Source of the DNA: a phage | Sequence record: OZ346228.1 | Direction: 5' to 3' (one strand) | DNA length: 64,000 bases | In this document: positions 1 to 64,000 of the stretch, one piece after another | Layout: the number at the start of each line of letters is the position of its first letter | Position numbering within the stretch: the stretch's first letter is position 1 | The notes under the pieces: model-generated | Databases searched by the model: none | Told to the model about the DNA's origin: nothing | What the model saw: only the letters and a program-made list of their open reading frames with translations | Position numbers and translations under genes: made by a program

Positions 1-1548
1 ATGTCTAAGATTTACGGACCGTGTTCTGAAAAGCAGAAGATGATCCTCGAAAACGATGCAGATATCTTGGTAATCGGCGGTGCCGCAGGGTCTGGCAAGT
101 CGTTCCTCTTGCAGTTGATGCCACTTAAAATTATTGATGACCCCCACAGCTCTGTGGTTATGTTCCGAAGAACAACCCCACAGTTGGAAGGTGAGGGTGG
201 ACTATGGCCTAAAGCAGTAGCTATTTATAGTGATCTGCCTGAAAACATTAAGCCAAAGTTCAGAGAGAAGGATCATAAGTTCATTTTTCCACGGTTTGAT
301 CCGAACACTGGTAAGTGGGATAGAAGCAAAAAGGGAGCTGTTGTAAAATACTGCCATATGGAGTATGTACAAGATAAGCTTAACCATCAGGGGCTTGAGT
401 ACACCATGGTTTGCTTCGATGAGGGCACGCAGTTCGAATGGGAGCAGATAGACTACCTGATGTCTCGTCTGCGATCTCAGTCAAAGTATCCATCAAGAAT
501 GGTTATCAGCTGTAACCCCGATTCAGAACACATGCTTGCCAAACTGGTTAGATGGTGGTTGGACGATGAAGGGTATCCAGATCCGGAGAAATGCGGTAAG
601 AAAAGATATTTTATCCGACGCGACGGTGAATTTATATGGGGAGACTCTAAAGAAGAGTTGATAGAGAAATACACCACGGTTAACGGACTGGGTGTGGAGA
701 TCAAGCCAAGACCGTTGTCATTCTCGTTTATAGGCGCAACAATATTCGATAATCCTGTCTGCTTAAGAGATAACCCAGAATACCTTGCTTTCCTTGAAGG
801 TCTGCCGGAACTGGAAAAAGCTCAGCTTCTTCATGGTAACTGGTTTGCAAAGCCTGAAGGTGCAAACTATTTTCAAAGATCTTTCCTTCGTGATGCCGAT
901 AGAGTACCCCTTGGATCAGTATCTTGCAGGGCATGGGATAAGGCAGGAACCGAGAGAACTTCCGGTAATAAATTTCCTGACTTTACCGCCAGTATTAAGG
1001 TAAGTAAAGATAGCGACGGCTTTTATTACCTGTCCGGTGATTATTGTCCTGAGAACGTGGATGACGGGAGGTATTCCACAGGTCTGGAAGGCAAGTTCTG
1101 TAAAAAGGCTGGTGAACGAGATGTGATCATCAGGAAACAGGCGCAGTTCGATGGTGATGATTGCATAATCGTCTTCTCTGTGGACCCAGGTCAGGCAGGT
1201 AAGAGTGAGTTCTTAACCTCATCCAGATCCTTGCTCGCCGAAGGGTTCAGGGTTGAAGAAGACCCAATGCCTTCCAACAAATCTAAACTGACAAGGTTCT
1301 CACCTTTTGCCAATCTTGCACAACAAGGAATGGTGAGGATTGTAAAATCCAGTTTCCATCCTGATACTCTGGAAGCATTTCTGACTGAACTTGAAAAATT
1401 CAACGGGGAAAGATCAACATTTAACAGAAAAGACGACTGGGCAGACTGTGTAGCTTCTGCGATTAATTTCCTGGAGAAAGAGGAGGTAGCACTTCCTTGT
1501 GTGATTCCATCAATCTCATCACCTTCTATGTTCAAGCGTTTTATCTAA
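1..1548 (+). CDS. terL: terminase large subunit
   Basis: 515-aa ORF; Walker A-like motif VIGGAAGSGKS near N-terminus; first gene of head module, followed by portal-sized gene. Confidence 0.85.
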   Translation: MSKIYGPCSEKQKMILENDADILVIGGAAGSGKSFLLQLMPLKIIDDPHSSVVMFRRTTPQLEGEGGLWPKAVAIYSDLPENIKPKFREKDHKFIFPRFDPNTGKWDRSKKGAVVKYCHMEYVQDKLNHQGLEYTMVCFDEGTQFEWEQIDYLMSRLRSQSKYPSRMVISCNPDSEHMLAKLVRWWLDDEGYPDPEKCGKKRYFIRRDGEFIWGDSKEELIEKYTTVNGLGVEIKPRPLSFSFIGATIFDNPVCLRDNPEYLAFLEGLPELEKAQLLHGNWFAKPEGANYFQRSFLRDADRVPLGSVSCRAWDKAGTERTSGNKFPDFTASIKVSKDSDGFYYLSGDYCPENVDDGRYSTGLEGKFCKKAGERDVIIRKQAQFDGDDCIIVFSVDPGQAGKSEFLTSSRSLLAEGFRVEEDPMPSNKSKLTRFSPFANLAQQGMVRIVKSSFHPDTLEAFLTELEKFNGERSTFNRKDDWADCVASAINFLEKEEVALPCVIPSISSPSMFKRFI

Positions 1549-1551
1549 GTG

Positions 1552-1580
1552 TTGCCAATCTTAATTAGATGTGGTACAAT
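1552..1580 (+). promoter_or_regulatory. sigma70-like promoter, extended -10
   Basis: TTGCCA (1552..1557), 17-nt spacer, TGgTACAAT (1572..1580). Confidence 0.45.
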
Positions 1581-1598
1581 AAAGTAATTGGAGATACT

Positions 1599-1621
1599 AG
1601 CCCTCTGACGAGGGCTATTTT
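1599..1621 (+). terminator. hairpin + U-tract (terminator or 5' UTR structure)
   Basis: AGCCCTC-TGAC-GAGGGCT followed by ATTTT; lies downstream of promoter-like element and upstream of portal start. Confidence 0.4.
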
Positions 1622-1648
1622 GTTATACTGTTTTGAGGGGTAAAGCTT

Positions 1649-3205
1649 GTGTCCAAAAAGAACCGCAGGAAACACAACGCCACAGCCAAAACTGTGAATA
1701 AATCTGGGAACGCAGGCGCACCAACTCATAATGTTCGTATGAGTGAGATCGGTTCTGGCGCACTTTCCCAAATTATGGCAGAATCGCAATCTATGATGGT
1801 TGAGGAATTGCGTTGGCCTCAGCTGATTGCCACAGTGGAGACTATGAAATGTGATTCCACAGTTGCTACTGCCTTAGATACAAAATATGTTTTCATCACG
1901 AAAGCATTCAATGATTTTAAGATCCTTTATAATGTTAAAAGTGAAGACTCTAAGAAAGCTGCCGAGCTTATAGAGTATTCTTTGCGTAATTTGGCAAACC
2001 AACAAACTCTTCGAGATATTGCAAGAAGCGCAGCTACCTTTAACGAGTATGGTTTTTCACTGTTTGAGAAAGTATACCGCAGAGAGAAAGAAGGTAAATA
2101 TGCCGGGATGCTTCTTATTGATAAAATTGCATTCCGACCTCAGGCCAGCCTGTCCAGATCAGAGCCGTTTGTTTTTGACAAGAATAGTAGAACACTGACA
2201 GGTATTTATCAGTCACCTAATGCATTTCTAAACACTCAGAATGCACGCTGGGCTGGACCTCTTGCTGCAATGCCTTCAAAAGGCTTTAATGAGCCTGAAA
2301 TTTTCATCCCTGCTAAAAAGCTTATGCTCATGACCCTGTCAGGAACAGAATCTAACCCTGCAGGTGTGTCACCGATGATAGGTTGCTACAGATCTTTCCG
2401 TGAGAAAGTTCTGATTGAAAACCTTGAGGTTGTTGGCTGTTCCAAAGACCTTGGTGGTGTGCTTGAGCTGAAAATTCCTTCCAATATTTTGAACAAGGCC
2501 AGCATTGACCCGAATTCAATGGAAGGGAGAATGGTTGCAGATCTTATGCTTGACGCAGCAAACGCCCATAGTGGTGAGCAAAGTTTCTTTATACTTCCGT
2601 CTGATAGAGATAAGTCTGGTAAAGAGCTTTACTCCATGACCCTGAAGGGGGTTGACGGTATGGGTAAGCAGTATTCCACTAAAGATTTGATTGATGCCCG
2701 TAAGAAGGCGATTCTTGACCGTTTCGGTGCTGGCTTTATTAACCTCGGTAACGATAACGTTGGATCCTTCTCTCTGTCTGAGTCAAAACAGTCTATCCAT
2801 GGTCATTTTGTTCAGCGTGATATAGATATTATCACTGAAGCCTTCAATAAGGATCTTATTCCACAGCTTCTGGCATTGAATGGTATCATCCTTGAAGATG
2901 ATGATATGCCTAAACTGAAACCTGGTCTGATTGAAGAAGTGGATATGGAGAGCTTCTCCAAGTTTGTCCAGAGGATCGGTGCTGTAGGTTACTTGCCAAA
3001 AACTCCTGCAGTAATTAATAAGATTCTTGAAGTAGGCGGGTTTGATGAAAGATTTGACGAGGACATGGATCAGGAAGAGCTGATGAAGCTCTTGGGCCAG
3101 GACATCAGTAGAGCTGGTGATGGAATGGCTGCAGGATCCACTGGCAACGGCACTTCTAAGATATCATCAACCAGAGATAATTCCATATCCAACATGGAAA
3201 ATTAA
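1649..3205 (+). CDS. portal protein (putative)
   Basis: 518-aa ORF (GTG start) directly downstream of terL and upstream of scaffold/capsid genes; size and position typical of portal. Confidence 0.6.
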   Translation: MSKKNRRKHNATAKTVNKSGNAGAPTHNVRMSEIGSGALSQIMAESQSMMVEELRWPQLIATVETMKCDSTVATALDTKYVFITKAFNDFKILYNVKSEDSKKAAELIEYSLRNLANQQTLRDIARSAATFNEYGFSLFEKVYRREKEGKYAGMLLIDKIAFRPQASLSRSEPFVFDKNSRTLTGIYQSPNAFLNTQNARWAGPLAAMPSKGFNEPEIFIPAKKLMLMTLSGTESNPAGVSPMIGCYRSFREKVLIENLEVVGCSKDLGGVLELKIPSNILNKASIDPNSMEGRMVADLMLDAANAHSGEQSFFILPSDRDKSGKELYSMTLKGVDGMGKQYSTKDLIDARKKAILDRFGAGFINLGNDNVGSFSLSESKQSIHGHFVQRDIDIITEAFNKDLIPQLLALNGIILEDDDMPKLKPGLIEEVDMESFSKFVQRIGAVGYLPKTPAVINKILEVGGFDERFDEDMDQEELMKLLGQDISRAGDGMAAGSTGNGTSKISSTRDNSISNMEN

Positions 3206-3272
3206 AAATTATCAACACAGGGGGTTGCAAAACCTCCTTTGGCGTGATAAAATAATCCACATGGGGAATAAG

Positions 3273-3692
3273 ATGCCACAGGAAGAAATGATTTCCTACG
3301 AAATCATCTACGAGCCTGACACTAAAGATGCTCACGGTGAGTGGATGAGTAAAGACACCATCAAAAAGGCTAAAGATAACTGGGACGCAGCATACGCTGC
3401 AGGCCTAGTTTCTGAAAACCTTTTCCACTTGACCTCTACAGATGCTTTCACTATTGAAAAGACGTGGATTCAAGAAGAGTTTGATGTTGTAGTAATTGGC
3501 ACTGAGCAGGTCATCAAGGCTGGCTCTTGGGTTGCTAAAGTTAAATACAATAATCCTGAATTATGGGAAGCTAAGAAGGCTGGCATTGTTGGTGGCCTAA
3601 GCATTCAGGCAACAGGTAATGTTGATGAAGAAACTGGTGAAATTACCAACGTAAACTTCGGGATCAGTGTTGTAGAAGAGGGCAATGAATAA
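3273..3692 (+). CDS. XkdF-like prohead protease / head maturation protein (putative)
   Basis: ORF between portal and scaffold; ATG at 3273 preceded by GGGGA; N-terminal region resembles XkdF-family proteins; the longer frame from 3117 overlaps the portal gene. Confidence 0.45.
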   Translation: MPQEEMISYEIIYEPDTKDAHGEWMSKDTIKKAKDNWDAAYAAGLVSENLFHLTSTDAFTIEKTWIQEEFDVVVIGTEQVIKAGSWVAKVKYNNPELWEAKKAGIVGGLSIQATGNVDEETGEITNVNFGISVVEEGNE

Positions 3693-4669
3693 TGTCTGAA
3701 AAAACGATTACTATTAAAGAGAAGGGGATTGCCCTGTGCCATAAGGCGCAAGGCTATAGCGCTAACAACAGACCTGTATCTCTTTTGATGAAGAGTGATC
3801 TTAAGCCTGAGCAGTTAACAGACGATATTGTTAAGGCACTTCGCCAAGTTACTGTGGAGCTTAGTTTTGAAGAATACCTGCGTCGTTTCTTCGATATGTG
3901 GTATGATGATGCTAAAGCACTTGCACACATGCTTGGTTTTGAGATTGAAGAGGAGGCTTGGGCTAAAGAGCATCCTGATTGGGAATGGGCGCAAGCTGAC
4001 GCAGAGTCTTGTATTGCATGGCTGGAAGAGCGTTGTGATAACGTGACCATTCATAAGGCTGCAAAAGAAGGCAAGCAGCTTAGTGTGGTAGATCAGTACA
4101 GCCTGTTAAAAACACAACAGATTTTTGAACAAGTAACCGCTGATCTCTTCGATAAAGAAGGGAACCTGATCAAGGCGGTACAGGAACCTGCTGAGGTGGA
4201 TAAAACTACCGAGGTGGATGATGTTGCAAAATCCGCAAATACCGAGGAGAATCCGGTGGACGTAACCAAAACTAAAGAGTATCTGGATCTGCTGAAGCAA
4301 GTAGAAGAGCTGAAAGCAACCCAGAGTAAAGCTGAAGAAATCATCAAGGCCCAGGTTGAAGTTGAAAAAGCTAAAATGCTGACTAAGGCTCAAGCTTTAA
4401 GCTTTGTTGGTGAAGAAGATCATGCAACCCTGGTTGACTTCATGCTGGAAAAAGCTAACGAACCTATCGTAGCTATGCTGGAGAAAGCTCAAGCAAAAAT
4501 TGAAGAGCTGGAAGCAGAGGTGCATAAAACCAAAGAAGAGTTTGCCACCACTGAACATGGTAATGATGGCGAACCTGTTGTGGATGATATTGCAAAATCC
4601 GCAGAAGAAATTCTTGCTGAAAACGTTGCAAAAGCACTTGCTCGTGCACGTGCAGAATCTACCAAATAA
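3692..4669 (+). CDS. capsid scaffolding protein (putative)
   Basis: 325 aa, acidic and helix-rich with repeated DD[IV]AKSA motif; sits immediately upstream of decoration and major capsid genes; start overlaps upstream stop (TAATG). Confidence 0.6.
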   Translation: MSEKTITIKEKGIALCHKAQGYSANNRPVSLLMKSDLKPEQLTDDIVKALRQVTVELSFEEYLRRFFDMWYDDAKALAHMLGFEIEEEAWAKEHPDWEWAQADAESCIAWLEERCDNVTIHKAAKEGKQLSVVDQYSLLKTQQIFEQVTADLFDKEGNLIKAVQEPAEVDKTTEVDDVAKSANTEENPVDVTKTKEYLDLLKQVEELKATQSKAEEIIKAQVEVEKAKMLTKAQALSFVGEEDHATLVDFMLEKANEPIVAMLEKAQAKIEELEAEVHKTKEEFATTEHGNDGEPVVDDIAKSAEEILAENVAKALARARAESTK

Positions 4670-4689
4670 GACATTAACGGGGGAAATAA

Positions 4690-5073
4690 ATGATTACCGC
4701 TCAATATTCTGATATCGTGCTCGGCAAAGTTGATTCTAGCGATGCTGGCTACAATTTTAAAGAGATGGAAATTAAACTGACAGAGCACCATCATGCTGGC
4801 ACGGTTGTGACCGAAGATGGTAGCATTGCCAATCAGGACGGTTCAGACGCCTATGGCGTTCTGGTGGATCGTGCTTTAATTCCAGACGCTGCTGGTAAAG
4901 TACATATCGCTGAACCTCTTGGCACAAAGAAATATAAACTGGTTGTTGCTGTGCGTGGTGTTACTTTTGCCAAGGATAAATTGCTGGCAACTGGTGGTGC
5001 TAAAGCAGAACAGGCTGTGTTAGACAAGCTTGAGGCTCTGGGTAACAAGATTCAGGTCCAGACTCTTGGTTAA
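4690..5073 (+). CDS. head decoration protein (putative)
   Basis: 127-aa ORF between scaffold and major capsid gene, the lambda gpD position. Confidence 0.4.
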   Translation: MITAQYSDIVLGKVDSSDAGYNFKEMEIKLTEHHHAGTVVTEDGSIANQDGSDAYGVLVDRALIPDAAGKVHIAEPLGTKKYKLVVAVRGVTFAKDKLLATGGAKAEQAVLDKLEALGNKIQVQTLG

Positions 5074-5127
5074 GAGTAAGCCATAAATTGTTCGGGAAAA
5101 TATTTAAGTTTTACTTTGGAGAAATAA

Positions 5128-6138
5128 ATGATTACTCGTAAAGATGAATTTGGCATTGTTGATTTAGGTGCTACTCTGGACCTTGTTCCGCGTCAATTCC
5201 GCCTGATTACTGGTATGGATCTGTTCGAAACCCGTCTCGGCACCTCAACAATTGCTCAGATTGAGCGTGTTGATGAAGTTGTAACCGACATTCCGGCACG
5301 CCGTCGTGGTGGTGAGCGTAACTACGTGGGTAGTGAACGTGCTCAGGTTAAAAACCTGAACATCCCGTTCTTCCCTCTGGACAAAGGCATCACCGCAGCA
5401 GATGTTCAGAACTTCCGTCGTTACTTCACCCCTGATGCTCCGAAAACTGTTCAGGACGTAGTAACCCGCGTTGTTCGCCGTATCCGTGTTTCTCATGAAG
5501 CACTGCGTGAGAAAGCGCTGTTCCAGGCTATTCTGGGTAAATCCTATGCACCTGGTGACACAACCTGTCAGTATGACTACTACACTCTGTGGGGCGTAGA
5601 TCAGAAATCTGTAGAAATCGATCCAGCAAAAGCAGATCAGGACCCGATGGAAGTTCTGGAAGACGCTCGTCTGCATATCGCCCTGCAAGCTGGTGACAAC
5701 GCTGCTGGCTACCGTATCGTGGCTCTGTGCTCGCCTGAGTTCTTCAGTGCAATCACTCACCACCCTCTGGTAGAGCTGGCATACACCTACTACGGCTCTG
5801 CTCAGGAACCTCTGCGTCGTCGTCTGGGTGCTGGCGGTCAGGACAGCGTTTATCGTGTGTTCGAACATAAAGGTATCACCTTTATCGAAGATATCTCTGG
5901 CAATATTCCTAAGAAAGAAGCTCGCATTCTGCCGATGGGTATTGATCAGATGTTCCAGCTGCACTTTGCTCCGGCAGACGATGTTAACGAAGCAAATACC
6001 CCAGCACAGGAACTGTATATGTGGTATAAACACTCTGCATACCTGCGTGAAGAGAAGATTGAATCTGAAACTTCTATGCTGGCAGTTAACACCCGTCCAG
6101 AGCTGGTTGTTAAAGTAACTCTGAAAAACGGTGGCTAA
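5128..6138 (+). CDS. major capsid protein
   Basis: 336-aa ORF with strong translational-optimal codon bias (CTG, CGT, GGT), good RBS GGAG, followed by a strong rho-independent terminator; lambda gpE-like size and position. Confidence 0.75.
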   Translation: MITRKDEFGIVDLGATLDLVPRQFRLITGMDLFETRLGTSTIAQIERVDEVVTDIPARRRGGERNYVGSERAQVKNLNIPFFPLDKGITAADVQNFRRYFTPDAPKTVQDVVTRVVRRIRVSHEALREKALFQAILGKSYAPGDTTCQYDYYTLWGVDQKSVEIDPAKADQDPMEVLEDARLHIALQAGDNAAGYRIVALCSPEFFSAITHHPLVELAYTYYGSAQEPLRRRLGAGGQDSVYRVFEHKGITFIEDISGNIPKKEARILPMGIDQMFQLHFAPADDVNEANTPAQELYMWYKHSAYLREEKIESETSMLAVNTRPELVVKVTLKNGG

Positions 6139-6162
6139 TCACTAAGGTGATTCATCCCATAC

Positions 6163-6190
6163 GGGGAGGGGGTTCTCCCCTCCCCTTTTT
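6163..6190 (+). terminator. rho-independent terminator
   Basis: GGGGAGGGGG-TTCT-CCCCTCCCC followed by TTTTT, directly after major capsid gene. Confidence 0.75.
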
Positions 6191-6222
6191 ATTTATTTAT
6201 TAGGGTTTAACAGGAGTGTCCC

Positions 6223-7050
6223 GTGAAGAGAGCCGTATATCCAGTTGAGTATGATCCTCTATTAAGAGTTTTCAACAATCAGTTAAGTTTTTATCAATTT
6301 TTAGCACAATACAATCCAGAAATCAATGTTGGTTTATCAGCTCTTCTGCCACCAACAGAATTCGTTATTGGCAGTGTTCACTATCCATGCAGAACGATTG
6401 TAGACTTCTTCCAGAAGATTGCAAAACACACAGGCCTGCCAATTGATACTGGTATTTCAACTATCCGTATGGGTGTTATTCTTCTGTTCTTCACAGAGAA
6501 CCTTGATGAAAGCACTTTAACACTGCAAAGCGGGGATGTCAATATCACACTAACTCCTTCAGTGTTTAAAGAGGTAGATGCTGCTTTCCAAGTTTCCGTG
6601 GCAGAGGGCCATCTATGGGACCCTGTAGGGATGCCTAAAAAAGTGACCATAAACGATGAGCAATGCAACATTGTTTATGAAGAAGATACCCAAACTTTCA
6701 CCATTGAGTGGCCTAAGAAACGTTCTCAGGTTGTAAATCTTGGACTGGTCTCTACGATAGCTCCACCGCCTGAACCAGAGCCGGAGCCGCCTGTAGGTCC
6801 TACTGAACCTGGTGGTGACGGTGAAGTTACTGTAGCAGATCCGCAAGATGTGACTGTATCCTCTTCCTCATTTGTAGCCATTGAGAATAAGGATGAAATC
6901 CTTAAACAGGCCGCAGCTCTTAACAACGAAGATGACAAAAGTGGTTCAAAAGATGCACTTCAAGCCTTCGCTAAAGAGTACGGTGTTACCTTAAGTAAGG
7001 CAAAAACTTTCCAAAATATGATGAAAGATTTTGAGGCTGCACTGGCATAA
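6223..7050 (+). CDS. virion protein with Pro/Glu-rich linker (head-associated, function unknown)
   Basis: 275 aa, GTG start with RBS CAGGAG; low-complexity PPPEPEPEPPVGPTEP linker; lies between capsid and tail genes. Confidence 0.4.
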   Translation: MKRAVYPVEYDPLLRVFNNQLSFYQFLAQYNPEINVGLSALLPPTEFVIGSVHYPCRTIVDFFQKIAKHTGLPIDTGISTIRMGVILLFFTENLDESTLTLQSGDVNITLTPSVFKEVDAAFQVSVAEGHLWDPVGMPKKVTINDEQCNIVYEEDTQTFTIEWPKKRSQVVNLGLVSTIAPPPEPEPEPPVGPTEPGGDGEVTVADPQDVTVSSSSFVAIENKDEILKQAAALNNEDDKSGSKDALQAFAKEYGVTLSKAKTFQNMMKDFEAALA

Positions 7051-7060
7051 TTTTGTTAAG

Positions 7061-7094
7061 GCCCCTTCCAAATCAGGAATGGGGCTTTATTTTT
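7061..7094 (+). terminator. rho-independent terminator (putative)
   Basis: GCCCC...GGGGC stem with internal pairing, followed by TTTATTTTT. Confidence 0.45.
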
Positions 7095-7109
7095 ACGAGG
7101 TATTTTCAA

Positions 7110-7730
7110 ATGGCATGGTATGAAGATGAAGAGATTATCCCGTCCCCGCCTAACCATGATGGTGTAGTCGATACCCCAGAAGAACCACCAAAAGAAGATC
7201 CTGTACCTCCGGAACCTGATCCAGACCAACCTCTTATTGATATTATGAGGTTATTGCTTGGCAATGTTGATGAGGAAACACTCCCTGACGGAGTAATTAA
7301 AACATTCCTTGACATGGAGAAGCTGAAACTAAATTATCCGGCAGACCCTGATAAGCTACCCCTGCTTAAGTACAATGTGCTTGTGCAGCTTGTGCGGTGG
7401 CTGATGATGCAGGAAGTGTCTAGTGGTAATGCAAGTATAACTTCCCGTTTGGAAAAGATAGGTGATGAGACTATAGAGATCCGTGGTGGATCTTCCTACG
7501 CCCAGTGGAAAGATTTCCTTGATTGGCTGCTGGCACACCCGGACTATGTAGATTCTGAGCTGGATGCTTACAGCAGAATGATTATCATTGGTGGTGTTCG
7601 TGTAGATGAAGGAATTCGGGTTAAATTTAATGAAAACAGCAACGGACCGTTCGATGTCCAGGGGATTACACCTATCAGTGGTCTAAATAACCAACCTCCT
7701 CGCCACCCAAGACGCAAACGCAGTTTTTAA
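7110..7730 (+). CDS. virion/head-tail joining protein (hypothetical)
   Basis: ATG at 7110 within reported ORF 7053..7730; Pro/acidic-rich N-terminus (PEEPPKEDPVPPEPDPDQP). Confidence 0.35.
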   Translation: MAWYEDEEIIPSPPNHDGVVDTPEEPPKEDPVPPEPDPDQPLIDIMRLLLGNVDEETLPDGVIKTFLDMEKLKLNYPADPDKLPLLKYNVLVQLVRWLMMQEVSSGNASITSRLEKIGDETIEIRGGSSYAQWKDFLDWLLAHPDYVDSELDAYSRMIIIGGVRVDEGIRVKFNENSNGPFDVQGITPISGLNNQPPRHPRRKRSF

Positions 7731-7736
7731 AAATTG

Positions 7737-7765
7737 TTGCTTTTGATGTATCTTTGTGGTAAAAT
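7737..7765 (+). promoter_or_regulatory. sigma70-like promoter, extended -10
   Basis: TTGCTT, 17-nt spacer, TGgTAAAAT; upstream of 7787 gene. Confidence 0.45.
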
Positions 7766-7786
7766 ACATTAGTGAGGGATATAATA

Positions 7787-8251
7787 ATGCTAAAGGTTAA
7801 ATGTCAAACAAGGTTCAACCTAAAGCGTTTAGATCGCTTCTACAAAGAACTTGTGAGACTTGAAAGTAAAACAATAACCTACGGCTTTTATGACGAACCT
7901 CACCCGTCAGGCTTAAATATGGCAACATTGGCAGCCATTCACAACTTCGGTTGGAACGGGCTGCCTGTTCGCAATTTCATGGAGACAGCTTTTGCATTTC
8001 ACAGCACTCAACTACAGACCTTGACAGAAAAATTGTTGAGAGCTATGGCTAGAGGATCAAGTGCAGAGGCTATTCTTAAGCAGATGGGGGACACAGGGGC
8101 CAAAGCTATCCAGTTTGTTATTGAGGCTGGTCAGTTTAGTAACCCTACTGTTAGTGAGCAGTGGGCACAAGAGAAGGGCTTCAACGAGGCTATGCGGCAT
8201 TACGATGTGCTGCTGGAATCTGCAACCTTTAAAATTGGACAGCAAAAATAA
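7787..8251 (+). CDS. head-tail joining protein (hypothetical)
   Basis: ATG at 7787 preceded by RBS GAGGG and promoter-like TTGCTT-17-TGgTAAAAT. Confidence 0.35.
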   Translation: MLKVKCQTRFNLKRLDRFYKELVRLESKTITYGFYDEPHPSGLNMATLAAIHNFGWNGLPVRNFMETAFAFHSTQLQTLTEKLLRAMARGSSAEAILKQMGDTGAKAIQFVIEAGQFSNPTVSEQWAQEKGFNEAMRHYDVLLESATFKIGQQK

Positions 8252-8260
8252 GGGGGTTGA

Positions 8261-8686
8261 GTGGCAGCAGGTTATAAGCTGATAGGAAAGAACAGGCTAA
8301 TACCCCGTAAAACATTCAAAGGTCGCCACAGAGTGTATAACAAAACAGTTGGTGGTCCTTTTGCTAACGAGGGGTTAGAACTTGAGTATGAAGAGTTTGA
8401 TGTCTTAGAGTGTGTTGTGCAGCCGTTGACAGGAAGGGCAGCTAAAGATTACTCCTCTCAAATAAATCCAGAAGGTGACAGACAGTACGAGGCTTTTACA
8501 GTTTACTCCTCAACCAAGTTGTATAGTCCAGATGAAGGAACATATGCAATGGCTGATCAAATTCAGCTGCCTGACATCCGTGGTGACTTGAAATGGTTTA
8601 CCGTTTTAAAATGCGATGCATATGTCACGTCTGGTGGTGGAAGATATAGATTTTTTGTGGTAGAAGAGCCTGAAGGAGAAGACTGA
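8261..8686 (+). CDS. head-tail joining protein (hypothetical)
   Basis: 141-aa ORF, GTG start after RBS AAGGGGG; structural-module context. Confidence 0.35.
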   Translation: MAAGYKLIGKNRLIPRKTFKGRHRVYNKTVGGPFANEGLELEYEEFDVLECVVQPLTGRAAKDYSSQINPEGDRQYEAFTVYSSTKLYSPDEGTYAMADQIQLPDIRGDLKWFTVLKCDAYVTSGGGRYRFFVVEEPEGED

Positions 8687-9237
8687 TGGAAGCTTTCGAA
8701 AAAGTTTTTTCTGATCTTGAAACAACCATTGCTAAGCTTGTCAAGGTTGCCACAGGAAGAACTGTAGTTCTGGCAGAAAGCTCTACCATACCGAAGCCGG
8801 AAGGTGAGTTTGTACTTTTACAAACCTTGGCGATCAATCCCACCACTTGGGAAGATAATGAGTTTCAAGATGCGGAGGGTAATGCTTACGTAACACACAG
8901 TTACACTGTTACCTATCTGTTAACAGCTTATCGTGGCAGGGCACATGCTGCACTTAGCAGAGTATTGCAAGCAATAAACCTTCCAATGTTTTATGACAAG
9001 TATTTCCCTCTGGGATCGTGCTTTGCCTACTCTAACAATTCAACAATCTCACCTCAAAGAGTGCCGTTGAATAAGCAGACGTATGAAAATAGAGCCACTG
9101 TGATGCTGACATTTAACGTAAGGTTTGTTGAAACAGACATTGGGGCTTTTGAGGATCTTCAGGGAATTAAGGCTGAAATAACCACACACTTCCCTTCACC
9201 CAATTCTGGTAAAGCGGTTACAGACAGTGGTCAGTAA
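8686..9237 (+). CDS. tail completion / neck protein (hypothetical)
   Basis: 183-aa ORF with start overlapping upstream stop; last gene before putative sheath. Confidence 0.35.
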   Translation: MEAFEKVFSDLETTIAKLVKVATGRTVVLAESSTIPKPEGEFVLLQTLAINPTTWEDNEFQDAEGNAYVTHSYTVTYLLTAYRGRAHAALSRVLQAINLPMFYDKYFPLGSCFAYSNNSTISPQRVPLNKQTYENRATVMLTFNVRFVETDIGAFEDLQGIKAEITTHFPSPNSGKAVTDSGQ

Positions 9238-9253
9238 TCGTTATAATTGTGTA

Positions 9254-9268
9254 GTGTAATGATTACAC
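9254..9268. promoter_or_regulatory. perfect palindrome GTGTAAT-g-ATTACAC (possible operator)
   Basis: 7-bp arms around a single central base in the 72-bp gap upstream of the sheath gene. Confidence 0.3.
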
Positions 9269-9309
9269 TGCGTGTTTGATATCCGTGCACAGATATTAAG
9301 AGGAAACAA

Positions 9310-10686
9310 ATGCCATATTTAGATAAAGTGGTAGATGTTACAGTTAACCTCGGAACCCAGCCTATTGACACTGTAGGTTTCGAAACTCCCCTGTTCATCG
9401 CTATCCACAACAACTTTACTGAGCGAGCTCGCGTATATGCAGAGCTGGATCAGATGGTGGAAGATGGTTTCGCACAAGGCTCTGCAGCGTATGAGTTTGC
9501 AGCAAAAGCTTTTGGTGGTGTATTCCCTCCACAATACGTTATGATCGGCAGACAGGCCAAAGAAAAGACCACTGTAGATTTTAAAGGTATTGCTGCCGCA
9601 GCTGATACCGATGTCGTAATGACTATTGCAAAAGGTAGCTACAATACCTCTTTGATAGTCCCTATCTCTGGTGGAACAGCTGCAACTCAGATTGCAGAGT
9701 CAATGAAGACTAAAATCGAAGCAGATGATAACTTGTACGATATCACTGTAAAGGCTGCTGATGGTGTTATCACCATCACTGGTGACTGTACTGTTGGTTA
9801 CCATACTGGTAACTATACAATCAAAAATATCGCCAATGCTGAAAAACCTTCTACAGTAGTTGATAAGATCAATGCTGAGCGTGACAATTGGTACTTCCTG
9901 TGCCATGAAGACCACACCGACATTGAAGCATGTGCTAAGTGGGCTCAGGCTAACTACAAGCTGCATGTCTACTCTACTGCAGAAGATGTGACTGGTAAAG
10001 ATAATAACATCGCCACCAAACTGAAAGCTGCACAATATGACAGTGTCGGCATGTACGATCCTCGTGCAGATAAGGACTTCCCGGAGGGTGGTATCATAGG
10101 TGCTATGGCATCCAACGATCCGTCTTACGGCGACAGCTTGCACTTAAAACAGATGCCAGGTGTGATTGCACCGTCTCTGACTTTAACTCAGCGTATGGCT
10201 ATTTGGGAAAACCACGTTAACTTCTACAGAATGATTAACGGTGTTGGCGCTTTCTGGGAAGGTAAGTGTGCTTCAGGTCAGTATGCAGACGCTATTCGTT
10301 TTGCACACTGGATCAAGTTCAGATCTGAAGAATCTATGTTTGGGTACATGCATCGTCGCTCCAACATGGGTTTAAGCATGAAGATGTCTGATGATGATCT
10401 TCCGGTTATCAAGTCTGTCCTGATGAACAACCCAATCAACACTGGCATTAAGAATGGTGCGATCCTGACAGGTTTCGACGAAGACAATAATGTATTCTAC
10501 GACCCGATCATCACAGTTCCTAAACGTGCAGAAATCCCAACCAATCAGTTGGCTGCTCGTGTTCTGGAAGGTGTGAAAGTAGAACTGGTGTATAACAACG
10601 CCCTGCACTTCGTTCGTATCCGGATCAACGTTCTTCTGGACAAAGTTGGTTCTAAATCCACCAATGCTGTTGCAATGACTGAATAA
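9310..10686 (+). CDS. tail sheath protein (putative; alternatively major tail protein)
   Basis: 458 aa, strong codon bias, good RBS AGAGGA; followed by 157-aa tube-sized gene, chaperone pair and tape measure; contractile-tail baseplate markers present downstream. Confidence 0.5.
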   Translation: MPYLDKVVDVTVNLGTQPIDTVGFETPLFIAIHNNFTERARVYAELDQMVEDGFAQGSAAYEFAAKAFGGVFPPQYVMIGRQAKEKTTVDFKGIAAAADTDVVMTIAKGSYNTSLIVPISGGTAATQIAESMKTKIEADDNLYDITVKAADGVITITGDCTVGYHTGNYTIKNIANAEKPSTVVDKINAERDNWYFLCHEDHTDIEACAKWAQANYKLHVYSTAEDVTGKDNNIATKLKAAQYDSVGMYDPRADKDFPEGGIIGAMASNDPSYGDSLHLKQMPGVIAPSLTLTQRMAIWENHVNFYRMINGVGAFWEGKCASGQYADAIRFAHWIKFRSEESMFGYMHRRSNMGLSMKMSDDDLPVIKSVLMNNPINTGIKNGAILTGFDEDNNVFYDPIITVPKRAEIPTNQLAARVLEGVKVELVYNNALHFVRIRINVLLDKVGSKSTNAVAMTE

Positions 10687-10696
10687 GGAAGACTAG

Positions 10697-11170
10697 ATGG
10701 AAACTCAAATTTTAACTCCTTATGCGTATGACCCTAAAAAGGTCAAACTGTACCTGATGCAGCAGCGTGTCACTGGCTTCGCTGCTGACACCAAGATCGT
10801 TGTTTCAAGAAACGAAGACAACATCTACCCTCACGTTGGTGTGGATGGCGAAATGTCTGCGGCCCTGTCTCGTAACCAATCTGGTGTTATGACTGTATCT
10901 TTGCAGAACACTTCTGTATGGAACGCTTACCTTTCTGACTGGCAGAAACAGGCATCGATTACTGGTCTGGTATTCTTCCCAGTTCTGCTGGAAGGTAGCC
11001 AGGGTCCTGGTATTTCCACAATTGGTTGGATCCAGAAACAGCCTGACCTGACTTACGGAACCGAAGTAGGTCAGCTGGACTGGGATATCGGTATTCTGGA
11101 TGCATGGCTCAACCGTGATAACATCACTGGTGCTCTTACTGGCCTCGCAGGTCTTGCAGGTATTATCTAA
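10697..11170 (+). CDS. tail tube protein (putative)
   Basis: 157-aa ORF directly after sheath-sized gene; terminator immediately downstream. Confidence 0.5.
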   Translation: METQILTPYAYDPKKVKLYLMQQRVTGFAADTKIVVSRNEDNIYPHVGVDGEMSAALSRNQSGVMTVSLQNTSVWNAYLSDWQKQASITGLVFFPVLLEGSQGPGISTIGWIQKQPDLTYGTEVGQLDWDIGILDAWLNRDNITGALTGLAGLAGII

Positions 11171-11188
11171 GGGCACACTTTAGCATAA

Positions 11189-11214
11189 GCCTCACCTTCG
11201 GGTGGGGCTTTTTG
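11189..11214 (+). terminator. rho-independent terminator
   Basis: GCCTCACC-TTCG-GGTGGGGC then TTTTT, after tube gene. Confidence 0.7.
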
Positions 11215-11260
11215 CTTTTATGGTTTTGACACACGTTCTTGAATTGCTTGAAAGGTTAAA

Positions 11261-11289
11261 TTGACAATGCACCATAATCATGGTAAAAT
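11261..11289 (+). promoter_or_regulatory. sigma70-like promoter, consensus -35 and extended -10
   Basis: TTGACA (11261..11266), 17-nt spacer, TGgTAAAAT (11281..11289); between tube terminator and chaperone gene. Confidence 0.6.
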
Positions 11290-11332
11290 ACACAAATATG
11301 GTGCACAACATGACTAATAAGGATGCTATAAA

Positions 11333-11806
11333 ATGGCTATAAACTTTAGACCTACAACAGAGATTGATTTAGCAGGGCACAACTTTGTGATCACCCACTG
11401 GGGACCGATGAAAGCAATGAAAAACATGCCTAAAATCGGTAAGATTGTGGCTGTCCCGCTAGGTGCTATCGGTGGTTCTATTATCTCTGGTGGTCAGAAT
11501 ATGGCAGAGGTCCTTCCTACTGCTCTGGCTTACCTGTTCCAAGAACTTGATGATAGCTCTATTGAAGAGTTATTTAAAATCTTGTTCGAAGATATTACCG
11601 TAGATGGTGTGGATAAGCTTAACCCAGATGTTGTGTTTGCAGGGCATCTGCTGGAGATGATTAAGCTGGCAGGTAAGGTTCTGGAGGTTAACTACGGCTG
11701 TTTTTTCACACAAGACGGTTTAGGAAGCCTTCTGGAGATGTTACAGCAGATGGGTATGATTCAGCAGGTGAACAACCTGGATCAGACTCCGGAAGAGCAG
11801 GAATAA
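11333..11806 (+). CDS. tail assembly chaperone (zero-frame product)
   Basis: 157-aa acidic protein directly upstream of tape measure; contains slippery heptamer TTTTTTC at 11701..11707. Confidence 0.65.
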   Translation: MAINFRPTTEIDLAGHNFVITHWGPMKAMKNMPKIGKIVAVPLGAIGGSIISGGQNMAEVLPTALAYLFQELDDSSIEELFKILFEDITVDGVDKLNPDVVFAGHLLEMIKLAGKVLEVNYGCFFTQDGLGSLLEMLQQMGMIQQVNNLDQTPEEQE

Positions 11807-12066
11807 GCAAGGTTGTTGTGAGGGCCAGTGAGTGGGCAGCCAAGAACAGTTCACTCAACTGGTTCGACTTTCTTTGGTGCAGGGTGCTCAAGAATTTCAA
11901 AGGGGAAAATTTTGAATCGCTAAATCTTGCAGATATGGCGTATTTTCTGAAGCTCTGTGAGTATCTTGATATCGAAGAATTCCTAGATACCGTCCAAAAC
12001 AGGGAAATGGAGCGGGAGCAGAAGGCTGCCGCAGCTGCTGCGAAAGCTAAGCGCAGGAGAGGATAA
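11333..12066 (+). CDS. tail assembly chaperone, predicted -1 frameshift fusion product
   Basis: -1 frame is open from 11692 to 12066 and spans the slippery site; classic chaperone frameshift arrangement before the tape measure gene. Confidence 0.55.
11701..11707 (+). other. -1 programmed ribosomal frameshift slippery heptamer (T TTT TTC)
   Basis: Zero-frame codons tgT TTT TTC in chaperone gene; -1 frame open 11692..12066. Confidence 0.55.
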
Positions 12067-12071
12067 TCTAA

Positions 12072-12106
12072 GGGCCGGATTCCTTTTCTGGGATCTGGCC
12101 CTTTTT
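12072..12106 (+). terminator. rho-independent terminator (putative)
   Basis: GGGCCGGAT...ATCTGGCCC imperfect stem then TTTTT, between chaperone and tape measure. Confidence 0.5.
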
Positions 12107-12120
12107 ATTATGAGGAAACC

Positions 12121-14457
12121 ATGGCTACAAACAAAATAGTTGCCACAACAGTCAACAAGATTGGCTTTGAGATAGAGAACTCCTCCTACAAAAAAGCTGT
12201 AGAGAAAATTCGCAGTATTGGGAGGGAGTTCAGGAAACTAGGTGAGGATTTTAACTCAGCCAACCCCATGAGCAGATGGCAGGCGGTAGCTGTTAAAACC
12301 CAGCAGACAATGCAGCGGGTTGCCAGACAGCAATCTCAGGCAAATGCTAAGCTGCACAGGGAGAGCGTAGCACAGGCCAAGAAAGAGGCTGCAGTAAGAG
12401 CTGCAATAGAACGTAGGGAGAATGCGAGACGTAAACAAGCTGTAGGTAATCTTACCGCTAAAAATCCAGAAATGGCTAGGATGCGTAAGTTCTACCAGCA
12501 GCAAGCTAAAGAGGCCAAAAAGGCTGCCAAATCTGCACCAGTGTCTTACGGCGGTTATAAGCCACCTAAGGCAAGAGTTCTGGCTAATGCTAAAGCTTTC
12601 AAATATATCCCCAGTAACCCTAATATGGGTGGTGTGGCTTCCGACCCTAATCTTGTGAAAGCTCAGACAGCTGCTATGAATCGTTATCATAGACAGCTAA
12701 GAAGGGACGGTAAAGCTGGTATGGATAATAGGCTTATGTCGGATCGTGAGGCAAGAAGAACCCACCTCTACAACTCCGCGATAAGACTTTCTGCCAAGTA
12801 TGGTGCCGGATTCCGTGGAAGCTTGCCAGGATACTCAGAGTTAGAGTCCAGGTTTGCTCGCGGGGAGATGAAAAAGTCAACCTTTAACGCCCACCTGTCA
12901 GCGCTGCAGTCTGGATTTAAAAGTGCCACCAGCCAAACGCTTACACTAGGCGATGCCATGAGAGACTTACGTAGATCTGTTATTAATGCAACAGCTGCGT
13001 ATACAGCTTTTTCTGGATTTGCTGCGGTTAACAGATCCGGTCACATGATGGAGGGGGCAAGTGCTGCTCTTACTGCTGTTACTGGAGATCCAAACAAAGC
13101 CAACAGTGAGGTTGCGTTTGTCCAGCAAGAGGCTATGCGTCTTGGTTTTGATCTCAAATCTGGTCTTCAAGGTTACGCCCAGATGTCGGTAAACGCCAAA
13201 AACCAGATGACAAATCAGGAAGTGCATGAGTTGTTTTCTGCATACTCCCAGTATGCTGCTGCTTATGGTGCCGATGAGGTAAAATACCAGCGCGGTATTA
13301 TGGCAATCCAACAGATGCTCGGTAAAGGGCAAGTAATGTCCGAAGAACTGAAGCAACAACTTGCTGAAGCATTGCCTGGTGCATACGAACCTTTTATCAA
13401 GGCCACCAAAGAGGCTTTTGGTCTTTCTGAACTCTCCATGGATCAGTTCATGGACATGATGAAGAAAGGTGAGGTTAAAACAGCCAAGATCATGAAGTAT
13501 GTGGCTAAGTACATGAACGAGGCATCTGCAGCTGGTTATGAAAGAATGCAGAAGTCTAACGTGCTGGCAGAAAACAGACTGAAAACCTTCATCGAACTGA
13601 CTCGTCAGAAACTGTTCACCCGTTGGTCTGACGAACTAACAGAGTTCTATTATACACTAATCCGCACTGGTGAGACTCTGCAATTTGTGTGGGATGCCTC
13701 TGGTGATTTTGTTAGCGGGTTTGTGAGAGGCCTTAACTGGGTAGTTGGCGAACTAAACAACACTATAGTCAAGATCCGCATGTTTTTCCTTGAATGGGGG
13801 ATTAAATGGGGATTCATAACAGCTAAGACGAAGGAATATTCTGAAGAGCTTCATGACACCTTTAGCTATGCTAAATGGGCAGGGTTTGCTGCTGCCATCA
13901 TGCTGGTAGTCAATGCCCTAACAAAAGGTTTTGTCATGGCATCCATGCTTGTAAAAACCTTTAAATTCCTTAACTCTTTAAGGGGTGCAGCTGGAGCAGC
14001 GGGTGCCGCTACTACAGAAGGATCTGGTGGTGGAGCTCCGGCAGGAAAAGGTGGGGGTGGCCTCAAGACACCTGGTGGCAAAGTTGGTCTGCTCGGTAAG
14101 CTGGGCATTATCGGTACAATACTAAGCGCTGGGGAATTATTTAATGACCGTTACAACCCACTAAGTGAAAGAAATCAGCAGCTGGATACTATCAGCGATA
14201 TGATTCGCAAAGATATCATATCGGGAGGTAGCGGATTTGTTAATCCTTTGGACACCTTACCGGGCGGGACTCTTCCGTTGCCAGGTGGCCCTGGTTTTGC
14301 TTCTCAATTAAGAACTATGGAAATGCTACCTTTAGAGATCAGTGATGGGAAAATCACGATTTCAATAGATGAGGGTGAGTTTAACAAAATATTTGATGCA
14401 AAACTTGAGTGGGAGAACAATAAAGATATCAACTTCATGTCTACCGACCTTTGGTAA
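12121..14457 (+). CDS. tail tape measure protein
   Basis: 778 aa, helical and Ala/Gln/Lys-rich with Gly-rich segment GAAGAAGAATTEGSGGGAPAGKGGGG; follows chaperone pair. Confidence 0.8.
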   Translation: MATNKIVATTVNKIGFEIENSSYKKAVEKIRSIGREFRKLGEDFNSANPMSRWQAVAVKTQQTMQRVARQQSQANAKLHRESVAQAKKEAAVRAAIERRENARRKQAVGNLTAKNPEMARMRKFYQQQAKEAKKAAKSAPVSYGGYKPPKARVLANAKAFKYIPSNPNMGGVASDPNLVKAQTAAMNRYHRQLRRDGKAGMDNRLMSDREARRTHLYNSAIRLSAKYGAGFRGSLPGYSELESRFARGEMKKSTFNAHLSALQSGFKSATSQTLTLGDAMRDLRRSVINATAAYTAFSGFAAVNRSGHMMEGASAALTAVTGDPNKANSEVAFVQQEAMRLGFDLKSGLQGYAQMSVNAKNQMTNQEVHELFSAYSQYAAAYGADEVKYQRGIMAIQQMLGKGQVMSEELKQQLAEALPGAYEPFIKATKEAFGLSELSMDQFMDMMKKGEVKTAKIMKYVAKYMNEASAAGYERMQKSNVLAENRLKTFIELTRQKLFTRWSDELTEFYYTLIRTGETLQFVWDASGDFVSGFVRGLNWVVGELNNTIVKIRMFFLEWGIKWGFITAKTKEYSEELHDTFSYAKWAGFAAAIMLVVNALTKGFVMASMLVKTFKFLNSLRGAAGAAGAATTEGSGGGAPAGKGGGGLKTPGGKVGLLGKLGIIGTILSAGELFNDRYNPLSERNQQLDTISDMIRKDIISGGSGFVNPLDTLPGGTLPLPGGPGFASQLRTMEMLPLEISDGKITISIDEGEFNKIFDAKLEWENNKDINFMSTDLW

Positions 14458-14468
14458 TAAACTGTGCA

Positions 14469-14492
14469 GGGGGCTCCGGCCCCCTTTATTTT
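14469..14492 (+). terminator. rho-independent terminator
   Basis: GGGGGC-TCCG-GCCCCC then TTTATTTT, after tape measure gene. Confidence 0.7.
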
Positions 14493-14499
14493 ATCGGTG

Positions 14500-14528
14500 T
14501 TGTAAAAACGGCTATTTTATGATACAAT
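14500..14528 (+). promoter_or_regulatory. sigma70-like promoter, extended -10
   Basis: TTGTAA, 17-nt spacer, TGaTACAAT; after tape-measure terminator. Confidence 0.45.
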
Positions 14529-14561
14529 ATCTAGATGGTATCGGAGTGTCCTGGAGAGGTT

Positions 14562-15446
14562 ATGCCAAGCAATATAGTTGATGAAAAAGACCTGTACAAG
14601 CCTCAAGAGGTTAAATCTCCAAAGGCTGAAAAGGCAGAACAGCAAACTGAAAGCGATGTAAAGTACACTATGTTTGTCAGCGGTCTTAACTATGGTGGTC
14701 GCAATACGGAGATGAAGGGTAAAAACTTTACTAACGATCTTGCCATCATCTTCGATCAGGTTGAGAATTACTCTTTCAAACATTCTGTTGATAAGACTGG
14801 GTTTGCGGTGGAAGATAAATCTACCCTGTCAGACCACGCTGTAATTAAAGATGGTGTATTTTCTTTTACTGGTAGGGTAAATACATCACCACATATAATC
14901 TATGAGCAAAACTACATTGACAGGAATACTGACTCTAAAAACCCTGCAGCGTCTATGCGACCAGGCGCTGCACTGGAGGCTTTGACTGAGATCATTAATA
15001 AGCGCCAGTTGGTTTCTTTGGTTACCGAGGAGAGACTCCTTGAGAACTACATCATAACCAGCCTTTCTGCCAACAAGTCTGTTGGTGAAGGTGCTGCGAT
15101 GGTGTTTGATGTAGAACTTACAGAGTTCCGCACATTCTACTTGAACAAGGTTGTTAATGCAACTGTATACAGCAACCCTAAGAAAGTAGGCAAGACCCAG
15201 CAAAAAGGTGCTGTCAACGACTGTAAGAATGGCAGTAACGTAGGTAACAAGAGGGACACAGGGGCATTTGCAGACACTGCATCCACAAATGCCGCAGAAG
15301 AGTGGCAGCCCTACAAATCTATGATGTGGACGGATGAAAACGGTGTTACTCAATCTGCTGCGGATTGGTATTATCAGGAATATGGAAGACCTTCTACCAT
15401 AGTCCCATCTGAGCAGGGAAACTACAACAAAGTTAACGGAAAATAA
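14562..15446 (+). CDS. tail/baseplate protein (hypothetical)
   Basis: ATG at 14562 after RBS GGAGAGG and promoter-like TTGTAA-17-TGaTACAAT; first gene after tape measure. Confidence 0.4.
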   Translation: MPSNIVDEKDLYKPQEVKSPKAEKAEQQTESDVKYTMFVSGLNYGGRNTEMKGKNFTNDLAIIFDQVENYSFKHSVDKTGFAVEDKSTLSDHAVIKDGVFSFTGRVNTSPHIIYEQNYIDRNTDSKNPAASMRPGAALEALTEIINKRQLVSLVTEERLLENYIITSLSANKSVGEGAAMVFDVELTEFRTFYLNKVVNATVYSNPKKVGKTQQKGAVNDCKNGSNVGNKRDTGAFADTASTNAAEEWQPYKSMMWTDENGVTQSAADWYYQEYGRPSTIVPSEQGNYNKVNGK

Positions 15447-15458
15447 GGGGAGCGTGTA

Positions 15459-15839
15459 ATGGAACTTAAAGATTGGTGCATAATCACCTTTGTGTGGGAC
15501 ATTGACGGCTTTCCTGATCAAACCATGCGTGTTGTTTTAGACAATGAGACGTATGAAATGCGTATGCAATGGAATGAGAGGGATGAGTCCTGGTGGTTAT
15601 CTCTTGGTCCGGTAGGTGACAGCCCTTTAGTAACCAGAAAAGTAACAGCTTGTCAAGATATTTTAGACGGACTGCATTACAGAGACGATTTACCGAAAGG
15701 TAGATTGATGGCGCTGTCGTTTAAAGACGATCAATATTGGGGCAGGGTTGGAAGATATAACCTTGGGGCGAGATCTGAGCTACAACTTGTATACGGCACC
15801 CCGGTTGATCTTTACAAGGAACAGCAAGGGTTAGAATAA
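15459..15839 (+). CDS. tail/baseplate protein (hypothetical)
   Basis: 126-aa ORF, RBS AAGGGGAG; tail-module context. Confidence 0.35.
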   Translation: MELKDWCIITFVWDIDGFPDQTMRVVLDNETYEMRMQWNERDESWWLSLGPVGDSPLVTRKVTACQDILDGLHYRDDLPKGRLMALSFKDDQYWGRVGRYNLGARSELQLVYGTPVDLYKEQQGLE

Positions 15840-16843
15840 TGGCAGAGTACAGACGTAGAACATGGCGATTATTGTTTGGTCGTCCTGTAGAACATGGCGG
15901 TAAATCAAAAACCAATATCCCAAAATCTGTTGAAAAGAAAGGGGAGAGTGATTCCGGAGTTTATGAAGTTAGCTCAGACACTGGTGCTGCCAATGTAGAG
16001 TTTGACATACAAAAGGACAATACCAAAGAGCCAAACAAAGGTTATGTGACAGTTTACAACCTGTCTGACGATACAGTTAACTATCTGGATATGCATCAGG
16101 CTGATGCCCTTGCAGTTATGTTTGAAGCTGGCTATGATAATGAGAACCAGTTGATATTCTCCGGAACTGTGGAGTTTGTTGAAGACAGGTGGGAAGGTCC
16201 GACCAGAAAAACTAAGTTCATCTTTGGGGATGGCACTGAGAACATCATTAAGTGCCAAAGCACAAGATCTTATCAGAAAGGTACACCTCTGAACTCTGTG
16301 CTTAATGACCTACTGAAGGATATGAACTTGCCAAAAGGTAGGGTTGTTGGTTTTGGAAACCAGACTTTGCAATACTCTATGGCTTTCTCTGGAAACACTG
16401 CAGAGAACCTCCGCAGGTTTGCAAGGCTGACCAACTCAACATTTAGCGTTCAGGATGGGGCTTTGTATTGGACCAAGGTTGGAAAAAGGTTCAAAGACTC
16501 TGTGTTTGAAATAAGTGCAGAGTCTGGGATGCACGGATCTCCTACCCCTAAAAACCCAGAACCTGCTAAAAAACGAAAAGCTAAAGCTGCTGCCAAAGGT
16601 GGTTCGACATCTAAAAAGAAAAAGAAAAACCCGAGAGAGGATGTTGGCCTTACTGTAACCACATGCCTTAACGGAGCTATCCTCCCAGAGTCCACTATTT
16701 ATCTTAAAAGCAAGCAATATACAGGCTTCTATAAGGTGATCACGGTGCATCATAAGGGCACCATAGAAGGTGGTGATTACACTACAGAGCTTGGTCTTGG
16801 GGAAACAGTGGGTGGAGTTGTTGACAAAACTGAGGAGGTATAA
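15839..16843 (+). CDS. baseplate hub-like protein (putative)
   Basis: 334 aa; overlapping start; contains unusual Lys-rich stretch KKRKAKAAAKGGSTSKKKKKN; lies upstream of spike-like and gp25-like genes. Confidence 0.35.
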   Translation: MAEYRRRTWRLLFGRPVEHGGKSKTNIPKSVEKKGESDSGVYEVSSDTGAANVEFDIQKDNTKEPNKGYVTVYNLSDDTVNYLDMHQADALAVMFEAGYDNENQLIFSGTVEFVEDRWEGPTRKTKFIFGDGTENIIKCQSTRSYQKGTPLNSVLNDLLKDMNLPKGRVVGFGNQTLQYSMAFSGNTAENLRRFARLTNSTFSVQDGALYWTKVGKRFKDSVFEISAESGMHGSPTPKNPEPAKKRKAKAAAKGGSTSKKKKKNPREDVGLTVTTCLNGAILPESTIYLKSKQYTGFYKVITVHHKGTIEGGDYTTELGLGETVGGVVDKTEEV

Positions 16844-17520
16844 TGGCAATAAATAGGAAAGATGCTGCTGTAAGATCTTTTATAGAAAAAATAATGAGGG
16901 ACTACCACACCAGTATCAGGGCCAGAGTTGTCAGTGTAGACTACAGTATACCTTCTGCAGCCGTGCAGCCAATAGCTGAAACTACGTTTGATGACGGAGA
17001 TGTGGAGAGATACCCTCTTATCTATGACGTTCCAATTCAGGTGATGTCTGCAAACAGCGGAAAGGCAAGGTTAACACTCCCTATTAAGGCTGGAGATGTT
17101 GTAGGATTGCAGTTTTCAGAGAGAAATGAAAACAATAACGACGATCAACAAACTCACGGCCTGTTTCCAGGGTGGGCAATCACCTCTGTTCATTCAGACT
17201 CAAACGCCTTACAGATCGATCCTGATAACGTAGAGTTATGGAATGATAGGGTTTATTTTAAACTGACACCTTCTGGCGATTTTGAGCTTCAAACACCTGG
17301 TGGGACATTACGGTGCGACAGCAGCGGGGAGTTTTCTTTCACTAACGGGGCTGCCAATTTGCGAGCTGCTGTGGATGGGAATATCAGAATGAATGGTGCT
17401 ACAATAGACCCATCTGGTAGAATTATAACTGCTGCTGGCGTGGATTTGGATTCATTCTATGCAGAATATAAAGGTCATACCCACTCTTGCCCTGATGGCG
17501 AGACAAGTGGACCGCACTAA
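16843..17520 (+). CDS. baseplate central spike-like protein (putative)
   Basis: 225 aa; His/Cys-containing C-terminal tip HTHSCPDGETSGPH; immediately upstream of gp25-like gene. Confidence 0.4.
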   Translation: MAINRKDAAVRSFIEKIMRDYHTSIRARVVSVDYSIPSAAVQPIAETTFDDGDVERYPLIYDVPIQVMSANSGKARLTLPIKAGDVVGLQFSERNENNNDDQQTHGLFPGWAITSVHSDSNALQIDPDNVELWNDRVYFKLTPSGDFELQTPGGTLRCDSSGEFSFTNGAANLRAAVDGNIRMNGATIDPSGRIITAAGVDLDSFYAEYKGHTHSCPDGETSGPH

Positions 17521-17532
17521 TAGAGGGCTTTC

Positions 17533-18249
17533 ATGGCTACGCTTTATAGTGATATATTGATGGACCCGCAGACAGGCGATTTGGCGATAGACAAAGGTCT
17601 TGAGTTGATAGATTCAAACCAGGTAAGTCTGCGCCAGCGCTTGTGGATGAGGTTTAATACGTGGAAGGGGAGCTGGTACTTTGACGAGCTGTTTGGCTTC
17701 CCTTATATGGACTTTCTCAGCAAGAAGGTCATGAAGACTGTTCTTGATAACAAGATCATGGAAGTGGCAAGACAAGAGCCGGATGTGCTAAACATCATAA
17801 ACTTCCAGTCTACCATGGACCGAAGATCGAGAACATACCAAGCGTTCTTCGAGGTTGTTACCAAAGAGAACGAGATTGTAAGGCTGGCTTTCGTAGGTCT
17901 TGATCAGTTCACCTACCCACAGCCTGATTCTGGGACAACCTCTCTCTGTGATGATGAGGGTTGGATTAAGTGGGCTAATAAACTGTACTATCTGATCAAC
18001 TTCAGATTGCCTAGAACAGGAGATGCCACATGGTGGAACCAGTATGCTGGCCCTGAGATGGAAAACCCGATCCCTGTAGGCTCTCTGTTGACTCAGGATA
18101 AAGATCTGCTGATGACTGAGGCAGAACAAACCATTAACCGCAATACCTGGACGCTTGCTCCAGATGAGCGCGAATACTCTGGTGTTATTGCTACCTCCAA
18201 TGATGAGGCTATTGCCAACCAGTCTGGTCGTGCTATTGATGTTAACTAA
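17533..18249 (+). CDS. baseplate wedge protein, gp25/gpW-like N-terminal domain
   Basis: N-terminus TLYSDI..SLRQRL..NTWKGSWYFDELFG matches T4 gp25 pattern KLYSDI..T.KGSRPFDPEFG recalled from memory; 238 aa is longer than typical gp25. Confidence 0.6.
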   Translation: MATLYSDILMDPQTGDLAIDKGLELIDSNQVSLRQRLWMRFNTWKGSWYFDELFGFPYMDFLSKKVMKTVLDNKIMEVARQEPDVLNIINFQSTMDRRSRTYQAFFEVVTKENEIVRLAFVGLDQFTYPQPDSGTTSLCDDEGWIKWANKLYYLINFRLPRTGDATWWNQYAGPEMENPIPVGSLLTQDKDLLMTEAEQTINRNTWTLAPDEREYSGVIATSNDEAIANQSGRAIDVN

Positions 18250-18258
18250 GGAGAAATC

Positions 18259-18927
18259 ATGGCTGTAGCTTATCCTACAATACCAATTCCAGATCTTGAA
18301 GATGCAGAAACAGTCCTGAGTGATGACTTCTTGGTTGTCAACCAGACTGATGGGACAAGAAAGGCTAAGATTGACGATGTTGTCAACGATCTTAGTATTA
18401 CTAAGATAGTCTATTTCACAGAGGGTGGTTATCTTAAGAGCAAGAAGGACTTTGCTTATGACCCAGAGACTAAGCGCTACTACACGTGGAACGGGGATTA
18501 TCCTAAAATAATCCTCCCAGACTCCACCGTAGAGGGTGCTGGGGGCGTGTCTGCAAATGCCTGGTCTGTTTTTGGTGAGCTTGCTGCAACTTCTTCTGGC
18601 AGAATAGTTGATTACGGATCTATCGGTGGTCAGCTTGATATGGATCTTGAAGTTGCGGATACCTTTAAGGTTCGACTAACTTCAAATACCACAATCTCTT
18701 TTGAAAATCAAACAGAAGGTCTTGAAGGGGTGGCGAGAACTATAACCGTATGCATTACTCAGACCTCTGGCGGCAACAAAGTCTATTGGCCTGGTAATGT
18801 TAAATGGTCCTACGGAAGAGATCCTATCCTAACATTTACAGCTGGTGCAACAGATATTTTCAAGTTGGAAACCTACGACAACGGGTTAACTTGGTACGGG
18901 GCACTGATTATCGCAGGAGCTATCTAA
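18259..18927 (+). CDS. receptor-binding protein anchor-domain protein (putative)
   Basis: 222 aa; N-terminal region is paralogous to N-terminus of 21562..22713 (DD.LVV.Q.D.TR.KI.DVV ... EGG.L ... FAY). Confidence 0.45.
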   Translation: MAVAYPTIPIPDLEDAETVLSDDFLVVNQTDGTRKAKIDDVVNDLSITKIVYFTEGGYLKSKKDFAYDPETKRYYTWNGDYPKIILPDSTVEGAGGVSANAWSVFGELAATSSGRIVDYGSIGGQLDMDLEVADTFKVRLTSNTTISFENQTEGLEGVARTITVCITQTSGGNKVYWPGNVKWSYGRDPILTFTAGATDIFKLETYDNGLTWYGALIIAGAI

Positions 18928-18928
18928 G

Positions 18929-21526
18929 ATGCGTATTCAACATAACATTGATAACGTATTTCAGATGATTGAGGGGCACAGGAAGTGCCTCGATAACAAC
19001 ACAGGTATTACCAACACCTCTACACAAAATAAGCTAGTAAACCCTGATGGTCTTATAGCTGCAGGGTGGGCAGGTAATAAGATAAATAATGATTGGGCAA
19101 TGCATGAGTCCCAAGCTGTGTTGATTCTGGGATACATTGAAGCATATAGGGCATCGAAAAGCGATTTCTATCTGGATAGGGCAAAAGATGCTTGGGAAGC
19201 TTACAATAGTCATCTTCTGGGTACATATGCAGTAGAAAGTAAAATGCAAAGATTGTCCCACTACCCTCTATCCACAGATGGGGTTCCATCACATGGTGGG
19301 TTTAAAGATGTGGTGGTGTCTTTTACCAACGGTAGAGGAAAAATCCCAGCTGGATCTCCGACATGGGGGGAATACCTTGACAAGGCATTCCAAGCGTATA
19401 ACGGTGTGTTAGGAAGAAACACTGTAGACTCTGATGTTTACGGTGGCACAGATGCTAACCCAGATTGGACAACATCCGGATTAAGTTGGTGGGTTGAGTG
19501 GTACATAGCATGGGATGGTAACCGCTATTGGGCTAACGGTAGCATAGCCGACAGTGGTCATACGTCTGTAGAGTTCGGCACAATCCAATTACAAGATAAG
19601 GGTGTTACAGGCAGCCACAAGGTAACCTATTGTGTAAGATTACCTCAAGAGCAGGGCGGATCGGTGATACCTGCTGGATCCCCTGTAATTGTAAATCCTA
19701 TAAACGTGGTTGCAGATAATCAGGCCCCAGAGTTGGACGGGGAAGAAATGTGGTGTGACGCTTGTTATCAACTCTACACCTTGACAGGTGAGGAAAAGTA
19801 TTACACCGCATTTAAACAGTCTTACAACAAGTTGCTTAATTTCAGTGATATAAACGCCTACGACAAGCTGTTTAGAAAGACCACGTTGATTAAGGCACCG
19901 TTTACAGACGGTACTTGTCTTGTTGCAGGAACAGTTCCTGTCATGAGCAGAGACAGTGACGGGTATATCAACTTTAGAATGAACGCACGCCAGCCTTGCG
20001 AAATAATTCAAAAAGGGACTACATACAAAATAGGCAGAGATGCTGAAATTGTTATGAATTTCGGAGGAGAAGGGGTTCTGTTCCAGCCACATTTCATCCT
20101 TAATGATGGCAACAATAACAAAAAACAGTACAGGATAGGGGTTCCTTTTGGAGGGGCAGAGGTAACAGAAATAGTTGCCAAGGTTACTGATTTCGTAGAG
20201 GTAGTTGGTAAAGACGGTAATCCGTACCTTTTACCTAAAGAGGAAAACATTGCCGTGAGCGGTGGTGCCAGTGTTAGTATGCAGTACGCTACTGACATTT
20301 ACAACCACTCTGACAACTTCACCCGTTGTAATATAGCAAGAGGCAAAGTAACTTTCAATTTTGGAAGAGAGATTTCTTTAAACTCAGTAACTTATCGATC
20401 AGATGATGAGATGGTAAGGGTCAAATTTCTTGACAAAGACAGGTGGTTATGGTATGCTGATCTATATGCCACTAATGGACAATGGATAACAGAAACTCTT
20501 ACTCTAGGAGATTTCAAACTAGATCCGACACAACCTCATCACACTGAAGAAGAGATTAAACCTTTCTTTGCTAATCCTAAGGGACTCACCTCTGTAGATT
20601 TCACCCTAAGCGACAGGCAGATAGGTAATGGCTTGTTTGATCTATATTGCGTCAACACACTGCCGCAATTCTATATTGCAGATAGGGATGCTTATCTAAT
20701 CTGGTTTAGCGTATGGATGGCAAGCAAGACAGAATCAACCGCTAAGGTTGGTGATTGCTATGTCAGAAACTACAAGCAAGGTGCATACAGGCACACACCA
20801 GGTGTGTTCCCTGCCGGAAAGGTGATAGATAAGGAAAACTATCTCTTAGAGGAAAGGCCAAATTGGCCCTACCCAGGCATGCAATACCCAGCAGTCTACT
20901 GCATGGGTGCAGAAAACATAGATCGCCATAGATTGTCAAATACAATAGGCTTTCTGTATGACGCTCAAGTCTGGTATAATAATACATTTAAGACAGAGGG
21001 TCCAGTTGCCTCACGTTATGTATGGCAGAGAGGTAATGAAGGGTTGACTGGTTGGTGGGAGATGGTAGATAACTCTAAGCTCCAGTCAAGATCTTTTGTT
21101 GCTGCGTGCCGCACAATATATGAGCTCAAGAAACATAAAGAACCTGTTGATGAAAGACTGTTCCTGTTCTGCCAGAAATGGGCATGGTTCCTCAACAGAT
21201 TCCAGTCATCTCATTCAGGAAATCTGCCTACAGACTTTAACACCTCTGGGGGATACTCTTATCAAGACAGAGGGGACAGGATGTGGGTGGTAGGTGAATG
21301 GCTTGCAGGTTGCTGCTGGCTAGGTCTGTGCGGGTATTCAGAGACAATACCCCAAATAGATATTGTTGTAGAAGCCTGTGTGAAGCTACTGCAAAAGCAC
21401 CACTTCATTAATGGGGATAATGTTTTAAACGGCTGCTGGGCAGTTTCTGATCCGGTAGGCTATCACTCTGGCGAAATCCTTCGCGGTCTGGGCCTCTATG
21501 CTCAATACCGTGGATTGTACCTTTAA
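18929..21526 (+). CDS. tail spike-like protein with putative polysaccharide-degrading domain
   Basis: 865 aa; Trp/Tyr-rich with alpha/alpha-barrel-like glycoside hydrolase flavour; start 2 nt after stop of anchor-domain gene. Confidence 0.4.
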   Translation: MRIQHNIDNVFQMIEGHRKCLDNNTGITNTSTQNKLVNPDGLIAAGWAGNKINNDWAMHESQAVLILGYIEAYRASKSDFYLDRAKDAWEAYNSHLLGTYAVESKMQRLSHYPLSTDGVPSHGGFKDVVVSFTNGRGKIPAGSPTWGEYLDKAFQAYNGVLGRNTVDSDVYGGTDANPDWTTSGLSWWVEWYIAWDGNRYWANGSIADSGHTSVEFGTIQLQDKGVTGSHKVTYCVRLPQEQGGSVIPAGSPVIVNPINVVADNQAPELDGEEMWCDACYQLYTLTGEEKYYTAFKQSYNKLLNFSDINAYDKLFRKTTLIKAPFTDGTCLVAGTVPVMSRDSDGYINFRMNARQPCEIIQKGTTYKIGRDAEIVMNFGGEGVLFQPHFILNDGNNNKKQYRIGVPFGGAEVTEIVAKVTDFVEVVGKDGNPYLLPKEENIAVSGGASVSMQYATDIYNHSDNFTRCNIARGKVTFNFGREISLNSVTYRSDDEMVRVKFLDKDRWLWYADLYATNGQWITETLTLGDFKLDPTQPHHTEEEIKPFFANPKGLTSVDFTLSDRQIGNGLFDLYCVNTLPQFYIADRDAYLIWFSVWMASKTESTAKVGDCYVRNYKQGAYRHTPGVFPAGKVIDKENYLLEERPNWPYPGMQYPAVYCMGAENIDRHRLSNTIGFLYDAQVWYNNTFKTEGPVASRYVWQRGNEGLTGWWEMVDNSKLQSRSFVAACRTIYELKKHKEPVDERLFLFCQKWAWFLNRFQSSHSGNLPTDFNTSGGYSYQDRGDRMWVVGEWLAGCCWLGLCGYSETIPQIDIVVEACVKLLQKHHFINGDNVLNGCWAVSDPVGYHSGEILRGLGLYAQYRGLYL

Positions 21527-21530
21527 CATA

Positions 21531-21550
21531 GGGGGCTGTTTGCCCCCTTT
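21531..21550 (+). terminator. weak hairpin (possible attenuator)
   Basis: GGGGGC-TGTTT-GCCCCC followed by only TTT. Confidence 0.3.
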
Positions 21551-21561
21551 CAGGAGAAAGA

Positions 21562-22713
21562 ATGGCTGATATTAAAGTTGTCAGAATTGAATCTCTTCCT
21601 GCCACTACCGCAGTGACAGAGGATGATTACCTGGTTGTTCAACAACCAGACCTGACCCGTCGTGTAAAAATTGGCGATGTTGTCCATGTTGATGGGACTG
21701 TTTCTCATGTAATCTCCTTTAAGGAAGGTGGTAAGTTAAACGGCCCAATGGATTTTGCCTACTTCGAAGAGGAAGACCTCTACCTGCGTTGGAAAGGCGA
21801 ATTTCCACACACTGTTCCTGCACTGTCTTCACCGTACTCCGATGGTGGGATTACTGACGCTGCATGGATGGTATATACTGACCCGTCCTTAAGGGAGGAG
21901 CTGGAATCTACCATTGGCGCATCTATGATCATGACAGCCGAAGGGCAGTCTGTCCAGGATGTAATGGATGTTACTGTTCAGACAGCTAACGATGCCAAAG
22001 CACTTGCACAGCGTGTAGATTTTGGTACAGTGCACACTGTAGGCGATGTTATTCACCTTGATAACTTTGTTGGCCCTGCAGTTATTGAAGAGGGAAGAAC
22101 TACCAACTACCCTTCTGTAGCAGCTGGTGAAAAATTTCTGAACGGTGTGGTATCTCGTCGTGATACTACAACTGTTGATGGTATTTTCCGTGGCGCTACC
22201 ACCGGAGCCATGTACACCATTGCAGTAACCAACGGTGTAGCAACAACGAAAAGAATAGCACTTCGTGATGAATTTAAACGCCTAGAGGCAAACAACCCAA
22301 CAAGAACAGTTATCCGTGCTGGAGATGATTTAAATACGGCAGGGTACTTGCAGCTTGATGCAACAGGCCGTTGGGGTATGTGGAACCAACAAACAGCTTC
22401 GTGGCAACCTCTTGCTATAGAGCAAGGCGGCACAGGGGCTACAACTTTAGCATATGCTCAGAATCTGTTCAAAGTTCCTATAGCAGCAGGTGTAAAAGAC
22501 TTCTTAACACTGCCAAGAACTGCAGGAATGGAAGATGGGAAATACTACCCAATCATCGTTAGAACAGATCCGTATTACGCCCCTTCGACAGGTACAGATA
22601 TTACTATAGTCACCAGGTCTTCATCTGGAAATGACCCTATGAACTGTGCCACCCTGCAGTGTCACTATAGAACTGGCGGCTGGACGGGCAGGGGGACTCT
22701 TTCTACGGGGTAG
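21562..22713 (+). CDS. tail fibre/spike protein with shared N-terminal anchor domain
   Basis: 383 aa; N-terminus paralogous to 18259..18927; RBS CAGGAG. Confidence 0.45.
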   Translation: MADIKVVRIESLPATTAVTEDDYLVVQQPDLTRRVKIGDVVHVDGTVSHVISFKEGGKLNGPMDFAYFEEEDLYLRWKGEFPHTVPALSSPYSDGGITDAAWMVYTDPSLREELESTIGASMIMTAEGQSVQDVMDVTVQTANDAKALAQRVDFGTVHTVGDVIHLDNFVGPAVIEEGRTTNYPSVAAGEKFLNGVVSRRDTTTVDGIFRGATTGAMYTIAVTNGVATTKRIALRDEFKRLEANNPTRTVIRAGDDLNTAGYLQLDATGRWGMWNQQTASWQPLAIEQGGTGATTLAYAQNLFKVPIAAGVKDFLTLPRTAGMEDGKYYPIIVRTDPYYAPSTGTDITIVTRSSSGNDPMNCATLQCHYRTGGWTGRGTLSTG

Positions 22714-22748
22714 TAAATTTCTACCAGAATGAAAAAGCACTTCTTGGG

Positions 22749-25157
22749 ATGGTTGCTCCAACAAGGGGTAAACAAGAGTATGTTGCTTTCTATGCAGAGG
22801 CTCGTGCTTTCCCTGTCAGCATATACGCAAGTAGAAATGTTGTCGAAGTGTTTACCAGAGAGCAAGATTATCAAGTCGGCTCTGTAACAAACAATCAGAA
22901 TGGGGTTAAGTTCGTTGCACCTCTTCAATCAGCAGATTTGAATCTTGCTATTCTTGGATATAACAACACCAATACCAGACCTATTGTTGACTTCAAAGGT
23001 ACTTCAGGATTCTACACTGGTGGCGGCACACAGTGGCACTATATAGGTTCTGCTGAACGCTATGCTGTGATGAGCAAAATGAATATGCCAAAAGTCGAGC
23101 TATGGGCAGACGGTCTTGACTATTTGTGCTACGGCAGTCCTAGAAAGGCGTTATTCTCTAATGCAGGATTCCAGTGTGCATCCGATGGGACAGAGGATCT
23201 GACTAACGGTACGTTTACCTCTAAATGCGGTAATGGTGCTGGTCTCAAAGGTCAGGCAGAGTTCAGATCTACTCCGGAAGCGGGTCAAGTTATTGTTCGC
23301 GATGTTGTAGGCACAGCTCATAGATTCTACAACTTCAACAAGGATGGTACTTTCTCAGCACCAGGTGGTTTTGTATGCCACACAGGTGCAGACTGGAACA
23401 ACCAGTTCGGGAATAACAACCCTTCTAAAATAATGGCAGGCAATGTCAACGGACCTGAAGGATCGATGGTTGTTGGTGGGTTGTCTGTGGCATTTTCTGG
23501 AAACTACGCTTTCCAGATGGCAGGTCGTTTAGATCAGCTGTACACTCGTTCCATAGAGCAGGGAAACCACAGAGCGTGGAACAAAGTTATTCAGCACCGT
23601 GGTCAAGGGTTGGGAACTAATGACCTTAACGACTACAAGGCAGATCGTGAAGGGATTTACCATCAAGAGGCAAATGCCAACGCCACAGCGGAAAGAAATT
23701 ACCCACCAGGGCAGCAGATGGCTGGTACGCTGATCGTTCTTAGGAACTCCGCTAACGAAGGAACAGGTTGTATCCAGATATATAAAATGTATCTTGGTGG
23801 AACATGGGAAAGGTATTACAATAACCTTGGCAGCGGAATGGCTTGGAGCCCTTGGAAGAGAACAAGCTTCCCAGAAAACACCACCGCTCCAGGTATGCCT
23901 GACTTGTGGTTGCCTTTAACCTCTAACCTAAAACCTGCACTGGGTGAAGGTGAGATGGTCTTCTCCAGACCTTCTACAGCAACCTATTTCACTAAGCGTG
24001 GTGTTATGGCTGTTGCACAAGCAAACCAACCACGTTTTGAAAGAGATGGTCTGCTTATTGAAGGGCGAAGGACAAACCTAATGCTTAACAGTGAAGACCC
24101 TAGTAAATGGGGAGCCAGTCAACTGATTACTGTTGGTGGTACTGTGACAAACACCAACGGCACAAAAGGTGCAAGATTTACAGTAAACACTGCATCCGGT
24201 GTGGAAACAACAGCGTTAAACCTTGCTACAGTTCCAGCCACCAGAGGTGCCGATGTAACAGGTGCTGAGAAATTCTGTACTGGGTCTATTATTGCAAGGG
24301 GAGGTAAAGCGAACCAGAGATTACGTATAAGATTCGACATGTACGACGGATCCACCACAACATTTCAAGGTGATGCTTATGTTAACCTGTCAACACTTGA
24401 AGTTAAAACAACAGGTGTTGCAGCGGGGAGAATTAAAGTAAAAGCTGAGAGATGGCAAACAGCCGGACCTGCTTGGATAAGGGTTGTTGCTACGTTTGAG
24501 GCAGTGTCCTCTGACAGGAATATCGGTTGCCAGTTCCAGATTGCCCCGCCGGAGAGTTCTCAACATGCCGTAGGGGATTGGGTTGACGTTGCAATACCTC
24601 AGTTTGAGTTGGGATCTTGTGAGTCCTCGTTTATCCCTACAGGGTCTTCACCTGTAACCAGGGCGGCAGATCTTTGTAAATTCCCAATGACGGATAACCT
24701 AGCGCCCAGACCATTCACTATCGCCGCTACGGTTGATGCCAACTGGAGAGGCTGGGGCAAAGCTCCTAACGCAGCCCCTAGGGTTATTGATACAGAGGGT
24801 CATCAATCCGGTGCTGCATTTATCATGGGGTTTGGCTCTGCAACAAATATTGCGGAGGACGGTCATCCATACTGTGATATTGGAGGGTCAAACAGACGTG
24901 TTTACGAGATGGCTAAAGCCCGTAAATTGAAAATTGGGTTCAGGATAAAAGATGACGGTAAAACCTGCTCTTTTGCTAACGGACTGGTGAGCACGGAAAC
25001 GCAGTCTTCTTGGGAATTCCTAGCAGGAGGCGCTTTCATCCGCATTGGTGGTCAAACGGCGACAGGTGAAAGACACTTATTTGGTCATATTAAGGACATA
25101 AGAGTTTGGAACTCTGCACTGACAGACACCCAGCTTATGATGGAGAGTGTTGAATAA
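22749..25157 (+). CDS. tail fibre protein with knob-like and lectin (LamG-like) C-terminal domain (putative)
   Basis: 802 aa; Gly/Asn/Thr-rich fibre-like composition; C-terminal motif HLFGHIKDIRVWNSALTDTQL resembles concanavalin-like lectin domains. Confidence 0.45.
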   Translation: MVAPTRGKQEYVAFYAEARAFPVSIYASRNVVEVFTREQDYQVGSVTNNQNGVKFVAPLQSADLNLAILGYNNTNTRPIVDFKGTSGFYTGGGTQWHYIGSAERYAVMSKMNMPKVELWADGLDYLCYGSPRKALFSNAGFQCASDGTEDLTNGTFTSKCGNGAGLKGQAEFRSTPEAGQVIVRDVVGTAHRFYNFNKDGTFSAPGGFVCHTGADWNNQFGNNNPSKIMAGNVNGPEGSMVVGGLSVAFSGNYAFQMAGRLDQLYTRSIEQGNHRAWNKVIQHRGQGLGTNDLNDYKADREGIYHQEANANATAERNYPPGQQMAGTLIVLRNSANEGTGCIQIYKMYLGGTWERYYNNLGSGMAWSPWKRTSFPENTTAPGMPDLWLPLTSNLKPALGEGEMVFSRPSTATYFTKRGVMAVAQANQPRFERDGLLIEGRRTNLMLNSEDPSKWGASQLITVGGTVTNTNGTKGARFTVNTASGVETTALNLATVPATRGADVTGAEKFCTGSIIARGGKANQRLRIRFDMYDGSTTTFQGDAYVNLSTLEVKTTGVAAGRIKVKAERWQTAGPAWIRVVATFEAVSSDRNIGCQFQIAPPESSQHAVGDWVDVAIPQFELGSCESSFIPTGSSPVTRAADLCKFPMTDNLAPRPFTIAATVDANWRGWGKAPNAAPRVIDTEGHQSGAAFIMGFGSATNIAEDGHPYCDIGGSNRRVYEMAKARKLKIGFRIKDDGKTCSFANGLVSTETQSSWEFLAGGAFIRIGGQTATGERHLFGHIKDIRVWNSALTDTQLMMESVE

Positions 25158-25489
25158 TGAATACTTTTACCCTTGGGTTTACTGACAGGGAGGATTTTAA
25201 CGGTTTCATGGACGAAATCGGCTTTTACGAGAATGAGGTGTTGCAAAACACCCTTCTTGTAGAGGTTGTCGGGTTCATTTACACAGAGACTGGAGACACT
25301 TATGAGGCCGAAGATGAATTTGGCAACATGGTTGTCTACCCGGTTTGCGAGAAAAGTGAATTGTTTTATGTTAACGTTCTGGCTCTGGACGAGGATGCAG
25401 AAAACATCGTCTCTAAAAGCGGAAAAGTTGTAGATCCGATAAGGTTGAACATGTTCGACCCATCAGTATCCACCTTGGAAGCACTTTAA
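25157..25489 (+). CDS. hypothetical acidic protein (possible fibre chaperone)
   Basis: 110 aa, start overlaps upstream stop (TAATG); followed by terminator. Confidence 0.3.
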   Translation: MNTFTLGFTDREDFNGFMDEIGFYENEVLQNTLLVEVVGFIYTETGDTYEAEDEFGNMVVYPVCEKSELFYVNVLALDEDAENIVSKSGKVVDPIRLNMFDPSVSTLEAL

Positions 25490-25495
25490 AGTATT

Positions 25496-25521
25496 GCCCT
25501 CGCTTCGGCGGGGGCTTTTTG
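25496..25521 (+). terminator. rho-independent terminator
   Basis: GCCCTCGC-TTCG-GCGGGGGC then TTTTT. Confidence 0.7.
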
Positions 25522-25527
25522 TTTGTA

Positions 25528-25556
25528 TTGCGTATTAACTTAAAATCTGGTAAAAT
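25528..25556 (+). promoter_or_regulatory. sigma70-like promoter, extended -10
   Basis: TTGCGT, 17-nt spacer, TGgTAAAAT. Confidence 0.45.
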
Positions 25557-25587
25557 AACTATCATGATTGTTTAACCTGGAGGCACA

Positions 25588-26178
25588 ATGTTTTTATGGG
25601 AAAGGCCTAGATACCTTCCGGATATTAGATTGGAGCTGCTGGCAGATATTGTTACGTTTAAAAGTCCGTTTACAGGTAAAACGCAAAAAGTAACCTATGC
25701 CACACCTAATTGGAAAGGCACTTTGACAGTTTCCAATATCAGCGAGTCACAGTTGCTGGAGCTTAAGAGCTTTGTTGATCAGGTGTATAGAGATGGAAAC
25801 ATCTTTCTTATTAAAACTTACGGTCACTCAGTTACAGCTAATGAGCCAATCGCCCTTGGGCCTACTGGTAACGACGATTTTTTGAAGACGGTTGGGTGGG
25901 AGCCAAACAGAGACATAGCTAGAGCTGGGGATAAAATATCTGTCAATGATGAATTGAAAGTGGTAACAGCTCCAGTGCGTAGCGATGGTGTTGGGTCTGC
26001 TGTTATAAGCATATCTCCAAGACTTAGAAAACCTATTGCCGCAGGTGACACTATGAAGATAATAACTCAATCCCCGAAGGGTAGGTTTCATATCAGAGAT
26101 ATTTATAAAATTAAGCAAAAAGTCGATGCTATGCAAAAAGGTGATAATATAGTTATCAACTTCTTTGAGGATTTCTAA
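25588..26178 (+). CDS. tail tip/minor tail protein (hypothetical)
   Basis: 196 aa after promoter TTGCGT-17-TGgTAAAAT and RBS GGAGG; upstream of NlpC/P60 and J-like genes. Confidence 0.35.
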   Translation: MFLWERPRYLPDIRLELLADIVTFKSPFTGKTQKVTYATPNWKGTLTVSNISESQLLELKSFVDQVYRDGNIFLIKTYGHSVTANEPIALGPTGNDDFLKTVGWEPNRDIARAGDKISVNDELKVVTAPVRSDGVGSAVISISPRLRKPIAAGDTMKIITQSPKGRFHIRDIYKIKQKVDAMQKGDNIVINFFEDF

Positions 26179-26179
26179 G

Positions 26180-26731
26180 ATGATCAGAGCGCCATTAGAT
26201 AATTTATTTCTTGAAAAGCTGGAGCTTGATGGTGTTGAGATCTTAATTGCTGCAAAGCTGGAGCTACCGACAGGAACTGTCAGGGTGTGCTCAGGCACTG
26301 GTGTTGTAGTAATTGAGGGGCAACATTTTATAGGGATAGGTGGATCAGCAACGTTAACTGCTGTGTCTGAGAAAGATGCCACCAACTTCGGATCTGTGGT
26401 AGCGACATTGAACGGGTTTGATCCTAAGTATGTGGGTGATCTGCTAAAGACTGAGTATTCTGGTTGTCGTGCCACGTTGTACATTACCGCTATGGAGAAT
26501 GGTCTGCCTGTTACAACTAATGGCTTGTTTGACGGCCTTATAACAGATATGGCTATTCAGACAGGTGAGAATAGCGCTTTGTCCATATCCATCTCTTCCA
26601 TCTTTAACAGTTGGTTAAGAGGTTTTCCTTATCGGTACACGGAGGAAAGCCACAGCTCAAGAAACGATAATGACAGATTTTTTAAATATGTGGATCAGGT
26701 GGCGAGCCGCCCGATCATTTGGGAGGTTTAA
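26180..26731 (+). CDS. tail tip/minor tail protein (hypothetical)
   Basis: ATG 26180 two nt after upstream stop; lambda gpL-position relative to K-like and J-like genes. Confidence 0.35.
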   Translation: MIRAPLDNLFLEKLELDGVEILIAAKLELPTGTVRVCSGTGVVVIEGQHFIGIGGSATLTAVSEKDATNFGSVVATLNGFDPKYVGDLLKTEYSGCRATLYITAMENGLPVTTNGLFDGLITDMAIQTGENSALSISISSIFNSWLRGFPYRYTEESHSSRNDNDRFFKYVDQVASRPIIWEV

Positions 26732-27156
26732 TGAGCACACACCCTCGTTTAGTGGATTGGCAAGAAAGATTGTGGAAAGTGTTTGACGAAGAGGCCACCA
26801 TACCTTTTGAATGGGGATTCCACGATTGCTGCACCTTTGCAGCTAAGTGTGTTGATGCCCAATACGGAACAGATTTTCTTTCTAACTTCGAAGGAACGTA
26901 TAAAACAGAGTTGGAAAGCAAAAGATGGTGCATGCTCCGTTTCAAAACCACACACCTGCCTACTATTTTTGATCTCTTTATGACTCGACTAGATACTCCT
27001 AAACAGGTTCAGCGTGGCGATATTGTTATCTTCGAAGGTCTGAACGGGCTCACCGCTGGTGTGTTCTGGAACAACCAGATTTGGGCGAAAGGTGATAAAG
27101 GGGTCTTTATGTTCGACATGAAAGATTCTATAGTTGTTGATGTCTGGAGGTATTAA
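26731..27156 (+). CDS. NlpC/P60-family tail protein (lambda gpK-like)
   Basis: 141 aa; Cys-containing motif FHDCCTFAAKCVDAQYG resembling NlpC/P60 catalytic region; immediately upstream of J-like gene. Confidence 0.5.
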   Translation: MSTHPRLVDWQERLWKVFDEEATIPFEWGFHDCCTFAAKCVDAQYGTDFLSNFEGTYKTELESKRWCMLRFKTTHLPTIFDLFMTRLDTPKQVQRGDIVIFEGLNGLTAGVFWNNQIWAKGDKGVFMFDMKDSIVVDVWRY

Positions 27157-30100
27157 TGCCAATTGCAATGATTGATAACATCGTTGCTTCTGCAAGATCT
27201 TCAAGTTATGACTGGAACGCATCCAAGGCAGCTCTGGCTGACAGCCTGAACACTGTTACCACCAGAACTCTGGATAAGATTTTTGAGGGCAACAAATCTT
27301 ACAGAAGTCAGCAAGATAGACAAAAGCTTCTCAGATCTTCTGCTGCACCCTGCTCTGTAGTGTATGGGAAGACACGCACATCCGGATTGCTTGCGTTTTT
27401 GGAGCAGGATAGCGACAGAACTCTCCATTGTGCTATTGTTCTTGCCAATCACCCTCTGGAAGGTATAGAAGATATACTTATCGACGGTAATCCTATTTCC
27501 TCGTATGGAGATCTGGTATCGTGGGAGCTACATAACGACAGAAAAACATCTGATCCTTTCATGGGTACACACTGCCCATCATGGTCACCCGACATGATAG
27601 GTAGAGGGATCAGTTGGCTACGTGCCAGCTTCAGGTTTGACCCTAACAAGTTTCCTTTTGGGTTGCCAAACGTTACACTTGTCAAGGTTGGTAAAAAATG
27701 CTATGATCCTCGTATCAGTAAAGAGGTGTATACCAATAACGCGGCCTTGGTGATCCTAGACTATTTAAGAACGTACCTTAAATGTCCTGACGAAACCATT
27801 AACTGGGAGTCCTTCAAGGAGGCTGCCAACATATGCGACGAGGCGGTAAAAAACGCTGACGGAACCAGTGAGCGACGTTACACCATTAACGGTGAGTTTG
27901 ACATGGATGAGGCCCCAGCAAGCATTATGGCAGAAATGCTGAAAGCTTGTGGTGCAGATCTCAGCTATGTAGCTGGTAAGTATGGTTTGCTGGTTGGTGC
28001 ATACTATGGCCCGGCAACAATGACACTGAGTGAGGATTGTGTCTGTGGTGAGGTCAAGATCTATCCGGAAGCCTCATTTGACAAAAGATCCAACACAATA
28101 ACTGGCAGATTCACCAGTCCTACCAAAGGGTATTCTGAAACAGATTTTCCATCAGTGTTTGTCCCAGAGTGGATAGAGAAGGATGGAGAAAGAAAGATAA
28201 TCGATATAGACTATCGCTTTGTTACCAGTCCTTATCAAGCTCAGCGTGTTTCTGCAATCTTCCTAAGACGTGCCAGAGCTGGCAGGATTATTGAAGTCAC
28301 CTGCAATATGCGAGGTTTCAAATTTAAACCTGGTCGTTACGTTACAATGGACCTCCCAAGTATTGGTATAGTGGGCCAAGAAATGAGGGTTCTTGAATGG
28401 GAGTTCACCAAAAAGGGCGGTGTCAAGGTAAAACTTCGTCAAGATGCTAAAGAGTGGAATGATGCCACAGGGCAACTTCCGGATTCCGGCGATGTAGATA
28501 TTCCGATATCCCCGTCCGGTGTAGCTCAGCCGCAAAACTTCAGATACTCCGTTCTCCAAGCTGGGGAAGTAACTCACGGTGTTTTGGCTTGGGACAACGT
28601 TGGAACTTACGCTCAAAATATTGTGCAGGTAAGAAAGAACGGAGAGATTGTTTGGACAGCACAGACAGTTGAGCAGTTTGTCAAAGTAGAAGGCTTGACC
28701 AAAGGGTCATACACAGCAACCGTGGTTGCAACATCTTATAAAGGTGGTGTATCTCCGGAAGCATATTGTGAGTTCAACATTCAGGCACCTGAAGCTCCTG
28801 TTTCTGTGGAGGTTAAACAGGGATACTTTGCTATTACCCTGATCCCGCACAGCAGAGACTTGGCTAGTGTAAGCACCCAGTACGACTTTTGGACATCTGG
28901 GATGACAAGATTGCCAGATACCAGTGATGCAACCGTTACTTCAAAAGCCACTCGTATGGGTGTTGGTTCAACTTGGACATCTGAAGGTCTGCAGAACGAT
29001 AAGATTTATTACTGGTATATCAGGACAACAAATGCTTTTGGTTCATCTGCTTTTGTGGAGTGTGCAGCCCACTGTTACACATCCATAGAAGATCTTATGC
29101 CACAGATTGATGCTGAGTTCAAAAAGACAGAGACTTATAAAGAGCTTACCGCCAATCTTGATAATGCAGTCAAGGAAATGGATAAAAATGTTGGTGCAGT
29201 CAATGACCGTGTTACTAGCATTTTTGAAGAGCTTGGGGATACAATAGAGGGTGTTGTCAGAGAGACGACAGAAAAATTTACAGGGGTTAATGGAGAAATT
29301 TCTGCCCTTAACAGTAAGCTGGTAGCAGCTCAGCAATCATTTGACGATAAACTTGCAGCAGAGTCTGGTAGGCTTGGGTCACTAATCGAGACAACAAATA
29401 GATCAACCGTTGATCTTGTTAATCGTAAAACTCAAGCATTGAGTGAGCAAATAACTGCAACTCAAGGTACTCTGCGGGAAGAGTTGAAGAACACTGAGAG
29501 CAAACTTAACTCCTCTATTCAAGAAACCAACAAGGCAACAACAGATCTGCTAAATAAGACAACGGAAGCTATTAAGCAGGATCTGGTGGCAGCTACAGGG
29601 AAGATCACCAAGCTGGAAGATGATGTGCAGAAAGAGGTTGCCAATCTGCAAGCATCTATTCAAGAAACTAACAGTACAACAGTTGATCTTGTTAATAATA
29701 CAGCCACAGCGATCCGTCAAGAACTTACCTCTGCAAAACAAGAAATTGTTGACGAAATGGGTAATATTGATGAGCTCAGGGCTACAGTATCTAATACCTC
29801 TAAAGCTGTAACAACACTTGAGGGTAAAATAAATGCTCAGTGGGGAGCTAAGATTCAGGTAGACTCTGCAGGGAATAAGTATGTTGCAGGTATCCAGCTA
29901 GGCATGGAGGGGTCTGGAGGACAAGTTCAATCCTACTTCATGGTTAGTGCAAACAATTTTGCGGTATACAACCCTGGAAATGGAACAGCAACCCTTGCTT
30001 TCGCAATCAAGAACAACCAAGCGTTCTTGAAAGACGCTTTTATAGAGAATGGCACGATCTCCTCTGCCAAGATCGCACAAGAAATTTCGTCAAACAACTA

Positions 30101-30755
30101 CGATGGCAACGGGTACCATAAATACGGTTGGTACATTAACAAGAACGGGCACGCCCAATTTATGGATGTGTGGGTGAAAGGCAACATCAACGCCAGTTCT
30201 GGTAACTTCACAGGGGCAGTTAACGCCACCAGTGGTACCTTCCGTGGAGATGTTTATGCCAATAATGGTAACTTTAGGGGTACCATAGATGCAACTGGAG
30301 GTACCTTCCGTGGGCGTGTAGAAGCTTCTGTTATCCGTGCTAACCAGTTCGAAGGTGCAATAGTTGCACACAGAACCTACGGTGACTGTCCTCCAGTATA
30401 CAACTCGCAGCAGAGGGTTTGCCGTTGGAGGTGGAGATATGTGGACAACGTTTCAGGACAAGGTAAGAACGTAACATTCTTCTTTAAACTAAACGGAACA
30501 TTGTCTGGCTCCCAGCTTAACGTTTGGATAGCCGGACATCAAATCCTTGCAGGTAAGAAGTACGGAAACGACAACAACGGCATGTGTGCGGTAGGGATAA
30601 CTGGTCTAGGTGAACAAACTATAGACATTATTGTCGAGATTTACACACCGTGGTCAACGTCTAGCGTGACAGGTGTCACAATCTCCTGTCCCACTGTGAT
30701 CGTTAGTCGTTCTAACTCAAGCTTCCAGGGACCTTGGAACGAGTCTCACGACTAA
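27156..30755 (+). CDS. host specificity protein, lambda gpJ-like
   Basis: 1199 aa; segments APEAPVSVEV.QGYFAITLIPH..YDFW..YYWYIRTTNAFGSSAFVE and AGIQLGMEG..FMVSANNFAVYNPGNG match lambda J regions as recalled; internal coiled-coil repeats. Confidence 0.7.
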   Translation: MPIAMIDNIVASARSSSYDWNASKAALADSLNTVTTRTLDKIFEGNKSYRSQQDRQKLLRSSAAPCSVVYGKTRTSGLLAFLEQDSDRTLHCAIVLANHPLEGIEDILIDGNPISSYGDLVSWELHNDRKTSDPFMGTHCPSWSPDMIGRGISWLRASFRFDPNKFPFGLPNVTLVKVGKKCYDPRISKEVYTNNAALVILDYLRTYLKCPDETINWESFKEAANICDEAVKNADGTSERRYTINGEFDMDEAPASIMAEMLKACGADLSYVAGKYGLLVGAYYGPATMTLSEDCVCGEVKIYPEASFDKRSNTITGRFTSPTKGYSETDFPSVFVPEWIEKDGERKIIDIDYRFVTSPYQAQRVSAIFLRRARAGRIIEVTCNMRGFKFKPGRYVTMDLPSIGIVGQEMRVLEWEFTKKGGVKVKLRQDAKEWNDATGQLPDSGDVDIPISPSGVAQPQNFRYSVLQAGEVTHGVLAWDNVGTYAQNIVQVRKNGEIVWTAQTVEQFVKVEGLTKGSYTATVVATSYKGGVSPEAYCEFNIQAPEAPVSVEVKQGYFAITLIPHSRDLASVSTQYDFWTSGMTRLPDTSDATVTSKATRMGVGSTWTSEGLQNDKIYYWYIRTTNAFGSSAFVECAAHCYTSIEDLMPQIDAEFKKTETYKELTANLDNAVKEMDKNVGAVNDRVTSIFEELGDTIEGVVRETTEKFTGVNGEISALNSKLVAAQQSFDDKLAAESGRLGSLIETTNRSTVDLVNRKTQALSEQITATQGTLREELKNTESKLNSSIQETNKATTDLLNKTTEAIKQDLVAATGKITKLEDDVQKEVANLQASIQETNSTTVDLVNNTATAIRQELTSAKQEIVDEMGNIDELRATVSNTSKAVTTLEGKINAQWGAKIQVDSAGNKYVAGIQLGMEGSGGQVQSYFMVSANNFAVYNPGNGTATLAFAIKNNQAFLKDAFIENGTISSAKIAQEISSNNYDGNGYHKYGWYINKNGHAQFMDVWVKGNINASSGNFTGAVNATSGTFRGDVYANNGNFRGTIDATGGTFRGRVEASVIRANQFEGAIVAHRTYGDCPPVYNSQQRVCRWRWRYVDNVSGQGKNVTFFFKLNGTLSGSQLNVWIAGHQILAGKKYGNDNNGMCAVGITGLGEQTIDIIVEIYTPWSTSSVTGVTISCPTVIVSRSNSSFQGPWNESHD
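29385..29790 (+). repeat. three imperfect tandem repeats (about 132-141 bp) within J-like gene
   Basis: Repeated protein unit IQETN[KS].T.DL[LV]N..T.AI+Q[DE]L at about 44-47 aa spacing; DNA units begin near 29385, 29517 and 29657. Confidence 0.6.
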
Positions 30756-30762
30756 CCTTTAA

Positions 30763-30789
30763 AGCCCCGCTTCGGCGGGGTTTATTTTT
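30763..30789 (+). terminator. rho-independent terminator
   Basis: GCCCCGC-TTCG-GCGGGG then TTTATTTTT, after J-like gene. Confidence 0.7.
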
Positions 30790-30798
30790 ATGCTCAGA

Positions 30799-30827
30799 TT
30801 GACTATTGTTACAAAATTTGGTAAAAT
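30799..30827 (+). promoter_or_regulatory. sigma70-like promoter, extended -10
   Basis: TTGACT, 17-nt spacer, TGgTAAAAT; after J-like gene terminator. Confidence 0.55.
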
Positions 30828-30860
30828 ACCTTGTAGAGATTTTCATACCGGAGGAGTGAC

Positions 30861-32351
30861 GTGGCTAAGTATGGATTGACAGAGGCTGGTTTCGTTATAC
30901 CAACCCTAAATGACCTAATCGTTGAAACTAAGCAAAGCCTGATCCGTGCTTTTGGCGAAAACTTCAACGTACAGAGTAACTCCGTTGCAGATAAGCTGAC
31001 CACTATCTTCAACGAGCGAGAGTATCAACTTATTCTTATGGCAGCATCTGTATACGCATCACAGACGCTGTATGGGGCAGAAGGTATCTACCTAGATGAG
31101 CTTCTTGGAAGACAGGGTATTTACCGAAGAGGCCGTTCTAAATCATCAGGTACCTGCCAGTTGACAATCAACACAACTGTGCCGTACAATATGATTTATG
31201 ATTCCAAAACTTATACGCTGGACAGTGGCAACTTTGTTCTTAGCAACGATGTGCAAGTAGCAGGGAATCTTATTGCTCACAGAATAAATGCTCCAGACCT
31301 AAGGATTGGGAAATACAACTTCCAAATTACCAACCAGACAGATGGAAGTATCAAAACAAAAAGCCTGGTTTTAACAGATAAATCTCTGGACTCTTCTGAT
31401 TTGCCAAGCTTTTACGGAGAGATTAAGCAATTCATTGTCGATAATACAACCCTGTTGAACGACGATTTGATTCAGATCGATATGTTGACAGGAACGTTGT
31501 GGATAGGGTACAATTCGAATCTTAATCAAGTTGGACTTAACAGTAGGGTAGATTTCAGAGTATCCCCGATTGTAGGGGAAAGAACTATCACACTGGATGT
31601 TATCGCTAACGAGGCTGGTGAGCTGTCAAGAGAAGCAGAAACCGTGACAACAATGTCACCTACTCCTAGTGGATTTATCAAGCTTACCAACCGAGAAAGA
31701 TTCAATGAGGGCAGGGATGTTGAGAAAGACTCAGAGTATCGCTTAAGAGCTTCCAGCACAAAACAGTTAACATCTAAGGCTACCCGTCCTGCAATCCTTA
31801 GCGCTGTAAGCGAGGTGAAAGGTGTTGAGAAAGTGAGAGTGTTCTCCAACAACACCGATAAAACTGATGCTAAAGGTATACCTCCTTACAAGTTCCAAGT
31901 GGTTGTGTTTGGTGGTGCAACGGAAGACATTTGCCAAGCACTTTACCAAACTATAGCCTGTACGAACAGGACTTATGGTAATATTTTCTACGATGTCACT
32001 ACATCTGACGGTCAAACTGAAAGAATTTATTACTCCAAGGCAAACACCTACCGCCTAGATGTAAGAATTACCTACTCCGGTGCTGCGCTTTCTACAACCG
32101 AAAAAGATGCCATTATAGAGGCTCTTTTGCAGGTTGTTAACGGACTGGATGTTGCAGATACGTTGTATAATATCCAATTGGTAGGTGCTGCATCTGCTGC
32201 TGTGTCAATAGGCAGATTTAATAGGCTGGTAATTCAAGTTAAATCCGTAGGAGCTTCTGATGAAGCTTACACTACAAACGATATTGTTGCGAACATGACC
32301 GAGGTGTTTGACCTCGACGAAAGTAATATAACTTTCCAACAAACTATTTAA
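30861..32351 (+). CDS. baseplate J-like wedge protein (P2 gpJ / T4 gp6 family, putative)
   Basis: 496 aa, GTG start after RBS GGAGG and promoter TTGACT-17-TGgTAAAAT; segment EKDSEYRLRASS..SKATRPAILSAVSEVKGVEKVRV resembles P2 gpJ ESDTDYRLRIQ..GLSVAGSVGAY. Confidence 0.5.
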   Translation: MAKYGLTEAGFVIPTLNDLIVETKQSLIRAFGENFNVQSNSVADKLTTIFNEREYQLILMAASVYASQTLYGAEGIYLDELLGRQGIYRRGRSKSSGTCQLTINTTVPYNMIYDSKTYTLDSGNFVLSNDVQVAGNLIAHRINAPDLRIGKYNFQITNQTDGSIKTKSLVLTDKSLDSSDLPSFYGEIKQFIVDNTTLLNDDLIQIDMLTGTLWIGYNSNLNQVGLNSRVDFRVSPIVGERTITLDVIANEAGELSREAETVTTMSPTPSGFIKLTNRERFNEGRDVEKDSEYRLRASSTKQLTSKATRPAILSAVSEVKGVEKVRVFSNNTDKTDAKGIPPYKFQVVVFGGATEDICQALYQTIACTNRTYGNIFYDVTTSDGQTERIYYSKANTYRLDVRITYSGAALSTTEKDAIIEALLQVVNGLDVADTLYNIQLVGAASAAVSIGRFNRLVIQVKSVGASDEAYTTNDIVANMTEVFDLDESNITFQQTI

Positions 32352-32362
32352 GGCGGCGAGAT

Positions 32363-33049
32363 ATGGCAGAGATTAAGTCGGATGTTAACCACATCCACAC
32401 TCTGCCAGATTTTGTTCAGGGAGGTCTTGACTACCTGCCTGGAGATTTTCTGGCTGAGAAGGTTAATTTAGTCACATTCTTAACCGTATACCTTAAAAGG
32501 TTGGAGGATGTTGATAAGATGCTGGTAGGTTTGGCTGAAGGAAGATTGCTTAACAATGCCAGCGGAAGATACCTTGACGAAGTTGGTAATCAACTTGGTA
32601 TTCTTAGGAATGGACTTTCAGATGCTGATTTTCGTGCCACACTAATTATTCAGCAGGCCGCAGCATCAATGGGCGGGACTCGCGAAGATGTCATCTCCAC
32701 CTTGCGACAATTGTTCGGAAGAGACAATTTCGATACGTGGAAAGGAGACAACTTCAGGTTTGACATAAATATTAGAAAAACTTGCTTTGACATATTGCAG
32801 TCTATCGATCAGATCTTAGATATGCTACCATTGCCTTGTCATTTGCGTCTTACAGAATCGCAAGGGCAAGCTTTTGGTTTTGAAGGGGACTCTACAGCTC
32901 TTGGCTTCGGATCAGTATGGGAAGAAAACCAGTTTGGAGTTGGTGGACTGGCTACTTTGCTGTATGTTCCTGACGTAAGACCTGATTGGGACACCACAAC
33001 CATTTATTGTGAAAGTATTACAGTAAACGCAACTAGACAGGAGGGTTAA
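32363..33049 (+). CDS. baseplate/tail protein (gpI-position, hypothetical)
   Basis: 228-aa ORF directly downstream of Baseplate-J-like gene. Confidence 0.35.
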   Translation: MAEIKSDVNHIHTLPDFVQGGLDYLPGDFLAEKVNLVTFLTVYLKRLEDVDKMLVGLAEGRLLNNASGRYLDEVGNQLGILRNGLSDADFRATLIIQQAAASMGGTREDVISTLRQLFGRDNFDTWKGDNFRFDINIRKTCFDILQSIDQILDMLPLPCHLRLTESQGQAFGFEGDSTALGFGSVWEENQFGVGGLATLLYVPDVRPDWDTTTIYCESITVNATRQEG

Positions 33050-35121
33050 TGGCAACAGCTGTTTTTAAACCTTACCGTGATTACTCTACAATGGCTGCAC
33101 GGTTTCATTACCGAACAGTTCAGGATACTGCCGTTCCTGGTAGGGATTATGATCATGTTGAGGGCGATGTAACTATCCCAGTTGGGGCAACCAGTATTGA
33201 GATCCCCGTGGAAATTGTTGACAAATTACCCAACAGGTTGCCAAGAAGCTTCTTTATGGAGTTTTCATCAAAATCTCAAGGGGTGATGATTGGAACACAA
33301 AGGGCGAAATGTACAATAGTTTCAGATGAGAATCTTGACAGGATATCTTGGGATACTGTTGAGGAGAGAATGTTTCACCCAAGATATTGGGTTACAACCA
33401 CTCAGCAGACTGAAAGTACCTGTATTGTTGCAGATAACAACTGTTGTATTAACCGTTTAGTGTCAAGAACATATGGAGGTATGGCTGGGTGCATTTGGGA
33501 AACAGTTGACAAGTATGACCATTTCGGTATTGGGTTTGATGATCACTATGAGATGAGAAACACCAAGCTTTGGTTCAGAATGTCAATAACCAACGCCAGC
33601 AACTTCTCCACTCCTGAAAAGATGATTATGACTGTAGACCTTGTTGATGGCACAATCATCTATGTTCCTTTAGCTCAATATGCTGTCAGCATCTCAGAGG
33701 ATAAGAATGTTGCAGAAATTCATATTGATTTTGAGGACTGCGTCGGGATGGACCAGAACAACAACATGATGGGTGTTGATCCTCGGCAGGTGAGAAGGAT
33801 TTTAATACCGCTTATGCCTAAAGACTGGGTAAGTAATAGCACAGACCCGAGAACGGAAAATGTAAAGTGTGAGTTGCGCCTAGATCTGCTTCAGCCAGAC
33901 ACAGGCTGGAAAATGATGCAACTTAACAATATCCAGGTGAGAGAGCACGATGTTGGGATCTGCACCGCATATGACGATATGTGGAACGTGTCTCCTTTAA
34001 GGGTGTTGAACAATATCAAGCGTCTGGGCTATACCGGAACCATAAACCATTATGTTGGTATGAGTCATTATTATGACTACACATGGTCAGGAACCCAATG
34101 GTCTATAAACAGAACAGGAGCGCTAAACGCTGCAGCTTATAAATGGCATGATGATTTTATGTACAATGCCAAACGACATAACTTCGACGTTATGCAATCT
34201 GTAAGTTTTGAGCTTTTCAGCGATGCCTGCCCGTTGGAATGGACCCAAAGAGACTGGAACGATAACTACGCTAAAACAGGGTATACACCTTGTAGCTACC
34301 TCCTGTCTCCAACCATTGAAGAGGGTATGAATTTCCTTACTGCAGTATTTAAGAATTTTGCATCAGCCGCTATGAGAAACAACCTGCCAGTGATTATGCA
34401 GGTTGGTGAACCGTGGTGGTGGTACAATACCGATACTCGTAGACCTTGTATTTATGATTACCCTACAAAACAGGCGTTTTATGATGAGACAGGCGAGTAT
34501 GCATTAGATATTGGGACTATTGACGATCCTAAAACTGGCGGTGTTTACGATAAGTATGTAGCATTTTGTCGTGGTAAGCTTGGCGCTCGTATTGCGGCTA
34601 TTTCAAAGGCAATAAAGGCACACGCTGCATCAGCTCAGATGACAGCTCTGCTGTTTTTCCCAACCATTATGGAAACCGAGCTTACGCAAAAGCTTAACCT
34701 TGCTGACCAATATAAAAAGGAAGCAGGTGCTCTTGATTTCTTCTGCACCGAGTGCTACGATTGGGTGATGCAGGGAGGTATTGAAAAGGCAAAAGAGTCT
34801 GTAAACATACCTATCGTTAAGTTAGGTTGGCAACCGTCTGAAATACAATACCTTGCAGGGTTCGTTCCTAGTAAAGAGCTTGCTCCGGTATATGGCTACG
34901 ACCCAACCAGGAATTACCAAGAATTTTTATGGAGATGTATCTGCGGAAACATGGCAACCATAGAGTATAGATACCCTGAGGTAAAACAGTATGTGTGGGC
35001 ATACCCGCAAGTAATGTCTGACAGCATCACTGTTACAGCCAGAGATTCTACCGTGCTTCATATGGGGCAGGTTGCTCTGAAAGGGTATGTAGAAGATGTT
35101 GTCCCTCCAGACTTCTCATAA
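33049..35121 (+). CDS. tail protein with Calx-beta-like N-terminal domain (putative)
   Basis: 690 aa; N-terminal GRDYDHVEGDVTIPVGATSIEIPVEIVDK resembles Calx-beta motif; Trp/Tyr-rich body. Confidence 0.3.
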   Translation: MATAVFKPYRDYSTMAARFHYRTVQDTAVPGRDYDHVEGDVTIPVGATSIEIPVEIVDKLPNRLPRSFFMEFSSKSQGVMIGTQRAKCTIVSDENLDRISWDTVEERMFHPRYWVTTTQQTESTCIVADNNCCINRLVSRTYGGMAGCIWETVDKYDHFGIGFDDHYEMRNTKLWFRMSITNASNFSTPEKMIMTVDLVDGTIIYVPLAQYAVSISEDKNVAEIHIDFEDCVGMDQNNNMMGVDPRQVRRILIPLMPKDWVSNSTDPRTENVKCELRLDLLQPDTGWKMMQLNNIQVREHDVGICTAYDDMWNVSPLRVLNNIKRLGYTGTINHYVGMSHYYDYTWSGTQWSINRTGALNAAAYKWHDDFMYNAKRHNFDVMQSVSFELFSDACPLEWTQRDWNDNYAKTGYTPCSYLLSPTIEEGMNFLTAVFKNFASAAMRNNLPVIMQVGEPWWWYNTDTRRPCIYDYPTKQAFYDETGEYALDIGTIDDPKTGGVYDKYVAFCRGKLGARIAAISKAIKAHAASAQMTALLFFPTIMETELTQKLNLADQYKKEAGALDFFCTECYDWVMQGGIEKAKESVNIPIVKLGWQPSEIQYLAGFVPSKELAPVYGYDPTRNYQEFLWRCICGNMATIEYRYPEVKQYVWAYPQVMSDSITVTARDSTVLHMGQVALKGYVEDVVPPDFS

Positions 35122-35133
35122 TCAGGAGATAAA

Positions 35134-36174
35134 ATGTCAAAACCTAGTTTTCCATTAGAGATTTGGGCAGAGGAGGATCAGGTTCTGCCTAACACCCACA
35201 GACAGAACAGGCTACGCCCGATCGATGATTTGTGGAGAAAAGGTTGGGATCTTGGTCAAAAGCCATCCTGTGAAGAACTTAACTATATTTTCAATATGCT
35301 CGGAACTTGGGCAAAATACATTGCTGACGAGCAGATCCCCGCTCAAGAAGGCCGTTATCTGGTACGTGATAATAACTTGAGCGATCTTTTGAACATCCCT
35401 GTTGCCCGTAGAAACCTTGGGATTATCACTAAGGAAGAGGCAGACGCCAGGTATGTAAAAGTTACAGGTGATACAATGACAGGCCCCTTGGGGTTGCAAC
35501 GTATCAACTTTAAAGCTGCCGAGACAGATAAGGCTTGGATAGAGACAACTATTGGCCCAGATAAGACAACTCTCGACTTTGGGTTAAGTGATAATACCGG
35601 GTCGTTTGATGATGGTGGTACATCTACAGTGGATGCGTTTCGTTGGAGATTCCAGCCAACTCAGCCGGATATTAATCCAGAGTTCACTTTGATGTACCTT
35701 AACGCGATCACGGCTAATCGTGCGCTGTTGAAAGTGGTAGGCAATGTTGAAGTTGTCGATAACATGAGGTGCAATAACCTTACTATCAGCAATACAGCAA
35801 CATTCACCAACTGTAATGTGGCTAGTCAGTTGACGGCTGGGTCAGTATATGTTAATGGTGGTGCAAGTTGTGACAGTATGGTTGTAAGAAGCCAGCACTG
35901 TGTTGTCGGTAACAGAAATGTGGTGCGCTCCGTGAATGGAGTGACGGCTAACGGTAACGGTGATGTAACGATCACTATCCCGCAGACAGGTGTGCAAGAC
36001 ATCAGAATCGGTGCAAGACTTGTGGACGGCGTTTCTGAATCTCCAATCCGCAACGGCTACGTTGTCACAGGCTGGCATTTCGGTGACAAAAAAGAGATGC
36101 GTGGTTCAACCTACTGGGCAGGACCCTTACAAAAACTTGTAAATGGTCAATGGATCACTGTTAATTATGCATAG
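35134..36174 (+). CDS. tail fibre protein (copy 1)
   Basis: 346 aa; followed by Tfa-type assembly gene; N- and C-termini paralogous to 37187..38230 (ends GPLQKLVNGQWITVNYA). Confidence 0.65.
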   Translation: MSKPSFPLEIWAEEDQVLPNTHRQNRLRPIDDLWRKGWDLGQKPSCEELNYIFNMLGTWAKYIADEQIPAQEGRYLVRDNNLSDLLNIPVARRNLGIITKEEADARYVKVTGDTMTGPLGLQRINFKAAETDKAWIETTIGPDKTTLDFGLSDNTGSFDDGGTSTVDAFRWRFQPTQPDINPEFTLMYLNAITANRALLKVVGNVEVVDNMRCNNLTISNTATFTNCNVASQLTAGSVYVNGGASCDSMVVRSQHCVVGNRNVVRSVNGVTANGNGDVTITIPQTGVQDIRIGARLVDGVSESPIRNGYVVTGWHFGDKKEMRGSTYWAGPLQKLVNGQWITVNYA

Positions 36175-36188
36175 ATCGGAGGACTAGC

Positions 36189-36773
36189 ATGAAAATACTT
36201 CAAGAGTTTAAACTTTACCAACCAGGATCTGGCGAATACCACTCCAACAAGGAAACCAAGGAGCTGACCCCTCAAGAGGTAGAGGATTACACCGCATACA
36301 CTGGGTATTTTTTACGTAATGATGATGGTGATTGGTATGTGCAGTCACGAACATTACGACAAGAAAATCCAGGGTGTATCTTCCTACTTGTTGACGAGAA
36401 GGGAATTCTTAAGACATCTACAGAAGAACCTGATGCCTTATGGCCTGCTCCAGGTCTTCGTGTGGTTATCGCCAAAAAAGAAGAGGTACCAGAAAACATT
36501 ATGCTTCACCACGACGCTTTGCGTTTAGTTGGTGATGAATTTGTCACAGACAATGAATTCTTTGTTCAACAGGCAGAGGGTGTCATAGAGACAGAACTTG
36601 CTTGGGCTACTGCTAGAATTGGTGCCTATCAAGACATGATTGACCTTGAATATGATCTTACTGATGACCAGAAACGTAACATCAGAGATTTGAAAATGTA
36701 CAGGGTAAAACTTCTTGAAATAGATACATCTAAAGCCCCTGACATTTTCTTCCCAGAGCGACCTACCCTCTAA
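36189..36773 (+). CDS. tfa: tail fibre assembly protein (Tfa family)
   Basis: 194 aa; C-terminal signature YRVKLLEIDTSKAPDIFFPERP typical of lambda Tfa / P2 gpG; immediately downstream of fibre gene. Confidence 0.75.
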   Translation: MKILQEFKLYQPGSGEYHSNKETKELTPQEVEDYTAYTGYFLRNDDGDWYVQSRTLRQENPGCIFLLVDEKGILKTSTEEPDALWPAPGLRVVIAKKEEVPENIMLHHDALRLVGDEFVTDNEFFVQQAEGVIETELAWATARIGAYQDMIDLEYDLTDDQKRNIRDLKMYRVKLLEIDTSKAPDIFFPERPTL

Positions 36774-36784
36774 GAGGAGGTGTT

Positions 36785-37099
36785 GTGGAGTTGGATTTGG
36801 CGGCATTGTACGGTATCTGCATGGGTACCGTTGTCCCGATCTGTGTATGGGCTTTCAACCAGTGGCACACCAAATGGAAAGACATTTCCAAGAGGTTGGA
36901 TGAGCTGGAGAAAGACCTCATCTTAGTGAAAAACAGTATGGTTACAAAAGATAAACTTGATTCCGTTATAGAGACCCGGTTAAGCAAGCTAGAGGCCGAT
37001 ATTAACGACCTTAAGCAGGATGTCAGGACAGATGTCTCCGGCATCAGAGCCGATGTACAAAAGATTTTGCACATGCTCGTAGAGCATAGTAAAAGGTAA
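36785..37099 (+). CDS. small membrane-anchored coiled-coil protein (hypothetical)
   Basis: 104 aa, GTG start after RBS AGGAGG; hydrophobic N-terminus LAALYGICMGTVVPICVWAF followed by heptad-like helix. Confidence 0.35.
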   Translation: MELDLAALYGICMGTVVPICVWAFNQWHTKWKDISKRLDELEKDLILVKNSMVTKDKLDSVIETRLSKLEADINDLKQDVRTDVSGIRADVQKILHMLVEHSKR

Positions 37100-37127
37100 A
37101 CAAAGGTCAGAACGGAAAGGACTCCTC

Positions 37128-37156
37128 TTGCATTTTGTTCCCTAAAGTGTTAAAAT
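37128..37156 (+). promoter_or_regulatory. sigma70-like promoter, extended -10
   Basis: TTGCAT, 17-nt spacer, TGtTAAAAT; upstream of second tail fibre gene. Confidence 0.5.
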
Positions 37157-37186
37157 AGTCCTAAGGAATTTTCTCAGGAGAACGTG

Positions 37187-38230
37187 ATGACTAAACCAGT
37201 TATCCCTCTTGATATTTGGGCCAATCAGGATGTTGTGCTTGAAAATACGGGAGAGTTGAATAAGTCTCAACCAAAAAAAGAAGAGAGATTGAAAGGTTGG
37301 GATATGACACAAAGAGTGGCATGTGAAGTTGTTAACTTTGAACTTCACATGCTTTCTGCGTGGTTAAAGCATTTAACAGAAGATGTTGTCCCAGGATGGG
37401 ATAATAGATTCTTAAGGGTCACTAATAATCTAGCAGACGTTCCAGACAAAGCTGCTGCACGTCAAGTTCTCAATGTATACTCGCCTGAAGAAATGGACGA
37501 TCTGTATGTTGACAAGTCTGGAGACATAATGACTCAGACTCAAACTTTAGGCCTTCAAAGAATCGAGTTTGCATCTGCGTCAACAGACAATGCGGCAATA
37601 TATACCACCATAACTCCAGACAAGACGACGATGGACTTCTGGATTATGGACAACATCGGTGGTGCTGACGGCACAGACCTTGATGATCCTTCTCACCAAA
37701 TAGACGGGTTCCGTTGGAGATTTCAACCTTCTGGTGGGCAGCCTGTGTTTTCGGCTATGAAGCTCAATGCTATAACTGCCAACCGTGCAAGACTGGCTAT
37801 CCAAGGAAATCTTGAATGCAACGATGCAAAAAGTTCCTCTGCAAATGCCAATGCGGTCACGATACCAAGAGCCACTGTTAACGGACAACAATCCTGCGGA
37901 AGCGCTCAAATAGGTGGAAGAGTTGATTGTAACGATGAAACCGTTAGAGGCCAATATGCAACCGTTGGTGGAAGAAACGTGGTCCGCAGGGTAAACGGTA
38001 ACAGCGCAGACGGTAGTGGTAACCTTACTGTCCCTATGCCCAGTAGAGGGGTTGACGATGTAAGGATAGCGAACCGTTTCAAAACCACCTACAGAGAGTC
38101 AAGGGTCTACCCTGGACATGTGATGTGCTCTGGTAACTACGCTTATAAACACCCTTATCAAGGTGATTACTGGACAGGTGCTATCCAAAAACTTGTAAAC
38201 GGTCAATGGATCACTATATCTTATGCTTAA
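37187..38230 (+). CDS. tail fibre protein (copy 2, paralog)
   Basis: ATG 37187 after RBS CAGGAG and own promoter TTGCAT-17-TGtTAAAAT; N-terminus PLDIWA and C-terminus GAIQKLVNGQWITISYA shared with copy 1. Confidence 0.6.
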   Translation: MTKPVIPLDIWANQDVVLENTGELNKSQPKKEERLKGWDMTQRVACEVVNFELHMLSAWLKHLTEDVVPGWDNRFLRVTNNLADVPDKAAARQVLNVYSPEEMDDLYVDKSGDIMTQTQTLGLQRIEFASASTDNAAIYTTITPDKTTMDFWIMDNIGGADGTDLDDPSHQIDGFRWRFQPSGGQPVFSAMKLNAITANRARLAIQGNLECNDAKSSSANANAVTIPRATVNGQQSCGSAQIGGRVDCNDETVRGQYATVGGRNVVRRVNGNSADGSGNLTVPMPSRGVDDVRIANRFKTTYRESRVYPGHVMCSGNYAYKHPYQGDYWTGAIQKLVNGQWITISYA

Positions 38231-38241
38231 AAAGAGGGTAA

Positions 38242-38508
38242 ATGAAACTAACTCAGTTTTTATGGGGACTGGTTGCGGAATCTGATGACCCTACGAAAGT
38301 ATCCCAATCTAAGCTATGGTCGAACATAGGCATGGTGGTGATGACTGGGGTGTTTATTCATATGGGGTATAATGATACGCTTCCTGAATGGTATGCGTGG
38401 ATATATGCACCTTCAGTAGCCTGCCCCCAGCTTATTAGCAAATTCATCTCGCTCCGGTGGGGTTGCCAGCACCCTGACCACGTTAAAAACGAAGAGCAAA
38501 AAGCTTAA
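38242..38508 (+). CDS. small hydrophobic protein (hypothetical)
   Basis: 88 aa with central hydrophobic segment NIGMVVMTGVFIHMG; follows second fibre gene. Confidence 0.3.
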   Translation: MKLTQFLWGLVAESDDPTKVSQSKLWSNIGMVVMTGVFIHMGYNDTLPEWYAWIYAPSVACPQLISKFISLRWGCQHPDHVKNEEQKA

Positions 38509-38517
38509 GGAGAAATC

Positions 38518-40263
38518 ATGGCGCAAGACATGACAAGCTTCGAGCAGGCGGTAGATCAAGTAATTGTTGATTCTGAACGTTTGCACTTGATTGTCAACGG
38601 TAACGCTGTGGATGAAGTTGTCGTAGAGGATGGGACCACTATCCCTACGGTACGAAAAGCCATGCTTGACACCCTTTATTTTAAAACGCCACCAATCCCT
38701 TGGGCGTATGGTGCATCCACAACAGTTTTTAACCAGTTGTATGAGTTTAAAGGGGATACAGGCACTCAGTGGTGGTACGCCCCAGCAGCATCAAAATCTA
38801 ACCCGGTTAGAATGCCAGCAGATCCTTCACAATCTCCAAACTGGAGATTATACACCGACTCTGCAGTAATGGCAAAATACTACGCAAAACTTAACAGCCC
38901 AAGGTTCGAAGGTGACCCGCGAGTACCTACACCTCCAATGGACGATAAGTCAGAGTCCATAGCAAACACAGAGTTTGTTGTTGACTATGTTGATAGCATA
39001 TTTAAAGCCATGGAGGGGATGAAAGTTACTGTAGGATCTTTGGTGGTAAAAGGTCTTACAGAACTCGCTAACACTATAGTTGGTGGCACCCTTACCTTAC
39101 ATGGACCTGTTAATGGGGCAGATTCTACTGCACGCTTTAGGAATCTAATCCTCACGGCAAATACTTCTACACTTACTTTTGCGTGGAGCGATCCTAAGCA
39201 TGCAGACTGGAGAAGTACAGAGCTGCAACCTCATGAAGTGTCCACCCACAGGGTTATAGCTGACACTATAACTTCTGGGAAACCAGTGGCTAATAATAAC
39301 GATGTGCATTTTGATGGTCTGGGTAATAACTTTTTTGACTACGTGTACATTCGTGGTAATGCCATGAAGGCAGCAACCGAACCGACATTGCAGGTAGATG
39401 GGACCACCAGGGTTAAGAACCTTGAGGTGACAGGTACCGTTACAGGGATAACATACTCTGTCGATGGCACCATGATCTACCCTAGCTATATTGAAAGCAC
39501 TGGTGATGCATTGATAAATGGCGATTTGGAGGTTGGCGGGTCTGTAGTTATTCGAGGTACGGCCTCTATCCAAAACATAGCTCTGAATACCTTAAGAGTC
39601 AATGAGCGTGCAACTTTTGAAGGAGAAGGGCTTACAGCCAACAAAGGTGTAATTACCGAGCTGACAACAACCACTTTAACTGCAACAGCTGCAAACTCTG
39701 AAAACTGCAACGTTACCCGCAACTTGCAGGTAAATGGAGATGTCAGTTTAAACGCAGCAGGGCCTGGCACCACCTCTGTTCACAACCTTGAAATATCCGG
39801 CACGGTGACTGGGTGGTTGCCTGACTTCTCTAATGTCACCTTTGTCTGTAATGGCATTAACTCCAGTGGCAAGATAACCACCTCTCAAGAAATTGAGGCG
39901 GGTAAAACCATTACTGCCCCTACTTTCCACGCAGGAAAGGTAGATTTTGATTTAGAGGAGGTTGACGCGTCCAGTGGGACATGGACACCTAACGGGCAGG
40001 CCAGTATGTATGTTGTTCACGCGAAAGGGGATTTTACAATAGGACAGTGGCCTGGGACATCAGCGGAAGATAAACCTTATCCATTCACTGCGGTTATCTA
40101 TGTAATTCAGGATGCTGTAGGTCACAACGTGACTTTGCACGATAAGTATGCTATCCTGTCGGCAACACCTGTTATTAACAACAAGGCTAACAGTGTTACC
40201 TTGCTGCAATTAACGTATTGTGGTGTTGGTGATATCGTAGACGTAGTAATTGCACAACGTTAA
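38518..40263 (+). CDS. tail fibre protein (beta-structure rich)
   Basis: 581 aa; Thr/Gly/Val/Asn-rich repetitive segments typical of fibre shafts; RBS TAAGGAGAA. Confidence 0.5.
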   Translation: MAQDMTSFEQAVDQVIVDSERLHLIVNGNAVDEVVVEDGTTIPTVRKAMLDTLYFKTPPIPWAYGASTTVFNQLYEFKGDTGTQWWYAPAASKSNPVRMPADPSQSPNWRLYTDSAVMAKYYAKLNSPRFEGDPRVPTPPMDDKSESIANTEFVVDYVDSIFKAMEGMKVTVGSLVVKGLTELANTIVGGTLTLHGPVNGADSTARFRNLILTANTSTLTFAWSDPKHADWRSTELQPHEVSTHRVIADTITSGKPVANNNDVHFDGLGNNFFDYVYIRGNAMKAATEPTLQVDGTTRVKNLEVTGTVTGITYSVDGTMIYPSYIESTGDALINGDLEVGGSVVIRGTASIQNIALNTLRVNERATFEGEGLTANKGVITELTTTTLTATAANSENCNVTRNLQVNGDVSLNAAGPGTTSVHNLEISGTVTGWLPDFSNVTFVCNGINSSGKITTSQEIEAGKTITAPTFHAGKVDFDLEEVDASSGTWTPNGQASMYVVHAKGDFTIGQWPGTSAEDKPYPFTAVIYVIQDAVGHNVTLHDKYAILSATPVINNKANSVTLLQLTYCGVGDIVDVVIAQR

Positions 40264-40311
40264 TATATCTAACCGCTCCTGACGGGGCGGTTTTCTTATC
40301 TGGAGAACACA

Positions 40312-43300
40312 ATGCTTCCAATCCCTTTGCTAAAACTTGGTCGTCATTTCCTCGATAAGAGGGGTGGAATTAAGGAACTTGCTGTTCTGTCATACCCAAT
40401 AGACAACAGTGATGGTACAAGCAACACAGTATCCTATGTAAATAGCTTAGCTATACTTTTTGATGATGGTCAGCTTAATATTACTGGCTATAACAAGTTC
40501 GGAGAGTGCCGCACTGGGGATCGTAGCCCTATAAACTATCCGAGCGAAACAGCCTGGAATGTTGATCATGTGTGGAGAGCAGACCGCGCGTTTGTGATCC
40601 GGACTTTTGATAACCAGTTTTTCTACATCGGCTGCACTGCAGGTCTTATCGGATCCACTGCGGCAGGCGGTAATGATGTTTGCGTAAACGAGTGGACACC
40701 ACTCCCAGAGCAGATTGTTAAAGGATTGCACCTTGACACCCACCCAGAACGCCTTATTGAGGTGATGGGCGGTATTAACAACACTGTCTGGGTTATTGCA
40801 GAGGCAGAAGGTACTGGCATACTTAACCTGTATGGATCTGGTAACAACACCTACGGATCTTTGCATGTAGATAAAAATCAGCATGCAACCCCTGTAAAGA
40901 TTGGTGAGACATCGGAAAATCCTGAAACAGGCCCTTGGAAAAACCCAAGCATCAACTGTGAGGTGCATGACAACTCTGTTATTTTCGGTGGTCCTAGGGG
41001 TTTCTGGATTGCTGGATACGACTTTCTGAGAAATAACAGTAGAAACGACCTTGTTTGGCCTCCTGTGCAGATTACTCGTAACGATTTGAGGGGCATTCCT
41101 GCAGATGAGGAGTGGAAAGGGTTTATGTGTGGTCCTAACGGGGCAGTAATTGCTACACAGAGGATGCATAGACCCGATGACCAGCAGCTTGTTAACGTAT
41201 TTTATGGTCAAAACATTTGGGGAGATGATACATGGCGGGAACTGAATATCACCTACACCCATGAGGTAATGATGGCTCGTGGGTACGGCACAAGTGGCAT
41301 TTTCTTCAATAATGGCACTAAGCAGTATCGTGGGTTCTCTCGCAACTTATGTAATGATATTGGTGCACAATCTGCAAACAATAGTCCTAGGGCCGATTTT
41401 ATCCACTATCAAGCTCTTGCTACAGCTAAATATGTTGAGCAACGCCTGCCAGTCAGCTGGACAGAGAGTGTTTATTTCCAAGGCATCCACAGAGAAGGTT
41501 TCTTAGGGACCTTTACTGTTGTTAATGGTAAACTTTGGTGGTCAGGTATCCCAAGGGGAAGTTTTACAGGCTCTAATAACCTGTTTGGCGGCAGACTTAA
41601 TAGTCAGGGGTTCACAGAGGTTCCTGAGAATTGGTATAAAAATGTCCCAGTAGACAGTTGGGGCGTTGATGATATTTTCGACGTTAATGGTGTTAGCAGT
41701 GTTAGCAATATCTACATTGGTGACACGGTCAAGATGAAATTGAAGCCTCAGCCAGAGGGAGCTACGTTCATCATTGACAAGATTGAACTGGTGAATGCTG
41801 CAGGTACGGTTGTTACAGATGCAAATTACCAATTCTCCACCAACTGGAACCACGGCGGGGCCAACGAAGTTGTTGTTACCCAGTATAACAGAAATGTTAA
41901 CAGACGTGGCCTGTACTCTGTAAAAATAACCTATCATGACAAGCATGGCACAGGCAGAACTCACACGACAAGGACTTTGAACTGGAACACCATAGTTCCT
42001 GCGTATCCGTCCAACGGCAAGTGGCATACCGTTGGTAGAAACAAGCAGTTCCATGTTAACGATACTGTATACTTTGGGCTGAATGGGACCCAGCCTGCAG
42101 TAGAAGGGGATACATCGTATATGGTCAGACTCCACAGAATGGATGCTGGATCAGTCACTTATGATGTGACCCAAGAGATCTACGATCAAAGACGCGCCAC
42201 GTATGACAATATTGTGAAAACACAAGCCTTGTGGGAGTTCAATCCTAATGGCAAGGGTGGTAAAATGTTGCAGGTTAATGAGCAGAACGGAACGTCGTTG
42301 ACTGTTCACGAACACCCAGACCCTTGGCCTGATCCTGGAAAACCTCACCCGGGAGCTCGTACACTGAAAATTGTCAGCCATGATGCAGGATATTTCGGAA
42401 TACGCTGGGAAGCTACAGTAAGATATGTCGACGGGACAACAAACAACATAGGGATTACACTTGGCGGCACTAGTGAAGATAGCTCGCTGAAAATTGCCTA
42501 CACGCCCAGAGGTATCTCTATTGATAATATGGATGTTGTTCGCAATGGTTACGGCGATGTGAATGTCAAAGTTACTCTTGGCGAACATCTTGGTGGGGAA
42601 AGGATCATCATGTATGCCTTTGATCATGATCCACGCACCAATGGAACTTATGCAAATCAGGCATGGAGTTACCTGATAAATGCACCTGAGCCGAATACTA
42701 AAGAGTTCTACTATGGCATGAAGCGAGATGTGTGCAAGAAAACAGGAACACATGACTGGATTGCTATCTGCGTTAAAGATGAGCGCACAGCTTGGGATGA
42801 GCCTGTTAACAGATGGTTCATAGGTATTCCTACCAGAAGTGATAAGTATGTCGCAGAATATATTGTATGCATGGGCGGTACCAACCTAAACATGTGTTGG
42901 AACGAAGATGTAAACAAATACTCTGATTATGACTATATGAGGGATTACTCTTGTAATTTGTGGTTTAACCAAACTACAGGTTACCCTCCAAGACAGGCGA
43001 GAGTAAACCCTGCAATCTTCACAGACACGCAGGTTTTCTTGACAAAACAGGCCAACGAGGTTCAGACCTTCAAGAATAAATACGATCCTAACAAGTGGTT
43101 CTACAACTGTTACGGCGCATTTTTCTGGGGACCTGGTGAGTTACCTGGTGGTGGATCTTGCTTGAATGAGGCAACTTACGCAAGTGACTACATCATGGGG
43201 CAGGTCAAGAAGTATAAGATAATCCCCGGTCCTGAGACTTTGGGCAATGCCGTTGACCCTTATATCATCATGACTGCACTGAGATCAAACATGGATGGGA

Positions 43301-45948
43301 CATCCATGTCCATGCAAATTCCGGTAACAAACGGATACAAACGTGTTGTGATGATCATTAAGTGCGACCTGATAGGTAAACAAGTTCTTGCAGAAAACGG
43401 GACATCCACACATCCTTTTGAGATCGCTCTGCACTATCAGTTTGCTGACTCACCTTTTGCAGGGGATAAGAGAATATCTGATACAGACGCACAGCGTTGT
43501 AAGAAAGTATTGTTGGGTGCAGGTTGGTGGTGGTATGAGTTTGATTTAACAGACAAATTCACCGACACGTCTAAAGTTGTAACAGGACTTCGTCTAGACC
43601 TTGGCGAGAACATGCACAAAGCTGTTTGTGATGGCACCTATGGTGACCCTACAATATACCTAAAATATGTTTCTTTTGAGCATCCGGAAGATGTTGTCTA
43701 CGGTCCAAAACTGAGATTGTTTGGCAGCTGGATTGCAAAAGATAGGGTAGGCATGGGTAAGAAGGTAAGAGGGTTCTTGGTTGATGCAGGAACAGAAGAC
43801 ATGCTGGTTAATGCAGTATGGCCTGAATTACCTGGGACTCAGTGGGACAACTCAGCCAAATCTATAAACTGGTTTAACATTCATAGGGCCATGTGGACCA
43901 CTAACTGCTACTTGTGGAGAGAGCTTAACGATCAGGCCTTTGGATTCAGCGAGGGTAGAAGGATGGCGATCATTTGCTGGACAACACTGCAAAGATGTTA
44001 TGACCATGACTATGAGATTGGGGGCAGGGCATGGAAAAATATCAGGGATAGAATCATAACCAATTTTGCAGACGACAACGGTGGTGGAGCACATAACTTT
44101 GGCACAAGCCGACTCATCCATTTGAACGGATCCTCAGCCTACAAGAAAGAAGGTTACTCTGGGTCTATGATCGAGCGGGGTCTGGTGAAAGATGCTCGCG
44201 TATTGATGGGCCAGCAACTTGCTGCCGCAGTAGGTCCCAGCGCAGTGCAGTCGGTTAAACCAGCGTGGTTCGATATTCCATTGTGGTCACCCGGAACACC
44301 GGGAACTGCTGCAATCAACCCTACCACTGGGGATCTGGAAATCTCCTGGGAAGACCTGAAGCAGGTCGGTGGTTGGGACAAAACAGGGTATCAGGTTCAA
44401 TGGTGGAGGGCTGACGGATCTTTAGCCGCTGATGAGTTTGTTAAGGACAATTTCTACACTATGTCCTCTGCAAAAGCACAGCAATTATTTGGTCAGGCAA
44501 CTCCGTCAACGATCACCATGTCTATGTGCTGTAAAGACAACAGGACTGGAGCTTTGGGGCCAAGGGTTGCTAAAGTTTTCTCAGGTATTAAATGGAATCT
44601 ACCTGTCCAAAGTATTTCATGGAAGCAAATAGGTGATAACAAGCTGCTGGTTACCCCTGCCTGTCAGTTCAACGCAACTCTTAACGTTGATCCTGCTGTT
44701 GCGGCAAACTCAGCTAAAGCTTCTGACTTCTCTGTGTCTAACACTGCTATGGCAGATGTGAGGAAGATTGACACGCTGAACGCCAGAATTACCTGTAAAA
44801 ACACTTATGGCACATTCCAAATCATCAACAACTTCACAGATGCTGATTCTAAGGTAGTGAGGACAGCAAGCCAGACTCTGAGTTTAGGAACTCTGGCCTA
44901 TGCGGCCCTGATCACCGAACAGTCGGCAACACTCCAAGGAGGTGGTGTAGGCAAGTCCATTACAACACCTGTGTGGAAGCCAAATGAGTGGGTTGTGTTT
45001 GATTTGACTGTGGACTTCTCCAGCGATAATAACTGGACATGGGTAAGGAATTGTTTGTCACAGTTGATGGGCGGTCCAAGCTCCGTTAGTGATAGTCACG
45101 ACTCTACTGACCCGAGTGTGTTCCAGGTAGGTAAAACTCACCCAGAGACTGGAGAAACGTTGCCTGACAGGAAGTATGCTTTGGTTTGCATCTCTTACGG
45201 GAAGGCAGATGTCGCCTTCTCAGGGACACACACTTATAACGGAACCTACAACTTCTCAAGGAAGTATAGTCTCAAAGCAGGGAACATTATAGACGAGGTT
45301 GGTGCGCTGTATAATCCGGGCAACGGCATAGGGATTGTTGGTGGTAAACTGCAGATGCAGGAACCTTCTATTACCCCTTCCAACGTATCCGGGATTAGAA
45401 AGACTTGGGAAAGTAGTAATACCAACATTGCAACAGTGGATGCCACCACAGGACTGGTAACATTTAAAGCTACTGGGAATGTCACCATAAAGTTTGTAGT
45501 TACTGATGATGTAGGGCGCAAAACGTCTTCAACATCTTTTACTGTCAAACAGATGGCACCACAGTGGAGAATGTGGATAGGTACAGCAACAAACGGGGCA
45601 TACCCTAATCCGTCAGGTACTTCTGGTATGAAGACTTTCTCTACAAGCAAACCGATGGAGTACGGCAGCGGTCCTAAGGTAGGGCAGATGGTGTACTTTG
45701 GTGCGTATATTCCTGAAATTATAGGGCTTCCTAGAAGTCAGCTTCAGTTGCTGTTTGGGGCTGGTGTTGACGATCTTGCCACTTTCGGGTATAGCGACAA
45801 CATCGAGGCTGCAAGGAGTTCAGGATGGGTAGGGTTCAGAATGGAGTCTGGAAAGGAAGGCAGGATTCTAGGGACAGCCTCTATAGGTGTTATGTTCCCT
45901 GGTGACCAGCAGTATCGTCTAGAAGCCTACGCAACCTTTTCTCGTTAA
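40312..45948 (+). CDS. giant virion-associated protein with Ig-like domain(s)
   Basis: 1878-aa uninterrupted ORF; C-terminal region contains bacterial Ig-like motif (SNVSGIRKTWESSNTNIATVDATTGLVTFKATGNVTIKFVVTDDVGRKT); ends at bidirectional terminator. Confidence 0.5.
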   Translation: MLPIPLLKLGRHFLDKRGGIKELAVLSYPIDNSDGTSNTVSYVNSLAILFDDGQLNITGYNKFGECRTGDRSPINYPSETAWNVDHVWRADRAFVIRTFDNQFFYIGCTAGLIGSTAAGGNDVCVNEWTPLPEQIVKGLHLDTHPERLIEVMGGINNTVWVIAEAEGTGILNLYGSGNNTYGSLHVDKNQHATPVKIGETSENPETGPWKNPSINCEVHDNSVIFGGPRGFWIAGYDFLRNNSRNDLVWPPVQITRNDLRGIPADEEWKGFMCGPNGAVIATQRMHRPDDQQLVNVFYGQNIWGDDTWRELNITYTHEVMMARGYGTSGIFFNNGTKQYRGFSRNLCNDIGAQSANNSPRADFIHYQALATAKYVEQRLPVSWTESVYFQGIHREGFLGTFTVVNGKLWWSGIPRGSFTGSNNLFGGRLNSQGFTEVPENWYKNVPVDSWGVDDIFDVNGVSSVSNIYIGDTVKMKLKPQPEGATFIIDKIELVNAAGTVVTDANYQFSTNWNHGGANEVVVTQYNRNVNRRGLYSVKITYHDKHGTGRTHTTRTLNWNTIVPAYPSNGKWHTVGRNKQFHVNDTVYFGLNGTQPAVEGDTSYMVRLHRMDAGSVTYDVTQEIYDQRRATYDNIVKTQALWEFNPNGKGGKMLQVNEQNGTSLTVHEHPDPWPDPGKPHPGARTLKIVSHDAGYFGIRWEATVRYVDGTTNNIGITLGGTSEDSSLKIAYTPRGISIDNMDVVRNGYGDVNVKVTLGEHLGGERIIMYAFDHDPRTNGTYANQAWSYLINAPEPNTKEFYYGMKRDVCKKTGTHDWIAICVKDERTAWDEPVNRWFIGIPTRSDKYVAEYIVCMGGTNLNMCWNEDVNKYSDYDYMRDYSCNLWFNQTTGYPPRQARVNPAIFTDTQVFLTKQANEVQTFKNKYDPNKWFYNCYGAFFWGPGELPGGGSCLNEATYASDYIMGQVKKYKIIPGPETLGNAVDPYIIMTALRSNMDGTSMSMQIPVTNGYKRVVMIIKCDLIGKQVLAENGTSTHPFEIALHYQFADSPFAGDKRISDTDAQRCKKVLLGAGWWWYEFDLTDKFTDTSKVVTGLRLDLGENMHKAVCDGTYGDPTIYLKYVSFEHPEDVVYGPKLRLFGSWIAKDRVGMGKKVRGFLVDAGTEDMLVNAVWPELPGTQWDNSAKSINWFNIHRAMWTTNCYLWRELNDQAFGFSEGRRMAIICWTTLQRCYDHDYEIGGRAWKNIRDRIITNFADDNGGGAHNFGTSRLIHLNGSSAYKKEGYSGSMIERGLVKDARVLMGQQLAAAVGPSAVQSVKPAWFDIPLWSPGTPGTAAINPTTGDLEISWEDLKQVGGWDKTGYQVQWWRADGSLAADEFVKDNFYTMSSAKAQQLFGQATPSTITMSMCCKDNRTGALGPRVAKVFSGIKWNLPVQSISWKQIGDNKLLVTPACQFNATLNVDPAVAANSAKASDFSVSNTAMADVRKIDTLNARITCKNTYGTFQIINNFTDADSKVVRTASQTLSLGTLAYAALITEQSATLQGGGVGKSITTPVWKPNEWVVFDLTVDFSSDNNWTWVRNCLSQLMGGPSSVSDSHDSTDPSVFQVGKTHPETGETLPDRKYALVCISYGKADVAFSGTHTYNGTYNFSRKYSLKAGNIIDEVGALYNPGNGIGIVGGKLQMQEPSITPSNVSGIRKTWESSNTNIATVDATTGLVTFKATGNVTIKFVVTDDVGRKTSSTSFTVKQMAPQWRMWIGTATNGAYPNPSGTSGMKTFSTSKPMEYGSGPKVGQMVYFGAYIPEIIGLPRSQLQLLFGAGVDDLATFGYSDNIEAARSSGWVGFRMESGKEGRILGTASIGVMFPGDQQYRLEAYATFSR

Positions 45949-45966
45949 CAAGGGGATAAATAAAAA

Positions 45967-45991
45967 GGGGCCAAACGGCCCCTTTCTTTTT
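45967..45991. terminator. bidirectional rho-independent terminator
   Basis: GGGGCC-AAAC-GGCCCC flanked by A-run upstream and T-run downstream, between convergent operons. Confidence 0.7.
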
Positions 45992-45995
45992 ATAG

Positions 45996-46196
45996 TTAGT
46001 AATACTCCCAACATGCCCCATCTTCAGACGGCTTGACGCGCTTACCTTTATGGTCAACATAGGTATAGCCACAACCTTCACAAATAACAGGTGCTGCATA
46101 GCCTTCCTTCCACTGATCCTCAGTGATCAGACCTTCCAAATCTTTGCAGTCAAAGCCAAACAACTCTTCAGAGCAATCTTTACAAAAATCAGCCAT
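45996..46196 (-). CDS. small Cys-rich zinc-ribbon-like protein
   Basis: 66 aa with paired Cys motifs (CKDC, CEGCG); last gene of reverse-strand island before the bidirectional terminator. Confidence 0.4.
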   Translation of the reverse strand: MADFCKDCSEELFGFDCKDLEGLITEDQWKEGYAAPVICEGCGYTYVDHKGKRVKPSEDGACWEYY

Positions 46197-46199
46197 TTC

Positions 46200-46664
46200 T
46201 CAGTCCTCGCATTTAACAAATTTTTCTATAGATCCACCAAGCACAGCTTGTTGTTTGATGGCACTTTCTTCATCATAGTGGATAGACTTATGTTCCGTAC
46301 CTCCAAACTTACCTGTGTGGAAGGTGTGCACCCAAATCTCTTTAGGAAGGGATTTATTCTCTTCCTCCACCAACTCCCACATACCCCACAAGTGATCTGT
46401 GATATCTCTGATGAAATATCCCTCGCCGAGGTTTGTATTCACACTGTAAGCTGATTCGTGATCTCCGCAAATATAACGGAAGGCAGTGTACTCTTTACCT
46501 GGTGTGAAGTGAGTATCCATTAGTATGGCTGTTAAAGAATAAGGGTCTCGAAAGCCCAAGAACTTTAGTTTAACAATTTCGACATTTACATCTGCAAGAT
46601 TATCCATGACGATCTCCTCTGTTTGGTTGGTGAGAATTATATATAGATCTGGTGGTGGCGTCAA
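46200..46664 (-). CDS. hypothetical protein
   Basis: 154-aa ORF, tightly spaced with neighbours on the reverse strand. Confidence 0.4.
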   Translation of the reverse strand: MTPPPDLYIILTNQTEEIVMDNLADVNVEIVKLKFLGFRDPYSLTAILMDTHFTPGKEYTAFRYICGDHESAYSVNTNLGEGYFIRDITDHLWGMWELVEEENKSLPKEIWVHTFHTGKFGGTEHKSIHYDEESAIKQQAVLGGSIEKFVKCED

Positions 46665-46768
46665 GCTTAATTTTAAGAGATCTGAGAGGGTATTTTATTC
46701 AGGAAGGCAATCGCACAGGGTGGAGAAATTTATGAAGGCACAGGCCTCGTTTGAGGCCTTAAATTCTA

Positions 46769-47149
46769 TTATGACACTTTGACATAGCGCTCTGACAAAG
46801 CTGGGAAGCCAAAAGTAGTGCCTATACTACCATAGGCTATCCACCATTGGAGTTCATCGTGACACCATTTTCCGATCAGGAAGGTGCTGGGATAGCGGGT
46901 CAGTATTTTGGCATAAGCTTTAGGATCTGCATCTTCTGGGATAATGATGCTTGGAATATCTTTGTTATGACCACAGCAGCAGTTTAGCGTTTTCAAACCT
47001 GCTGCCCACAAACTCATGATAGGCTTAGCCATACACTTATCAAGGCACACACGTTTTTTGCCGTCACGAAGATTTTTAGGCACATCAACGATAACATTTG
47101 GATGCTTGGCACCTTTTACTTTCCAATTATAGGATTTACACTTGCACAT
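46769..47149 (-). CDS. Cys-rich hypothetical protein
   Basis: 126 aa with CKCK and NCCCGH clusters suggesting metal binding. Confidence 0.4.
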   Translation of the reverse strand: MCKCKSYNWKVKGAKHPNVIVDVPKNLRDGKKRVCLDKCMAKPIMSLWAAGLKTLNCCCGHNKDIPSIIIPEDADPKAYAKILTRYPSTFLIGKWCHDELQWWIAYGSIGTTFGFPALSERYVKVS

Positions 47150-47199
47150 TTAATCAGTCTCCGTCTAGAAAGCCGCACTATACGTTTTTGAGGTATACT

Positions 47200-47370
47200 T
47201 TACTTAAAGTCTTTATCACCTGCCACGATTGCATGAATCCACTCATTGTGATGCTCAATAGCGGTGAGATGTAACATGATGTAGTGATCGTCATTGCCAA
47301 ACATGATATGATAGGCTTTGGCAGCATTTTGATATAACTTCCACATCAGGTAATGATATCTTCGCCTCAT
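47200..47370 (-). CDS. small hypothetical protein (56 aa)
   Basis: ORF below the 60-aa track cutoff, read from reverse complement (MRRRYHYLMWKLYQ...GDKDFK); fills an otherwise gene-free 226-bp gap. Confidence 0.25.
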   Translation of the reverse strand: MRRRYHYLMWKLYQNAAKAYHIMFGNDDHYIMLHLTAIEHHNEWIHAIVAGDKDFK

Positions 47371-47375
47371 GGCTC

Positions 47376-47846
47376 TTACTCCGGTTCAGGATCTGGGTAA
47401 TCTTCAATAATAAAGGGCCATCCGTTCCGCTTAGCCTCAGACTTATACTCAATCTCCTTCATTGCAAACTCTAACTGATTCTTAGCCGGAATACATGCCG
47501 GAGAATCATCAATCCAGATATCTGGGTAGATATCAAACTGCGCCAGGTAGGCTGCCTTCTGAACACCACCTGTGTAGAACACACCAACATCGAGCTCCTT
47601 GCGCCAATACTCAATGTCTACATTGTCTTGAGTAATGAATCGGAAAGTCACAAGGTAGACTGTCCACCCCTCCTTCTTCAGATCCCTGATCAGGCGGGAG
47701 AAGATGAAAGGGCTCGCATTAAACGTTCCATCAAAGTCGATGGCAATGATGTGCGTGCCGTGGCGAGTCTCATATGGATTGCTCGTGGTAAGATTGCTGT
47801 AATTAAAAGGGACTTCTTCCCCGCAGTAGCTGTAGTCCATATTCAC
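47376..47846 (-). CDS. HAD-superfamily phosphatase-like protein
   Basis: 156 aa; HAD motif I IAIDFDGT and motif IV-like IWIDDSP. Confidence 0.55.
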   Translation of the reverse strand: MNMDYSYCGEEVPFNYSNLTTSNPYETRHGTHIIAIDFDGTFNASPFIFSRLIRDLKKEGWTVYLVTFRFITQDNVDIEYWRKELDVGVFYTGGVQKAAYLAQFDIYPDIWIDDSPACIPAKNQLEFAMKEIEYKSEAKRNGWPFIIEDYPDPEPE

Positions 47847-48118
47847 ACCTTCTCGTTGATAAATTTACGGGCGGTTTGGTGAGTTGTTTCTGCTGTCTTC
47901 AGAATGATATTAATTTTATCGTCAAGATCATTCATCTCGGCAGTTAATTCAGGAATCTCTCCGGCATGCATGGTGAAATCATACATAGACATGCCCAAGA
48001 TCTCATTGATGCGGCGGTTGCATTCTGCAGCACGCTGGTTCATTTTCCAAGCTAACACCAAAGCCTCCTGCGTAGCCTCTAGTGCAAAATCTAATACGTC
48101 GGCCTCTTCTTTCGTCAT
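47843..48118 (-). CDS. hypothetical helical protein
   Basis: 91 aa; start overlaps upstream stop; RBS AGGAGAG on reverse strand. Confidence 0.4.
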   Translation of the reverse strand: MTKEEADVLDFALEATQEALVLAWKMNQRAAECNRRINEILGMSMYDFTMHAGEIPELTAEMNDLDDKINIILKTAETTHQTARKFINEKV

Positions 48119-48175
48119 CTTAGTCTCTCCTGTTGTATTGTTGGTAGGTGTATGAATACCTTATAACTCACCTTT

Positions 48176-48742
48176 TTATTCAAACTGCAATAGTAAGTCC
48201 ACCACCGCGCTAGGTCTGTCAACAAATTCCCCAGGTCCACATGCCCACAGAGGGTATCCGTCTACATACCGCCAAATCCAACCTGCAGTGTGGAGTTCGA
48301 GCAGGGCAGTACCGTCCTTACTGTCAACCACTCTTTCCCACAGTGTCGGGCAGCGAAGCTTGAGGATCGGATCCCCTCCCTTATACCCATCCATGTAGAT
48401 ACCCATTGCAAAGTTCAGCATCATCTTTTTGTGCACTGATCTTTTACTGAGGGTACTCATCACTTCCTCTTTGTGAATGTTTGTAAGCTTCTCCTTGGCT
48501 ACCCGCAGATCGTTGCAACCATTGTTCAGCAGATCTTCCAGACACTTGATCCGAAGGTCGTGAATGTCTTTGTCGTGTACCGTTGGCACAGGGTCGTAGC
48601 GGTATAGCACTGTTGATACAAGGTTGCTCGGGTGTGGGTCTGACAGCAACCCATAACCCCAATACTCTTCTGTATCTGAAAGGACAAGACACCCAATGTC
48701 TCTGTCAAGCTTTCCTGTGTTGTAAGCCACATTGACCGCCAT
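48176..48742 (-). CDS. hypothetical protein
   Basis: 188-aa ORF within reverse-strand operon. Confidence 0.4.
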   Translation of the reverse strand: MAVNVAYNTGKLDRDIGCLVLSDTEEYWGYGLLSDPHPSNLVSTVLYRYDPVPTVHDKDIHDLRIKCLEDLLNNGCNDLRVAKEKLTNIHKEEVMSTLSKRSVHKKMMLNFAMGIYMDGYKGGDPILKLRCPTLWERVVDSKDGTALLELHTAGWIWRYVDGYPLWACGPGEFVDRPSAVVDLLLQFE

Positions 48743-48744
48743 GA

Positions 48745-48990
48745 CTATAGCTCCACTAGCAAAGTGCTTTCAAAGTGACGTTCATGCAGACCGTTGTAAG
48801 GGACCACTTCCACAACGCCATCACGGACATATGGGGCCATCATGGTGGTATAATCTCCAAACGGGTTGGTATTGTCACTAACCACAACCACCTTCTGCCC
48901 TTCCTTGGCAGAGTGCCAAATAGATCTGCACTTCATCAGGTGTTCGAGAGCCCCAGGTAAAATTTTGTTACGTTCTTTACGGGTCTTCAT
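48745..48990 (-). CDS. small hypothetical protein (possibly related to the small paralog family)
   Basis: 81 aa; contains G-x-KVVVV..D hydrophobic beta-like core similar to the 49453..50480 paralogs. Confidence 0.35.
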   Translation of the reverse strand: MKTRKERNKILPGALEHLMKCRSIWHSAKEGQKVVVVSDNTNPFGDYTTMMAPYVRDGVVEVVPYNGLHERHFESTLLVEL

Positions 48991-49436
48991 AACAGGTATA
49001 GCTCCTTATGAAAGTGATCTTTTAATTTCTCACTGAGAAACTTCTTGATACCTTCCTCTAAAGTGTTTTCGATGTAGTCCAGCTTAACTGCTTCGATGGA
49101 CATATCATAGATCGCCAGCTCTAAGCTGTCAAGTCCCATCATAGCATGAACCATAAGATTTTCATCTTCAGATACATTCAGGGGACTTCCTATAACATCT
49201 GGAGGCAGAATAGTTTCCCAATTATTCTGGGTGGTAGTTCTCCCTCCCTCTACTTTACGGCGCAGTTCGAATGTGTTCTTAGTGTAGAACACTTCATAAG
49301 AAACGATACGACTGTCGCTCTCGTAATAAACGAAGTTCAGGTAGGAGCCTAGCCGCAGTCGGCAAACTTCTACCCCAAACCATTGTTTCTTATAAGAATT
49401 CAGGCTAATGCTGTCGCATTCACGTTTGCTCAACAC
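48987..49436 (-). CDS. hypothetical protein
   Basis: 149-aa ORF overlapping neighbour by 4 nt. Confidence 0.4.
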   Translation of the reverse strand: MLSKRECDSISLNSYKKQWFGVEVCRLRLGSYLNFVYYESDSRIVSYEVFYTKNTFELRRKVEGGRTTTQNNWETILPPDVIGSPLNVSEDENLMVHAMMGLDSLELAIYDMSIEAVKLDYIENTLEEGIKKFLSEKLKDHFHKELYLL

Positions 49437-49452
49437 GGCTCTCTCCTTTTTG

Positions 49453-49689
49453 TTAATCTTCGTAAATCAGGATTTCTGCTTTAGGTTTTCGTGCTTTCAT
49501 GTCCAGCTCTATCCAGTGCACCATAGCTGTTTCAAGAAAAACAGCCTGGATGCATCCGTCCTCAGCAGCGTGTCCTAGCAGCATAACAAGATCTTCTCCT
49601 TCGTCATCTGCACCACGAACATACAGAATCTCCCCGGGTTCAAAATCTTTAACAACCTGATTGTTGGATAATTTACGAATTTTCGCCAT
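49453..49689 (-). CDS. small paralog family member 4
   Basis: 78 aa; shares K-rich N-terminus, PG[TE]-hydrophobic motif (EPGEILYV) and acidic C-terminus with the three upstream 87-aa genes. Confidence 0.5.
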   Translation of the reverse strand: MAKIRKLSNNQVVKDFEPGEILYVRGADDEGEDLVMLLGHAAEDGCIQAVFLETAMVHWIELDMKARKPKAEILIYED

Positions 49690-49690
49690 A

Positions 49691-49954
49691 TTAGAAACCC
49701 TCTAAAAAGCTCTTGTAGAAAATAATTTCAGTATCTACACCAGTCACGATCTTATCGTTCCTGATTTCATCTGTAAGGTAGGTGTCAAAACGCAGAACCT
49801 GTGTGGTGTTGTCACACATCCACTCAGCTGTGACCATTGCGAAAATCTTAGCATCTTCATTATCTGGTGTGAATGTTACCACCTCACCGCACTTAAACTT
49901 TTCGATAGGCTGAGTGTTAGCTTTCGGTTCTGCGATAGTGATTTTTGTGGTCAT
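49691..49954 (-). CDS. small paralog family member 3
   Basis: 87 aa; motif KCGEVVTF; tandem with members 1, 2 and 4. Confidence 0.5.
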   Translation of the reverse strand: MTTKITIAEPKANTQPIEKFKCGEVVTFTPDNEDAKIFAMVTAEWMCDNTTQVLRFDTYLTDEIRNDKIVTGVDTEIIFYKSFLEGF

Positions 49955-50217
49955 TATTCTCCTCCTTCTTTTGAATAGCTTGTCTCTCCAAGGATGGTAA
50001 TTTTGGTGTCAAGCTCTGTAACTTTCATGTTTGGCGGCAGATCGTACAACTCATTATTTTCTAAATCGAACCCCCACACACAATGTTCTCCTGTTTTGAC
50101 AATCATAACTATGTTTTGAATGCCGTCTCCGTCGCAACTTACCACAGTCCCACACGGAAAGCTGTCTGCACGCTTTTTGTTCTTCACCTTAGAATTGAAT
50201 ACAATGCTGGTAGCCAT
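49954..50217 (-). CDS. small paralog family member 2
   Basis: 87 aa; motif PCGTVVSC; stop/start overlap with neighbours. Confidence 0.5.
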   Translation of the reverse strand: MATSIVFNSKVKNKKRADSFPCGTVVSCDGDGIQNIVMIVKTGEHCVWGFDLENNELYDLPPNMKVTELDTKITILGETSYSKEGGE

Positions 50218-50480
50218 TATTGTTCCTCCACCATAACTTCGCCAATAATTTCTATGCAGGCATCCATTTCTGTAACAACCAAACTGTGAGGTAGTTCTAC
50301 AAACACCTTTCTGAACAGGTCAAATACCCCAACATATATGTTTGCAGGATGTGATTTTACAACAAGTGCTGTATTCACATCCCCAAGTTCATCAACAAAC
50401 ATCACCACAGTGCCTGGAGCTACTGAGGACAGATACTTCTTAGTTTTACGGTTTGATGCAAATTTTAACTCTGTTGCCAT
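50217..50480 (-). CDS. small paralog family member 1
   Basis: 87 aa; motif APGTVVMFVD; first of four tandem same-length genes directly downstream of the metallopeptidase-VWA gene. Confidence 0.5.
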   Translation of the reverse strand: MATELKFASNRKTKKYLSSVAPGTVVMFVDELGDVNTALVVKSHPANIYVGVFDLFRKVFVELPHSLVVTEMDACIEIIGEVMVEEQ

Positions 50481-50495
50481 AAATAACCTCCTCTC

Positions 50496-51977
50496 TTACT
50501 TAGCGTACTCGATTAATTCCACAGTTTTACCAAAGCTCGGGATATAATTTTTATTATACCCCTCAGTGAGGACCCATAGAGTATCGTACTTTTTCCACTT
50601 GTTGTCAACAACCTTTTGTTCAAAGTTATGCTCAAAGTATAGGTCGGTCAGGACGATGACATCTTTTGCATTAGGTATGTTGGCATCCAGATACTCGAAC
50701 ACGCAAGCAGCTGTTGTGCCCCATGTTGAGTGGACCTCATAGTTGATCATCTCGTCTATGTTGCCGCGAGTGTATACTTTAACCTCTCCAACCTCAGTTG
50801 ACCAACAGAACATTGTAACCTTAAACTCTTTATACAGATTGCACAATCCGGTGATTTCATTGAACATTTTCTTTAAAGTTCTTTGAGAGATCGAGCCAGA
50901 AACGTCTAAAGCCACCACAATATCTATAGTGTTTTCCGGATTACGACCAGGAACAATAACGTGCTGGTTCTTGTTTATAGCCCCAACTTTTCGCATTGTG
51001 CTGGTCAAAGACCCAGATCGGCGACCAGGTTTTCTGTAGGTCAGTTCGGCCTTTCTTTTAGACAACATACGTTGCTTAATGATGTCTATATAGTTGATTA
51101 CAGGCTTACCTCTGTTCTTGACAAACTCACGCACCGCCTCAGGGCAACGGCCTCCGGACGCTTGCATTGCTGCCTCCAGCATATCACCAGAGTCCTGCAT
51201 GGCCTGATCTTTATCAGATTGGCTGATTACAGGTTGTGGCTGATCATACCCCATAGCCTTTCCAAGATTATCACTGGTGCCACCGTTCCCACTCATGTGA
51301 TCATCGGTTTGTCGCTTATCACTTTGAGAGTTCTCACCTTTACCGTTCTTACTTTTACCGTTATTCTGATCTCTTTGCTTATCAAGAACTGCATAAACGT
51401 TCTCAGCAATCCATCCATGAAACTTCATGTCGCAGTAGCAGCTGGCTAAGAAGCCAAAAGGCTTACCTTTCATGAACGTAGTGCTTTTCCCCTTCGGGAA
51501 GAAAACACAAGGGGGTTTGCTAAAGTCAACCACAAGGCCTGTGTTGATAACGTGATCACAAGCAATATTGAACAGTTCCGGCTCAAAGCTTTTACCACGG
51601 ACTAGGTGATCACAGATAATATGCCCCACCTCATGTGACAGAAGGAAGGCCACCTCTTTCACAGATTTTGGGGAATAGAAAACTTCAGCCATCTCAAACT
51701 GCTCGTCAGTTAGAGAAGCCTTAAGAATAGCCTTGCGCTCATCAGCCAATCCCATAATGAACTCAGGACTGTAATAGATGCGTTTATGGTCGGTTGCCAT
51801 GGTGGAGCACCATGTGTGGTTTTCTACGAACTGCAACCCTGACAGTAGTGTGCCATAAAACGGCAGCTTTTCAAGGAGATACATACGTGCAGCCTGCAAC
51901 ATTCTCAGGGCATCATCTTTCTGCGAGGCAATGATTTCTGAACTTCTGCTATCCATTAAAACTCCAGAAGGGGCCAT
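50496..51977 (-). CDS. putative zinc metallopeptidase domain + von Willebrand factor A (VWA) domain protein
   Basis: 493 aa; HExxH motif (HEVGHIICDH) in N-terminal half, Gly/Ser/Asp-rich linker, C-terminal MIDAS-like motif DIVVALDVSGS. Confidence 0.7.
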   Translation of the reverse strand: MAPSGVLMDSRSSEIIASQKDDALRMLQAARMYLLEKLPFYGTLLSGLQFVENHTWCSTMATDHKRIYYSPEFIMGLADERKAILKASLTDEQFEMAEVFYSPKSVKEVAFLLSHEVGHIICDHLVRGKSFEPELFNIACDHVINTGLVVDFSKPPCVFFPKGKSTTFMKGKPFGFLASCYCDMKFHGWIAENVYAVLDKQRDQNNGKSKNGKGENSQSDKRQTDDHMSGNGGTSDNLGKAMGYDQPQPVISQSDKDQAMQDSGDMLEAAMQASGGRCPEAVREFVKNRGKPVINYIDIIKQRMLSKRKAELTYRKPGRRSGSLTSTMRKVGAINKNQHVIVPGRNPENTIDIVVALDVSGSISQRTLKKMFNEITGLCNLYKEFKVTMFCWSTEVGEVKVYTRGNIDEMINYEVHSTWGTTAACVFEYLDANIPNAKDVIVLTDLYFEHNFEQKVVDNKWKKYDTLWVLTEGYNKNYIPSFGKTVELIEYAK

Positions 51978-51989
51978 CGGCCCCTGTCA

Positions 51990-53030
51990 TTATTTAACGT
52001 GTTTGAAAATACCTGCCAACTCGGTCATTGTCATGCGGGTGGTCTTCATAAGATCTGTCATAGCTTTCTCCATAATTGGAGATACTACCATAAAGTTTCC
52101 TTTAGTGAAACCTTTATTCCAGTCGGTCACCAACAGGGGTTTAAGTCCAGCTCCAAGACGTTCACCAGTTAAAGCACAGCATTTGCGAATATACGAACTC
52201 TTAAATTGGCTGAACGACAGATCAACTTTCATACCTACATCGTAGAACGTTTGACAATAGAAAGTGTAAGCTTTGGCAATCTCAACATCATCAGGTAGTG
52301 CAGGAACCTCTTCTGTAAGCTCCTCTTCGACCTCCTGAGTCTCTTTTTCCTCTTCATGCACCTGTTGCGTCATTTCTTCAATCTCTTCTGTGATAGGCTC
52401 GTTTACAATGTCGGAAATGTGCTTCTTGGGTGCACGATAAGTAACTTTAGACATCGGTAGCATATCTTCCTCCTCTTCTTCGTCAAAGAGTGCTAGTTTA
52501 TCCTCTTCCGTTCCATATTGCAAGATGAAATCTTCAAAAGTATAATCACCTTTCAATTTCTCCATACGCTCTTCGCTCAGGTGGAGCATCATCTGCTGGA
52601 CAATTTTTCGATCAGTTTCGTCTTTAATCAAGACTGCAGTCTTTTTATCTACCAGACAGTCCTTTAGAGAGTTGCATCTCAATCCCACCACACAACAGTT
52701 ATCAACCGCATAAGGACCTTCATCATCTATCCGCTCCAGAGATGGGTAGAAAGGATTCCCCAGCCCGTTTTCATCTGTGTGCATGTCAAAAGGTATAAGG
52801 GTATAGTCGCATACTCCATCTCCTAAAAGTTTTTTACCAAATAGGAGGTATTCTTCCCATGACAGGTCGAACTCTATATCTCGTTTCCGTGCGTTATTCT
52901 GTTTGCGTCTATATTTTTTGAGCAAGCGCTCTAACTCTTCTGGTGTATAATATTTTTCAAGATTCATGAGTCGTCTCTCGTGCTCTGTAAGTGAAGAAAT
53001 CGTATCAATTGTCTCAACAGATGTCAACAT
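51990..53030 (-). CDS. tandem His-Me-finger (HNH-like) endonuclease-domain protein
   Basis: ATG at 53030 (track starts at TTG 53033); first domain C.Y..PSLERIDDEGPYAVDNCCVVGLRCNSLK; degenerate second copy ALTGERL..LLVTDWNKGFTKGNFMVV; acidic linker between. Confidence 0.45.
   Translation of the reverse strand: MLTSVETIDTISSLTEHERRLMNLEKYYTPEELERLLKKYRRKQNNARKRDIEFDLSWEEYLLFGKKLLGDGVCDYTLIPFDMHTDENGLGNPFYPSLERIDDEGPYAVDNCCVVGLRCNSLKDCLVDKKTAVLIKDETDRKIVQQMMLHLSEERMEKLKGDYTFEDFILQYGTEEDKLALFDEEEEEDMLPMSKVTYRAPKKHISDIVNEPITEEIEEMTQQVHEEEKETQEVEEELTEEVPALPDDVEIAKAYTFYCQTFYDVGMKVDLSFSQFKSSYIRKCCALTGERLGAGLKPLLVTDWNKGFTKGNFMVVSPIMEKAMTDLMKTTRMTMTELAGIFKHVK
52431..52459. repeat. 29-bp inverted repeat, left copy (reverse complement of TACCGATGTCTAAAGTTACTTATCGTGCA)
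   Basis: Reverse complement of 52431..52459 matches 54293..54321 exactly; lies in linker of tandem-HNH-like gene. Confidence 0.85.
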
Positions 53031-53040
53031 CAAAAACGTG

Positions 53041-53069
53041 TTGACTTTACTCTAACTCCACAATATAGT
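53041..53069 (+). promoter_or_regulatory. sigma70-like promoter for + early operon
   Basis: TTGACT, 17-nt spacer, TATAGT; in divergent region between 53030 (-) and 53110 (+) gene starts. Confidence 0.5.
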
Positions 53070-53109
53070 GCACCCATTCGAAAGAAAACTAACATAGGAG
53101 CACTTACTT

Positions 53110-54009
53110 ATGGCAAATCTTAACAGTTTTAGTACGCGGTGGAAACAGGACATAACAACCAATCTTTCAGCTGGGGACATCCTTTCTGCAATTTACGAGG
53201 CTTTAGATGATAAAGCTACTTCAAAAGCGGTTTGTACCAACCCATTAATTCCTATAGTGATGAAGGTTATTGAGCGTAGATTGGTATCTGGGTCTGATAA
53301 GTGGACATATTTAGATAATGAAGGACACACCTATTCCAATGGGTATGTCGATATAAAAGTAGAATACGCGGTATCATACCGCCGGAGCGGTTCTGTAACT
53401 TTCAACTTCTCTGGAGGTTTTCGATCTCTGGCTACCTCACCTTTTGTTTCCTCAGAGGAGAAGTATGAGCTGCCATTTCTTTGGATGATGGCTAACGCGA
53501 CAGGAAAAACCCCCGTTAGCATCCGAGTAAAATACAACTACAACGGATCTAGTAAGATCTATGCCGAAAGTGTCTCAGCAAGTTTTTATTTTGTGATGGG
53601 GGATGGAATCCTCAAACATATAAAGATGTGCGATATGCATGATGTTATAAATGAAGTGACTGATAAGAATGTTCTAGTGAAAGACCTCAACAATTTTTAT
53701 ACACCTGGAGACTATTACGTCAGCCGTCCACTGTGCATCTTTAATGCCGCACACCCTCTAGGTGAGTATTTGATCGCCAATAGCGATATTGCCAATAACC
53801 GCTTCGAGGTAGCAAGAGTTCAGAATGAGGTATTGACATCTTGCAAGAGCGGTGATAAGTTTACCGAAGAAGAGATGGGTGTTTTAGAAATGATGGGATA
53901 TAAGTGTAGCCTTTGGGTAGATGAGGTGTTTAATGATTGCATCTATGGACAGGATATTTACCCATTAAAGAAGTATACTGATACAAGTTTAATTTATGCG
54001 AGGGTTTGA
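53110..54009 (+). CDS. hypothetical early protein
   Basis: 299 aa; first gene after divergent promoter TTGACT-17-TATAGT; RBS AGGAG. Confidence 0.45.
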   Translation: MANLNSFSTRWKQDITTNLSAGDILSAIYEALDDKATSKAVCTNPLIPIVMKVIERRLVSGSDKWTYLDNEGHTYSNGYVDIKVEYAVSYRRSGSVTFNFSGGFRSLATSPFVSSEEKYELPFLWMMANATGKTPVSIRVKYNYNGSSKIYAESVSASFYFVMGDGILKHIKMCDMHDVINEVTDKNVLVKDLNNFYTPGDYYVSRPLCIFNAAHPLGEYLIANSDIANNRFEVARVQNEVLTSCKSGDKFTEEEMGVLEMMGYKCSLWVDEVFNDCIYGQDIYPLKKYTDTSLIYARV

Positions 54010-54011
54010 CT

Positions 54012-54284
54012 ATGATGAAGGCATGTGGTAATGTATATTACGTCGGTGAACATGTTCAGGCAGACAGTGTGTGGAAATCTATTAAGTCCACCACTGACGA
54101 TGCCCTTCTGAGTGGACTATGTTTCCCCAATCCGGGAGACATCCTCCCTCATCCTGGAGATTTTGTTGTCAACAAGATGGACGGTTATACCGTGTGCCTG
54201 ATGGTTGAAAAAATCTTTTTAGACACTAGACACAATCACCGTCTTGTGTTAAAATTTCAAGAATGTAAAATGACAATTGCCTAA
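54012..54284 (+). CDS. small hypothetical protein
   Basis: ATG at 54012 (track start TTG 54006 overlaps upstream stop). Confidence 0.4.
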   Translation: MMKACGNVYYVGEHVQADSVWKSIKSTTDDALLSGLCFPNPGDILPHPGDFVVNKMDGYTVCLMVEKIFLDTRHNHRLVLKFQECKMTIA

Positions 54285-54292
54285 GGAGACCT

Positions 54293-54321
54293 TACCGATG
54301 TCTAAAGTTACTTATCGTGCA
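54293..54321. repeat. 29-bp inverted repeat, right copy (TACCGATGTCTAAAGTTACTTATCGTGCA)
   Basis: Contains ATG start of 54298 gene; exact inverted match to 52431..52459. Confidence 0.85.
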
Positions 54322-54654
54322 GCTATTTACTGCAATGAACACCCAATCAATAATGATGGTCACTGCCTTTTTAAAGAAAATCAATTGGGCTGTATTGTCC
54401 TCCCTGATGAAGGGGAAGGTTATCTGATTGCATTGACAGGGTTTGAACCTGAGGCTCTGGAAGCCAATCTGGACTACCTGGTAGAAGAGGGTGCTGCAGA
54501 CCTGGTTGCCAATGGCCTCTCCATAAGCCTTGACGAAGTAGAGCGCTTCATGGGCAATTACCGTGTAGTGCGTGAGTTTACTATCGAGGTGGAAACTCCC
54601 GAGTGGAGTAGCCATGAAACTAATGCCGAAGAAAAAGAAGAGGAGGTAGAATAA
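54298..54654 (+). CDS. hypothetical acidic protein
   Basis: ATG 54298 after RBS AAGGAG; N-terminal codons MSKVTYRA lie inside the 29-bp inverted repeat. Confidence 0.45.
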   Translation: MSKVTYRAAIYCNEHPINNDGHCLFKENQLGCIVLPDEGEGYLIALTGFEPEALEANLDYLVEEGAADLVANGLSISLDEVERFMGNYRVVREFTIEVETPEWSSHETNAEEKEEEVE

Positions 54655-54911
54655 TGAAAGTGCAGATCTTGACTAATGCCGAGAAGATGTTTATTGAAGA
54701 TACACCTTTTGAAGCTGGTGAGCTACAGTTCGTTTATTTTGTTGACTTAGATAAGGTGTTTCCTGCACTGAATCTAGGTTTGGATGAAGTTCCTCATAAG
54801 GTTTTGTGCCAAGTTGTTCGTGCCTTAGCGGCAGAGGGGGAGTTCCACACCCTTCAAGATGTCCAGACCTACGGGTATCTTGAACTACAACGAGAAGAAG
54901 AGGTGGACTGA
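54654..54911 (+). CDS. small hypothetical protein
   Basis: 85 aa; start overlaps upstream stop. Confidence 0.4.
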   Translation: MKVQILTNAEKMFIEDTPFEAGELQFVYFVDLDKVFPALNLGLDEVPHKVLCQVVRALAAEGEFHTLQDVQTYGYLELQREEEVD

Positions 54912-54913
54912 TA

Positions 54914-55294
54914 ATGGCTCAGTGGAAGACGACAGTTGACCTTCATGATCAGTGGTTAGGACGCATCACTGAAGACGGGAAGCTAGTGGAGTGGGACAAT
55001 AAGCATGTTAGCGAGTTGGCAAGTATTGTGGCTGGCAAGTTACGCTCCAAGTTCCCTGAACAACTGGATCCTGATAGTTCAAAGTTCGATCCTGAGTTGG
55101 AGGATGTTGTATACTACTTCGATACCGTGGATGACTACGATGCGTGGTTTGCAGCACGGGAGCTTTACCCACAAGGCTCTGCTATGCGCCAGATGGAAGA
55201 AGATTATCCTCCGTGTGAGCAATTCAATAGTGCAATGACTTGCCTCTATGATTGGGCAGATAAGAACCTTGTCTGGATTCGGACTGCATTTTAG
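54914..55294 (+). CDS. hypothetical protein
   Basis: 126-aa ORF in tightly packed + operon. Confidence 0.4.
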   Translation: MAQWKTTVDLHDQWLGRITEDGKLVEWDNKHVSELASIVAGKLRSKFPEQLDPDSSKFDPELEDVVYYFDTVDDYDAWFAARELYPQGSAMRQMEEDYPPCEQFNSAMTCLYDWADKNLVWIRTAF

Positions 55295-55338
55295 TGGGCA
55301 GGAATGGCGGCAAGGATGCCGCTTAAGGAGTAGTAGAG

Positions 55339-55608
55339 ATGTTATACCAGCAATATGAACTTCGTGCAGAAAAAGAGTTAAATTTTGACAAAGATATTCA
55401 CAGATATTATTATGGGAAAGTTAGAGGGCAAGCAAGAAAGTGTACTCCAACACTCTTTTATGCCAGCAGACGACTAGCGCCAGAAGAGGCAACAGCAGAA
55501 AGGGTTGCGTACAACTGGAGAGTCACGTATGATATTGACAGATTCGATGTGATATCTGTTTTGGAAAACTTTGAAAACACTTACACACAAGTAGAGGACT
55601 TTTACTAA
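55339..55608 (+). CDS. small hypothetical protein
   Basis: 89 aa; RBS AAGGAG. Confidence 0.4.
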   Translation: MLYQQYELRAEKELNFDKDIHRYYYGKVRGQARKCTPTLFYASRRLAPEEATAERVAYNWRVTYDIDRFDVISVLENFENTYTQVEDFY

Positions 55609-56792
55609 TGTCAAGAAACGTATTCGAAAGTGGTCAAATCACTGTCCGTGAGTTGCCAGCTATTATTCAGTTTGCCCAACGTCATAGCCGATCTGTCCTA
55701 ATTTTGGGACCAATGGGTGTGGGTAAAAGCCAGGTGATGAAGCAGATCGCTGATAATATGTTCGGTGAGCGAGATGACAACCTTGTTGACGTGCGACTGT
55801 CAGATAAAGATCCTGCCGACTTATCTGGGCTACCTATCCCTGTAGAAGCGGATGGAACTACACGTACAGTGTTTGCAATTCCAGAATTTTGGCCTGCGGA
55901 TCCTGACTGGAGCGGAATTATCTTTCTGGATGAGCTCACTCATGCAGATAACTACCTGCAAAAGGTTGCAATGCAAATTATGCTTGACCACAAGTGCGGC
56001 ACCTATGCATTCCCTAAGGGTTCTGTTTTTGTGGCTGCGGGTAACCGTTCTACAGATGGTGCGGTTCTTTCGGCGCTCGAAGCCCCTCTGGCTAACCGTT
56101 TTATCATTGTAGAGGTTACAAGCAATGCAGAGGTGTTTATTGAGGACTACGCATTCCTCAACGGGGTTCACTCCTCTGTAATTGGGTATCTGAAAAGAGT
56201 TCCATCAGCTATTGATAATTATGAGGCTATGGCTGAGATTAATTGTCCATCTTTTGCCACACCACGATCTTGGGTTGCTGCATCTGACATCTTGCACGAT
56301 TTTGACAGCGGTATTATTTCTGACGCTATGGCCCGTGTTCTTCTGCAAGGTGCTATTGGTCACACTGCAGCGGTAGAGATCTGGACATACCACACCAAGA
56401 AACGCAATTTACCGGAAATCGGTCGGATTATGGCAGGTGGCTGCAAAGAATACGTAGGCCCTAAGCAGCCAGACATTTTGTGGATTCTTGGATCTGAAGG
56501 TTGTATCGCTATTCGTAATATGATGGAAAATGCAAGTATCTCAGACGAAGATCTTGTCAGCTGTGTGGCAAACTTCCTCGATTTCCTTTGGGAAAACTTC
56601 AAGGACGAGAACCGAGATTTTGTATTCTCAGTCTTTATGGCGATGATGAAACCTAATGCCTTAGGAAATGCCTTGCTTATCGGTAAAGGGCGTGACAAGA
56701 TTGTTGCTCAGCTGATCAAAGCATACCCAAACCTGATGAAGATTGTAAAAGAGTTTGGTGAAGAGTTTAGCGCCATTTTGGCTAAAGCTTAA
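55608..56792 (+). CDS. MoxR-like AAA+ ATPase
   Basis: 394 aa; Walker A GPMGVGKS, Walker B IIFLDELTHAD, sensor-like AAGNRS; MoxR/CbbQ-type architecture. Confidence 0.7.
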   Translation: MSRNVFESGQITVRELPAIIQFAQRHSRSVLILGPMGVGKSQVMKQIADNMFGERDDNLVDVRLSDKDPADLSGLPIPVEADGTTRTVFAIPEFWPADPDWSGIIFLDELTHADNYLQKVAMQIMLDHKCGTYAFPKGSVFVAAGNRSTDGAVLSALEAPLANRFIIVEVTSNAEVFIEDYAFLNGVHSSVIGYLKRVPSAIDNYEAMAEINCPSFATPRSWVAASDILHDFDSGIISDAMARVLLQGAIGHTAAVEIWTYHTKKRNLPEIGRIMAGGCKEYVGPKQPDILWILGSEGCIAIRNMMENASISDEDLVSCVANFLDFLWENFKDENRDFVFSVFMAMMKPNALGNALLIGKGRDKIVAQLIKAYPNLMKIVKEFGEEFSAILAKA

Positions 56793-56802
56793 GGGGGGTT
56801 GT

Positions 56803-57183
56803 ATGGCTAAAGTAGGTAAGCGGGGAAACTACCTGGTGGTATTGACCGAGGAGCCGGAGAAGGAGTACGAATGCAGCTCCACTTGCGTGATCGATATCCG
56901 AGAAAAAGATGTAGATGAAATCTGGTTTAAAATATTGGACGCTTGCGATAGCAGTGATTATTTCTTCATTTATGTCAACGATAAGGCTGGATTCTTCCAT
57001 GACGACGGAGAGTTGCCGTATGAAATCTATGAACTTGTAGAGGCTTGCCATCGTGGAGATGCGGAGTTGTTTGGCCTACGGCTGAAAAGCGGTAAATTCT
57101 TCTATCAAGATGAGTGCATGAATCTTCATAACTTTGTAGAGGGAACTTGCAACGATGGAGAGATTTTGGCACACTACGATTAA
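56803..57183 (+). CDS. hypothetical Cys-containing protein
   Basis: ATG 56803 after RBS AAGGGGGG; followed by terminator. Confidence 0.4.
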   Translation: MAKVGKRGNYLVVLTEEPEKEYECSSTCVIDIREKDVDEIWFKILDACDSSDYFFIYVNDKAGFFHDDGELPYEIYELVEACHRGDAELFGLRLKSGKFFYQDECMNLHNFVEGTCNDGEILAHYD

Positions 57184-57196
57184 TTTCTAAGACCTC

Positions 57197-57223
57197 CCCC
57201 GCTTCGGCGGGGATTTTCTATTT
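57197..57223 (+). terminator. rho-independent terminator
   Basis: CCCCCGC-TTCG-GCGGGG then TTTTCTATTT. Confidence 0.65.
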
Positions 57224-57232
57224 GGAGTCATT

Positions 57233-57733
57233 GTGAAAATTAAGATCTTTGCTATTATTTTGAGCGCACTTTTATCGCTGCCTGTTGTTGCAGCACCAAA
57301 ACAAAAAGTATATCATACTTGCAAGCCCTCAGATACTAAGGAAAACATTCTGGCATGCAATATCTACAGGGAGGCTAGAGGGGATGGCACGATGGGTATG
57401 CTGGCATCAGGGTTTGCCACACTAAACAGGAAATCTCACCCCAAATACCCAGACACTATAAGAAAGATTGTCTACCAACCTAACCAGTTTTCGTGGACAA
57501 ACCACGGCAAAACTTTTAAGGTGACAGAAAAAGATTCATGGGATCACGCTAAAAGTCTTGCAAAGATGCTTCTAAAGGTCTATAATAACAACCATGTTGC
57601 ATACATGGCTATGGACATAACAGGTGGAGCAACACACTACCATACAACCAAAGTACGACCGAAATGGGCAAAAAAGATGCAGAGGACAGCTCAATTCGGG
57701 AGTCATATCTACTACAAGGAGCGCAATAAATGA
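57233..57733 (+). CDS. SleB/CwlJ-family cell wall hydrolase with signal peptide (candidate endolysin)
   Basis: 166 aa, GTG start; N-terminal signal-like MKIKIFAIILSALLSLPVVAAP; motifs NIYREARGDG, LNRKSHPKYPDTIRKIVYQPNQFSW. Confidence 0.7.
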   Translation: MKIKIFAIILSALLSLPVVAAPKQKVYHTCKPSDTKENILACNIYREARGDGTMGMLASGFATLNRKSHPKYPDTIRKIVYQPNQFSWTNHGKTFKVTEKDSWDHAKSLAKMLLKVYNNNHVAYMAMDITGGATHYHTTKVRPKWAKKMQRTAQFGSHIYYKERNK

Positions 57734-58275
57734 TTGTAAACAGTAATGAAACTAAAGCAGTACTAACCGGAAATATGGAGGTCACCAGGGGCTCAATTTC
57801 TCTGAACAAAGAGACTTTTGGGCTAATCATTAAAGGGATTTACGAAGATAAGGTGCTGGCAAGCTGCCGTGAACCAATCTTCAATGCTGTGGACTCCCAT
57901 GTTGAGTCTGGACGGGGTGATGTACCGATCATCATTCACTCTCCTACAGACCTTGAACCATACTTCTTTGTGCAGGACGTTGGATTGGGCATGTCGGAAG
58001 AGATGGTCCGCAACACTTTCATGAACCTCGGGGAGTCAACCAAGCGCAACAGCAACGCTCTGGTAGGTAATAAAGGTGTAGGTTCAAAGGCCCCGTTCAG
58101 CATGGTGGACACTTTCGATGTGATCAGTGTGCCATACCAACACAACAGTGCTAAGTGCCGTGCATGCCGCTACGAAATAGTAGCAGCACCGGAATCACGC
58201 AAAGATGGCGATCCGATTGAATACGTAGTTGACCGTGATGGTAACATCATCGACATTATCTACGAGGAGGCGTAA
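57730..58275 (+). CDS. GHKL-type ATPase-like domain protein (putative)
   Basis: 181 aa; Bergerat-fold-like motifs EPIFNAVD (N box), DVGLGM (G1 box), GNKGVGSKA (G2 box). Confidence 0.4.
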   Translation: MIVNSNETKAVLTGNMEVTRGSISLNKETFGLIIKGIYEDKVLASCREPIFNAVDSHVESGRGDVPIIIHSPTDLEPYFFVQDVGLGMSEEMVRNTFMNLGESTKRNSNALVGNKGVGSKAPFSMVDTFDVISVPYQHNSAKCRACRYEIVAAPESRKDGDPIEYVVDRDGNIIDIIYEEA

Positions 58276-59645
58276 TGGAAAAAGGGCAGTATGACGTAGG
58301 CACAGATGCTGCCCTCATTGCAATCATGAGTGGTGAGAATGTCTTCGTTTCAGGACCTGCAGGTTGTGGGAAGACGTATCTCATCAACATGATCCAGTCA
58401 ATGTATGGAGACTCTTGCATAACGGTTGCCCCGACAGGGGTAGCCGCTTTAAACGTTAATGGAGCAACAGCACACCGAACATTCGATCTTGCAGCAGGTG
58501 TGAGCATGGAGTCGGACTGGACCGCAATAAGGGCAAAAACAGCAAAGCCTTTGAAAAGCAAGGCATTTACCATCCTAATTATCGATGAAATCTCTATGAT
58601 CCGTGCTGATAAGTTTATAGAGATGGATAGGAAACTCCGCTTCCTTCGAAAAAATGACAAACCTTTCGGAGGCATACAGGTCATATTGTTTGGCGATTTT
58701 TACCAGGCACCTCCTGTTGTCTCTTCTATGGAGAAGGAAGCCTACTTCAACTTCTACCATACGGACCTGTGTTGCTACACCGAATCTTGGAAAGAGCTTG
58801 ACCTCCACAACATAGCCCTAATAGATCAGTTCCGACAGGAGTCTATTCGATTTGCCACAATGCTTAACTGTGTTCGTGAGGGTCGTCGCATAAAAGAGGT
58901 TGTAGCAGAACTTAATGCTCGCTGTTACAAAGGTGGTGTACCAACAGATGCTCTCACAATTTGCGCCACCAACAAACAAGCAGAGGAAGTAAACAGAAGG
59001 TTCTATGATGCCATCAACGCCCCAGAGAAGGTATACACTGGTGAAATGAAGGGTAAGTTTCCCTCCACCCTGCCAGTTGAGCAGGAGATGAAGTTGAAAA
59101 TTGGCATGAAAGTTATGATAACCGCCAACGATGTTGACCCGACGCACAAAGTACCTTATTATGTTAACGGAACACGTGCCACAATTGTTAAATTTAAGAA
59201 CAAGGCGGTGGTGGTAGAGCTTGAAGATGGAACACAGGTTGACATAGAGCAGAGGTTGTGGGAGAATAACGAGTATAAGCCCTCTCAGAGATACAACATT
59301 GCAGAAAGGAAGATGGAGAAGTTTATAGAGAGGGTAGTGATTGGGTCATACAAGCAACTTCCTCTGAAATCTGGGTACGCCGTAACATCTCATAAAAGTC
59401 AAGGACTTACGCTAGATTGTTACAACCTAGACCTTGGAAAGAACGGAGCTTTCTCTCCTGGGATGACGTATGTCGCTTTGAGTAGAGTTAAGACAATACA
59501 AGGAATAAACTTGTTGCGTCCCCTAAGAGAAGTTGACATTATTGTTGACCCGCGAGTAGTAGAGTTTTACAATACAACATTCCCTGACTTAGACAAAATT
59601 GTCAGGAAAGATTTTGAAACCAGAGCAGAAGAGGGGGACGTATGA
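58275..59645 (+). CDS. PIF1/RecD-like DNA helicase
   Basis: 456 aa; Walker A GPAGCGKT, Walker B LIIDEISM, C-terminal helicase motifs VTSHKSQGLT and YVALSRV. Confidence 0.8.
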   Translation: MEKGQYDVGTDAALIAIMSGENVFVSGPAGCGKTYLINMIQSMYGDSCITVAPTGVAALNVNGATAHRTFDLAAGVSMESDWTAIRAKTAKPLKSKAFTILIIDEISMIRADKFIEMDRKLRFLRKNDKPFGGIQVILFGDFYQAPPVVSSMEKEAYFNFYHTDLCCYTESWKELDLHNIALIDQFRQESIRFATMLNCVREGRRIKEVVAELNARCYKGGVPTDALTICATNKQAEEVNRRFYDAINAPEKVYTGEMKGKFPSTLPVEQEMKLKIGMKVMITANDVDPTHKVPYYVNGTRATIVKFKNKAVVVELEDGTQVDIEQRLWENNEYKPSQRYNIAERKMEKFIERVVIGSYKQLPLKSGYAVTSHKSQGLTLDCYNLDLGKNGAFSPGMTYVALSRVKTIQGINLLRPLREVDIIVDPRVVEFYNTTFPDLDKIVRKDFETRAEEGDV

Positions 59646-59983
59646 GTTTGTGGAGAAATATCGTTAACTACGTGTGTGGCAATCCGACTCCTGAAGAGAA
59701 GGATGTTGTGATTCACGATTTTACTAAAAGATCTCGTGAAAAAGATCTACTGCTAACAAAGGTGACTGATAAAGATCCTGCAGTAGGGGACTGGGCAGGT
59801 TTTGCGTTTACATCGGACAAATACACCTTTAACAAAGGTGACTACCTTGTTGTGGATTTTAACGAAGACATTGAGGGTGCTGAACCTTACTATCAAACCC
59901 TTATTGTTGCAGGGTGTGTTAATCTCTCTGCAGGTATGCACAGTTTGATTCTTTTTGAGCTTGACTCTGAAGACCTTGAGTAG
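59642..59983 (+). CDS. hypothetical protein
   Basis: 113-aa ORF overlapping helicase stop. Confidence 0.4.
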   Translation: MSLWRNIVNYVCGNPTPEEKDVVIHDFTKRSREKDLLLTKVTDKDPAVGDWAGFAFTSDKYTFNKGDYLVVDFNEDIEGAEPYYQTLIVAGCVNLSAGMHSLILFELDSEDLE

Positions 59984-60044
59984 TAAGATGTGAGTATAAA
60001 GGGGAGGCACTCCTCCCCACAAAAACTAAGGAGAGCACCAAACG

Positions 60045-61370
60045 ATGAGTAAAACCAAATTAGAACTAACCTGGATAGGTAAAAACGAGCGCAAAAAGTT
60101 AGAGCCGCACATTTTGTTAGAAGATTCTAGCAAGTCTTACCACAGCCAGAAAGTGACCGAAAACGATATTTTTGATAATAAACTGATTTTTGGAGATAAC
60201 TTATTAGCATTGAAGGCGCTAGAGCAAGAGTATGCAGGCAAAGTGAAGTGTGTTTACATAGACCCGCCATTCAATACCGGGAGGGCTTTTGAGCACTACG
60301 ATGATAGCCTGGAGCATTCCATTTGGCTGGGCTTAATGAGGGATAGGTTAGAAATAATTCGTAATCTTCTAAGTGATGATGGGGTAATATTCGTTCACTT
60401 AGATGATTGCGAAATGGCGTATTTAAAAGTTTTGATGGACGAGATTTTTGGTCGTGCAAATCAGTTAAATACCATATCGATGACCACAAATTCCCCTTCG
60501 GGATTTAAGGCAACAGGAGCCACAGTTTTCTCCACAGCAAACTTTTTGCTTGTATATGCAAAAGATCGCACCCAGAAACCGCTTAATAAAATCTATATAC
60601 CTAAAGGGTACGATACAGGATATAACAAATACCTATTAAACCCGGATGACCATTATAAAAATTGGACGTGGTGCAGTATTGCCGATGCGTTTGCAAAGGC
60701 CAATGGCTATAAGGATGCAAAAGAAGCCAAGAAAAAACTGCCTGACACATTCGATGATGAATTAGCACAATTCGCAATTGATAATGCAGAACGTGTATTT
60801 CAATCTGTTGCAATTGGTGGTGGTGCTAAAATAAAGAGAAAAGAAACTATCGAGAAGTCAAAGAAAGATAGGGATAAGGTTTATGTACATCCAAATGAGG
60901 ATGTTGAAGGATTTTATATCGCAAATGGTAGGCAAATGGTCTTTTACTCCAATAGGCTTTTGGAAATTGACGGTGAGATGCAACCTGCGGAACTAATAAC
61001 TGATGTTTGGACAGACATTAGTTGGAATGGAATAGCAAATGAAGGCGGCGTTAGTTTCAAAAATGGGAAAAAACCAGAAGCGCTTTTGAAGCGGATTTTC
61101 GAAATGTGTACGCGAGAAGGCGATTTGGTATTGGATTCATTCGGTGGTTCGGGAACTACTGCTGCTGTAGCTCACAAGATGAAAAGACGTTGGATCTCAA
61201 TCGAGCTAGGTGATCATTGTCATACCCATATTATTCCGCGCTTGGAAAAAGTGATCGATGGCGAAGATCAAGGTGGTATTTCTAAGTCTGTAAGCTGGCA
61301 AGGTGGTGGTGGCTTCCGTTATTACAAACTCACCCCGGCCTTAGTTGCGAAAGATAAGTCTGATCAATAA
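60045..61370 (+). CDS. DNA methyltransferase (beta-class, probable N6-adenine)
   Basis: 441 aa; motif IV DPPF (VYIDPPFNTG) precedes motif I FGGSGTT, the order typical of beta-class amino-methyltransferases. Confidence 0.75.
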   Translation: MSKTKLELTWIGKNERKKLEPHILLEDSSKSYHSQKVTENDIFDNKLIFGDNLLALKALEQEYAGKVKCVYIDPPFNTGRAFEHYDDSLEHSIWLGLMRDRLEIIRNLLSDDGVIFVHLDDCEMAYLKVLMDEIFGRANQLNTISMTTNSPSGFKATGATVFSTANFLLVYAKDRTQKPLNKIYIPKGYDTGYNKYLLNPDDHYKNWTWCSIADAFAKANGYKDAKEAKKKLPDTFDDELAQFAIDNAERVFQSVAIGGGAKIKRKETIEKSKKDRDKVYVHPNEDVEGFYIANGRQMVFYSNRLLEIDGEMQPAELITDVWTDISWNGIANEGGVSFKNGKKPEALLKRIFEMCTREGDLVLDSFGGSGTTAAVAHKMKRRWISIELGDHCHTHIIPRLEKVIDGEDQGGISKSVSWQGGGGFRYYKLTPALVAKDKSDQ

Positions 61371-61383
61371 AGAGTACAATCAA

Positions 61384-61689
61384 ATGATGAAACGTTATAA
61401 ACCATACACTTTTGAAATCGATTTCGAACTTGACGATATGTTCACTGTGGAAGCTCAGGCAGTTGTCCAGTTGCCAGACCCAGAGTGTCGTGATTCTGAT
61501 GTTGACTATTATGGATTTAGACAGATCACTGATGTGCATGTTTACCACAACGGTGAAGAGGTGGACTTCCACCAATTGCCAAACGATATGCGCCACTCAA
61601 TTTACAAACGTGCAGCCCGTGAACTAGAGTCCTATCTGGATGCAGCGACGACAGCAGCTGCATTTGCTGAAGAAGTGGGAGGTTTCTGA
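61384..61689 (+). CDS. hypothetical protein
   Basis: ATG 61384 within reported ORF 61345..61689 that otherwise overlaps the methyltransferase. Confidence 0.4.
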   Translation: MMKRYKPYTFEIDFELDDMFTVEAQAVVQLPDPECRDSDVDYYGFRQITDVHVYHNGEEVDFHQLPNDMRHSIYKRAARELESYLDAATTAAAFAEEVGGF

Positions 61690-62084
61690 TGATTACAGGT
61701 GTGAAGATTATCCAATACCACTTAACCAAATTGGAAGATGCTGAAAAAGAGCTTGCAGAAGTTCTAAATAGTGGATATACTTTGCTATCATGCGCCTGCT
61801 CAGACACCTACGCTGTGTGGACACTTATCCGGAAGGAGGAGCCTGCAGGGATCTTGGTGCCAAACCCTAAGATTATCAGTGAAGTGGATGACTGCTCTCA
61901 GGACGGCCTGTCAGAAGACTGGGAAGCATGGGAAGGTGGTGAAAACCCTGCACCAGGTAAGTGGGTAAAATACAAACTACGTAGCGGTGCACAGCACGCT
62001 GGATACTCTGATAACCTGGACTGGAGTCATTCTTCACCGGAATCATTGGTAAGTGCATATGATATCGTTGCTTTTCAGGAATAA
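61689..62084 (+). CDS. hypothetical protein
   Basis: 131 aa; RBS GGAGG. Confidence 0.4.
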   Translation: MITGVKIIQYHLTKLEDAEKELAEVLNSGYTLLSCACSDTYAVWTLIRKEEPAGILVPNPKIISEVDDCSQDGLSEDWEAWEGGENPAPGKWVKYKLRSGAQHAGYSDNLDWSHSSPESLVSAYDIVAFQE

Positions 62085-62096
62085 GGAGAGAGTGTT

Positions 62097-62579
62097 ATGT
62101 CAGATTTTATGTGGAAAGTAGGTTATGCCTCTCCTGAAATGTGCGAGGCTTGCTTTGTAAAAATAGGCCGCGAGGATATTGACAAAGTGATCTTTAAGTT
62201 TCGTGATGTATCTGTGATCGGCAACCGAGTGCTTAAGCACTTAAAGAATCTGAAGCTCACCAAAAAGAAGTTCTTCGGACTTTTCGAAGAGAAAGTTGAT
62301 GCTTGGACCCATTGCATTCAGGAAGCTAAATCTCACTACAGTGCTATCGTTACCCCAGAACGGGTAGCCAAGATGGAAGGATTCATCAACAGCACAGAGT
62401 TTGAGTGCCTAAAGGCTGCCCTTAATAGTTATCCAAAGTGCCTCAAACACCTTGACAAGTATGTAGAAAAGGATGGGGAAATGTATCTCACCCTGGACGC
62501 ATATTATGAGATGCAAGAAATTTTAAATTTAGATTTGACATTGGTATCCACCGAGTATACAATAGGTATCCGGGTTTAA
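62097..62579 (+). CDS. hypothetical protein
   Basis: 160 aa; RBS AAGGAGAG; followed by terminator. Confidence 0.4.
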   Translation: MSDFMWKVGYASPEMCEACFVKIGREDIDKVIFKFRDVSVIGNRVLKHLKNLKLTKKKFFGLFEEKVDAWTHCIQEAKSHYSAIVTPERVAKMEGFINSTEFECLKAALNSYPKCLKHLDKYVEKDGEMYLTLDAYYEMQEILNLDLTLVSTEYTIGIRV

Positions 62580-62585
62580 CACTAG

Positions 62586-62612
62586 GCCCTGCCCGAAAGG
62601 GTGGGGCTTTTT
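62586..62612 (+). terminator. rho-independent terminator
   Basis: GCCCTGCCC-GAAA-GGGTGGGGC then TTTTT; overlaps probable start region of the C5-MTase-like gene. Confidence 0.6.
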
Positions 62613-62630
62613 GCATTAGGAGACAGCAAA

Positions 62631-63395
62631 TTGAAATTTATCTACAAAGAACACTACCACAAAGGTGTTGTGTGGAGTCTATTTGACGGGTCTGGTGGTG
62701 CAGTCATTGACTGGGCAAAAGCTGGGTACCTGTGCCTGTGCTTTAATGCAGAAGGCGCTGATCACGGCAGTTATGCAGAGGTTATAACCGATCATCCCAA
62801 CATTCACTATGTGGATTATTGGATTGACCCATGGTTCCCTCAGGAAACTTTTTGCATGTACCCAGCTCCAGACTTTATTCTTGCATTTCCTCCGTGCACG
62901 CATTTAGCGGTATCAGGTGCTGCACATTTTAAGAAAAAGCTGGCTAAGGACCCTCTGATCCAAATTAATGCCGTAAAGGATGCTCGGGTTGCGGAAGAGC
63001 TGGGAGAGATTTACGATTGCCCGTGGCATGTAGAGAATCCTGTGGGTGTTATGTCCACACTGTGGCGCAAACCTGATTACCGTTTTCATCCTTCTGACTA
63101 TGGTGGGTATTTACCGGAGGATGATGTAAACCCTTGGTTTCCTGAATTTATAGCTCCACGTGATGCCTATCCAAAAATAACTTGCGGCTGGATAGGTAAT
63201 GGATTTATAATCCCGCCCACAAAACCTGTCCCGCAAATAGTTGACGCGGTTAGCGGGTATTCTATGCAACACGCCAAGCTGGGTGGAAAGAGTGCAAGAA
63301 CGAAGATGATTCGAAGTCTCACACCACGTGGCTGGGCAAAAGCCGTATTCTTAGCAAACGAGCCTGTAGTAAGGAGCAGAATTAATGGGAAGTAA
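62631..63395 (+). CDS. C5-cytosine methyltransferase-like protein (minimal, putative)
   Basis: Probable TTG start 62631 after RBS AGGAG; motifs FDGSGG (motif I-like), FPPCTHLAVSGA (PC motif IV-like), HVENPVG (ENV motif VI-like); about 254 aa, short for this family. Confidence 0.4.
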   Translation: MKFIYKEHYHKGVVWSLFDGSGGAVIDWAKAGYLCLCFNAEGADHGSYAEVITDHPNIHYVDYWIDPWFPQETFCMYPAPDFILAFPPCTHLAVSGAAHFKKKLAKDPLIQINAVKDARVAEELGEIYDCPWHVENPVGVMSTLWRKPDYRFHPSDYGGYLPEDDVNPWFPEFIAPRDAYPKITCGWIGNGFIIPPTKPVPQIVDAVSGYSMQHAKLGGKSARTKMIRSLTPRGWAKAVFLANEPVVRSRINGK

Positions 63396-64000
63396 ATTTA
63401 TGGCATCTGCATACAACCGTTTCGGTGAGCCAAACCCGAAAGCAACTAAGTATAAAAGTGGGGGGAGTGTGAAACGAGACTATCGTGATGAAAAAGAAGT
63501 TGAAACTGTAGAGACTGTTTTAGAAAATACTAAAATTGTCCCTGTCCCACAACAAAATATCGGTCTGATGGCTGCACAATATTTTGGTGTGCGATCAGCA
63601 TTGTCCCAAGAAGACGGTGTGACAGTCACTGCAACATATTTCCCATATTACGACCGCTACGGAAATCTGTCTGGTTTCAAAAAGCGTGACTGGACTATTC
63701 CTAAAGAGCAAAGGGGCCATTTCTCCGTTGTTGGCATCGTAAAGGCCAACTCCCAGATGTTTGGTCAAAAGCTGTGTGCATCTTCCAACAACCGTAAGCA
63801 GATTAATGTTTGTGAGGGAGAAGGTGATGTTATTGCAGCATGGCAGGCTGCATATCAAATACAAGTAAAAGGGATTCTCACCAACGCTAAAGCCCCGGCA
63901 AAGGTGAAACAGTGGGCTAAAGAGGTCCAGGACGGGATCGATGCAGTTATCAACGGGGGTGATTTGGCAGGAAAACCCTGCCTGCCTTTTGTTGGAATTA
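63385..64000 (+). CDS. DNA primase, TOPRIM-type (partial, 3' end outside window)
   Basis: ORF runs off window end; TOPRIM-like acidic motif INVCEGEGDVIAAWQA; follows helicase and methyltransferase genes. Confidence 0.5.
   Translation, partial: MGSKFMASAYNRFGEPNPKATKYKSGGSVKRDYRDEKEVETVETVLENTKIVPVPQQNIGLMAAQYFGVRSALSQEDGVTVTATYFPYYDRYGNLSGFKKRDWTIPKEQRGHFSVVGIVKANSQMFGQKLCASSNNRKQINVCEGEGDVIAAWQAAYQIQVKGILTNAKAPAKVKQWAKEVQDGIDAVINGGDLAGKPCLPFVGI

Follow-up and report, generated by a model that had tools for sequence, protein, structure and literature searches.

The window analyzed, a stretch of 64,000 nucleotides of phage DNA (sequence record OZ346228.1), carries a gene for a protein made of two His-Me finger (beta-beta-alpha-metal) modules in tandem. 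The N-terminal module is homologous to the nuclease PacI and holds the PacI-equivalent residues in near-invariant form, while the C-terminal module has lost them. We therefore favor, with a probability of about 0.6, the reading that this is an early protein of the T4 Srd superfamily which consists of a putative PacI-type N-terminal module, a helical extension that leads into an acidic linker, and a dead C-terminal duplicate, and that the 29-bp inverted repeat touching the linker is an evolutionary scar. The architecture is well supported, and the activity and the target of the protein are what we infer. It must be noted that the phage family to which the gene belongs had been catalogued before; what the analysis adds is a putative active site of the PacI type, the tandem of a live and a dead copy, and the link to Srd. 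The features discussed below are collected in Table 1.

Table 1. Coordinates of the gene, its modules and the associated sequence features in the window
Feature	Position	Strand	Description
Srd-like tandem-domain protein, CDS	51990..52967	-	325 aa + stop; start as annotated in naswa_85, Murica gp011, ECP32 and Gotham
N-terminal PacI-like His-Me finger module	52638..52946	-	Residues ~8-110; two helices, beta hairpin 75-79/91-95, helix 96-107
Putative active-site segment	52662..52736	-	E78-R79-x-D81...Y86...N90...N99..K102 on PacI D92-R93-x-D95...Y100...N104...N113..K116
Helical extension after the N domain	52479..52637	-	Residues 111-163; helices 117-129, 132-139, 144-151 and 154-162 (AF2)
Acidic, low-confidence linker	52302..52478	-	Residues 164-222; probably disordered; most variable part of the family
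C-terminal degenerate copy of the module	51993..52301	-	Residues 223-325; catalytic positions now L279, V280, F287, E300, M303
Linker arm of the 29-bp repeat	52431..52459	-	Encodes (L)PMSKVTYRA; murica-clade patch in the acidic linker
Partner arm of the 29-bp repeat	54293..54321	+	-5 to +24 around the start codon of the gp008 homologue (naswa_88, MSKVTYRAAIYC...); ancestral copy
Sigma-70-type promoter of the gene	52999..53027	-	TTGACA, 17 nt, TG-TACGAT; inside the extended ORF; promoter scan
Divergent sigma-70-type promoter	53041..53069	+	TTGACT, 17 nt, TATAGT; drives the rightward operon with the gp008 homologue; promoter scan
GC-rich hairpin, possible terminator/attenuator	51969..51985	-	Between the stop codon of the gene and the downstream DUF2201 gene; scan
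gp008 homologue	54298..54654	+	118 aa, PHROG 12908, function unassigned; first 8 codons are the source of the patch

Gene, promoters and family

Over bases 51500-55000, the window matched Escherichia phage naswa, an rV5-like myovirus of the species Vequintavirus murica, at 100% identity and about 120 other deposited genomes at 88-99.8%, the gene being naswa_85 or, in phage Murica, gp011. Identical or near-identical proteins have been deposited in more than 100 phage genomes, and tblastn located the gene in about 118 records at an identity of at least 80%. It lies in a promoter-proximal block together with rIIA, a MoxR-type ATPase gene and a DUF2201 metallopeptidase/VWA gene. In every relative examined, in Vequintavirus and Seunavirus, it occupies a single syntenic position at the divergent early promoter; Seunavirus SSE121 displays the same gene arrangement, with a homologue at 39% protein identity.

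The original prediction assigned the protein to an open reading frame spanning positions 51990 to 53030. The open frame is real, extending uninterrupted over 51990..53033 on the minus strand and including the motifs then quoted, and is 66 nt longer at its 5' end than the 325-aa coding sequence; the true start is most likely the ATG at 52967. The first 22 codons of the extended frame are very probably untranslated because the promoter of the gene lies within them, because these putative codons change mostly non-synonymously between relatives, and because the ATG at 53030 is replaced by AGG in FV3 and ECP32 among the four relatives compared. In these same four, the 34 nt counted from the ATG at 52967 are identical. 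Residue numbers given here count from this ATG, so that those of the earlier 347-aa version are higher by 22. The gene lies behind a sigma-70-type promoter whose hexamers are kept, with a variable spacer, in the four relatives. Both divergent promoters were independently annotated in phage Gotham, PhagePromoter being named for the gene's own, and the Murica record has a terminator annotated at the position of the hairpin that follows the stop codon.

The names under which this protein circulates are diverse. Most GenBank records call it an 'anti-sigma factor' and RefSeq an 'HNH endonuclease', and the labels 'anti-termination', 'type II restriction endonuclease' (one MAG record) and 'hypothetical' are also found in source records. 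It matched PHROG 3118 ('HNH endonuclease') over the full length (E 8e-113), the match beginning at residue 25 of the 347-aa version. Weaker matches were obtained to PHROG 4592 ('decoy of host sigma70') and PHROG 1400 ('Srd anti-sigma factor', E 3e-10), whose labels come from the annotation of T4 Srd, as well as to the endonuclease families 3322 and 1035 ('endonuclease VII'). In Pfam, neither the whole protein nor either half found a match even at E<=10, so that the proposed scan of each half separately yielded no HNH model. NCBIfam returned nothing relevant for the whole protein or the halves at permissive thresholds of E<=1 to E<=10, and a Pfam scan of domain fusions in longer relatives gave no informative functional hint. 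A word-indexed protein search retrieved close relatives only; an exhaustive profile search reached further and, with 1.84 billion representatives covered, detected 760 relatives at E<=1e-3. Among the best 150 of these 760, many are two-domain proteins of 230-330 aa. For the family alignments, 47 diverse homologues were aligned, with a mean column identity of 23%.

Tandem modules and the putative PacI-like active site

Both halves of the protein are His-Me finger modules. In the AF2 model, each contains a helix-helix-strand-strand-helix succession in the same order, and the pLDDT was 87.4 for the whole protein, above 90 for the N-terminal module and 94.0 for the C domain; across residues 161-220, the block means were about 46-65. 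Alignments of homologues revealed that the linker varies in both length and sequence. The comparison of N-half with C-half columns from the 47 homologues (hhalign, 97.5%, E 7.8e-12, 69 columns) bears out the description of the C-terminal half as a degenerate repeat of the N-terminal pattern, and the HMMs of each half cross-match the opposite half in many proteins. In addition, the C-domain HMM matched the N domain of T4 Srd, over its residues 22-86 only (8e-8; hhalign 94.8%, E 5e-8). The pTM of the model was 0.56, which leaves the mutual placement of the two domains, and hence the idea of a pseudo-dimer, unsupported.

Homologues in which the halves form separate genes had been suggested as a check, and the apparent cases proved to be artefacts: in P0038 the gene is cut by the end of the contig, and P0039/P0099 is one gene broken up by a frameshift of 1 nt within an A10 run. 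Proteins that truly have one module, with lengths of about 105-160 aa, are known, and the ancestral state was probably of this kind.

The N domain has the beta hairpin and, after it, the alpha helix with which the His-Me fold builds its metal finger. At the end of the first strand, where the catalytic His would be expected, it has R79; the equivalent position of the C domain is V/I/L, and a search for a conserved His throughout the family alignments found none. The claim that the N-terminal half bears a full HNH-like zinc-ribbon signature was thus not sustained, as there is no conserved His and only C53 is invariant in the family. The residues around this position were compared in 167 N domains with a mean identity of about 23%. 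Y86 and N90 were present in all 167, E/D78 in 166 and R79 in 164, while N99 was found in 161 (with H in five more) and K102 in 143. The two metal-ligand positions, E/D78 and N/H99, are therefore each occupied as expected in 166 of 167 N domains.

In the C domain the picture is the reverse, position 279 being hydrophobic and position 300 variable. The 138 C-terminal domains have L/F/Y/W at 279, V/I/L at 280, V/F/I/L at 287, mixed residues at 300 and L/M at 303, and of the module positions only C264, D282 and N291 are kept. Given that this loss is family-wide, the live/dead asymmetry must be ancient. As far as residue conservation can tell, this is the result to be expected if catalysis were under selection in the first copy alone, and it is not proof of activity. 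It should also be considered that the near-invariant residues of the N domain could serve binding rather than catalysis.

Among His-Me finger nucleases, PacI is an exception, using a loop Tyr in place of the His and holding a single metal by means of an Asp and an Asn, according to the descriptions of its active site in PMC5714182 and PMC4081073. The pattern of its group (D-R-x-D...G-Y...N...C-N..K, with the loop Tyr for His) is present in the N domain, where Y86 aligns with PacI Y100, the sole Tyr of that PacI loop. The N profile aligned with PacI residues ~32-123 (hhalign, 93.2%, E 2.9e-7, 81 columns), and in a PDB-wide profile search PacI was the sole His-Me match, a weak one (E 0.82). The C profile did not match PacI by sequence, and it is structure alone that shows the kinship of the C domain with this enzyme. 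A Foldseek comparison against viral models (BFVD) recovered phage 'anti-sigma factors', HNH proteins of Pandoravirus and Medusavirus, and the Srd proteins of Acj9 and 133. These matches fit the published picture of the PacI group (His-Me group 20) as mostly viral (PMC5714182). Consequently, of the original proposal of His-Me, HNH-like modules in one intact and one degenerate copy, the fold type and the asymmetry stand, and the kinship is with the histidine-less PacI group, no HNH model having been matched.

With respect to the other traits of the PacI group, the ligands of its two Cys4 zinc sites are largely absent. Of the PacI ligands C63, C66, C109 and C112, the present protein keeps two (C53 and C98), with T56 and G95 at the positions of C66 and C109, and the family keeps one (C53). 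With most of these ligands lost, the fold may be stabilised otherwise, or the site may be altered. That group is described as a homodimer cutting both DNA strands; at the sequence level, the present protein has a tandem duplication with a dead second copy.

The 29-bp inverted repeat

A 29-bp inverted repeat had been reported to lie exactly in the linker. The repeat is exact and one of its arms is indeed in the linker; the partner is outside the tandem-domain gene, 1.8 kb away on the opposite strand, at the start of the gp008 homologue. The match is beyond chance, since none of 100 shuffles gave two matches at <=3 mismatches. Loss of conservation of the linker and the repeat had been named beforehand as an observation that would speak against the prediction, and it is what was found: the linker is the part of the family that varies most, and its arm occurs in the murica clade only, in 28 of about 120 vequintavirus records. 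No match to the 29-mer turned up in IMG/VR.

The distribution of the two arms indicates the direction of the copying. In FV3, nom and the 89%-identical cluster P0013, the linker reads MSPMQDFKNFMA[ND]R[GA], and in the murica clade it reads MLPMSKVTYRA and is four codons shorter. The copy at the gp008 start is ancestral and the linker copy is derived, because the gp008 arm is exact in 31 records without the linker arm, rV5 and nom included, and near-exact in FV3, where it has two third-codon changes only. The older linker already has ACC[A/G]ATG and ATCGTGCAGC in common with the gp008 start. An ectopic conversion or a template switch could have started from these microhomologies, in which case 13 nt would have taken the place of the 25 nt that separate them. 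In this way the first codons of the gp008 homologue would have been copied into the variable linker in the murica lineage, leaving the repeat as a scar. The arms drift independently, as seen in ECP32, where the two carry different, non-matching changes, and in five members of the murica clade they are no longer perfectly identical.

The possibility that the repeat is functional was weighed against this origin. It could act as a recombination site for an invertible 1.8-kb segment or as a shared translation-initiation or regulatory element that allows a free C-terminal domain to be made, and a perfect 29-bp match far beyond chance, the same sense sequence with an in-frame ATG in both mRNAs, and GAGGAGGAAGAT upstream of internal ATGs would all be in keeping with such a role. 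Nevertheless, the linker arm is absent in most vequintaviruses, the arms have changed differently in ECP32 and are imperfect in the five clade members, and the Shine-Dalgarno sequence of the gp008 homologue lies outside the copied segment. A query built as a synthetic inversion junction found no record with >=80% coverage among 108 matching phage genomes, and no recombinase is annotated near the locus. Furthermore, the transcription of the two genes is divergent, so both mRNAs carry the same sense sequence and cannot pair with each other. A functional repeat is thus very improbable, and our verdict is that it is a recent, lineage-specific evolutionary scar and not a functional element. As such, it would illustrate cleanly, in a natural setting, how a short ectopic conversion can link two genes of divergent transcription, and it matters mainly as a caution that perfect repeats need not mean function.

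Relation to T4 Srd, proposed function and known systems

The homology of its N domain, detected by profile and sequence comparison, places the protein in the T4 Srd superfamily. The alignment to T4 Srd covered the N domain and continued into the helical extension to about residue 143, taking in Srd residues 6-135 (hhalign, 97.7%, E 1.5e-12, 124 columns), BLASTP to T4 Srd gave an E of 3e-7, and T4 Srd carries CAYSGEPF...SLERFD..GY..GN...YN, the same motif as the N domain. When the C-domain profile was compared with Srd residues 126-248, the probability was 1%, the C-terminal half of Srd being unrelated to the C domain.

T4 Srd has been reported to bind the N-terminal, catalytic half of RNase E and so to stimulate host mRNA decay, in the passages of PMC13232886 and PMC7430671 that cite Qi et al. 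2015. By analogy, the present protein might do the same, and this transfer of function is weak because Srd does not have the C-terminal copy. A role of this kind in host mRNA decay was not considered in the original prediction. Srd belongs to a small number of proteins for which binding to the catalytic half of RNase E is known. A search of the accessible literature for Srd together with PacI found no paper connecting them, the co-mentions being unrelated uses of the words.

The mechanism that we propose begins at the N domain, where the usual catalytic His is replaced (R79) and where Y86, E78 and N99 would form a PacI-like one-metal active site. The domain would then function as a nuclease that needs a metal, or at the minimum as a site binding phosphodiesters, and its early targets would be the nucleic acids of the host. 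As for the dead C domain, it may stand in for the second subunit of a PacI-like enzyme, or may serve for targeting or for binding a partner; in a pseudo-dimer arrangement, the result would be an asymmetric, nickase-like enzyme. The physiological output may be a faster decay of host mRNA with RNase E, as for Srd, or, alternatively, a direct attack on host nucleic acid. A broader proposal, put forward tentatively since we hold it to be somewhat against the odds, is that the Srd-family proteins, T4 Srd included, might be active tyrosine-type PacI-like nucleases whose catalysis underlies the shut-off of host RNA/DNA. The two-domain branch would in that case be a live/dead pseudo-dimer, derived from an ancient tandem duplication and capable of asymmetric nicking or cutting.

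Among the other explanations of the protein, the one deserving most attention is that it is a pure adaptor or regulator as described for T4 Srd, one that binds RNase E at its catalytic half, or binds a different host protein, and that stimulates host mRNA decay with no nuclease activity of its own, the PacI-like residues being a binding surface. The homology of the N domain and the helical extension to T4 Srd, the action of Srd through RNase E as presented in those passages of PMC13232886 and PMC7430671, the early-type promoter context and the degenerate state of the PacI structural zinc site are all consistent with it. We consider it unlikely, though of appreciable weight, because the PacI catalytic set (E/D, R, Y, N, N, K) is near-invariant in the 167 domains in spite of their low mean identity, as purifying selection on catalysis predicts, because the second copy in the same proteins lost exactly those residues, and because the C-terminal half of T4 Srd is different.

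A homing or free-standing mobile endonuclease, or an HNH nuclease associated with packaging, both of which had been suggested originally, would agree with the His-Me finger fold, with the 'HNH endonuclease' label of PHROG 3118 and of RefSeq, and with the single MAG record that names a type II restriction endonuclease. However, the gene keeps the same syntenic position in every relative examined in two genera, and its presence in about 118 records contrasts with the sporadic spread of homing genes; the sporadic presence or absence and the insertion in or beside a target gene that characterize these were not observed. It stands in a promoter-proximal early block beside the rIIA, MoxR and VWA genes, no canonical HNH model of Pfam was matched, and nothing links it to packaging. 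A homing role is accordingly unlikely, a packaging role has no support, and we regard this explanation as a whole as quite improbable. Lowest of all stands the idea behind the label in most GenBank records, namely that the protein acts as an anti-sigma factor or as a decoy of sigma-70. We find it scarcely credible: it draws only on the inherited annotation of T4 Srd ('similarity with rpoD') and on the labels of PHROG 4592 and 1400, and no sigma-like or anti-sigma fold was found. The reading that we retain is therefore the early Srd-superfamily protein with a putative PacI-type module and its dead duplicate.

Well over a hundred genomes of rV5-like coliphages that are candidates for therapy carry the gene under contradictory labels, and these labels can now be replaced by a concrete architecture and a testable putative active site (E78, R79, Y86 and N99). 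In addition, T4 Srd becomes linked to the rare histidine-less PacI type of nuclease, neither Srd nor the present protein being represented in Pfam.

With regard to known systems, the present protein is a full-length member of PHROG 3118 and of the GenBank 'anti-sigma factor' group of rV5-like phages, from which it does not differ in sequence; the labels of these conflict among themselves, and none describes the tandem live/dead architecture. Compared with the canonical HNH and endonuclease VII-type enzymes (T4 endonuclease VII, Hpy99I, GVE2 HNH), it is without the general-base His, and it also lacks the CxxC...CxxC zinc site and any match to their Pfam families (PF01844, PF13392, PF02945). With T4 Srd (NP_049634, 'Srd anti-sigma factor') it has in common C-x-Y-[ST]-G, SLER[FI]D, GY, GN and the helix Asn, a gene of the early host-takeover type and the absence of a Pfam family; Srd has 248 aa, with R at the position equivalent to K102. 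Finally, PacI (PDB 3LDY/3M7K; group 20, PMC5714182) works as a homodimer, has 142 residues and two Cys4 zinc sites, and recognizes 8 bp of DNA, whereas in the present protein the module is duplicated within one chain, the second copy is inactivated, an acidic linker separates the copies, and of the four zinc ligands beside the motif one is invariant in the family.

The intergenic regions flanking the Srd-like gene

The features surrounding the gene of the 325-aa Srd-like protein with tandem PacI-like modules are provided in the table below. Each of the two divergent promoters has its −35 box inside the palindrome, so that one symmetric control region is common to the two early transcription units. 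The GC-rich hairpin downstream of the gene is annotated as a terminator in Murica, a related vequintavirus, and could attenuate read-through in the leftward operon.

Features around the Srd-like gene
Feature	Position	Strand	Remarks
Palindrome GTCAACATCAAAAACGTGTTGAC	53023-53045		Each divergent promoter has its −35 box here
GC-rich hairpin AGGGGCC-ATC-GGCCCCT	51969-51985		Inside the 33-nt gap from the Srd-like stop codon to the annotated DUF2201 start
DUF2201_N metallopeptidase + DUF2201 VWA gene	50496-51956	−	Pfam; downstream of the Srd-like gene
naswa_81-83, three adjacent genes of about 87 aa	about 49691-50480	−	Downstream of the DUF2201 gene
MoxR-type ATPase	about 55339-56792	+	Annotated as two CDS (270 and 1185 nt)

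Related sequences and their records

The distant homologue found on a Logan contig (L010; SRR26434398, 1340-1400) was present as two ORFs, with an N-half of 150 aa and a C-half of 127 aa, the split being due to one surplus A within a run of ten A. The consensus LKKKYIP was regained once one A was taken out, and the extra base could have come from an error in sequencing, or the homopolymer could be slippery.

Positions 51500-55000 matched sixteen GenBank MG0656xx records titled "Campylobacter phage" (e.g., MG065635.1 and MG065655.1), whose stated host is Campylobacter jejuni; C12 and C2, among the best matches listed, showed 98.5-99.6% identity. Apart from these records, only rV5-like phages of E. 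coli were matched. The Campylobacter host labels look doubtful.

The neighbouring genes

Two of the three small genes naswa_81-83 share the pVOG label VOG5597, and the three look like a tandem array of paralogues. In the adjacent gene, Pfam identified DUF2201_N metallopeptidase (E = 4e-28) and DUF2201 VWA (E = 6e-11) domains, with which its labels "HNH endonuclease" (RefSeq, PHROG 1314) and "putative anti-sigma factor" (naswa) are at odds. The usual partner of this gene is a MoxR-type ATPase, which is located here on the far side of the divergent promoter.

Follow-up and report, generated by a model that had tools for sequence, protein, structure and literature searches.

An ORF on the plus strand of a phage genome (55608..56792) raises the question of what a MoxR-like AAA+ ATPase does for a phage, and whether it works with a VWA-peptidase encoded on the opposite strand. 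The window analyzed here is a stretch of 64,000 nucleotides from the sequence record OZ346228.1, which matched Escherichia phage naswa and about 120 other rV5-like phages (Vequintavirinae, genus Vequintavirus), with 100% identity over 50000–58000. The original prediction, made from the letters of this window, described a MoxR/CbbQ-type ATPase that closes an early operon behind six small genes, is transcribed away from a presumed VWA partner, and is expressed at a different time or from a separate promoter. The MoxR ATPase annotation in rV5 and many other records, the phage pair (2021), and the phenotype of an identical protein were already known; what is added here is a count of the ancestral adjacency of the two genes, the placement of their split within Vequintavirinae, a corrected operon end, a candidate internal promoter, and the co-depletion of the partner in the isolate CFE311.

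ORF 55608..56792 encodes a divergent MoxR-class ATPase

The ORF and the Walker A, Walker B, and AAGNRS motifs quoted for it were present as described. Its ATG overlaps the stop codon of an upstream 89-aa ORF by one base (TAATG) and is preceded by a GAGGA Shine-Dalgarno sequence. Because homologues were found from an E value of 1e-262 onward, with more than 5,700 proteins at E < 1e-3, it is a real gene and no chance ORF; the product is identical over 394/394 residues to bas54_0063 of Escherichia phage MaxBurger (Bas54), which lies at the same syntenic position. The features of the gene and its product are the following.

55608..56792, plus strand: MoxR-class AAA+ ATPase gene, 394 aa, based on the ORF, its motifs, and motif invariance
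Residues 34–41: Walker A, GPMGVGKS
Residues 104–114: Walker B, IIFLDELTHAD, with the core at 104–109 and D108/E109
Residues 143–148: sensor 1, AAGNRS, with N146
R164: arginine finger, in LANRF
R220: sensor 2, in ATPRSW
Residues about 75–90: helix-2-insert hairpin, strands 75–81/84–90 in the AlphaFold model
Residues about 129–134: pre-sensor-1 hairpin, strands 129–130/133–134 in the AlphaFold model
Residues about 270–394: extra C-terminal helical region

The five AAA+ motifs occur in the canonical order, and the residues of Walker A, Walker B, sensor 1, the arginine finger, and sensor 2 were invariant in a 38-sequence alignment with identities down to 29%. The MoxR label could not be read from a simple domain search, because the single sequence stayed under every Pfam AAA gathering threshold: the best match was AAA_14 (20.7 bits vs. 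a cutoff of 27), AAA_5 (PF07728) scored 16.7 bits vs. a cutoff of 22, and no AAA_3 (PF07726) match was obtained. Single-sequence searches of NCBIfam and PDB returned sub-threshold P-loops only (ClpB/ClpC, p97); the Clp-type ATPase at which these P-loop matches hinted was ruled out by profile and fold searches. With the PADLOC models, nothing significant was found for the ATPase, the VWA-peptidase, or their neighbors.

The class became apparent through the homologues. Those at E about 1e-44 (33–36% local identity over ~85% of the query) matched AAA_3, the family of MoxR itself, as well as AAA_5 and sometimes bpMoxR, and on rescanning, 15 of the 38 alignment members, 29–33% identical to the ATPase over about 85% of its length, matched AAA_5 and AAA_3 with E values down to 2e-9. 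The best PDB match of the alignment profile was the AAA_5 protein midasin (E 7e-10, from Walker A to sensor 1), the top fold matches were CbbQ/NorQ, and the closest solved structures were MoxR proteins. A helix-2-insert hairpin and a pre-sensor-1 hairpin are the two insertions defining AAA+ clade 7. In the AlphaFold model of the ATPase (pLDDT 83), helix 2 is followed by a beta-hairpin and the sensor 1 strand is preceded by a small one, so that both hairpins of clade 7 (MoxR family) are predicted to be present, while the ~120 C-terminal residues of the protein (roughly 270–394) form a helical extension that canonical MoxR proteins do not have. The fold and the motifs are thus established, and the protein is filed as a divergent member of the MoxR class, which reaches the Pfam thresholds only transitively. 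Homologues, profile search, and fold matches therefore bear out the MoxR/CbbQ-type assignment, and the profile search found no different AAA+ clade, though the ATPase itself remains under the AAA_5 cutoff.

The VWA-peptidase and its pairing with the ATPase across phages

The ATPase is indeed transcribed away from the VWA gene, which lies about 3.6 kb off.

50496..51977, minus strand: DUF2201_N zincin-like metallopeptidase fused to a DUF2201 VWA domain, based on Pfam, motifs, and fold

GenBank records put the start of this gene at 51956 (486 aa). The DUF2201_N putative zincin (E 4e-28) and the DUF2201 VWA-like domain (E 6e-11) both exceeded their Pfam cutoffs (PF13203 and PF09967), the HExxH zincin motif is present as H115-E116-x-x-H119 with H124, and the MIDAS site (DxSxS...T...D) is intact, with D358-x-S360-G-S362, G420-T421, and T444-D445. 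The protein is mislabeled in several resources, as "HNH endonuclease" (phrog_1314, CR9 gp127, and KE22), "putative anti-sigma factor" (naswa_84), and "DNA repair ATPase" (GEC_vB_MG). Pfam, motifs, and fold, all of which give zincin plus VWA, ruled out both the HNH endonuclease of the PHROG label and the anti-sigma factor of the naswa label.

Two further observations concern the surroundings of this gene. At 51969–51985, a GC-rich hairpin, AGGGGCCATCGGCCCCT, lies in the gap that separates the Srd-like gene, which ends at 51990, from the annotated VWA-peptidase start (51956); a hairpin at this position could influence read-through or the stability of the VWA-peptidase mRNA. Downstream of the VWA-peptidase, four small minus-strand ORFs (78, 87, 87, and 87 aa; 49453–50480) are tandem paralogues: 49954..50217 shares 38% identity with 50217..50480 (E 1e-11), and a weak similarity (20%, E 1e-4) links 49453..49689 to 49691..49954.

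To survey the pairing, 80 IMG/VR loci with ATPase homologues were scanned by HMMs for both proteins, with the following outcome.

66 loci: DUF2201 gene directly downstream, same strand
2 loci: DUF2201 gene on the same strand, about 0.5 kb further off
2 loci: DUF2201 gene on the opposite strand, 3.6–3.8 kb off (rV5-like loci)
9 loci: contig ends within 400 nt downstream of the ATPase homologue (uninformative)
1 locus: no DUF2201 match within 1,067 nt downstream

Since the zincin-VWA gene was adjacent to and co-directional with the ATPase gene in 66/70 informative viral loci, gene order identifies the DUF2201 protein as the evolutionary partner of the ATPase, and in this evolutionary sense the presumed partnership was upheld. 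The ATPase and the VWA-peptidase were the only genes common to all phage groups sampled, with most loci coming from one syntenic phage group. A tblastn search placed the ATPase family in at least 786 phage records, among them those of cyanophages and RaK2-like jumbo phages. The adjacent cassette was also found in the chromosome of Sulfurivermis fontis, in N4-like phages (gp24/gp25, both among the 14 core genes of these phages), and in Certrevirus CR9, itself a member of Vequintavirinae; Seunavirus KE22 has the split layout, as does Vequintavirus. From adjacency in other phages, in a chromosome, and in CR9, it follows that the two-gene adjacent operon is ancestral, and that the divergent split is derived inside Vequintavirinae, after Certrevirus branched off. 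Both genes are retained across the subfamily, with invariant catalytic and MIDAS residues.

Operon layout and transcription signals

The transcription signals and genes around the ATPase are listed below.

52968..53109: control region from which the Srd-like gene (minus strand) and the first plus-strand gene diverge
53041–53069, plus strand: sigma70-like promoter, TTGACT-17-TATAGT
53027–52999, minus strand: sigma70-like promoter, TTGACA-17-TACGAT
53110..55608, plus strand: six ORFs upstream of the ATPase (299, 92, 125, 85, 126, and 89 aa), no Pfam hits, PHROGs of unknown function
55385..55413, plus strand: near-consensus sigma70-like promoter, TTGACA-17-TATTAT, 11/12 matches, inside the 89-aa ORF
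56803..57183, plus strand: ORF of 126 aa, function unknown, the final gene ahead of the terminator
57197..57212, plus strand: intrinsic terminator, hairpin CCCCGCTTCGGCGGGG followed by ATTTTCTATTT (T-run)

Counting from the control region, the VWA-peptidase is the second gene to the left and the ATPase the seventh to the right. In phage Gotham, PhagePromoter predictions coincide with the two divergent promoters, and bidirectional promoters are placed here in the rV5 paper, in which promoters are predicted only. Because both genes lie downstream of one bidirectional sigma70-like control region, their split gives no ground to expect that ATPase and VWA-peptidase are expressed at different times. 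The -35 boxes of the two promoters form an inverted repeat at 53023–53045 (GTCAACATCAAAAACGTGTTGAC), which could also serve as the operator through which a regulator controls both units; a terminator scan flags this repeat as terminator-like, when it really consists of two divergent -35 boxes.

Six ORFs do precede the ATPase, as predicted, but the first of them, at 299 aa, is not small. The last of the six, the 89-aa ORF (55339..55608, plus strand), is mislabeled "ATPase" (phrog_13164, naswa_91) and contains no ATPase motif. Only five near-consensus sigma70-like sites of this kind occur on the plus strand of the 64 kb; the one within the 89-aa ORF is 195 nt upstream of the ATPase start, and Seunavirus KE22 and Certrevirus CR9 have independent sigma70-like sites about 60 nt ahead of the ATPase. 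On the strength of this near-consensus site and the comparable ones in KE22 and CR9, the ATPase may have its own promoter, possibly at 55385–55413. Separate promoters thus hold in a trivial sense, given the opposite strands and this site.

The claim that the ATPase closes the operon was wrong by one gene, as the 126-aa ORF follows it and the only strong intrinsic terminator lies beyond that ORF; an ARNold terminator is annotated at the homologous site in phage Gotham. After the terminator, plus-strand genes resume with a cell-wall hydrolase, rII, and a helicase. A literature search for expression-timing data on rV5-like phages found none, and for the homologous pair in N4, middle rather than late expression has been reported. 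Early expression is suggested by the host-type promoters together with the gene content.

The rII region of this genome carries a deletion of its own. About 2.6 kb is missing compared with naswa and all other relatives, with the junction at about 58120–58132 and joined at a short microhomology, GATGTGaTcAGTGTGC. The resulting fusion ORF (57730–58275, 181 aa) links RIIA residues 1–134 in frame with RIIB residues 345–401, and it resembles T4 r1589, the classic rIIA-rIIB fusion deletion. None of 120 related phage records spanned this rIIA-rIIB junction.

Requirement for the ATPase against the defense system DS-28

The function of the ATPase can be approached through the identical protein of Bas54, which was covered by a HIDEN-SEQ transposon study (bioRxiv preprint 10.1101/2025.11.20.689424), the supplementary table of which was re-read here. 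On E. coli K-12, bas54_0063 was non-essential, with 60/64 TA sites disrupted. In the uropathogenic isolate CFE311, its mean insertions fell from 148.7 to 0.0 (log2FC -7.23, adjusted p 0), and a clean bas54_0063 deletion phage was specifically sensitive to the cloned two-gene DS-28 from CFE311 (10.1101/2025.11.20.689424). A genetic requirement for the ATPase against DS-28, a two-gene E. coli DefenseFinder family that is small, uncharacterized, and plasmid-associated, is therefore established by published work. Likewise required was bas54_0140 (log2FC -5.48), which encodes a 99-aa product of unknown function and lies outside the window, and 0063 and 0140 were the only anti-DS-28 genes named in the preprint.

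In the supplementary table, the VWA-peptidase orthologue bas54_0055 was also non-essential on K-12 (81/86 sites disrupted) and was depleted in CFE311, from 219.7 to 47.2 (log2FC -2.20, adjusted p 0.009), a depletion absent from the text of the preprint. The upstream orthologues 0057–0062 and the downstream bas54_0064 were undepleted in CFE311, with log2FC of +0.24 to +0.79, indicating that the effect on the ATPase is gene-specific and that the small genes are not co-required. The notion that the upstream genes are functionally tied to the ATPase thus failed, since their Bas54 orthologues were undepleted where the ATPase was indispensable.

In supplementary file 9 of the preprint, the sheet "Data S6: resampling_K-12_vs_CFE303" repeats the command line and the numbers of "Data S7: K-12_vs_CFE311"; because of this duplication, the CFE303 comparison for Bas54 is not actually provided. 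Separately, the helicase directly downstream (58275–59645, plus strand) is the orthologue of bas54_0068, which was dispensable on K-12 and had a log2FC of -6.32 in CFE311; it is another host-specific gene, and is undiscussed in the main text of the preprint.

Proposed mechanism and alternative explanations

On balance, we favor as probable the reading that the protein is a MoxR-class remodeling ATPase with a zincin-VWA protein as its ancestral partner, which in rV5-like phages serves as a non-essential, host-specific counter-defense factor against DS-28. MoxR ATPases characteristically work with a VWA partner, and in NorQ-NorD, the VWA domain reaches into the hexamer pore with a finger, the client is bound at the MIDAS site, and the twisting and stretching of the partner, driven by ATP hydrolysis, remodels the client (PMC13036017, PMC9976466). 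By analogy with NorQ-NorD and CbbQ-CbbO, the phage ATPase would presumably form a hexameric ring on which the VWA domain of the zincin-VWA protein docks, the MIDAS site would grip an acidic residue on its target (either part of DS-28 itself or a protein, from host or phage, that DS-28 senses), ATP hydrolysis would pull on or remodel the captured target, and the fused zincin domain may cleave it. A physical interaction of the two proteins, the identity of the target, and proteolysis are, like the early timing, put forward conditionally.

The published proposal for the same domain pair, made for group 2.2 jumbo phages, is one of virion assembly (PMC7824862), with the pair acting as an assembly or maturation chaperone plus processing protease, in analogy to the MoxR/VWA proteins p618 and p892 of Acidianus two-tailed virus, and the place of the pair among the core genes of N4-like phages would agree with it. 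For the rV5-like phages, such a role fits poorly and is improbable, because both orthologues are dispensable for plaques on K-12 (~94% of TA sites disrupted, with a "non-essential" call), the genes lie outside the structural module, beside Srd-like, rII, and helicase genes and behind sigma70-like promoters, and the requirement is host-specific and maps to a cloned defense system; the middle rather than late expression of the N4 pair also speaks against it. The resemblance to NorQ and CbbQ, enzyme-maturation factors that are the best structural matches, together with the annotation of cyanophage homologues as MoxR-like ATPase, might instead suggest a module for auxiliary metabolism or cofactor insertion, like NorQ/NorD, CobS/CobT, or BchI/BchD, with a host metalloenzyme as its client. 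This is very hard to reconcile with the partner, which has a protease domain and not a client-specific N-domain, with the defense-specific genetic phenotype, and with the lack of any candidate client enzyme linked to the cassette in the phage groups sampled, and we regard it as highly improbable.

A more serious alternative is that the rV5-like ATPase has been functionally independent of the VWA-peptidase since the genes were separated, and counters DS-28 alone or with another adaptor, e.g., bas54_0140, while the VWA-peptidase has a different role. The split divergent layout is confined to Vequintavirus and Seunavirus, the depletion in CFE311 was complete for the ATPase (-7.23) and bas54_0140 (-5.48) but only -2.20 for the VWA-peptidase, and the preprint reported no anti-DS-28 genes other than 0063 and 0140; the weaker partner phenotype, the extra required gene, and the split layout keep this explanation alive. 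However, both genes are kept across the subfamily with invariant catalytic and MIDAS residues, the partner was still significantly depleted when neighboring genes were not, and all characterized MoxR ATPases act with a VWA partner (PMC13036017), so that independence of the ATPase seems rather unlikely, if worth serious attention. Comparably tentative is a broader version of the favored counter-defense reading, according to which the MoxR ATPase and zincin-VWA cassette could be a general ATP-driven phage counter-defense machine, with the rV5 motor partly re-wired to bas54_0140 as a new small adaptor. Such a machine would combine MIDAS capture, AAA+ remodeling, and proteolysis of a host immune protein or its trigger, and, if true, a general role of this kind would explain why cyanophages, jumbo phages, and rV5-like myoviruses all conserve the pair, as do N4-like podoviruses, in which it belongs to the core genes.

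To our knowledge, there is so far no demonstrated case of an AAA+ unfoldase-type motor taking apart a bacterial immune system. The remaining value of the locus is in mechanism, that is, in how an AAA+ motor defeats DS-28, and the leads to follow are the depletion of the VWA-peptidase in the DS-28-carrying isolate and the split layout derived inside Vequintavirinae.

Comparison with known systems

Compared with bas54_0063 and the "MoxR ATPase" of Vequintavirus, no protein difference exists, and this window adds the downstream rIIA-rIIB deletion. The pair of group 2.2 jumbo phages (Iyer et al., 2021; PMC7824862) and gp24/gp25 of N4 belong to the same two families and have the same partner architecture; their genes, however, are adjacent and co-directional, in contrast to the separated genes on opposite strands here, and while virion assembly was proposed for the jumbo phages, the genetics here point to counter-defense.

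NorQ-NorD and CbbQ-CbbO, of the CbbQ/GvpN/NorQ branch of MoxR, are only 16–23% identical to the ATPase. Relative to NorQ and CbbQ, the phage ATPase adds the helical C-terminal region of about 120 residues, and its partner has a zincin protease where NorD and CbbO have N-domains; the client of the phage pair, as proposed, would be neither a metalloenzyme nor Rubisco. Likewise, p618 (MoxR) and p892 (VWA) of Acidianus two-tailed virus form a virus-encoded MoxR plus VWA pair (cited in PMC7824862). This virus is archaeal, p892 is without a peptidase domain, and extracellular tail development is the process in which the two proteins act. Midasin/Rea1 also has AAA_5-type modules working with a MIDAS domain, but it is a giant eukaryotic six-module ATPase of ribosome biogenesis that carries its own MIDAS domain, and its likeness to the phage ATPase is at the level of a single AAA module.

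Follow-up and report, generated by a model that had tools for sequence, protein, structure and literature searches.

A 181-codon reading frame in a Vequintavirus is very probably the in-frame scar of an rII-locus deletion at a recurrently used 31-bp site

The stretch of phage DNA analysed here (64,000 nt, sequence record OZ346228.1; from here: the window) belongs to a Vequintavirus, an rV5-like coliphage, and is 99.9% identical to phage naswa at the locus described below. Three genes follow each other on the plus strand. The first (57233..57733) encodes a cell-wall hydrolase of 166 aa (Pfam Hydrolase_2, E = 2e-19). Its stop codon overlaps the ATG of the following frame in the sequence ATGA; the same gene and the same overlap exist in naswa, where this ATG is the start of rIIA, the hydrolase gene being the native upstream neighbor of rIIA. 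The second gene is an ATG-started open reading frame (ORF) of 181 aa (57730..58275) and the third encodes a protein of 456 aa (58275..59645), both as described in an earlier note on this DNA. Counts of promoters and terminators were at chance level between 55 and 61.5 kb.

The third gene encodes an intact PIF1/Dda-like SF1B helicase. The earlier note had called it PIF1/RecD-like, and its PIF1 character is borne out by a full-length PIF1-type core (Pfam PF05970, E = 1.5e-32) and by the match to PHROG 325, 'Dda-like helicase' (E = 1e-111); at the nucleotide level the gene is 100.0% identical to the naswa helicase gene. The overlap between the stop of the 181-aa ORF and the helicase start is also real: the last A of the TAA stop codon (58273–58275) is also the first letter of the helicase ATG (58275–58277), yielding TAATG with a 1-nt overlap, and a GGAGG Shine-Dalgarno sequence (58266–58270) precedes the ATG, the entire element spanning 58266..58277. 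The identical 1-nt overlap connects rIIB to the helicase gene in naswa, FV3, Murica, pangalan, phita32, Bas54 and a Seunavirus-like contig, and a ribosome binding site is annotated at the GGAGG position in the Murica record. On this comparison, the TAATG overlap and the helicase adjacency are inherited from the native rIIB/helicase junction.

The Bergerat-fold boxes that had been noticed in the 181-aa ORF are genuine and survive profile alignment. The ORF scores 32.6 bits against Pfam HATPase_c_3 (gathering cutoff 25; E = 9.7e-8), and an alignment of 130 rIIA sequences places in it all three boxes of the GHKL superfamily, namely motif I (N box) EPIFNAVD at aa 48–55 (57871..57894), motif II (G1 box) DVGLGM at aa 83–88 (57976..57993) and motif III (G2 box) GNKGVGSKA at aa 113–121 (58066..58092). 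Residues E48, N52, D55, G85, G113, G116, G118 and K120 are invariant throughout this alignment, while at least 90% of the sequences share D83 and G87. A fold other than GHKL is argued against by the persistence of these matches and by the predicted structure of the parent rIIA, which matches Hsp90/TRAP1. RIIA was described as consisting of an N-terminal GHKL domain and a variable C-terminus (PMC7824862), and the boxes in the ORF are part of this known N-terminal domain.

The similarity to rIIA ends abruptly. The ORF matches PHROG 612 (RIIA) with E = 1e-58 at profile positions 1–134 of 725 only; wild-type rIIA of naswa matches positions 1–722. Likewise, the HATPase_c_3 match in the ORF stops at profile position 110 of 137, and that of wild-type rIIA extends beyond residue 134, to aa 147. 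A word-index homologue search favored short proteins, which reflects the tool and not the protein family; in an exhaustive HMMER search, 13,460 family representatives were homologous to the ORF up to about aa 134 and not beyond. Most of the best 150 representatives are 640–870 aa long and about 87% of them have at least 587 aa, so that the ORF lacks the full-length rIIA architecture of about 640–870 aa with GHKL, middle and C-terminal regions. Nor does it contain a full-length rIIB (about 400 aa); it matches PHROG 36818 and PHROG 2886 weakly, and it possesses the conserved C-terminal rIIB segment, near-identical fusions carrying a precomputed match to Pfam PF26926 (Phage_T4_rIIB).

The origin of both parts became clear from the comparison to close relatives. 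The gene order hydrolase – rIIA (660 aa) – rIIB (401 aa) – helicase was present in 119 of the 119 matching GenBank relatives, and naswa is annotated accordingly, with rIIA of 660 aa, rIIB of 401 aa and then the helicase gene with the same 1-nt overlap. All best relatives have 8,454 bases where the window has 5,801, hence 2,653 bp are missing. In tblastn comparisons, aa 1–134 of naswa rIIA corresponded to 57730–58131 and aa 356–401 of naswa rIIB to 58135–58272 (aa 136–181 of the ORF), both with 100% identity. At base resolution, the rIIA sequence in the window runs up to GATC and the rIIB sequence starts with CATACC. The ORF accordingly consists of rIIA codons 1–134 (57730..58131), covering the N-terminal two thirds of the rIIA GHKL domain, joined to rIIB codons 355–401, with the tail from the remainder of codon 355 to the stop codon at 58133..58275 and identical codon phase at both ends. 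Removed were rIIA codons 135–660, a 10-bp spacer and rIIB codons 1–354; the deletion thus spans the 3′ end of rIIA, the intercistronic spacer and the 5′ end of rIIB and leaves one frame, in which 354 of the 401 rIIB codons (88%) are lost and 47 residues remain. No copy of the deleted 2.65 kb was found elsewhere in the whole window, and a translocation was rejected. Gene order, codon phase and the junction at base resolution together make it very probable that a Vequintavirus lost 2,653 bp of its rII locus and that the 181-aa ORF is the scar which this deletion left in frame.

What this deletion does to the protein was judged from structure models. An AlphaFold2 model of wild-type rIIA (pLDDT 87) resembled Hsp90/TRAP1 structures (Foldseek E = 1e-17), and TRAP1 was also picked by phmmer, marginally (E = 0.02). 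Before the breakpoint at aa 134, the model has helices at residues 27–37, 41–59, 90–98 and 118–124 and strands at 67–70, 78–82 and 128–135; after it follow strands at 138–147, 150–160 and 166–172 and a helix at 175–189. By this model, the GHKL domain in the fusion is predicted to lack three of its six beta-strands plus the following helix, which leaves the alpha/beta sandwich incomplete, without the strands that follow G2 (motif IV region). Also deleted are residues that are invariant in the 130-sequence alignment (G166, R275, E276) or nearly so (Y142, P151, V173, D177, F181). AlphaFold2 modeled the 181-aa fusion itself with a mean pLDDT of 39, from an alignment of 10 sequences only; the rIIB tail was predicted as three beta-strands, which might conceivably pack onto the truncated GHKL domain. 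Compared to Hsp90, TRAP1 and HtpG, the fusion shares the N, G1 and G2 boxes and wild-type rIIA is predicted to resemble their N-terminal plus middle domains, but the fusion retains only some half of the beta-sheet and is without a middle domain. The ORF does lack an attached Hsp90 domain, as had been observed, but only because the Hsp90-like remainder has been deleted. RIIA itself is not known to have chaperone or ATPase activity.

The ORF had been read as a stand-alone minimal GHKL ATPase that is translationally coupled to the PIF1-like helicase; working together, the two would form a new kind of module for replication. The intact motifs I–III, a Pfam score above the gathering cutoff, the 1-nt stop/start overlap with the helicase gene and the maintenance of an intact ORF in seven distinct versions (see below) would fit such a protein. 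It is nevertheless extremely unlikely, because synteny contradicts it: the two parts of the ORF show 100% identity to ends of rIIA and rIIB in naswa, a phage that matches the window here at 99.9%, its overlap with the helicase gene is native to rIIB, and the arrangement occurs in none of the 119 isolate genomes. Moreover, half of the beta-sheet of the domain and the invariant G166 are missing, and the long proteins that dominate the best 150 family representatives share homology with the ORF only in their first ~135 residues. What had been taken for a minimal ATPase is a partial fold, rIIA(1–134) fused to rIIB(355–401), and the supposed specific pairing with the helicase dissolves into the hydrolase-rIIA-rIIB-helicase order of all GenBank relatives. 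A GHKL–helicase module has, hence, no significance, the arrangement being an accident of the deletion. Perfect catalytic motifs in a short ORF can mark a deletion scar, and for annotation the lesson is that synteny with close relatives settles such short ORFs in minutes.

The junction of the deletion scar lies in a short repeat. The overlap of two BLAST segments defined a 31-bp homeologous segment (58102..58132) in which rIIA codons 125–135 and rIIB codons 345–355 are identical at 24 of 31 positions. This is the best match of any rIIA/rIIB 31-mer pair, the next best reaching 21/31, and its translation reads MVDTFDVISV in rIIA vs. MVDPADVVSV in rIIB. The crossover in the window falls within a 7-bp exact microhomology, AGTGTGC (58126..58132), the longest exact run across the junction. 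Paralogy of rIIA and rIIB was considered as the origin of the repeat and rejected, as BLASTP gave only a 10-residue match, MVDxxDVxSV, with E = 0.17. Recombination or replication slippage across this imperfect direct repeat joined rIIA to rIIB, and the outcome was in frame because both genes read the repeat in the same codon phase.

Such joins are not restricted to the window. Searches of metagenome and SRA assemblies (Logan, ENA) yielded six other distinct 181-aa fusions, hence seven versions including that of the window. These six show five junction configurations, all of their junctions fall inside the 31-bp segment as well, and the carriers belong to both the murica and the FV3 clade. The helicase gene of the window is 100% identical to that of wild-type naswa vs. 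at most 98.2% to those of the other fusion carriers. Given five junction configurations in two clades, the deletion recurs: it has arisen at the 31-bp site on at least four or five separate occasions, spread over two Vequintavirus clades, and the site is a deletion hotspot. These assemblies suggest that rII-null phages with this deletion persist in natural samples.

The exact 181-aa protein of the window was absent from a collection of 15 billion proteins. Exact and degenerate junction patterns, the latter validated on the window and the six carrier loci, had no match in IMG/VR, JGI metagenomes or GTDB genomes, and the junction was not found in the 119 GenBank isolates or in complete E. coli genomes, with the fusion arrangement itself in 0 of these 119. 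The absence of the exact junction and protein from all public collections searched could point to an assembly or sequencing artefact. However, the longest exact identity of 7 bp is far below any assembler k-mer, and at least nine samples gave independent assemblies with equivalent junctions at the 31-bp site, making an artefact highly improbable.

Recurrence also raises the question whether selection has kept the fusion as a functional mini-rII protein, for example a decoy or dominant-negative, or has kept the frame for helicase expression, rather than the fusion being a neutral scar. In-frame 181-aa fusions arose repeatedly and are intact in two clades, and the recurrent fusions recovered are in frame without exception, a possible hint of selection for the product; in a distant lineage, an rIIA N-terminus is likewise joined in frame to an rIIB C-terminus (P0071, 244 aa); and PHROG 609 covers both rIIA and rIIB, some phages appearing to encode a full-length single-chain rIIA-rIIB. 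In addition, the helicase of Bas54 was conditionally important on a clinical E. coli isolate. Against these points, the frame follows automatically from the shared codon phase, and the searches for fusions were protein-based and thereby favored in-frame products. On one carrier contig the fusion gene is split into two ORFs (P0017, P0018), and the rIIA/rIIB deletion in another lineage, L012, is out of frame. The in-frame scar would still let ribosomes reach the rIIB/helicase junction, but the helicase gene has its own GGAGG site. The assumption that the helicase is essential was rejected on transposon data for Bas54, which class it as non-essential on K-12 and show depletion solely on the clinical E. 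coli isolate CFE311 (log2FC −6.3; 10.1101/2025.11.20.689424). We therefore consider a selected mini-rII protein, or a frame selected for helicase expression, quite unlikely.

Returning to the deletion scar, the loss of the strands and helix of the GHKL domain, of the Hsp90-like middle and C-terminal parts of rIIA and of 88% of rIIB leads us to infer that the fusion product is a non-functional remnant. Judged by its sequence, the phage would be rIIA− rIIB−, comparable to the classical T4 rII deletion mutants, and an rII-null phenotype is the most likely result of the deletion. In the Vequintavirus Bas54, transposon insertions were recovered at 90 of 101 sites in rIIA and at 56 of 59 sites in rIIB, and both genes were classified as 'Non-essential' (10.1101/2025.11.20.689424, supplementary file 9). 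Phage T6 escapes a gasdermin/CARD defence upon loss of RIIB (PMC10312443). That rII-null phages persist might be explained by rII being dispensable on many hosts and by RIIB being able to trigger host defence; this last idea is speculative. The defence-escape rationale was drawn from T6, which is not a Vequintavirus. It is possible, though unlikely, that the recurrent fusion is an adaptive allele: loss of RIIA and RIIB would be favored where host defences sense RII, and the 31-bp repeat would serve as a phase-preserving switch that sheds the locus while leaving helicase expression undisturbed. In a stronger version of this idea, the 181-aa chimera would itself fold and function.

The closest precedent is the T4 deletion r1589, reportedly a deletion of Benzer and Champe that was used by Crick et al. 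in 1961. It lacks a 3′ portion of rIIA and a 5′ portion of rIIB together with the intercistronic divide, has the cistrons in one frame, is viable on permissive hosts and keeps rIIB activity. The deletion in the window has the same layout and likewise turns two cistrons into one reading frame. It differs in that the phage belongs to the Vequintavirinae and the sequence is natural and metagenomic instead of stemming from a laboratory mutant hunt, in that rIIB function is unlikely to be retained with 47 of 401 residues, and in its recurrence at one 31-bp homeologous site. A T4 rIIAB fusion of the r1589 type was sequenced and was sensitive to RexAB (PMC8594841, S5 Fig). Compared with Vequintavirus rIIA, the fusion has the first 134 residues unchanged, including motifs I–III, and occupies the same place downstream of the cell-wall hydrolase gene, but it lacks residues 135–660, which comprise the remainder of the GHKL domain, the Hsp90-like middle part with R275/E276 and the C-terminal region. 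For CSP1C, a spontaneous 4,672-bp deletion between 14-bp repeats was described (PMC13577005). Both cases share the kilobase scale, a short direct repeat of which one copy is kept, a chimeric ORF and the attribution to recombination or slippage, whereas the copies of the Vequintavirus repeat match at only 24 of 31 positions, with no exact run above 7 bp, and independent events cross over at different points.

The rII locus, a classic for deletion mapping, loses genes in the wild too, and in rV5-like coliphages it does so repeatedly, at one short imperfect repeat and with r1589-like fusions as the result. If these alleles were selected, they would point to hosts with an immunity that senses RII proteins. 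They would also be a ready source of natural rII-null Vequintaviruses for studying the function of rIIA and rIIB outside T4.

An ORF scan placed a 181-aa ORF at 57730..58275 and a 456-aa ORF for a PIF1/Dda-like helicase at 58275..59645, both on the plus strand. The last base of the TAA stop of the 181-aa ORF (58273-58275) is the first base of the helicase ATG, which GGAGG precedes by four bases. The 181-aa ORF contains three GHKL boxes (aa 48-55, 83-88 and 113-121), and its match to Pfam HATPase_c_3 (32.6 bits, E=9.7e-8) lies above the gathering score of 25, arguing that the boxes are no chance look-alikes. The product of 58275..59645 matched Pfam PIF1 (E=1.5e-32) and PHROG 325 (E=1e-111). Hence, the two ORFs, their coordinates and overlap, the GHKL-type assignment and the PIF1-type helicase reported in an earlier note were borne out. 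Its reading of the locus as a stand-alone ATPase paired with a helicase was not, as the ORF is a deletion fusion of rIIA and rIIB and the overlap is native.

The 181-aa ORF matched phrog_612, annotated as 'RIIA lysis inhibitor', with E=1e-58 over profile positions 1-134 of 725 only, while its tail gave weak matches to RIIB families in the PHROG scan. By megablast, the window falls in Vequintavirus, the rV5-like coliphages, and 55600-61400 was 99.9% identical to Escherichia phage naswa. In every well-matching record the 5,801 window bases corresponded to ~8,454 bases, in two pieces. The annotated gene order in naswa is cell-wall hydrolase, rIIA (660 aa), rIIB (401 aa) and helicase, with a one-base overlap between the rIIB stop and the helicase start. 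At the base level, the window follows rIIA up to ...GATGTGATC, continues through AGTGTGC, which is common to both genes, and proceeds with rIIB from CATACC..., so that a segment of 2,653 bp is missing compared to naswa. At either breakpoint the codon phase is 1; therefore rIIA codons 1-134 and rIIB codons 355-401 are joined in frame (134 + 47 = 181 aa), and each part is 100% identical to the respective naswa protein (tblastn). The deletion itself can be read directly from this alignment, and the deleted rIIA/rIIB DNA was not found elsewhere in the window. Because window 427-4964 is only 92.9% identical to naswa and two other indels exist besides the rII deletion, the window represents a distinct isolate and not naswa minus a piece.

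Compared with naswa, the window is without ~320 bp at 425/427; in naswa these bases separate the ORFs of a split 'terminase large subunit' and may represent an intron-like or mobile insertion. An ~800-bp discontinuity with respect to naswa is located in a tail-fibre gene at ~22,400. Both GC skew and AT skew become negative at ~46-54 kb, and the matching naswa block carries small genes and 'anti-sigma factor' genes on the minus strand. GenBank lists MG065635.1 as 'Campylobacter phage C12' and MG065659.1 as 'C5', both with Campylobacter jejuni as the host; over the rII locus they share 98% identity with E. coli Vequintaviruses and are probably mislabelled or contaminant genomes.

The two BLAST segments, rIIA and rIIB, have 31 bp in common (window 58102-58132). 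This imperfect repeat, identical at 24/31 bases, is translated as MVDTFDVISV in rIIA and as MVDPADVVSV in rIIB. It was the single best direct-register match in a scan of all rIIA/rIIB 31-mers, with the next best reaching 21/31. The window crossover lies within its terminal 7-bp exact run, a hallmark of replication slippage or of illegitimate recombination guided by homeology, either of which would have removed the 2,653 bp. Phage deletions arise in textbook fashion by such events; the CSP1C deletion, between 14-bp repeats, is a recent parallel (PMC13577005). Paralogy of rIIA and rIIB as the source of the repeat was rejected, since BLASTP matched only the decapeptide (E=0.17) and found no similarity of rIIA and rIIB beyond it; the repeat was therefore treated as fortuitous.

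The fusion junction was found in 0/119 GenBank Vequintavirus records, and junction searches of IMG/VR, JGI metagenomes, GTDB genomes and complete E. coli genomes were likewise negative. A protein search found a protein of 181 aa that is 97% identical to the window ORF; the 90% cluster to which it belongs comprises six different 181-aa sequences, which come from Logan and ENA assemblies. For scale, the wild-type 90% clusters hold 521 (rIIA) and 344 (rIIB) distinct sequences. These protein-based searches favour exactly this in-frame product, so that its recurrence may reflect a pure mutational hotspot or selection for in-frame products. The in-frame outcome is also automatic, as rIIA and rIIB read the repeat in one and the same codon phase. 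The carrier contigs, up to 133 kb long, originate from nine or more samples, several of which carry a metagenome label, and show the gene order hydrolase, 181-aa ORF, helicase. At the DNA level there are five junction configurations, every one within the 31-mer and with differing crossover points: within AGTGTGC in the window, at a single T between A22 and T24 in contigs L005 and L019, within GATGTG in L004, within CAGTGT with an FV3-type rIIB joined in L008 and L009, and within ATGGT in L006, L007 and L018. The carriers fall in two clades: the helicases of the window, L004, L005 and L019 share 97.3-100% identity with those of the murica-type wild types used for comparison, and those of L006, L008 and L018 share 98.1-98.4% with wild-type FV3 and only ~87-88% with the window. 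The window helicase is 100% identical to that of wild-type naswa and at most 98.2% to that of any other carrier. Given the differing crossovers, the two clades and the helicase identities, the simplest reading is that the deletion arose independently at a single hotspot, four or five times at least.

Related arrangements occur in other lineages. In a phage with ~65-68% protein identity to naswa (L012:5001-5833; ENA ERZ28637438, WALL22-1_SAMN28061852 scaffold_233), rIIA(1-189) directly precedes rIIB(310-398), but this deletion is out of frame and the rIIB part lies in another frame with its own ATG. In the 244-aa protein P0071 (L017:1753-2487, Logan SRR24390593), from a distant lineage with 38% identity, an rIIA N-terminal region continues in frame into an rIIB-like C-terminus (...DVVSIPTDYDNSKGRACRYEV...), and the protein matches Pfam PF26926. 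The layout of PHROG 609 (length 1055, label 'RIIB'), with the rIIA N-terminal region at 29-186 and rIIB at 806-1045, suggests that full-length single-chain rIIA-rIIB proteins occur naturally in some phages. Separately, a Seunavirus-like contig (L010:5001-6986, Logan SRR2510828) has its rIIA broken into ORFs of 202, 271 and 178 aa, which are followed by an intact rIIB and a PIF1 helicase, and SP40_76 of Salmonella phage 40 (P0005, 202 aa) has a similar frameshifted look; either rIIA pseudogenes or sequencing errors could account for this.

Relative to the wild type, neither the TAATG overlap nor the GGAGG site nor the helicase has changed. The rIIB/helicase overlap is common to naswa, FV3, pangalan, phita32, Murica and Bas54, and also exists in a Seunavirus-like contig, in which an rIIB of 411 aa is followed by the PIF1 helicase. 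Since the overlap is native to wild-type relatives, the position of the GHKL fragment beside the helicase is a by-product of the deletion and no designed module. Just 5' of the hydrolase gene, a G+C-rich hairpin and T-run (57197-57212, plus strand) are followed by a promoter-like site (57231-57258, plus strand), which suggests co-transcription of hydrolase, rII scar, helicase and orf113 as one unit; such sites are no more frequent in the region than expected by chance. Two DNA methyltransferase genes are located just 3' of the helicase block on the plus strand, one of the N6_N4_Mtase family (60045-61370, Pfam E=4e-42) and one belonging to PHROG 757 (62601-63395).

rIIA proteins were previously described as an N-terminal GHKL ATPase domain plus a variable C-terminal region (PMC7824862). 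An exhaustive HMMER search with the 181-aa ORF yielded 13,460 family representatives; among the best 150 of these, most are 640-870 aa long and homology stops near query residue 134 in nearly all. In a 130-sequence alignment, the fusion keeps the invariant residues E48, N52, D55, G85, G113, G116, G118 and K120 and has lost the invariant G166, R275 and E276 as well as the near-invariant Y142, P151, V173, D177 and F181. The wild-type Vequintavirus rIIA was modelled by AlphaFold2 with this alignment (model m2cb680acacbe of the cluster representative P0026; the naswa rIIA is L001:3631-5613), giving a mean pLDDT of 87 and mostly >90 over the first 300 residues. The modelled N-terminal domain has the order H27-37, H41-59, E67-70, E78-82, H90-98, lid, H118-124, E128-135, E138-147, E150-160, E166-172 and H175-189. 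With the breakpoint at aa 134, the fusion is predicted to retain 3/6 strands of the GHKL domain and to have lost the remainder of the sheet. Foldseek aligned the full-length model with full-length Hsp90-family structures (TRAP1, Hsp90, GRP94 and Hsc82) over ~500-600 columns (E~1e-17), which at the level of the model confirms the Bergerat fold for the parent rIIA. The AlphaFold2 model of the fusion itself had a pLDDT of 39, too low to be informative. The earlier statement that no Hsp90 domain is attached thus holds for the 181-aa ORF but not for its predicted Hsp90-like parent, of which this part was deleted. The invariant R275/E276 might be the counterpart of the Hsp90 middle-domain catalytic loop, and rIIA may be an Hsp90-like GHKL-plus-middle-domain protein, more than just a GHKL domain followed by a variable region.

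Because half of the ATP-binding fold, all downstream rIIA and 88% of rIIB are gone, we infer that the 181-aa ORF is a non-functional scar and the phage rIIA- rIIB-. Direct support within Vequintavirus that rII loss is tolerated comes from Bas54, whose gene order and gene lengths equal the wild-type rII locus. In its HIDEN-SEQ transposon map on E. coli K-12, 90/101 TA sites were hit in rIIA and 56/59 in rIIB, both 'Non-essential' (10.1101/2025.11.20.689424, supplementary file 9), and on CFE311, a uropathogenic isolate, neither gene showed depletion (10.1101/2025.11.20.689424). The helicase counterpart bas54_0068 was non-essential on K-12 and strongly depleted on CFE311 (log2FC -6.3; 10.1101/2025.11.20.689424); the helicase at 58275-59645 may be conditionally required or counter-defence rather than a core replication gene. 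An AAA/MoxR-like ATPase gene at 55608-56792 (plus strand, 394 aa, PHROG 1297) matches in position and length bas54_0063, a reported anti-defence gene against system DS-28 of CFE311 (10.1101/2025.11.20.689424). In T4, rIIA and rIIB are required only against RexAB. rIIB loss-of-function mutations let T6 escape a bacterial gasdermin/CARD defence, which RIIB expression alone triggers (PMC10312443). An advantage of rII loss through escape from RIIB-sensing defence is possible by analogy.

The rIIA-rIIB deletion allele is not a new system. The closest known case, T4 r1589, likewise fuses rIIA to rIIB; the window allele differs in its phage subfamily, its origin from natural samples, the just 47 rIIB residues left and its recurrence at a defined homeologous 31-mer. 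The original GHKL-helicase claim is of little significance, and modest significance attaches to the recurrent natural rII deletion and to the Hsp90-like prediction for rIIA.

Follow-up and report, generated by a model that had tools for sequence, protein, structure and literature searches.

The phage genome analysed here probably carries two independent orphan DNA methyltransferase genes in an early/replication block, in which an intrinsic-terminator-like hairpin would serve as a partial attenuator and the marks placed on phage DNA would give narrow protection. The window (the whole 64-kb stretch of DNA that was analysed) is the genome sequence of a Vequintavirus (rV5-like) E. coli phage, near-identical to phage naswa; the genus is well sampled, with ~120 near-identical genomes. 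Both genes, termed ORF1 and ORF2, are present at the coordinates listed below and have the same boundaries in the GenBank records of naswa, WalterGehring and Murica. Both methyltransferase genes, the promoter and the terminator were already listed in the rV5 paper (Kropinski et al. 2013, PMC3606486), where gp235 and gp231 were named from similarity alone, and the BASEL records name ORF2 a 'Dcm-like C5 cytosine methyltransferase'. With both genes annotated since 2013, re-reading them is correct but ordinary. What goes beyond the existing annotation is the recognition that ORF2 comes from a strongly conserved family of very wide distribution, apparently uncharacterised, with a minimal C5-methyltransferase fold and an invariable segment at the recognition position, such that its chemistry and target site bear on ~1,500 phage genomes at once. 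The features of the region are as follows.

60045..61370, + strand: ORF1, 441 aa, predicted orphan type III Mod-like beta-class N6-adenine DNA methyltransferase, orthologue of rV5 gp235
61384..61689, + strand: small ORF, rV5 gp234, 101 aa as annotated; phrog_4240 at 4.7e-33; no Pfam match
61689..62084, + strand: small ORF, rV5 gp233, 131 aa; phrog_11995 at 2.4e-86; no Pfam match
62097..62579, + strand: small ORF, rV5 gp232, 160 aa; phrog_12900 at 3.2e-112; no Pfam match
62535..62563, + strand: sigma-70-type promoter-like site, TTGACA-17-TACAAT (11/12), upstream of the terminator
62585..62612, + strand: intrinsic-terminator-like hairpin and T5 run, from sequence and folding; rV5 t232
62619..62622, + strand: GGAG ribosome-binding site 8 nt before the TTG, read from sequence; the Murica record also annotates a ribosome-binding site there
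62631..63395, + strand: ORF2, 254 aa, TTG start; predicted minimal cytosine-C5 methyltransferase-fold enzyme, orthologue of rV5 gp231
63385..64000, + strand: start of the primase/helicase gene, with an 11-nt overlap with the ORF2 stop, running off the window; from annotation and sequence

A preliminary description of this DNA had taken ORF1 for a beta-class amino-methyltransferase (DPPF then FGGSGTT), and this is borne out by a match to PF01555 at 3.8e-42 (145.2 bits; cut-off 26.7). Residues 67-393 make up the domain, as aligned to a profile of 221 positions; DPPF lies at residue 73 and FGGSGTT begins at 366, so that motif IV precedes motif I, separated from it by an insert, which is the beta-class order. 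ORF1 also matches the PADLOC MTase_III profile at 2e-204 (profile positions 2-444 of 575), and its best solved relatives are the type III Mod subunits 6k0w and EcoP15I 4zcf. No Res (helicase-nuclease) gene adjoins ORF1, whose neighbours are a PIF1/Dda-like helicase, the small ORFs and the primase/helicase, and ORF1 is therefore considered an orphan. By analogy with every characterised Mod subunit, this shortened type III Mod-like enzyme would be expected to produce N6-methyladenine at a short asymmetric site. The 61384..61689 ORF gives weak matches to two further PHROGs labelled DNA methyltransferase; there is no sign of a TET-like enzyme, a glycosyltransferase or any other hypermodification partner, and none of the three small ORFs that separate the two methyltransferase genes has a Pfam match, all being assigned to PHROGs of unknown function.

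ORF2 had likewise been described as C5-methyltransferase-like, and its motifs and predicted fold agree on this. FDGSGG (family consensus LFDx[TS]G) lies at residue 18, PPC at 87-89 and ENP at 135-137. Position 39 in motif II is Asn in ORF2 and Asp in 70/74 relatives, the Phe of 'FPPC' is found in 67/74 members, Arg146 of 'WRKP' in 64/74, and Arg228, just before the C-terminal helix, in 72/74; the placement of 'WRKP' and of the family motif 'IRSxTPRG' in motif IX or motif X is ambiguous. The modelled structure of ORF2 has a C5-methyltransferase fold, for which DNMT3A and DNMT3B are the best structural matches, and DNMT3, CmoX, prophage methylases and M.HhaI all score above DNMT2. Failure to match C5-methylase profiles had been put forward as grounds for rejecting ORF2, and ORF2 itself indeed matches no curated C5 profile, including Pfam PF00145; however, that objection is overturned by the predicted fold and by homologues above the Pfam threshold. 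PF00145 is matched by 20/28 family members, and three homologues that are 55-57% identical to ORF2 score 24.7-28.5 bits (cut-off 22), over motifs I-IV only. Against solved structures, a single-sequence search gave nothing significant and a 28-member profile reached only E ~0.4 to DNMT3B and HaeIII, over motifs I-IV, while a 74-member family profile searched against PDB sequences returned no C5 enzymes and only chance matches to dehydrogenases. In HMM-HMM alignment, PPC pairs with the SPPC, and ENP with the ENV, of the cyanophage enzyme SpCmoX; hhalign runs of ORF2 with E. coli Dcm and with an alignment of the CmoX family placed only the N-terminal half with any confidence, and a greedy run aligned motif VI too, leaving the C-terminus at zero confidence. 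Catalysis would probably take the standard course, by attack of Cys89 of the PPC motif on C6 of a flipped cytosine, with Glu135 of ENP protonating N3 and the methyl group passing from SAM to C5.

The probable TTG start of ORF2 (62631), said at the outset to lie just downstream of an intrinsic-terminator-like hairpin, fits the ribosome-binding site, being 8 nt after GGAG (62619-62622), and agrees with homologue starts. It is 19 nt past the hairpin and not inside a terminator, as the heading of that description had it; only the GTG at 62601, where the mechanically called ORF begins, falls in the 3' arm. Homologues speak against GTG 62601 as the start: it would give a 264-aa ORF in which the match to PHROG 757 opens only at residue 10, and an 80%-identical homologue (P0002) begins at the TTG position.

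ORF2 is a member of a large phage and prophage family of enzymes of ~225-260 residues, with relatives in 1481 of 50,697 phage records, or ~3% of the phage genomes deposited, as against 152 records for ORF1. Cys89 and Glu135 are invariant in 74/74 diverse members, which are 31-55% identical to ORF2, and dN/dS is ~0.03, so it is unlikely that the small enzyme is inactive, as had been suggested. ORF1 is under purifying selection as well (dN/dS 0.05-0.10), and both methyltransferases are therefore likely to be functional, as judged from sequence. ORF2 was also said to have no obvious target-recognition domain, which is true insofar as no variable domain is found; there is a stretch of ~75 residues after motif VIII, up to the C-terminal helix, but it is conserved. 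At the target-recognition position (residues 154-200) the mean top-residue frequency is 0.60, compared with 0.61-0.71 in the catalytic motifs; given this similar conservation, the family probably shares one simple specificity and would not have diversified in the manner of restriction-linked methylases. Conservation of the segment at this position is atypical for DNA C5 methylases. Family members are encoded in replication modules and in the nin region of prophages, and they repeatedly adjoin helicases or are fused to them.

The most likely biological role is post-replicative marking of phage DNA that would protect solely against cognate restriction enzymes. The proposal that the two genes together point to restriction evasion is not supported: they are not a conserved pair, ORF1 being missing from relatives that keep ORF2, and the BASEL study found the Vequintavirinae 'exceptionally susceptible' to restriction-modification systems of all restriction types tested. 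This experimental sensitivity calls the usual anti-restriction story into question, and any protection must therefore be narrow. Literature searches found no methylome or biochemical data on the ORF2 family or on Vequintavirus DNA. The 'Dcm-like' label on ORF2 is without basis in specificity; the catalytic Pro-Cys motif of E. coli Dcm (CCWGG, 472 aa) aligns with ORF2, but overall similarity is not significant (hhalign probability 0.4%). At an observed/expected ratio of 0.58, CCWGG is scarcer in the window than expected; this is a weak argument, and not a decisive one, against protection of the site by a phage enzyme. E. coli K-12 MG1655 is McrBC+. Its listing as host in the naswa record argues, again not decisively, against a short purine-C site for ORF2.

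Two other accounts of ORF2 concern its substrate and its product. It is quite unlikely that in vivo the protein, instead of methylating cytosine in DNA, acts on another substrate, e.g. RNA, or has a non-catalytic DNA-binding role beside the replication proteins. DNMT2, which has the same fold, methylates tRNA, and such a role would suit the conserved rather than variable recognition-position segment, the lack of a match to curated C5 DNA methylase profiles, the repeated proximity or fusion of family members to helicases and the restriction sensitivity of the Vequintavirinae. However, an invariant Cys nucleophile and Glu speak for catalysis on pyrimidine C5 and would be needless for a purely structural role, DNMT2 is outscored by the DNA enzymes, and placement in a replication module is typical of phage DNA methylases. 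It is very unlikely that the family consists of carboxymethyltransferases that use host carboxy-SAM (made by CmoA in E. coli) to form 5-carboxymethylcytosine, as CmoX of cyanophage S-B43 does, and the chance is just as slight that a conserved Arg near the cofactor pocket would let many enterobacterial phages with no cmoA of their own place this base at a family-wide shared site. ORF2 does have 'FPPC' and the near-invariant Arg228, it alone in the window is matched in a tblastn search with SpCmoX (E 0.008), and the hosts of the family are mostly gamma-proteobacteria, which make carboxy-SAM. On the other hand, 13 Arthrobacter phage records also carry the ORF2 family, and Arthrobacter hosts are not known to make carboxy-SAM. 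DNMT3A and DNMT3B, the best structural matches, share this Arg-Ser pair, as part of 'GRSW' in motif X, and write 5mC using SAM, so Arg at this motif is not diagnostic; Arg228 as a carboxy-SAM mark was accordingly dropped as the main reading, DNMT3A having 'GRSW' at the same place. CmoX owes its selectivity to an 'SPPC' motif and to Arg350, which stands in place of the Asn of motif X (PMC12783734), but it is ambiguous how Arg228 lines up with Arg350, HMM-HMM alignment puts 'IRS' on motif IX, and ORF2 has FPPC, not SPPC. SpCmoX (Synechococcus phage S-B43; PDB 8yf3; PMC12783734) is a 372 aa DNA cytosine C5-carboxymethyltransferase that matches PF00145 over its full length at 5.9e-53, whereas ORF2 does not, and the SpCmoX gene has cmoA and an amide ligase gene as neighbours. 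Homologues of neither accompany ORF2 in the 64-kb window, where tblastn with SpCmoA and SpCmoY gave nothing better than E 0.7, although host CmoA could substitute.

The promoter-like site sits in the 3' end of the rV5 gp232 orthologue and is followed by the hairpin GCCCTGCCC-GAAA-GGGTGGGGC and TTTTT at 62586-62612, which folds at -22.8 kcal/mol within an 81-nt context and is unique within the window; Table S4 of the rV5 paper lists terminator t232 at -22.3 kcal/mol and a promoter, P231, identical to the window site (PMC3606486). In L008, an 80%-identity relative, the promoter is kept as TTGACA-17-TATGAT amid changed neighbouring synonymous positions, and the hairpin is conserved with a T-to-C change that makes a G-U pair G-C. 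Promoter conservation may partly reflect protein constraint, because the site lies in coding sequence with a conserved peptide. Downstream in the same direction lie the essential primase/helicase, whose start signals (AGGAG at 63372-63376, ATG at 63385) precede the ORF2 TAA (63393-63395), and the DNA polymerase, so read-through of the hairpin must be substantial. ORF2 would be the first gene after the hairpin, and transcripts, including those from the consensus-like promoter just upstream of it, would read through into ORF2, into the primase/helicase, which is coupled to it in translation, and into the DNA polymerase. Since replication-block transcripts must pass it, the hairpin most plausibly acts as a partial attenuator of the entire block, and the TTG start would further dampen translation of ORF2 specifically. 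The initial idea that the terminator hints at low or regulated ORF2 expression thus stands in that hairpin, GGAG and TTG are real, but the terminator is not specific to ORF2, as replication genes follow. It is unlikely that the layout of promoter, hairpin and gene is instead a dedicated switch that sets, through attenuation or antitermination, when ORF2 and the replication genes are expressed, and so is not just a leaky operon-internal terminator. A strong hairpin and T5 run placed ~20 nt after an 11/12 promoter would suit such a device, the whole layout is kept in a relative with diverged flanks, and with essential genes downstream termination must be overcome; but neither a candidate antiterminator nor an alternative RNA fold came to light, the leader fold z-score is only -1.6, the promoter overlaps conserved coding sequence, rV5 operons have many scattered consensus promoters and terminators, and the comparison covers two diverged lineages only.

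Relative to known systems, ORF1 aligns with the type III Mod subunits EcoP15I Mod (4zcf) and Mod 6k0w at 2e-24 and 1e-28, respectively, and has the beta-class motif order common to both, but at 441 aa it is shorter than these subunits (618-644 aa) and lacks the last ~130 profile positions. DNMT3A and DNMT3B have a catalytic domain of roughly the size of ORF2, but are only 13-15% identical to it, with an insert after motif VIII that is unrelated in sequence, and ORF2, in contrast to DNMT3, is a phage protein that stands alone, with neither regulatory domains nor a partner of the DNMT3L type. The closest counterpart is rV5 itself, in which gp235 (adenine-specific methyltransferase, 441 aa) is the ORF1 orthologue and gp231 ('Dcm methylase', 254 aa) the ORF2 orthologue; gene order is alike, the sequences of promoter P231 and terminator t232 are identical, and the window differs from it in nothing of substance.

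The two methyltransferase genes of this Vequintavirus (rV5-like) genome, here ORF1 and ORF2, are set among the following features.

59961-59989: weak promoter-like site (9/12), directly before the next hairpin
59997-60018: GC-rich hairpin GGGGAGGCACTCCTCCCC, just upstream of ORF1
60045-61370, plus strand: ORF1, 441 aa, amino-methyltransferase
61384-61689: 101-aa ORF (rV5 gp234), directly after ORF1
62535-62563: promoter-like site TTGACA-17-TACAAT (11/12), in the 3' end of the upstream ORF, ~20 nt before the next hairpin
62586-62612: hairpin GCCCTGCCC-GAAA-GGGTGGGGC with a T5 run
62619-62622: GGAG, 8 nt ahead of TTG 62631
62631-63395, plus strand: ORF2, 254 aa, small C5-methyltransferase-fold protein

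The boundaries of both coding sequences are confirmed exactly by the ORF list and by three independent GenBank annotations. The C5-methyltransferase-like motifs that the preliminary description saw in ORF2 are borne out, with FDGSGG at residue 18, PPC at 87 and ENP at 135, and an AlphaFold2 model built from the family alignment (mean pLDDT 90.4) has the DNMT3A and DNMT3B catalytic domains as its top Foldseek matches in the PDB (E 3e-6). No Pfam, NCBIfam or PADLOC model matches the protein; PHROG 757 ('DNA methyltransferase') does so at 6.3e-87. More than 3500 homologues of ~225-260 aa were found, and an exhaustive family profile search gave 2039 cluster representatives at E <= 0.001. PF00145 is matched weakly by 20 of 28 close family members, while three homologues (55-57% identity to ORF2) exceed its curated cut-off, over motifs I-IV only. 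The family is located in replication modules, where Vequintavirus and Dhillonvirus members adjoin DnaB-type or DEAD-box helicases; in RB49-like phages it occurs among the early genes, and in lambdoid prophages in the nin region. Some relatives are fused into longer chains, in part with a helicase/UvrB-type N-terminal region (BFVD A0A6J5SE15, 1397 aa; family representatives P0366 and P0380, ~400 aa); others share 4-11 nt with a helicase gene, and the methylase-helicase association recurs.

The suggestion that ORF2 might be inactive fared less well. Cys89 and Glu135 are retained in all of 74 members, which share only 31-55% identity with the window protein, and an 'IRSxTPRG' motif ahead of the last helix is nearly invariant; together with a dN/dS of ~0.03 this is strong evidence against a relic without activity. 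Of the 74, 70 have Asp at position 39, where the window protein has Asn. Residues 154-200, at the position of the target-recognition domain, are conserved to the same degree as the catalytic motifs; this is unusual among DNA C5 methylases and suggests one common, probably simple, specificity for the family.

CmoX is a phage C5-methylase homologue that uses carboxy-SAM, and its motif-X Asn is replaced by Arg350, in an 'SPPC' context (PMC12783734). ORF2 has Arg228 near the Arg350 position and an FPPC motif, so that it too could write carboxymethyl rather than methyl groups, a reading we regard as very improbable. SpCmoX, the carboxymethyltransferase of Synechococcus phage S-B43, was taken from its encoding record (L007:48586-49704) and a family alignment built for comparison; in the HMM-HMM alignment the pairing was correct for motifs I, IV and VI, whereas the C-terminus aligned without confidence and 'IRS' fell on motif IX. 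DNMT3A, which writes 5mC with SAM and heads the structural matches, also has 'GRSW' at motif X, and the Arg is therefore not diagnostic. No cmoA or ligase homologue was found within the 64-kb window.

As for expression of ORF2, its TTG start had been placed at the terminator; it does follow the 62586-62612 hairpin, but does not lie inside it. The sole start codon within the hairpin, GTG 62601, is the mechanical ORF start and finds no support from homologues: the PHROG 757 alignment to the GTG-started longer ORF opens at residue 10 and the N-terminus of an 80%-identical homologue (P0002), 'MDFIYKD', aligns with 'KFIYKE' of ORF2, which supports TTG 62631. In L008, an 80%-identity relative, the start is ATG; the TTG is lineage-specific, and it probably reduces ORF2 translation. 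L008 has diverged flanks and keeps the hairpin (one pair changed from G-U to G-C), the -35 hexamer, a -10 of TATGAT and a ribosome-binding site. The promoter and terminator before ORF2 are already listed for rV5 as P231 and t232 (PMC3606486); rV5 carries a second copy of t232 (t213), absent from the window, where the hairpin is single-copy. The promoter-like site lies upstream, not downstream, of the terminator dividing two gene blocks, and a transcript initiated at this site would run into the hairpin after ~15 nt. At the ORF2 stop codon, ORF2 and the primase/helicase gene (ATG at 63385) share 11 nt, and the DNA polymerase gene comes next. Since transcription must get past the hairpin to reach these essential genes, the hairpin cannot be an off-switch specific to ORF2, and a leaky attenuator for the whole block is more likely.

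ORF1 was correctly recognised as a beta-class amino-methyltransferase, since it matches PF01555 (N6_N4_Mtase) at 3.8e-42 and has DPPF (residue 73) ahead of FGGSGTT (residue 366), the beta-class order. Residues 1-439 match the PADLOC type III methyltransferase model at 2e-204, covering only profile positions 2-444 of 575, and the closest solved structures are type III Mod subunits (6k0w, 1.3e-28; EcoP15I Mod 4zcf, 2.2e-24). To our knowledge all type III Mod enzymes characterised so far produce N6-methyladenine, and we infer the same product for ORF1. A PIF1/Dda-like helicase gene lies 5' and three small ORFs without known function lie 3', with no Res-type gene among these neighbours. ORF1 is an accessory gene: it is missing from L008 and Salmonella phage SSE121, both of which have ORF2 within the same block, and tblastn gave matches in 152 phage records for ORF1 against 1481 for ORF2. 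Its dN/dS is 0.05-0.10 (against WalterGehring and Murica). The 101-aa ORF that follows has weak PHROG matches (2e-5, 0.008) to C-terminal parts of two 'DNA methyltransferase' families and may be a small domain fused to methylases elsewhere. The 59997-60018 hairpin has a terminator score on the minus strand only, yet the neighbouring genes are all plus-strand.

By megablast, 59900-63500 is 100% identical to Escherichia phages naswa (MN850595) and magaca, and 94-99% identical to ~115 further Vequintavirus records. Sixteen MG0656xx records (e.g. H7, H9, H28, H34) that bear the name 'Campylobacter phage' and give C. jejuni as host share 96-98% identity with E. coli Vequintaviruses across the methylase region and are probably mislabelled or contaminant assemblies. 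Window coordinates equal naswa coordinates minus 20276 from ~58133 onward. Relative to naswa the window has a 2653-bp deletion, with its junction near 58132/58133, that joins in frame approximately the first 134 rIIA codons and the last 48 rIIB codons (fused reading frame at 57730-58275); in 120 related phage records no unbroken match crosses the junction, and the deposited relatives thus all have intact rIIA and rIIB. The fusion is reminiscent of the classical T4 rII deletion-fusion mutants. CCWGG (observed/expected 0.58), CTAG (0.55), GTAC (0.58) and GGCC (0.70) are under-represented in the window, GATC is not depleted (0.91), and the CpG dinucleotide stands at 0.62.

Both genes had been taken to point to restriction evasion. 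The BASEL study found Vequintavirinae 'exceptionally susceptible' to restriction-modification systems, effective protection seeming absent, which excludes broad evasion by ORF1 and ORF2; the same study found methylase genes without a simple link to resistance in Drexlerviridae. Narrow cognate protection, or another function of the DNA mark, is possible. The identification of both genes is correct, yet already known at annotation level: Table S3 for rV5 (2013) lists gp231 as a 254-aa 'Dcm methylase' and gp235 as a 441-aa 'methyltransferase (adenine specific)' (PMC3606486). A third methyltransferase of rV5, an adenine enzyme of the Methyltransf_26 type with 272 aa, is the product of gene 100, which lies outside the window (PMC3606486), and the genus therefore has three methylase genes, not two.
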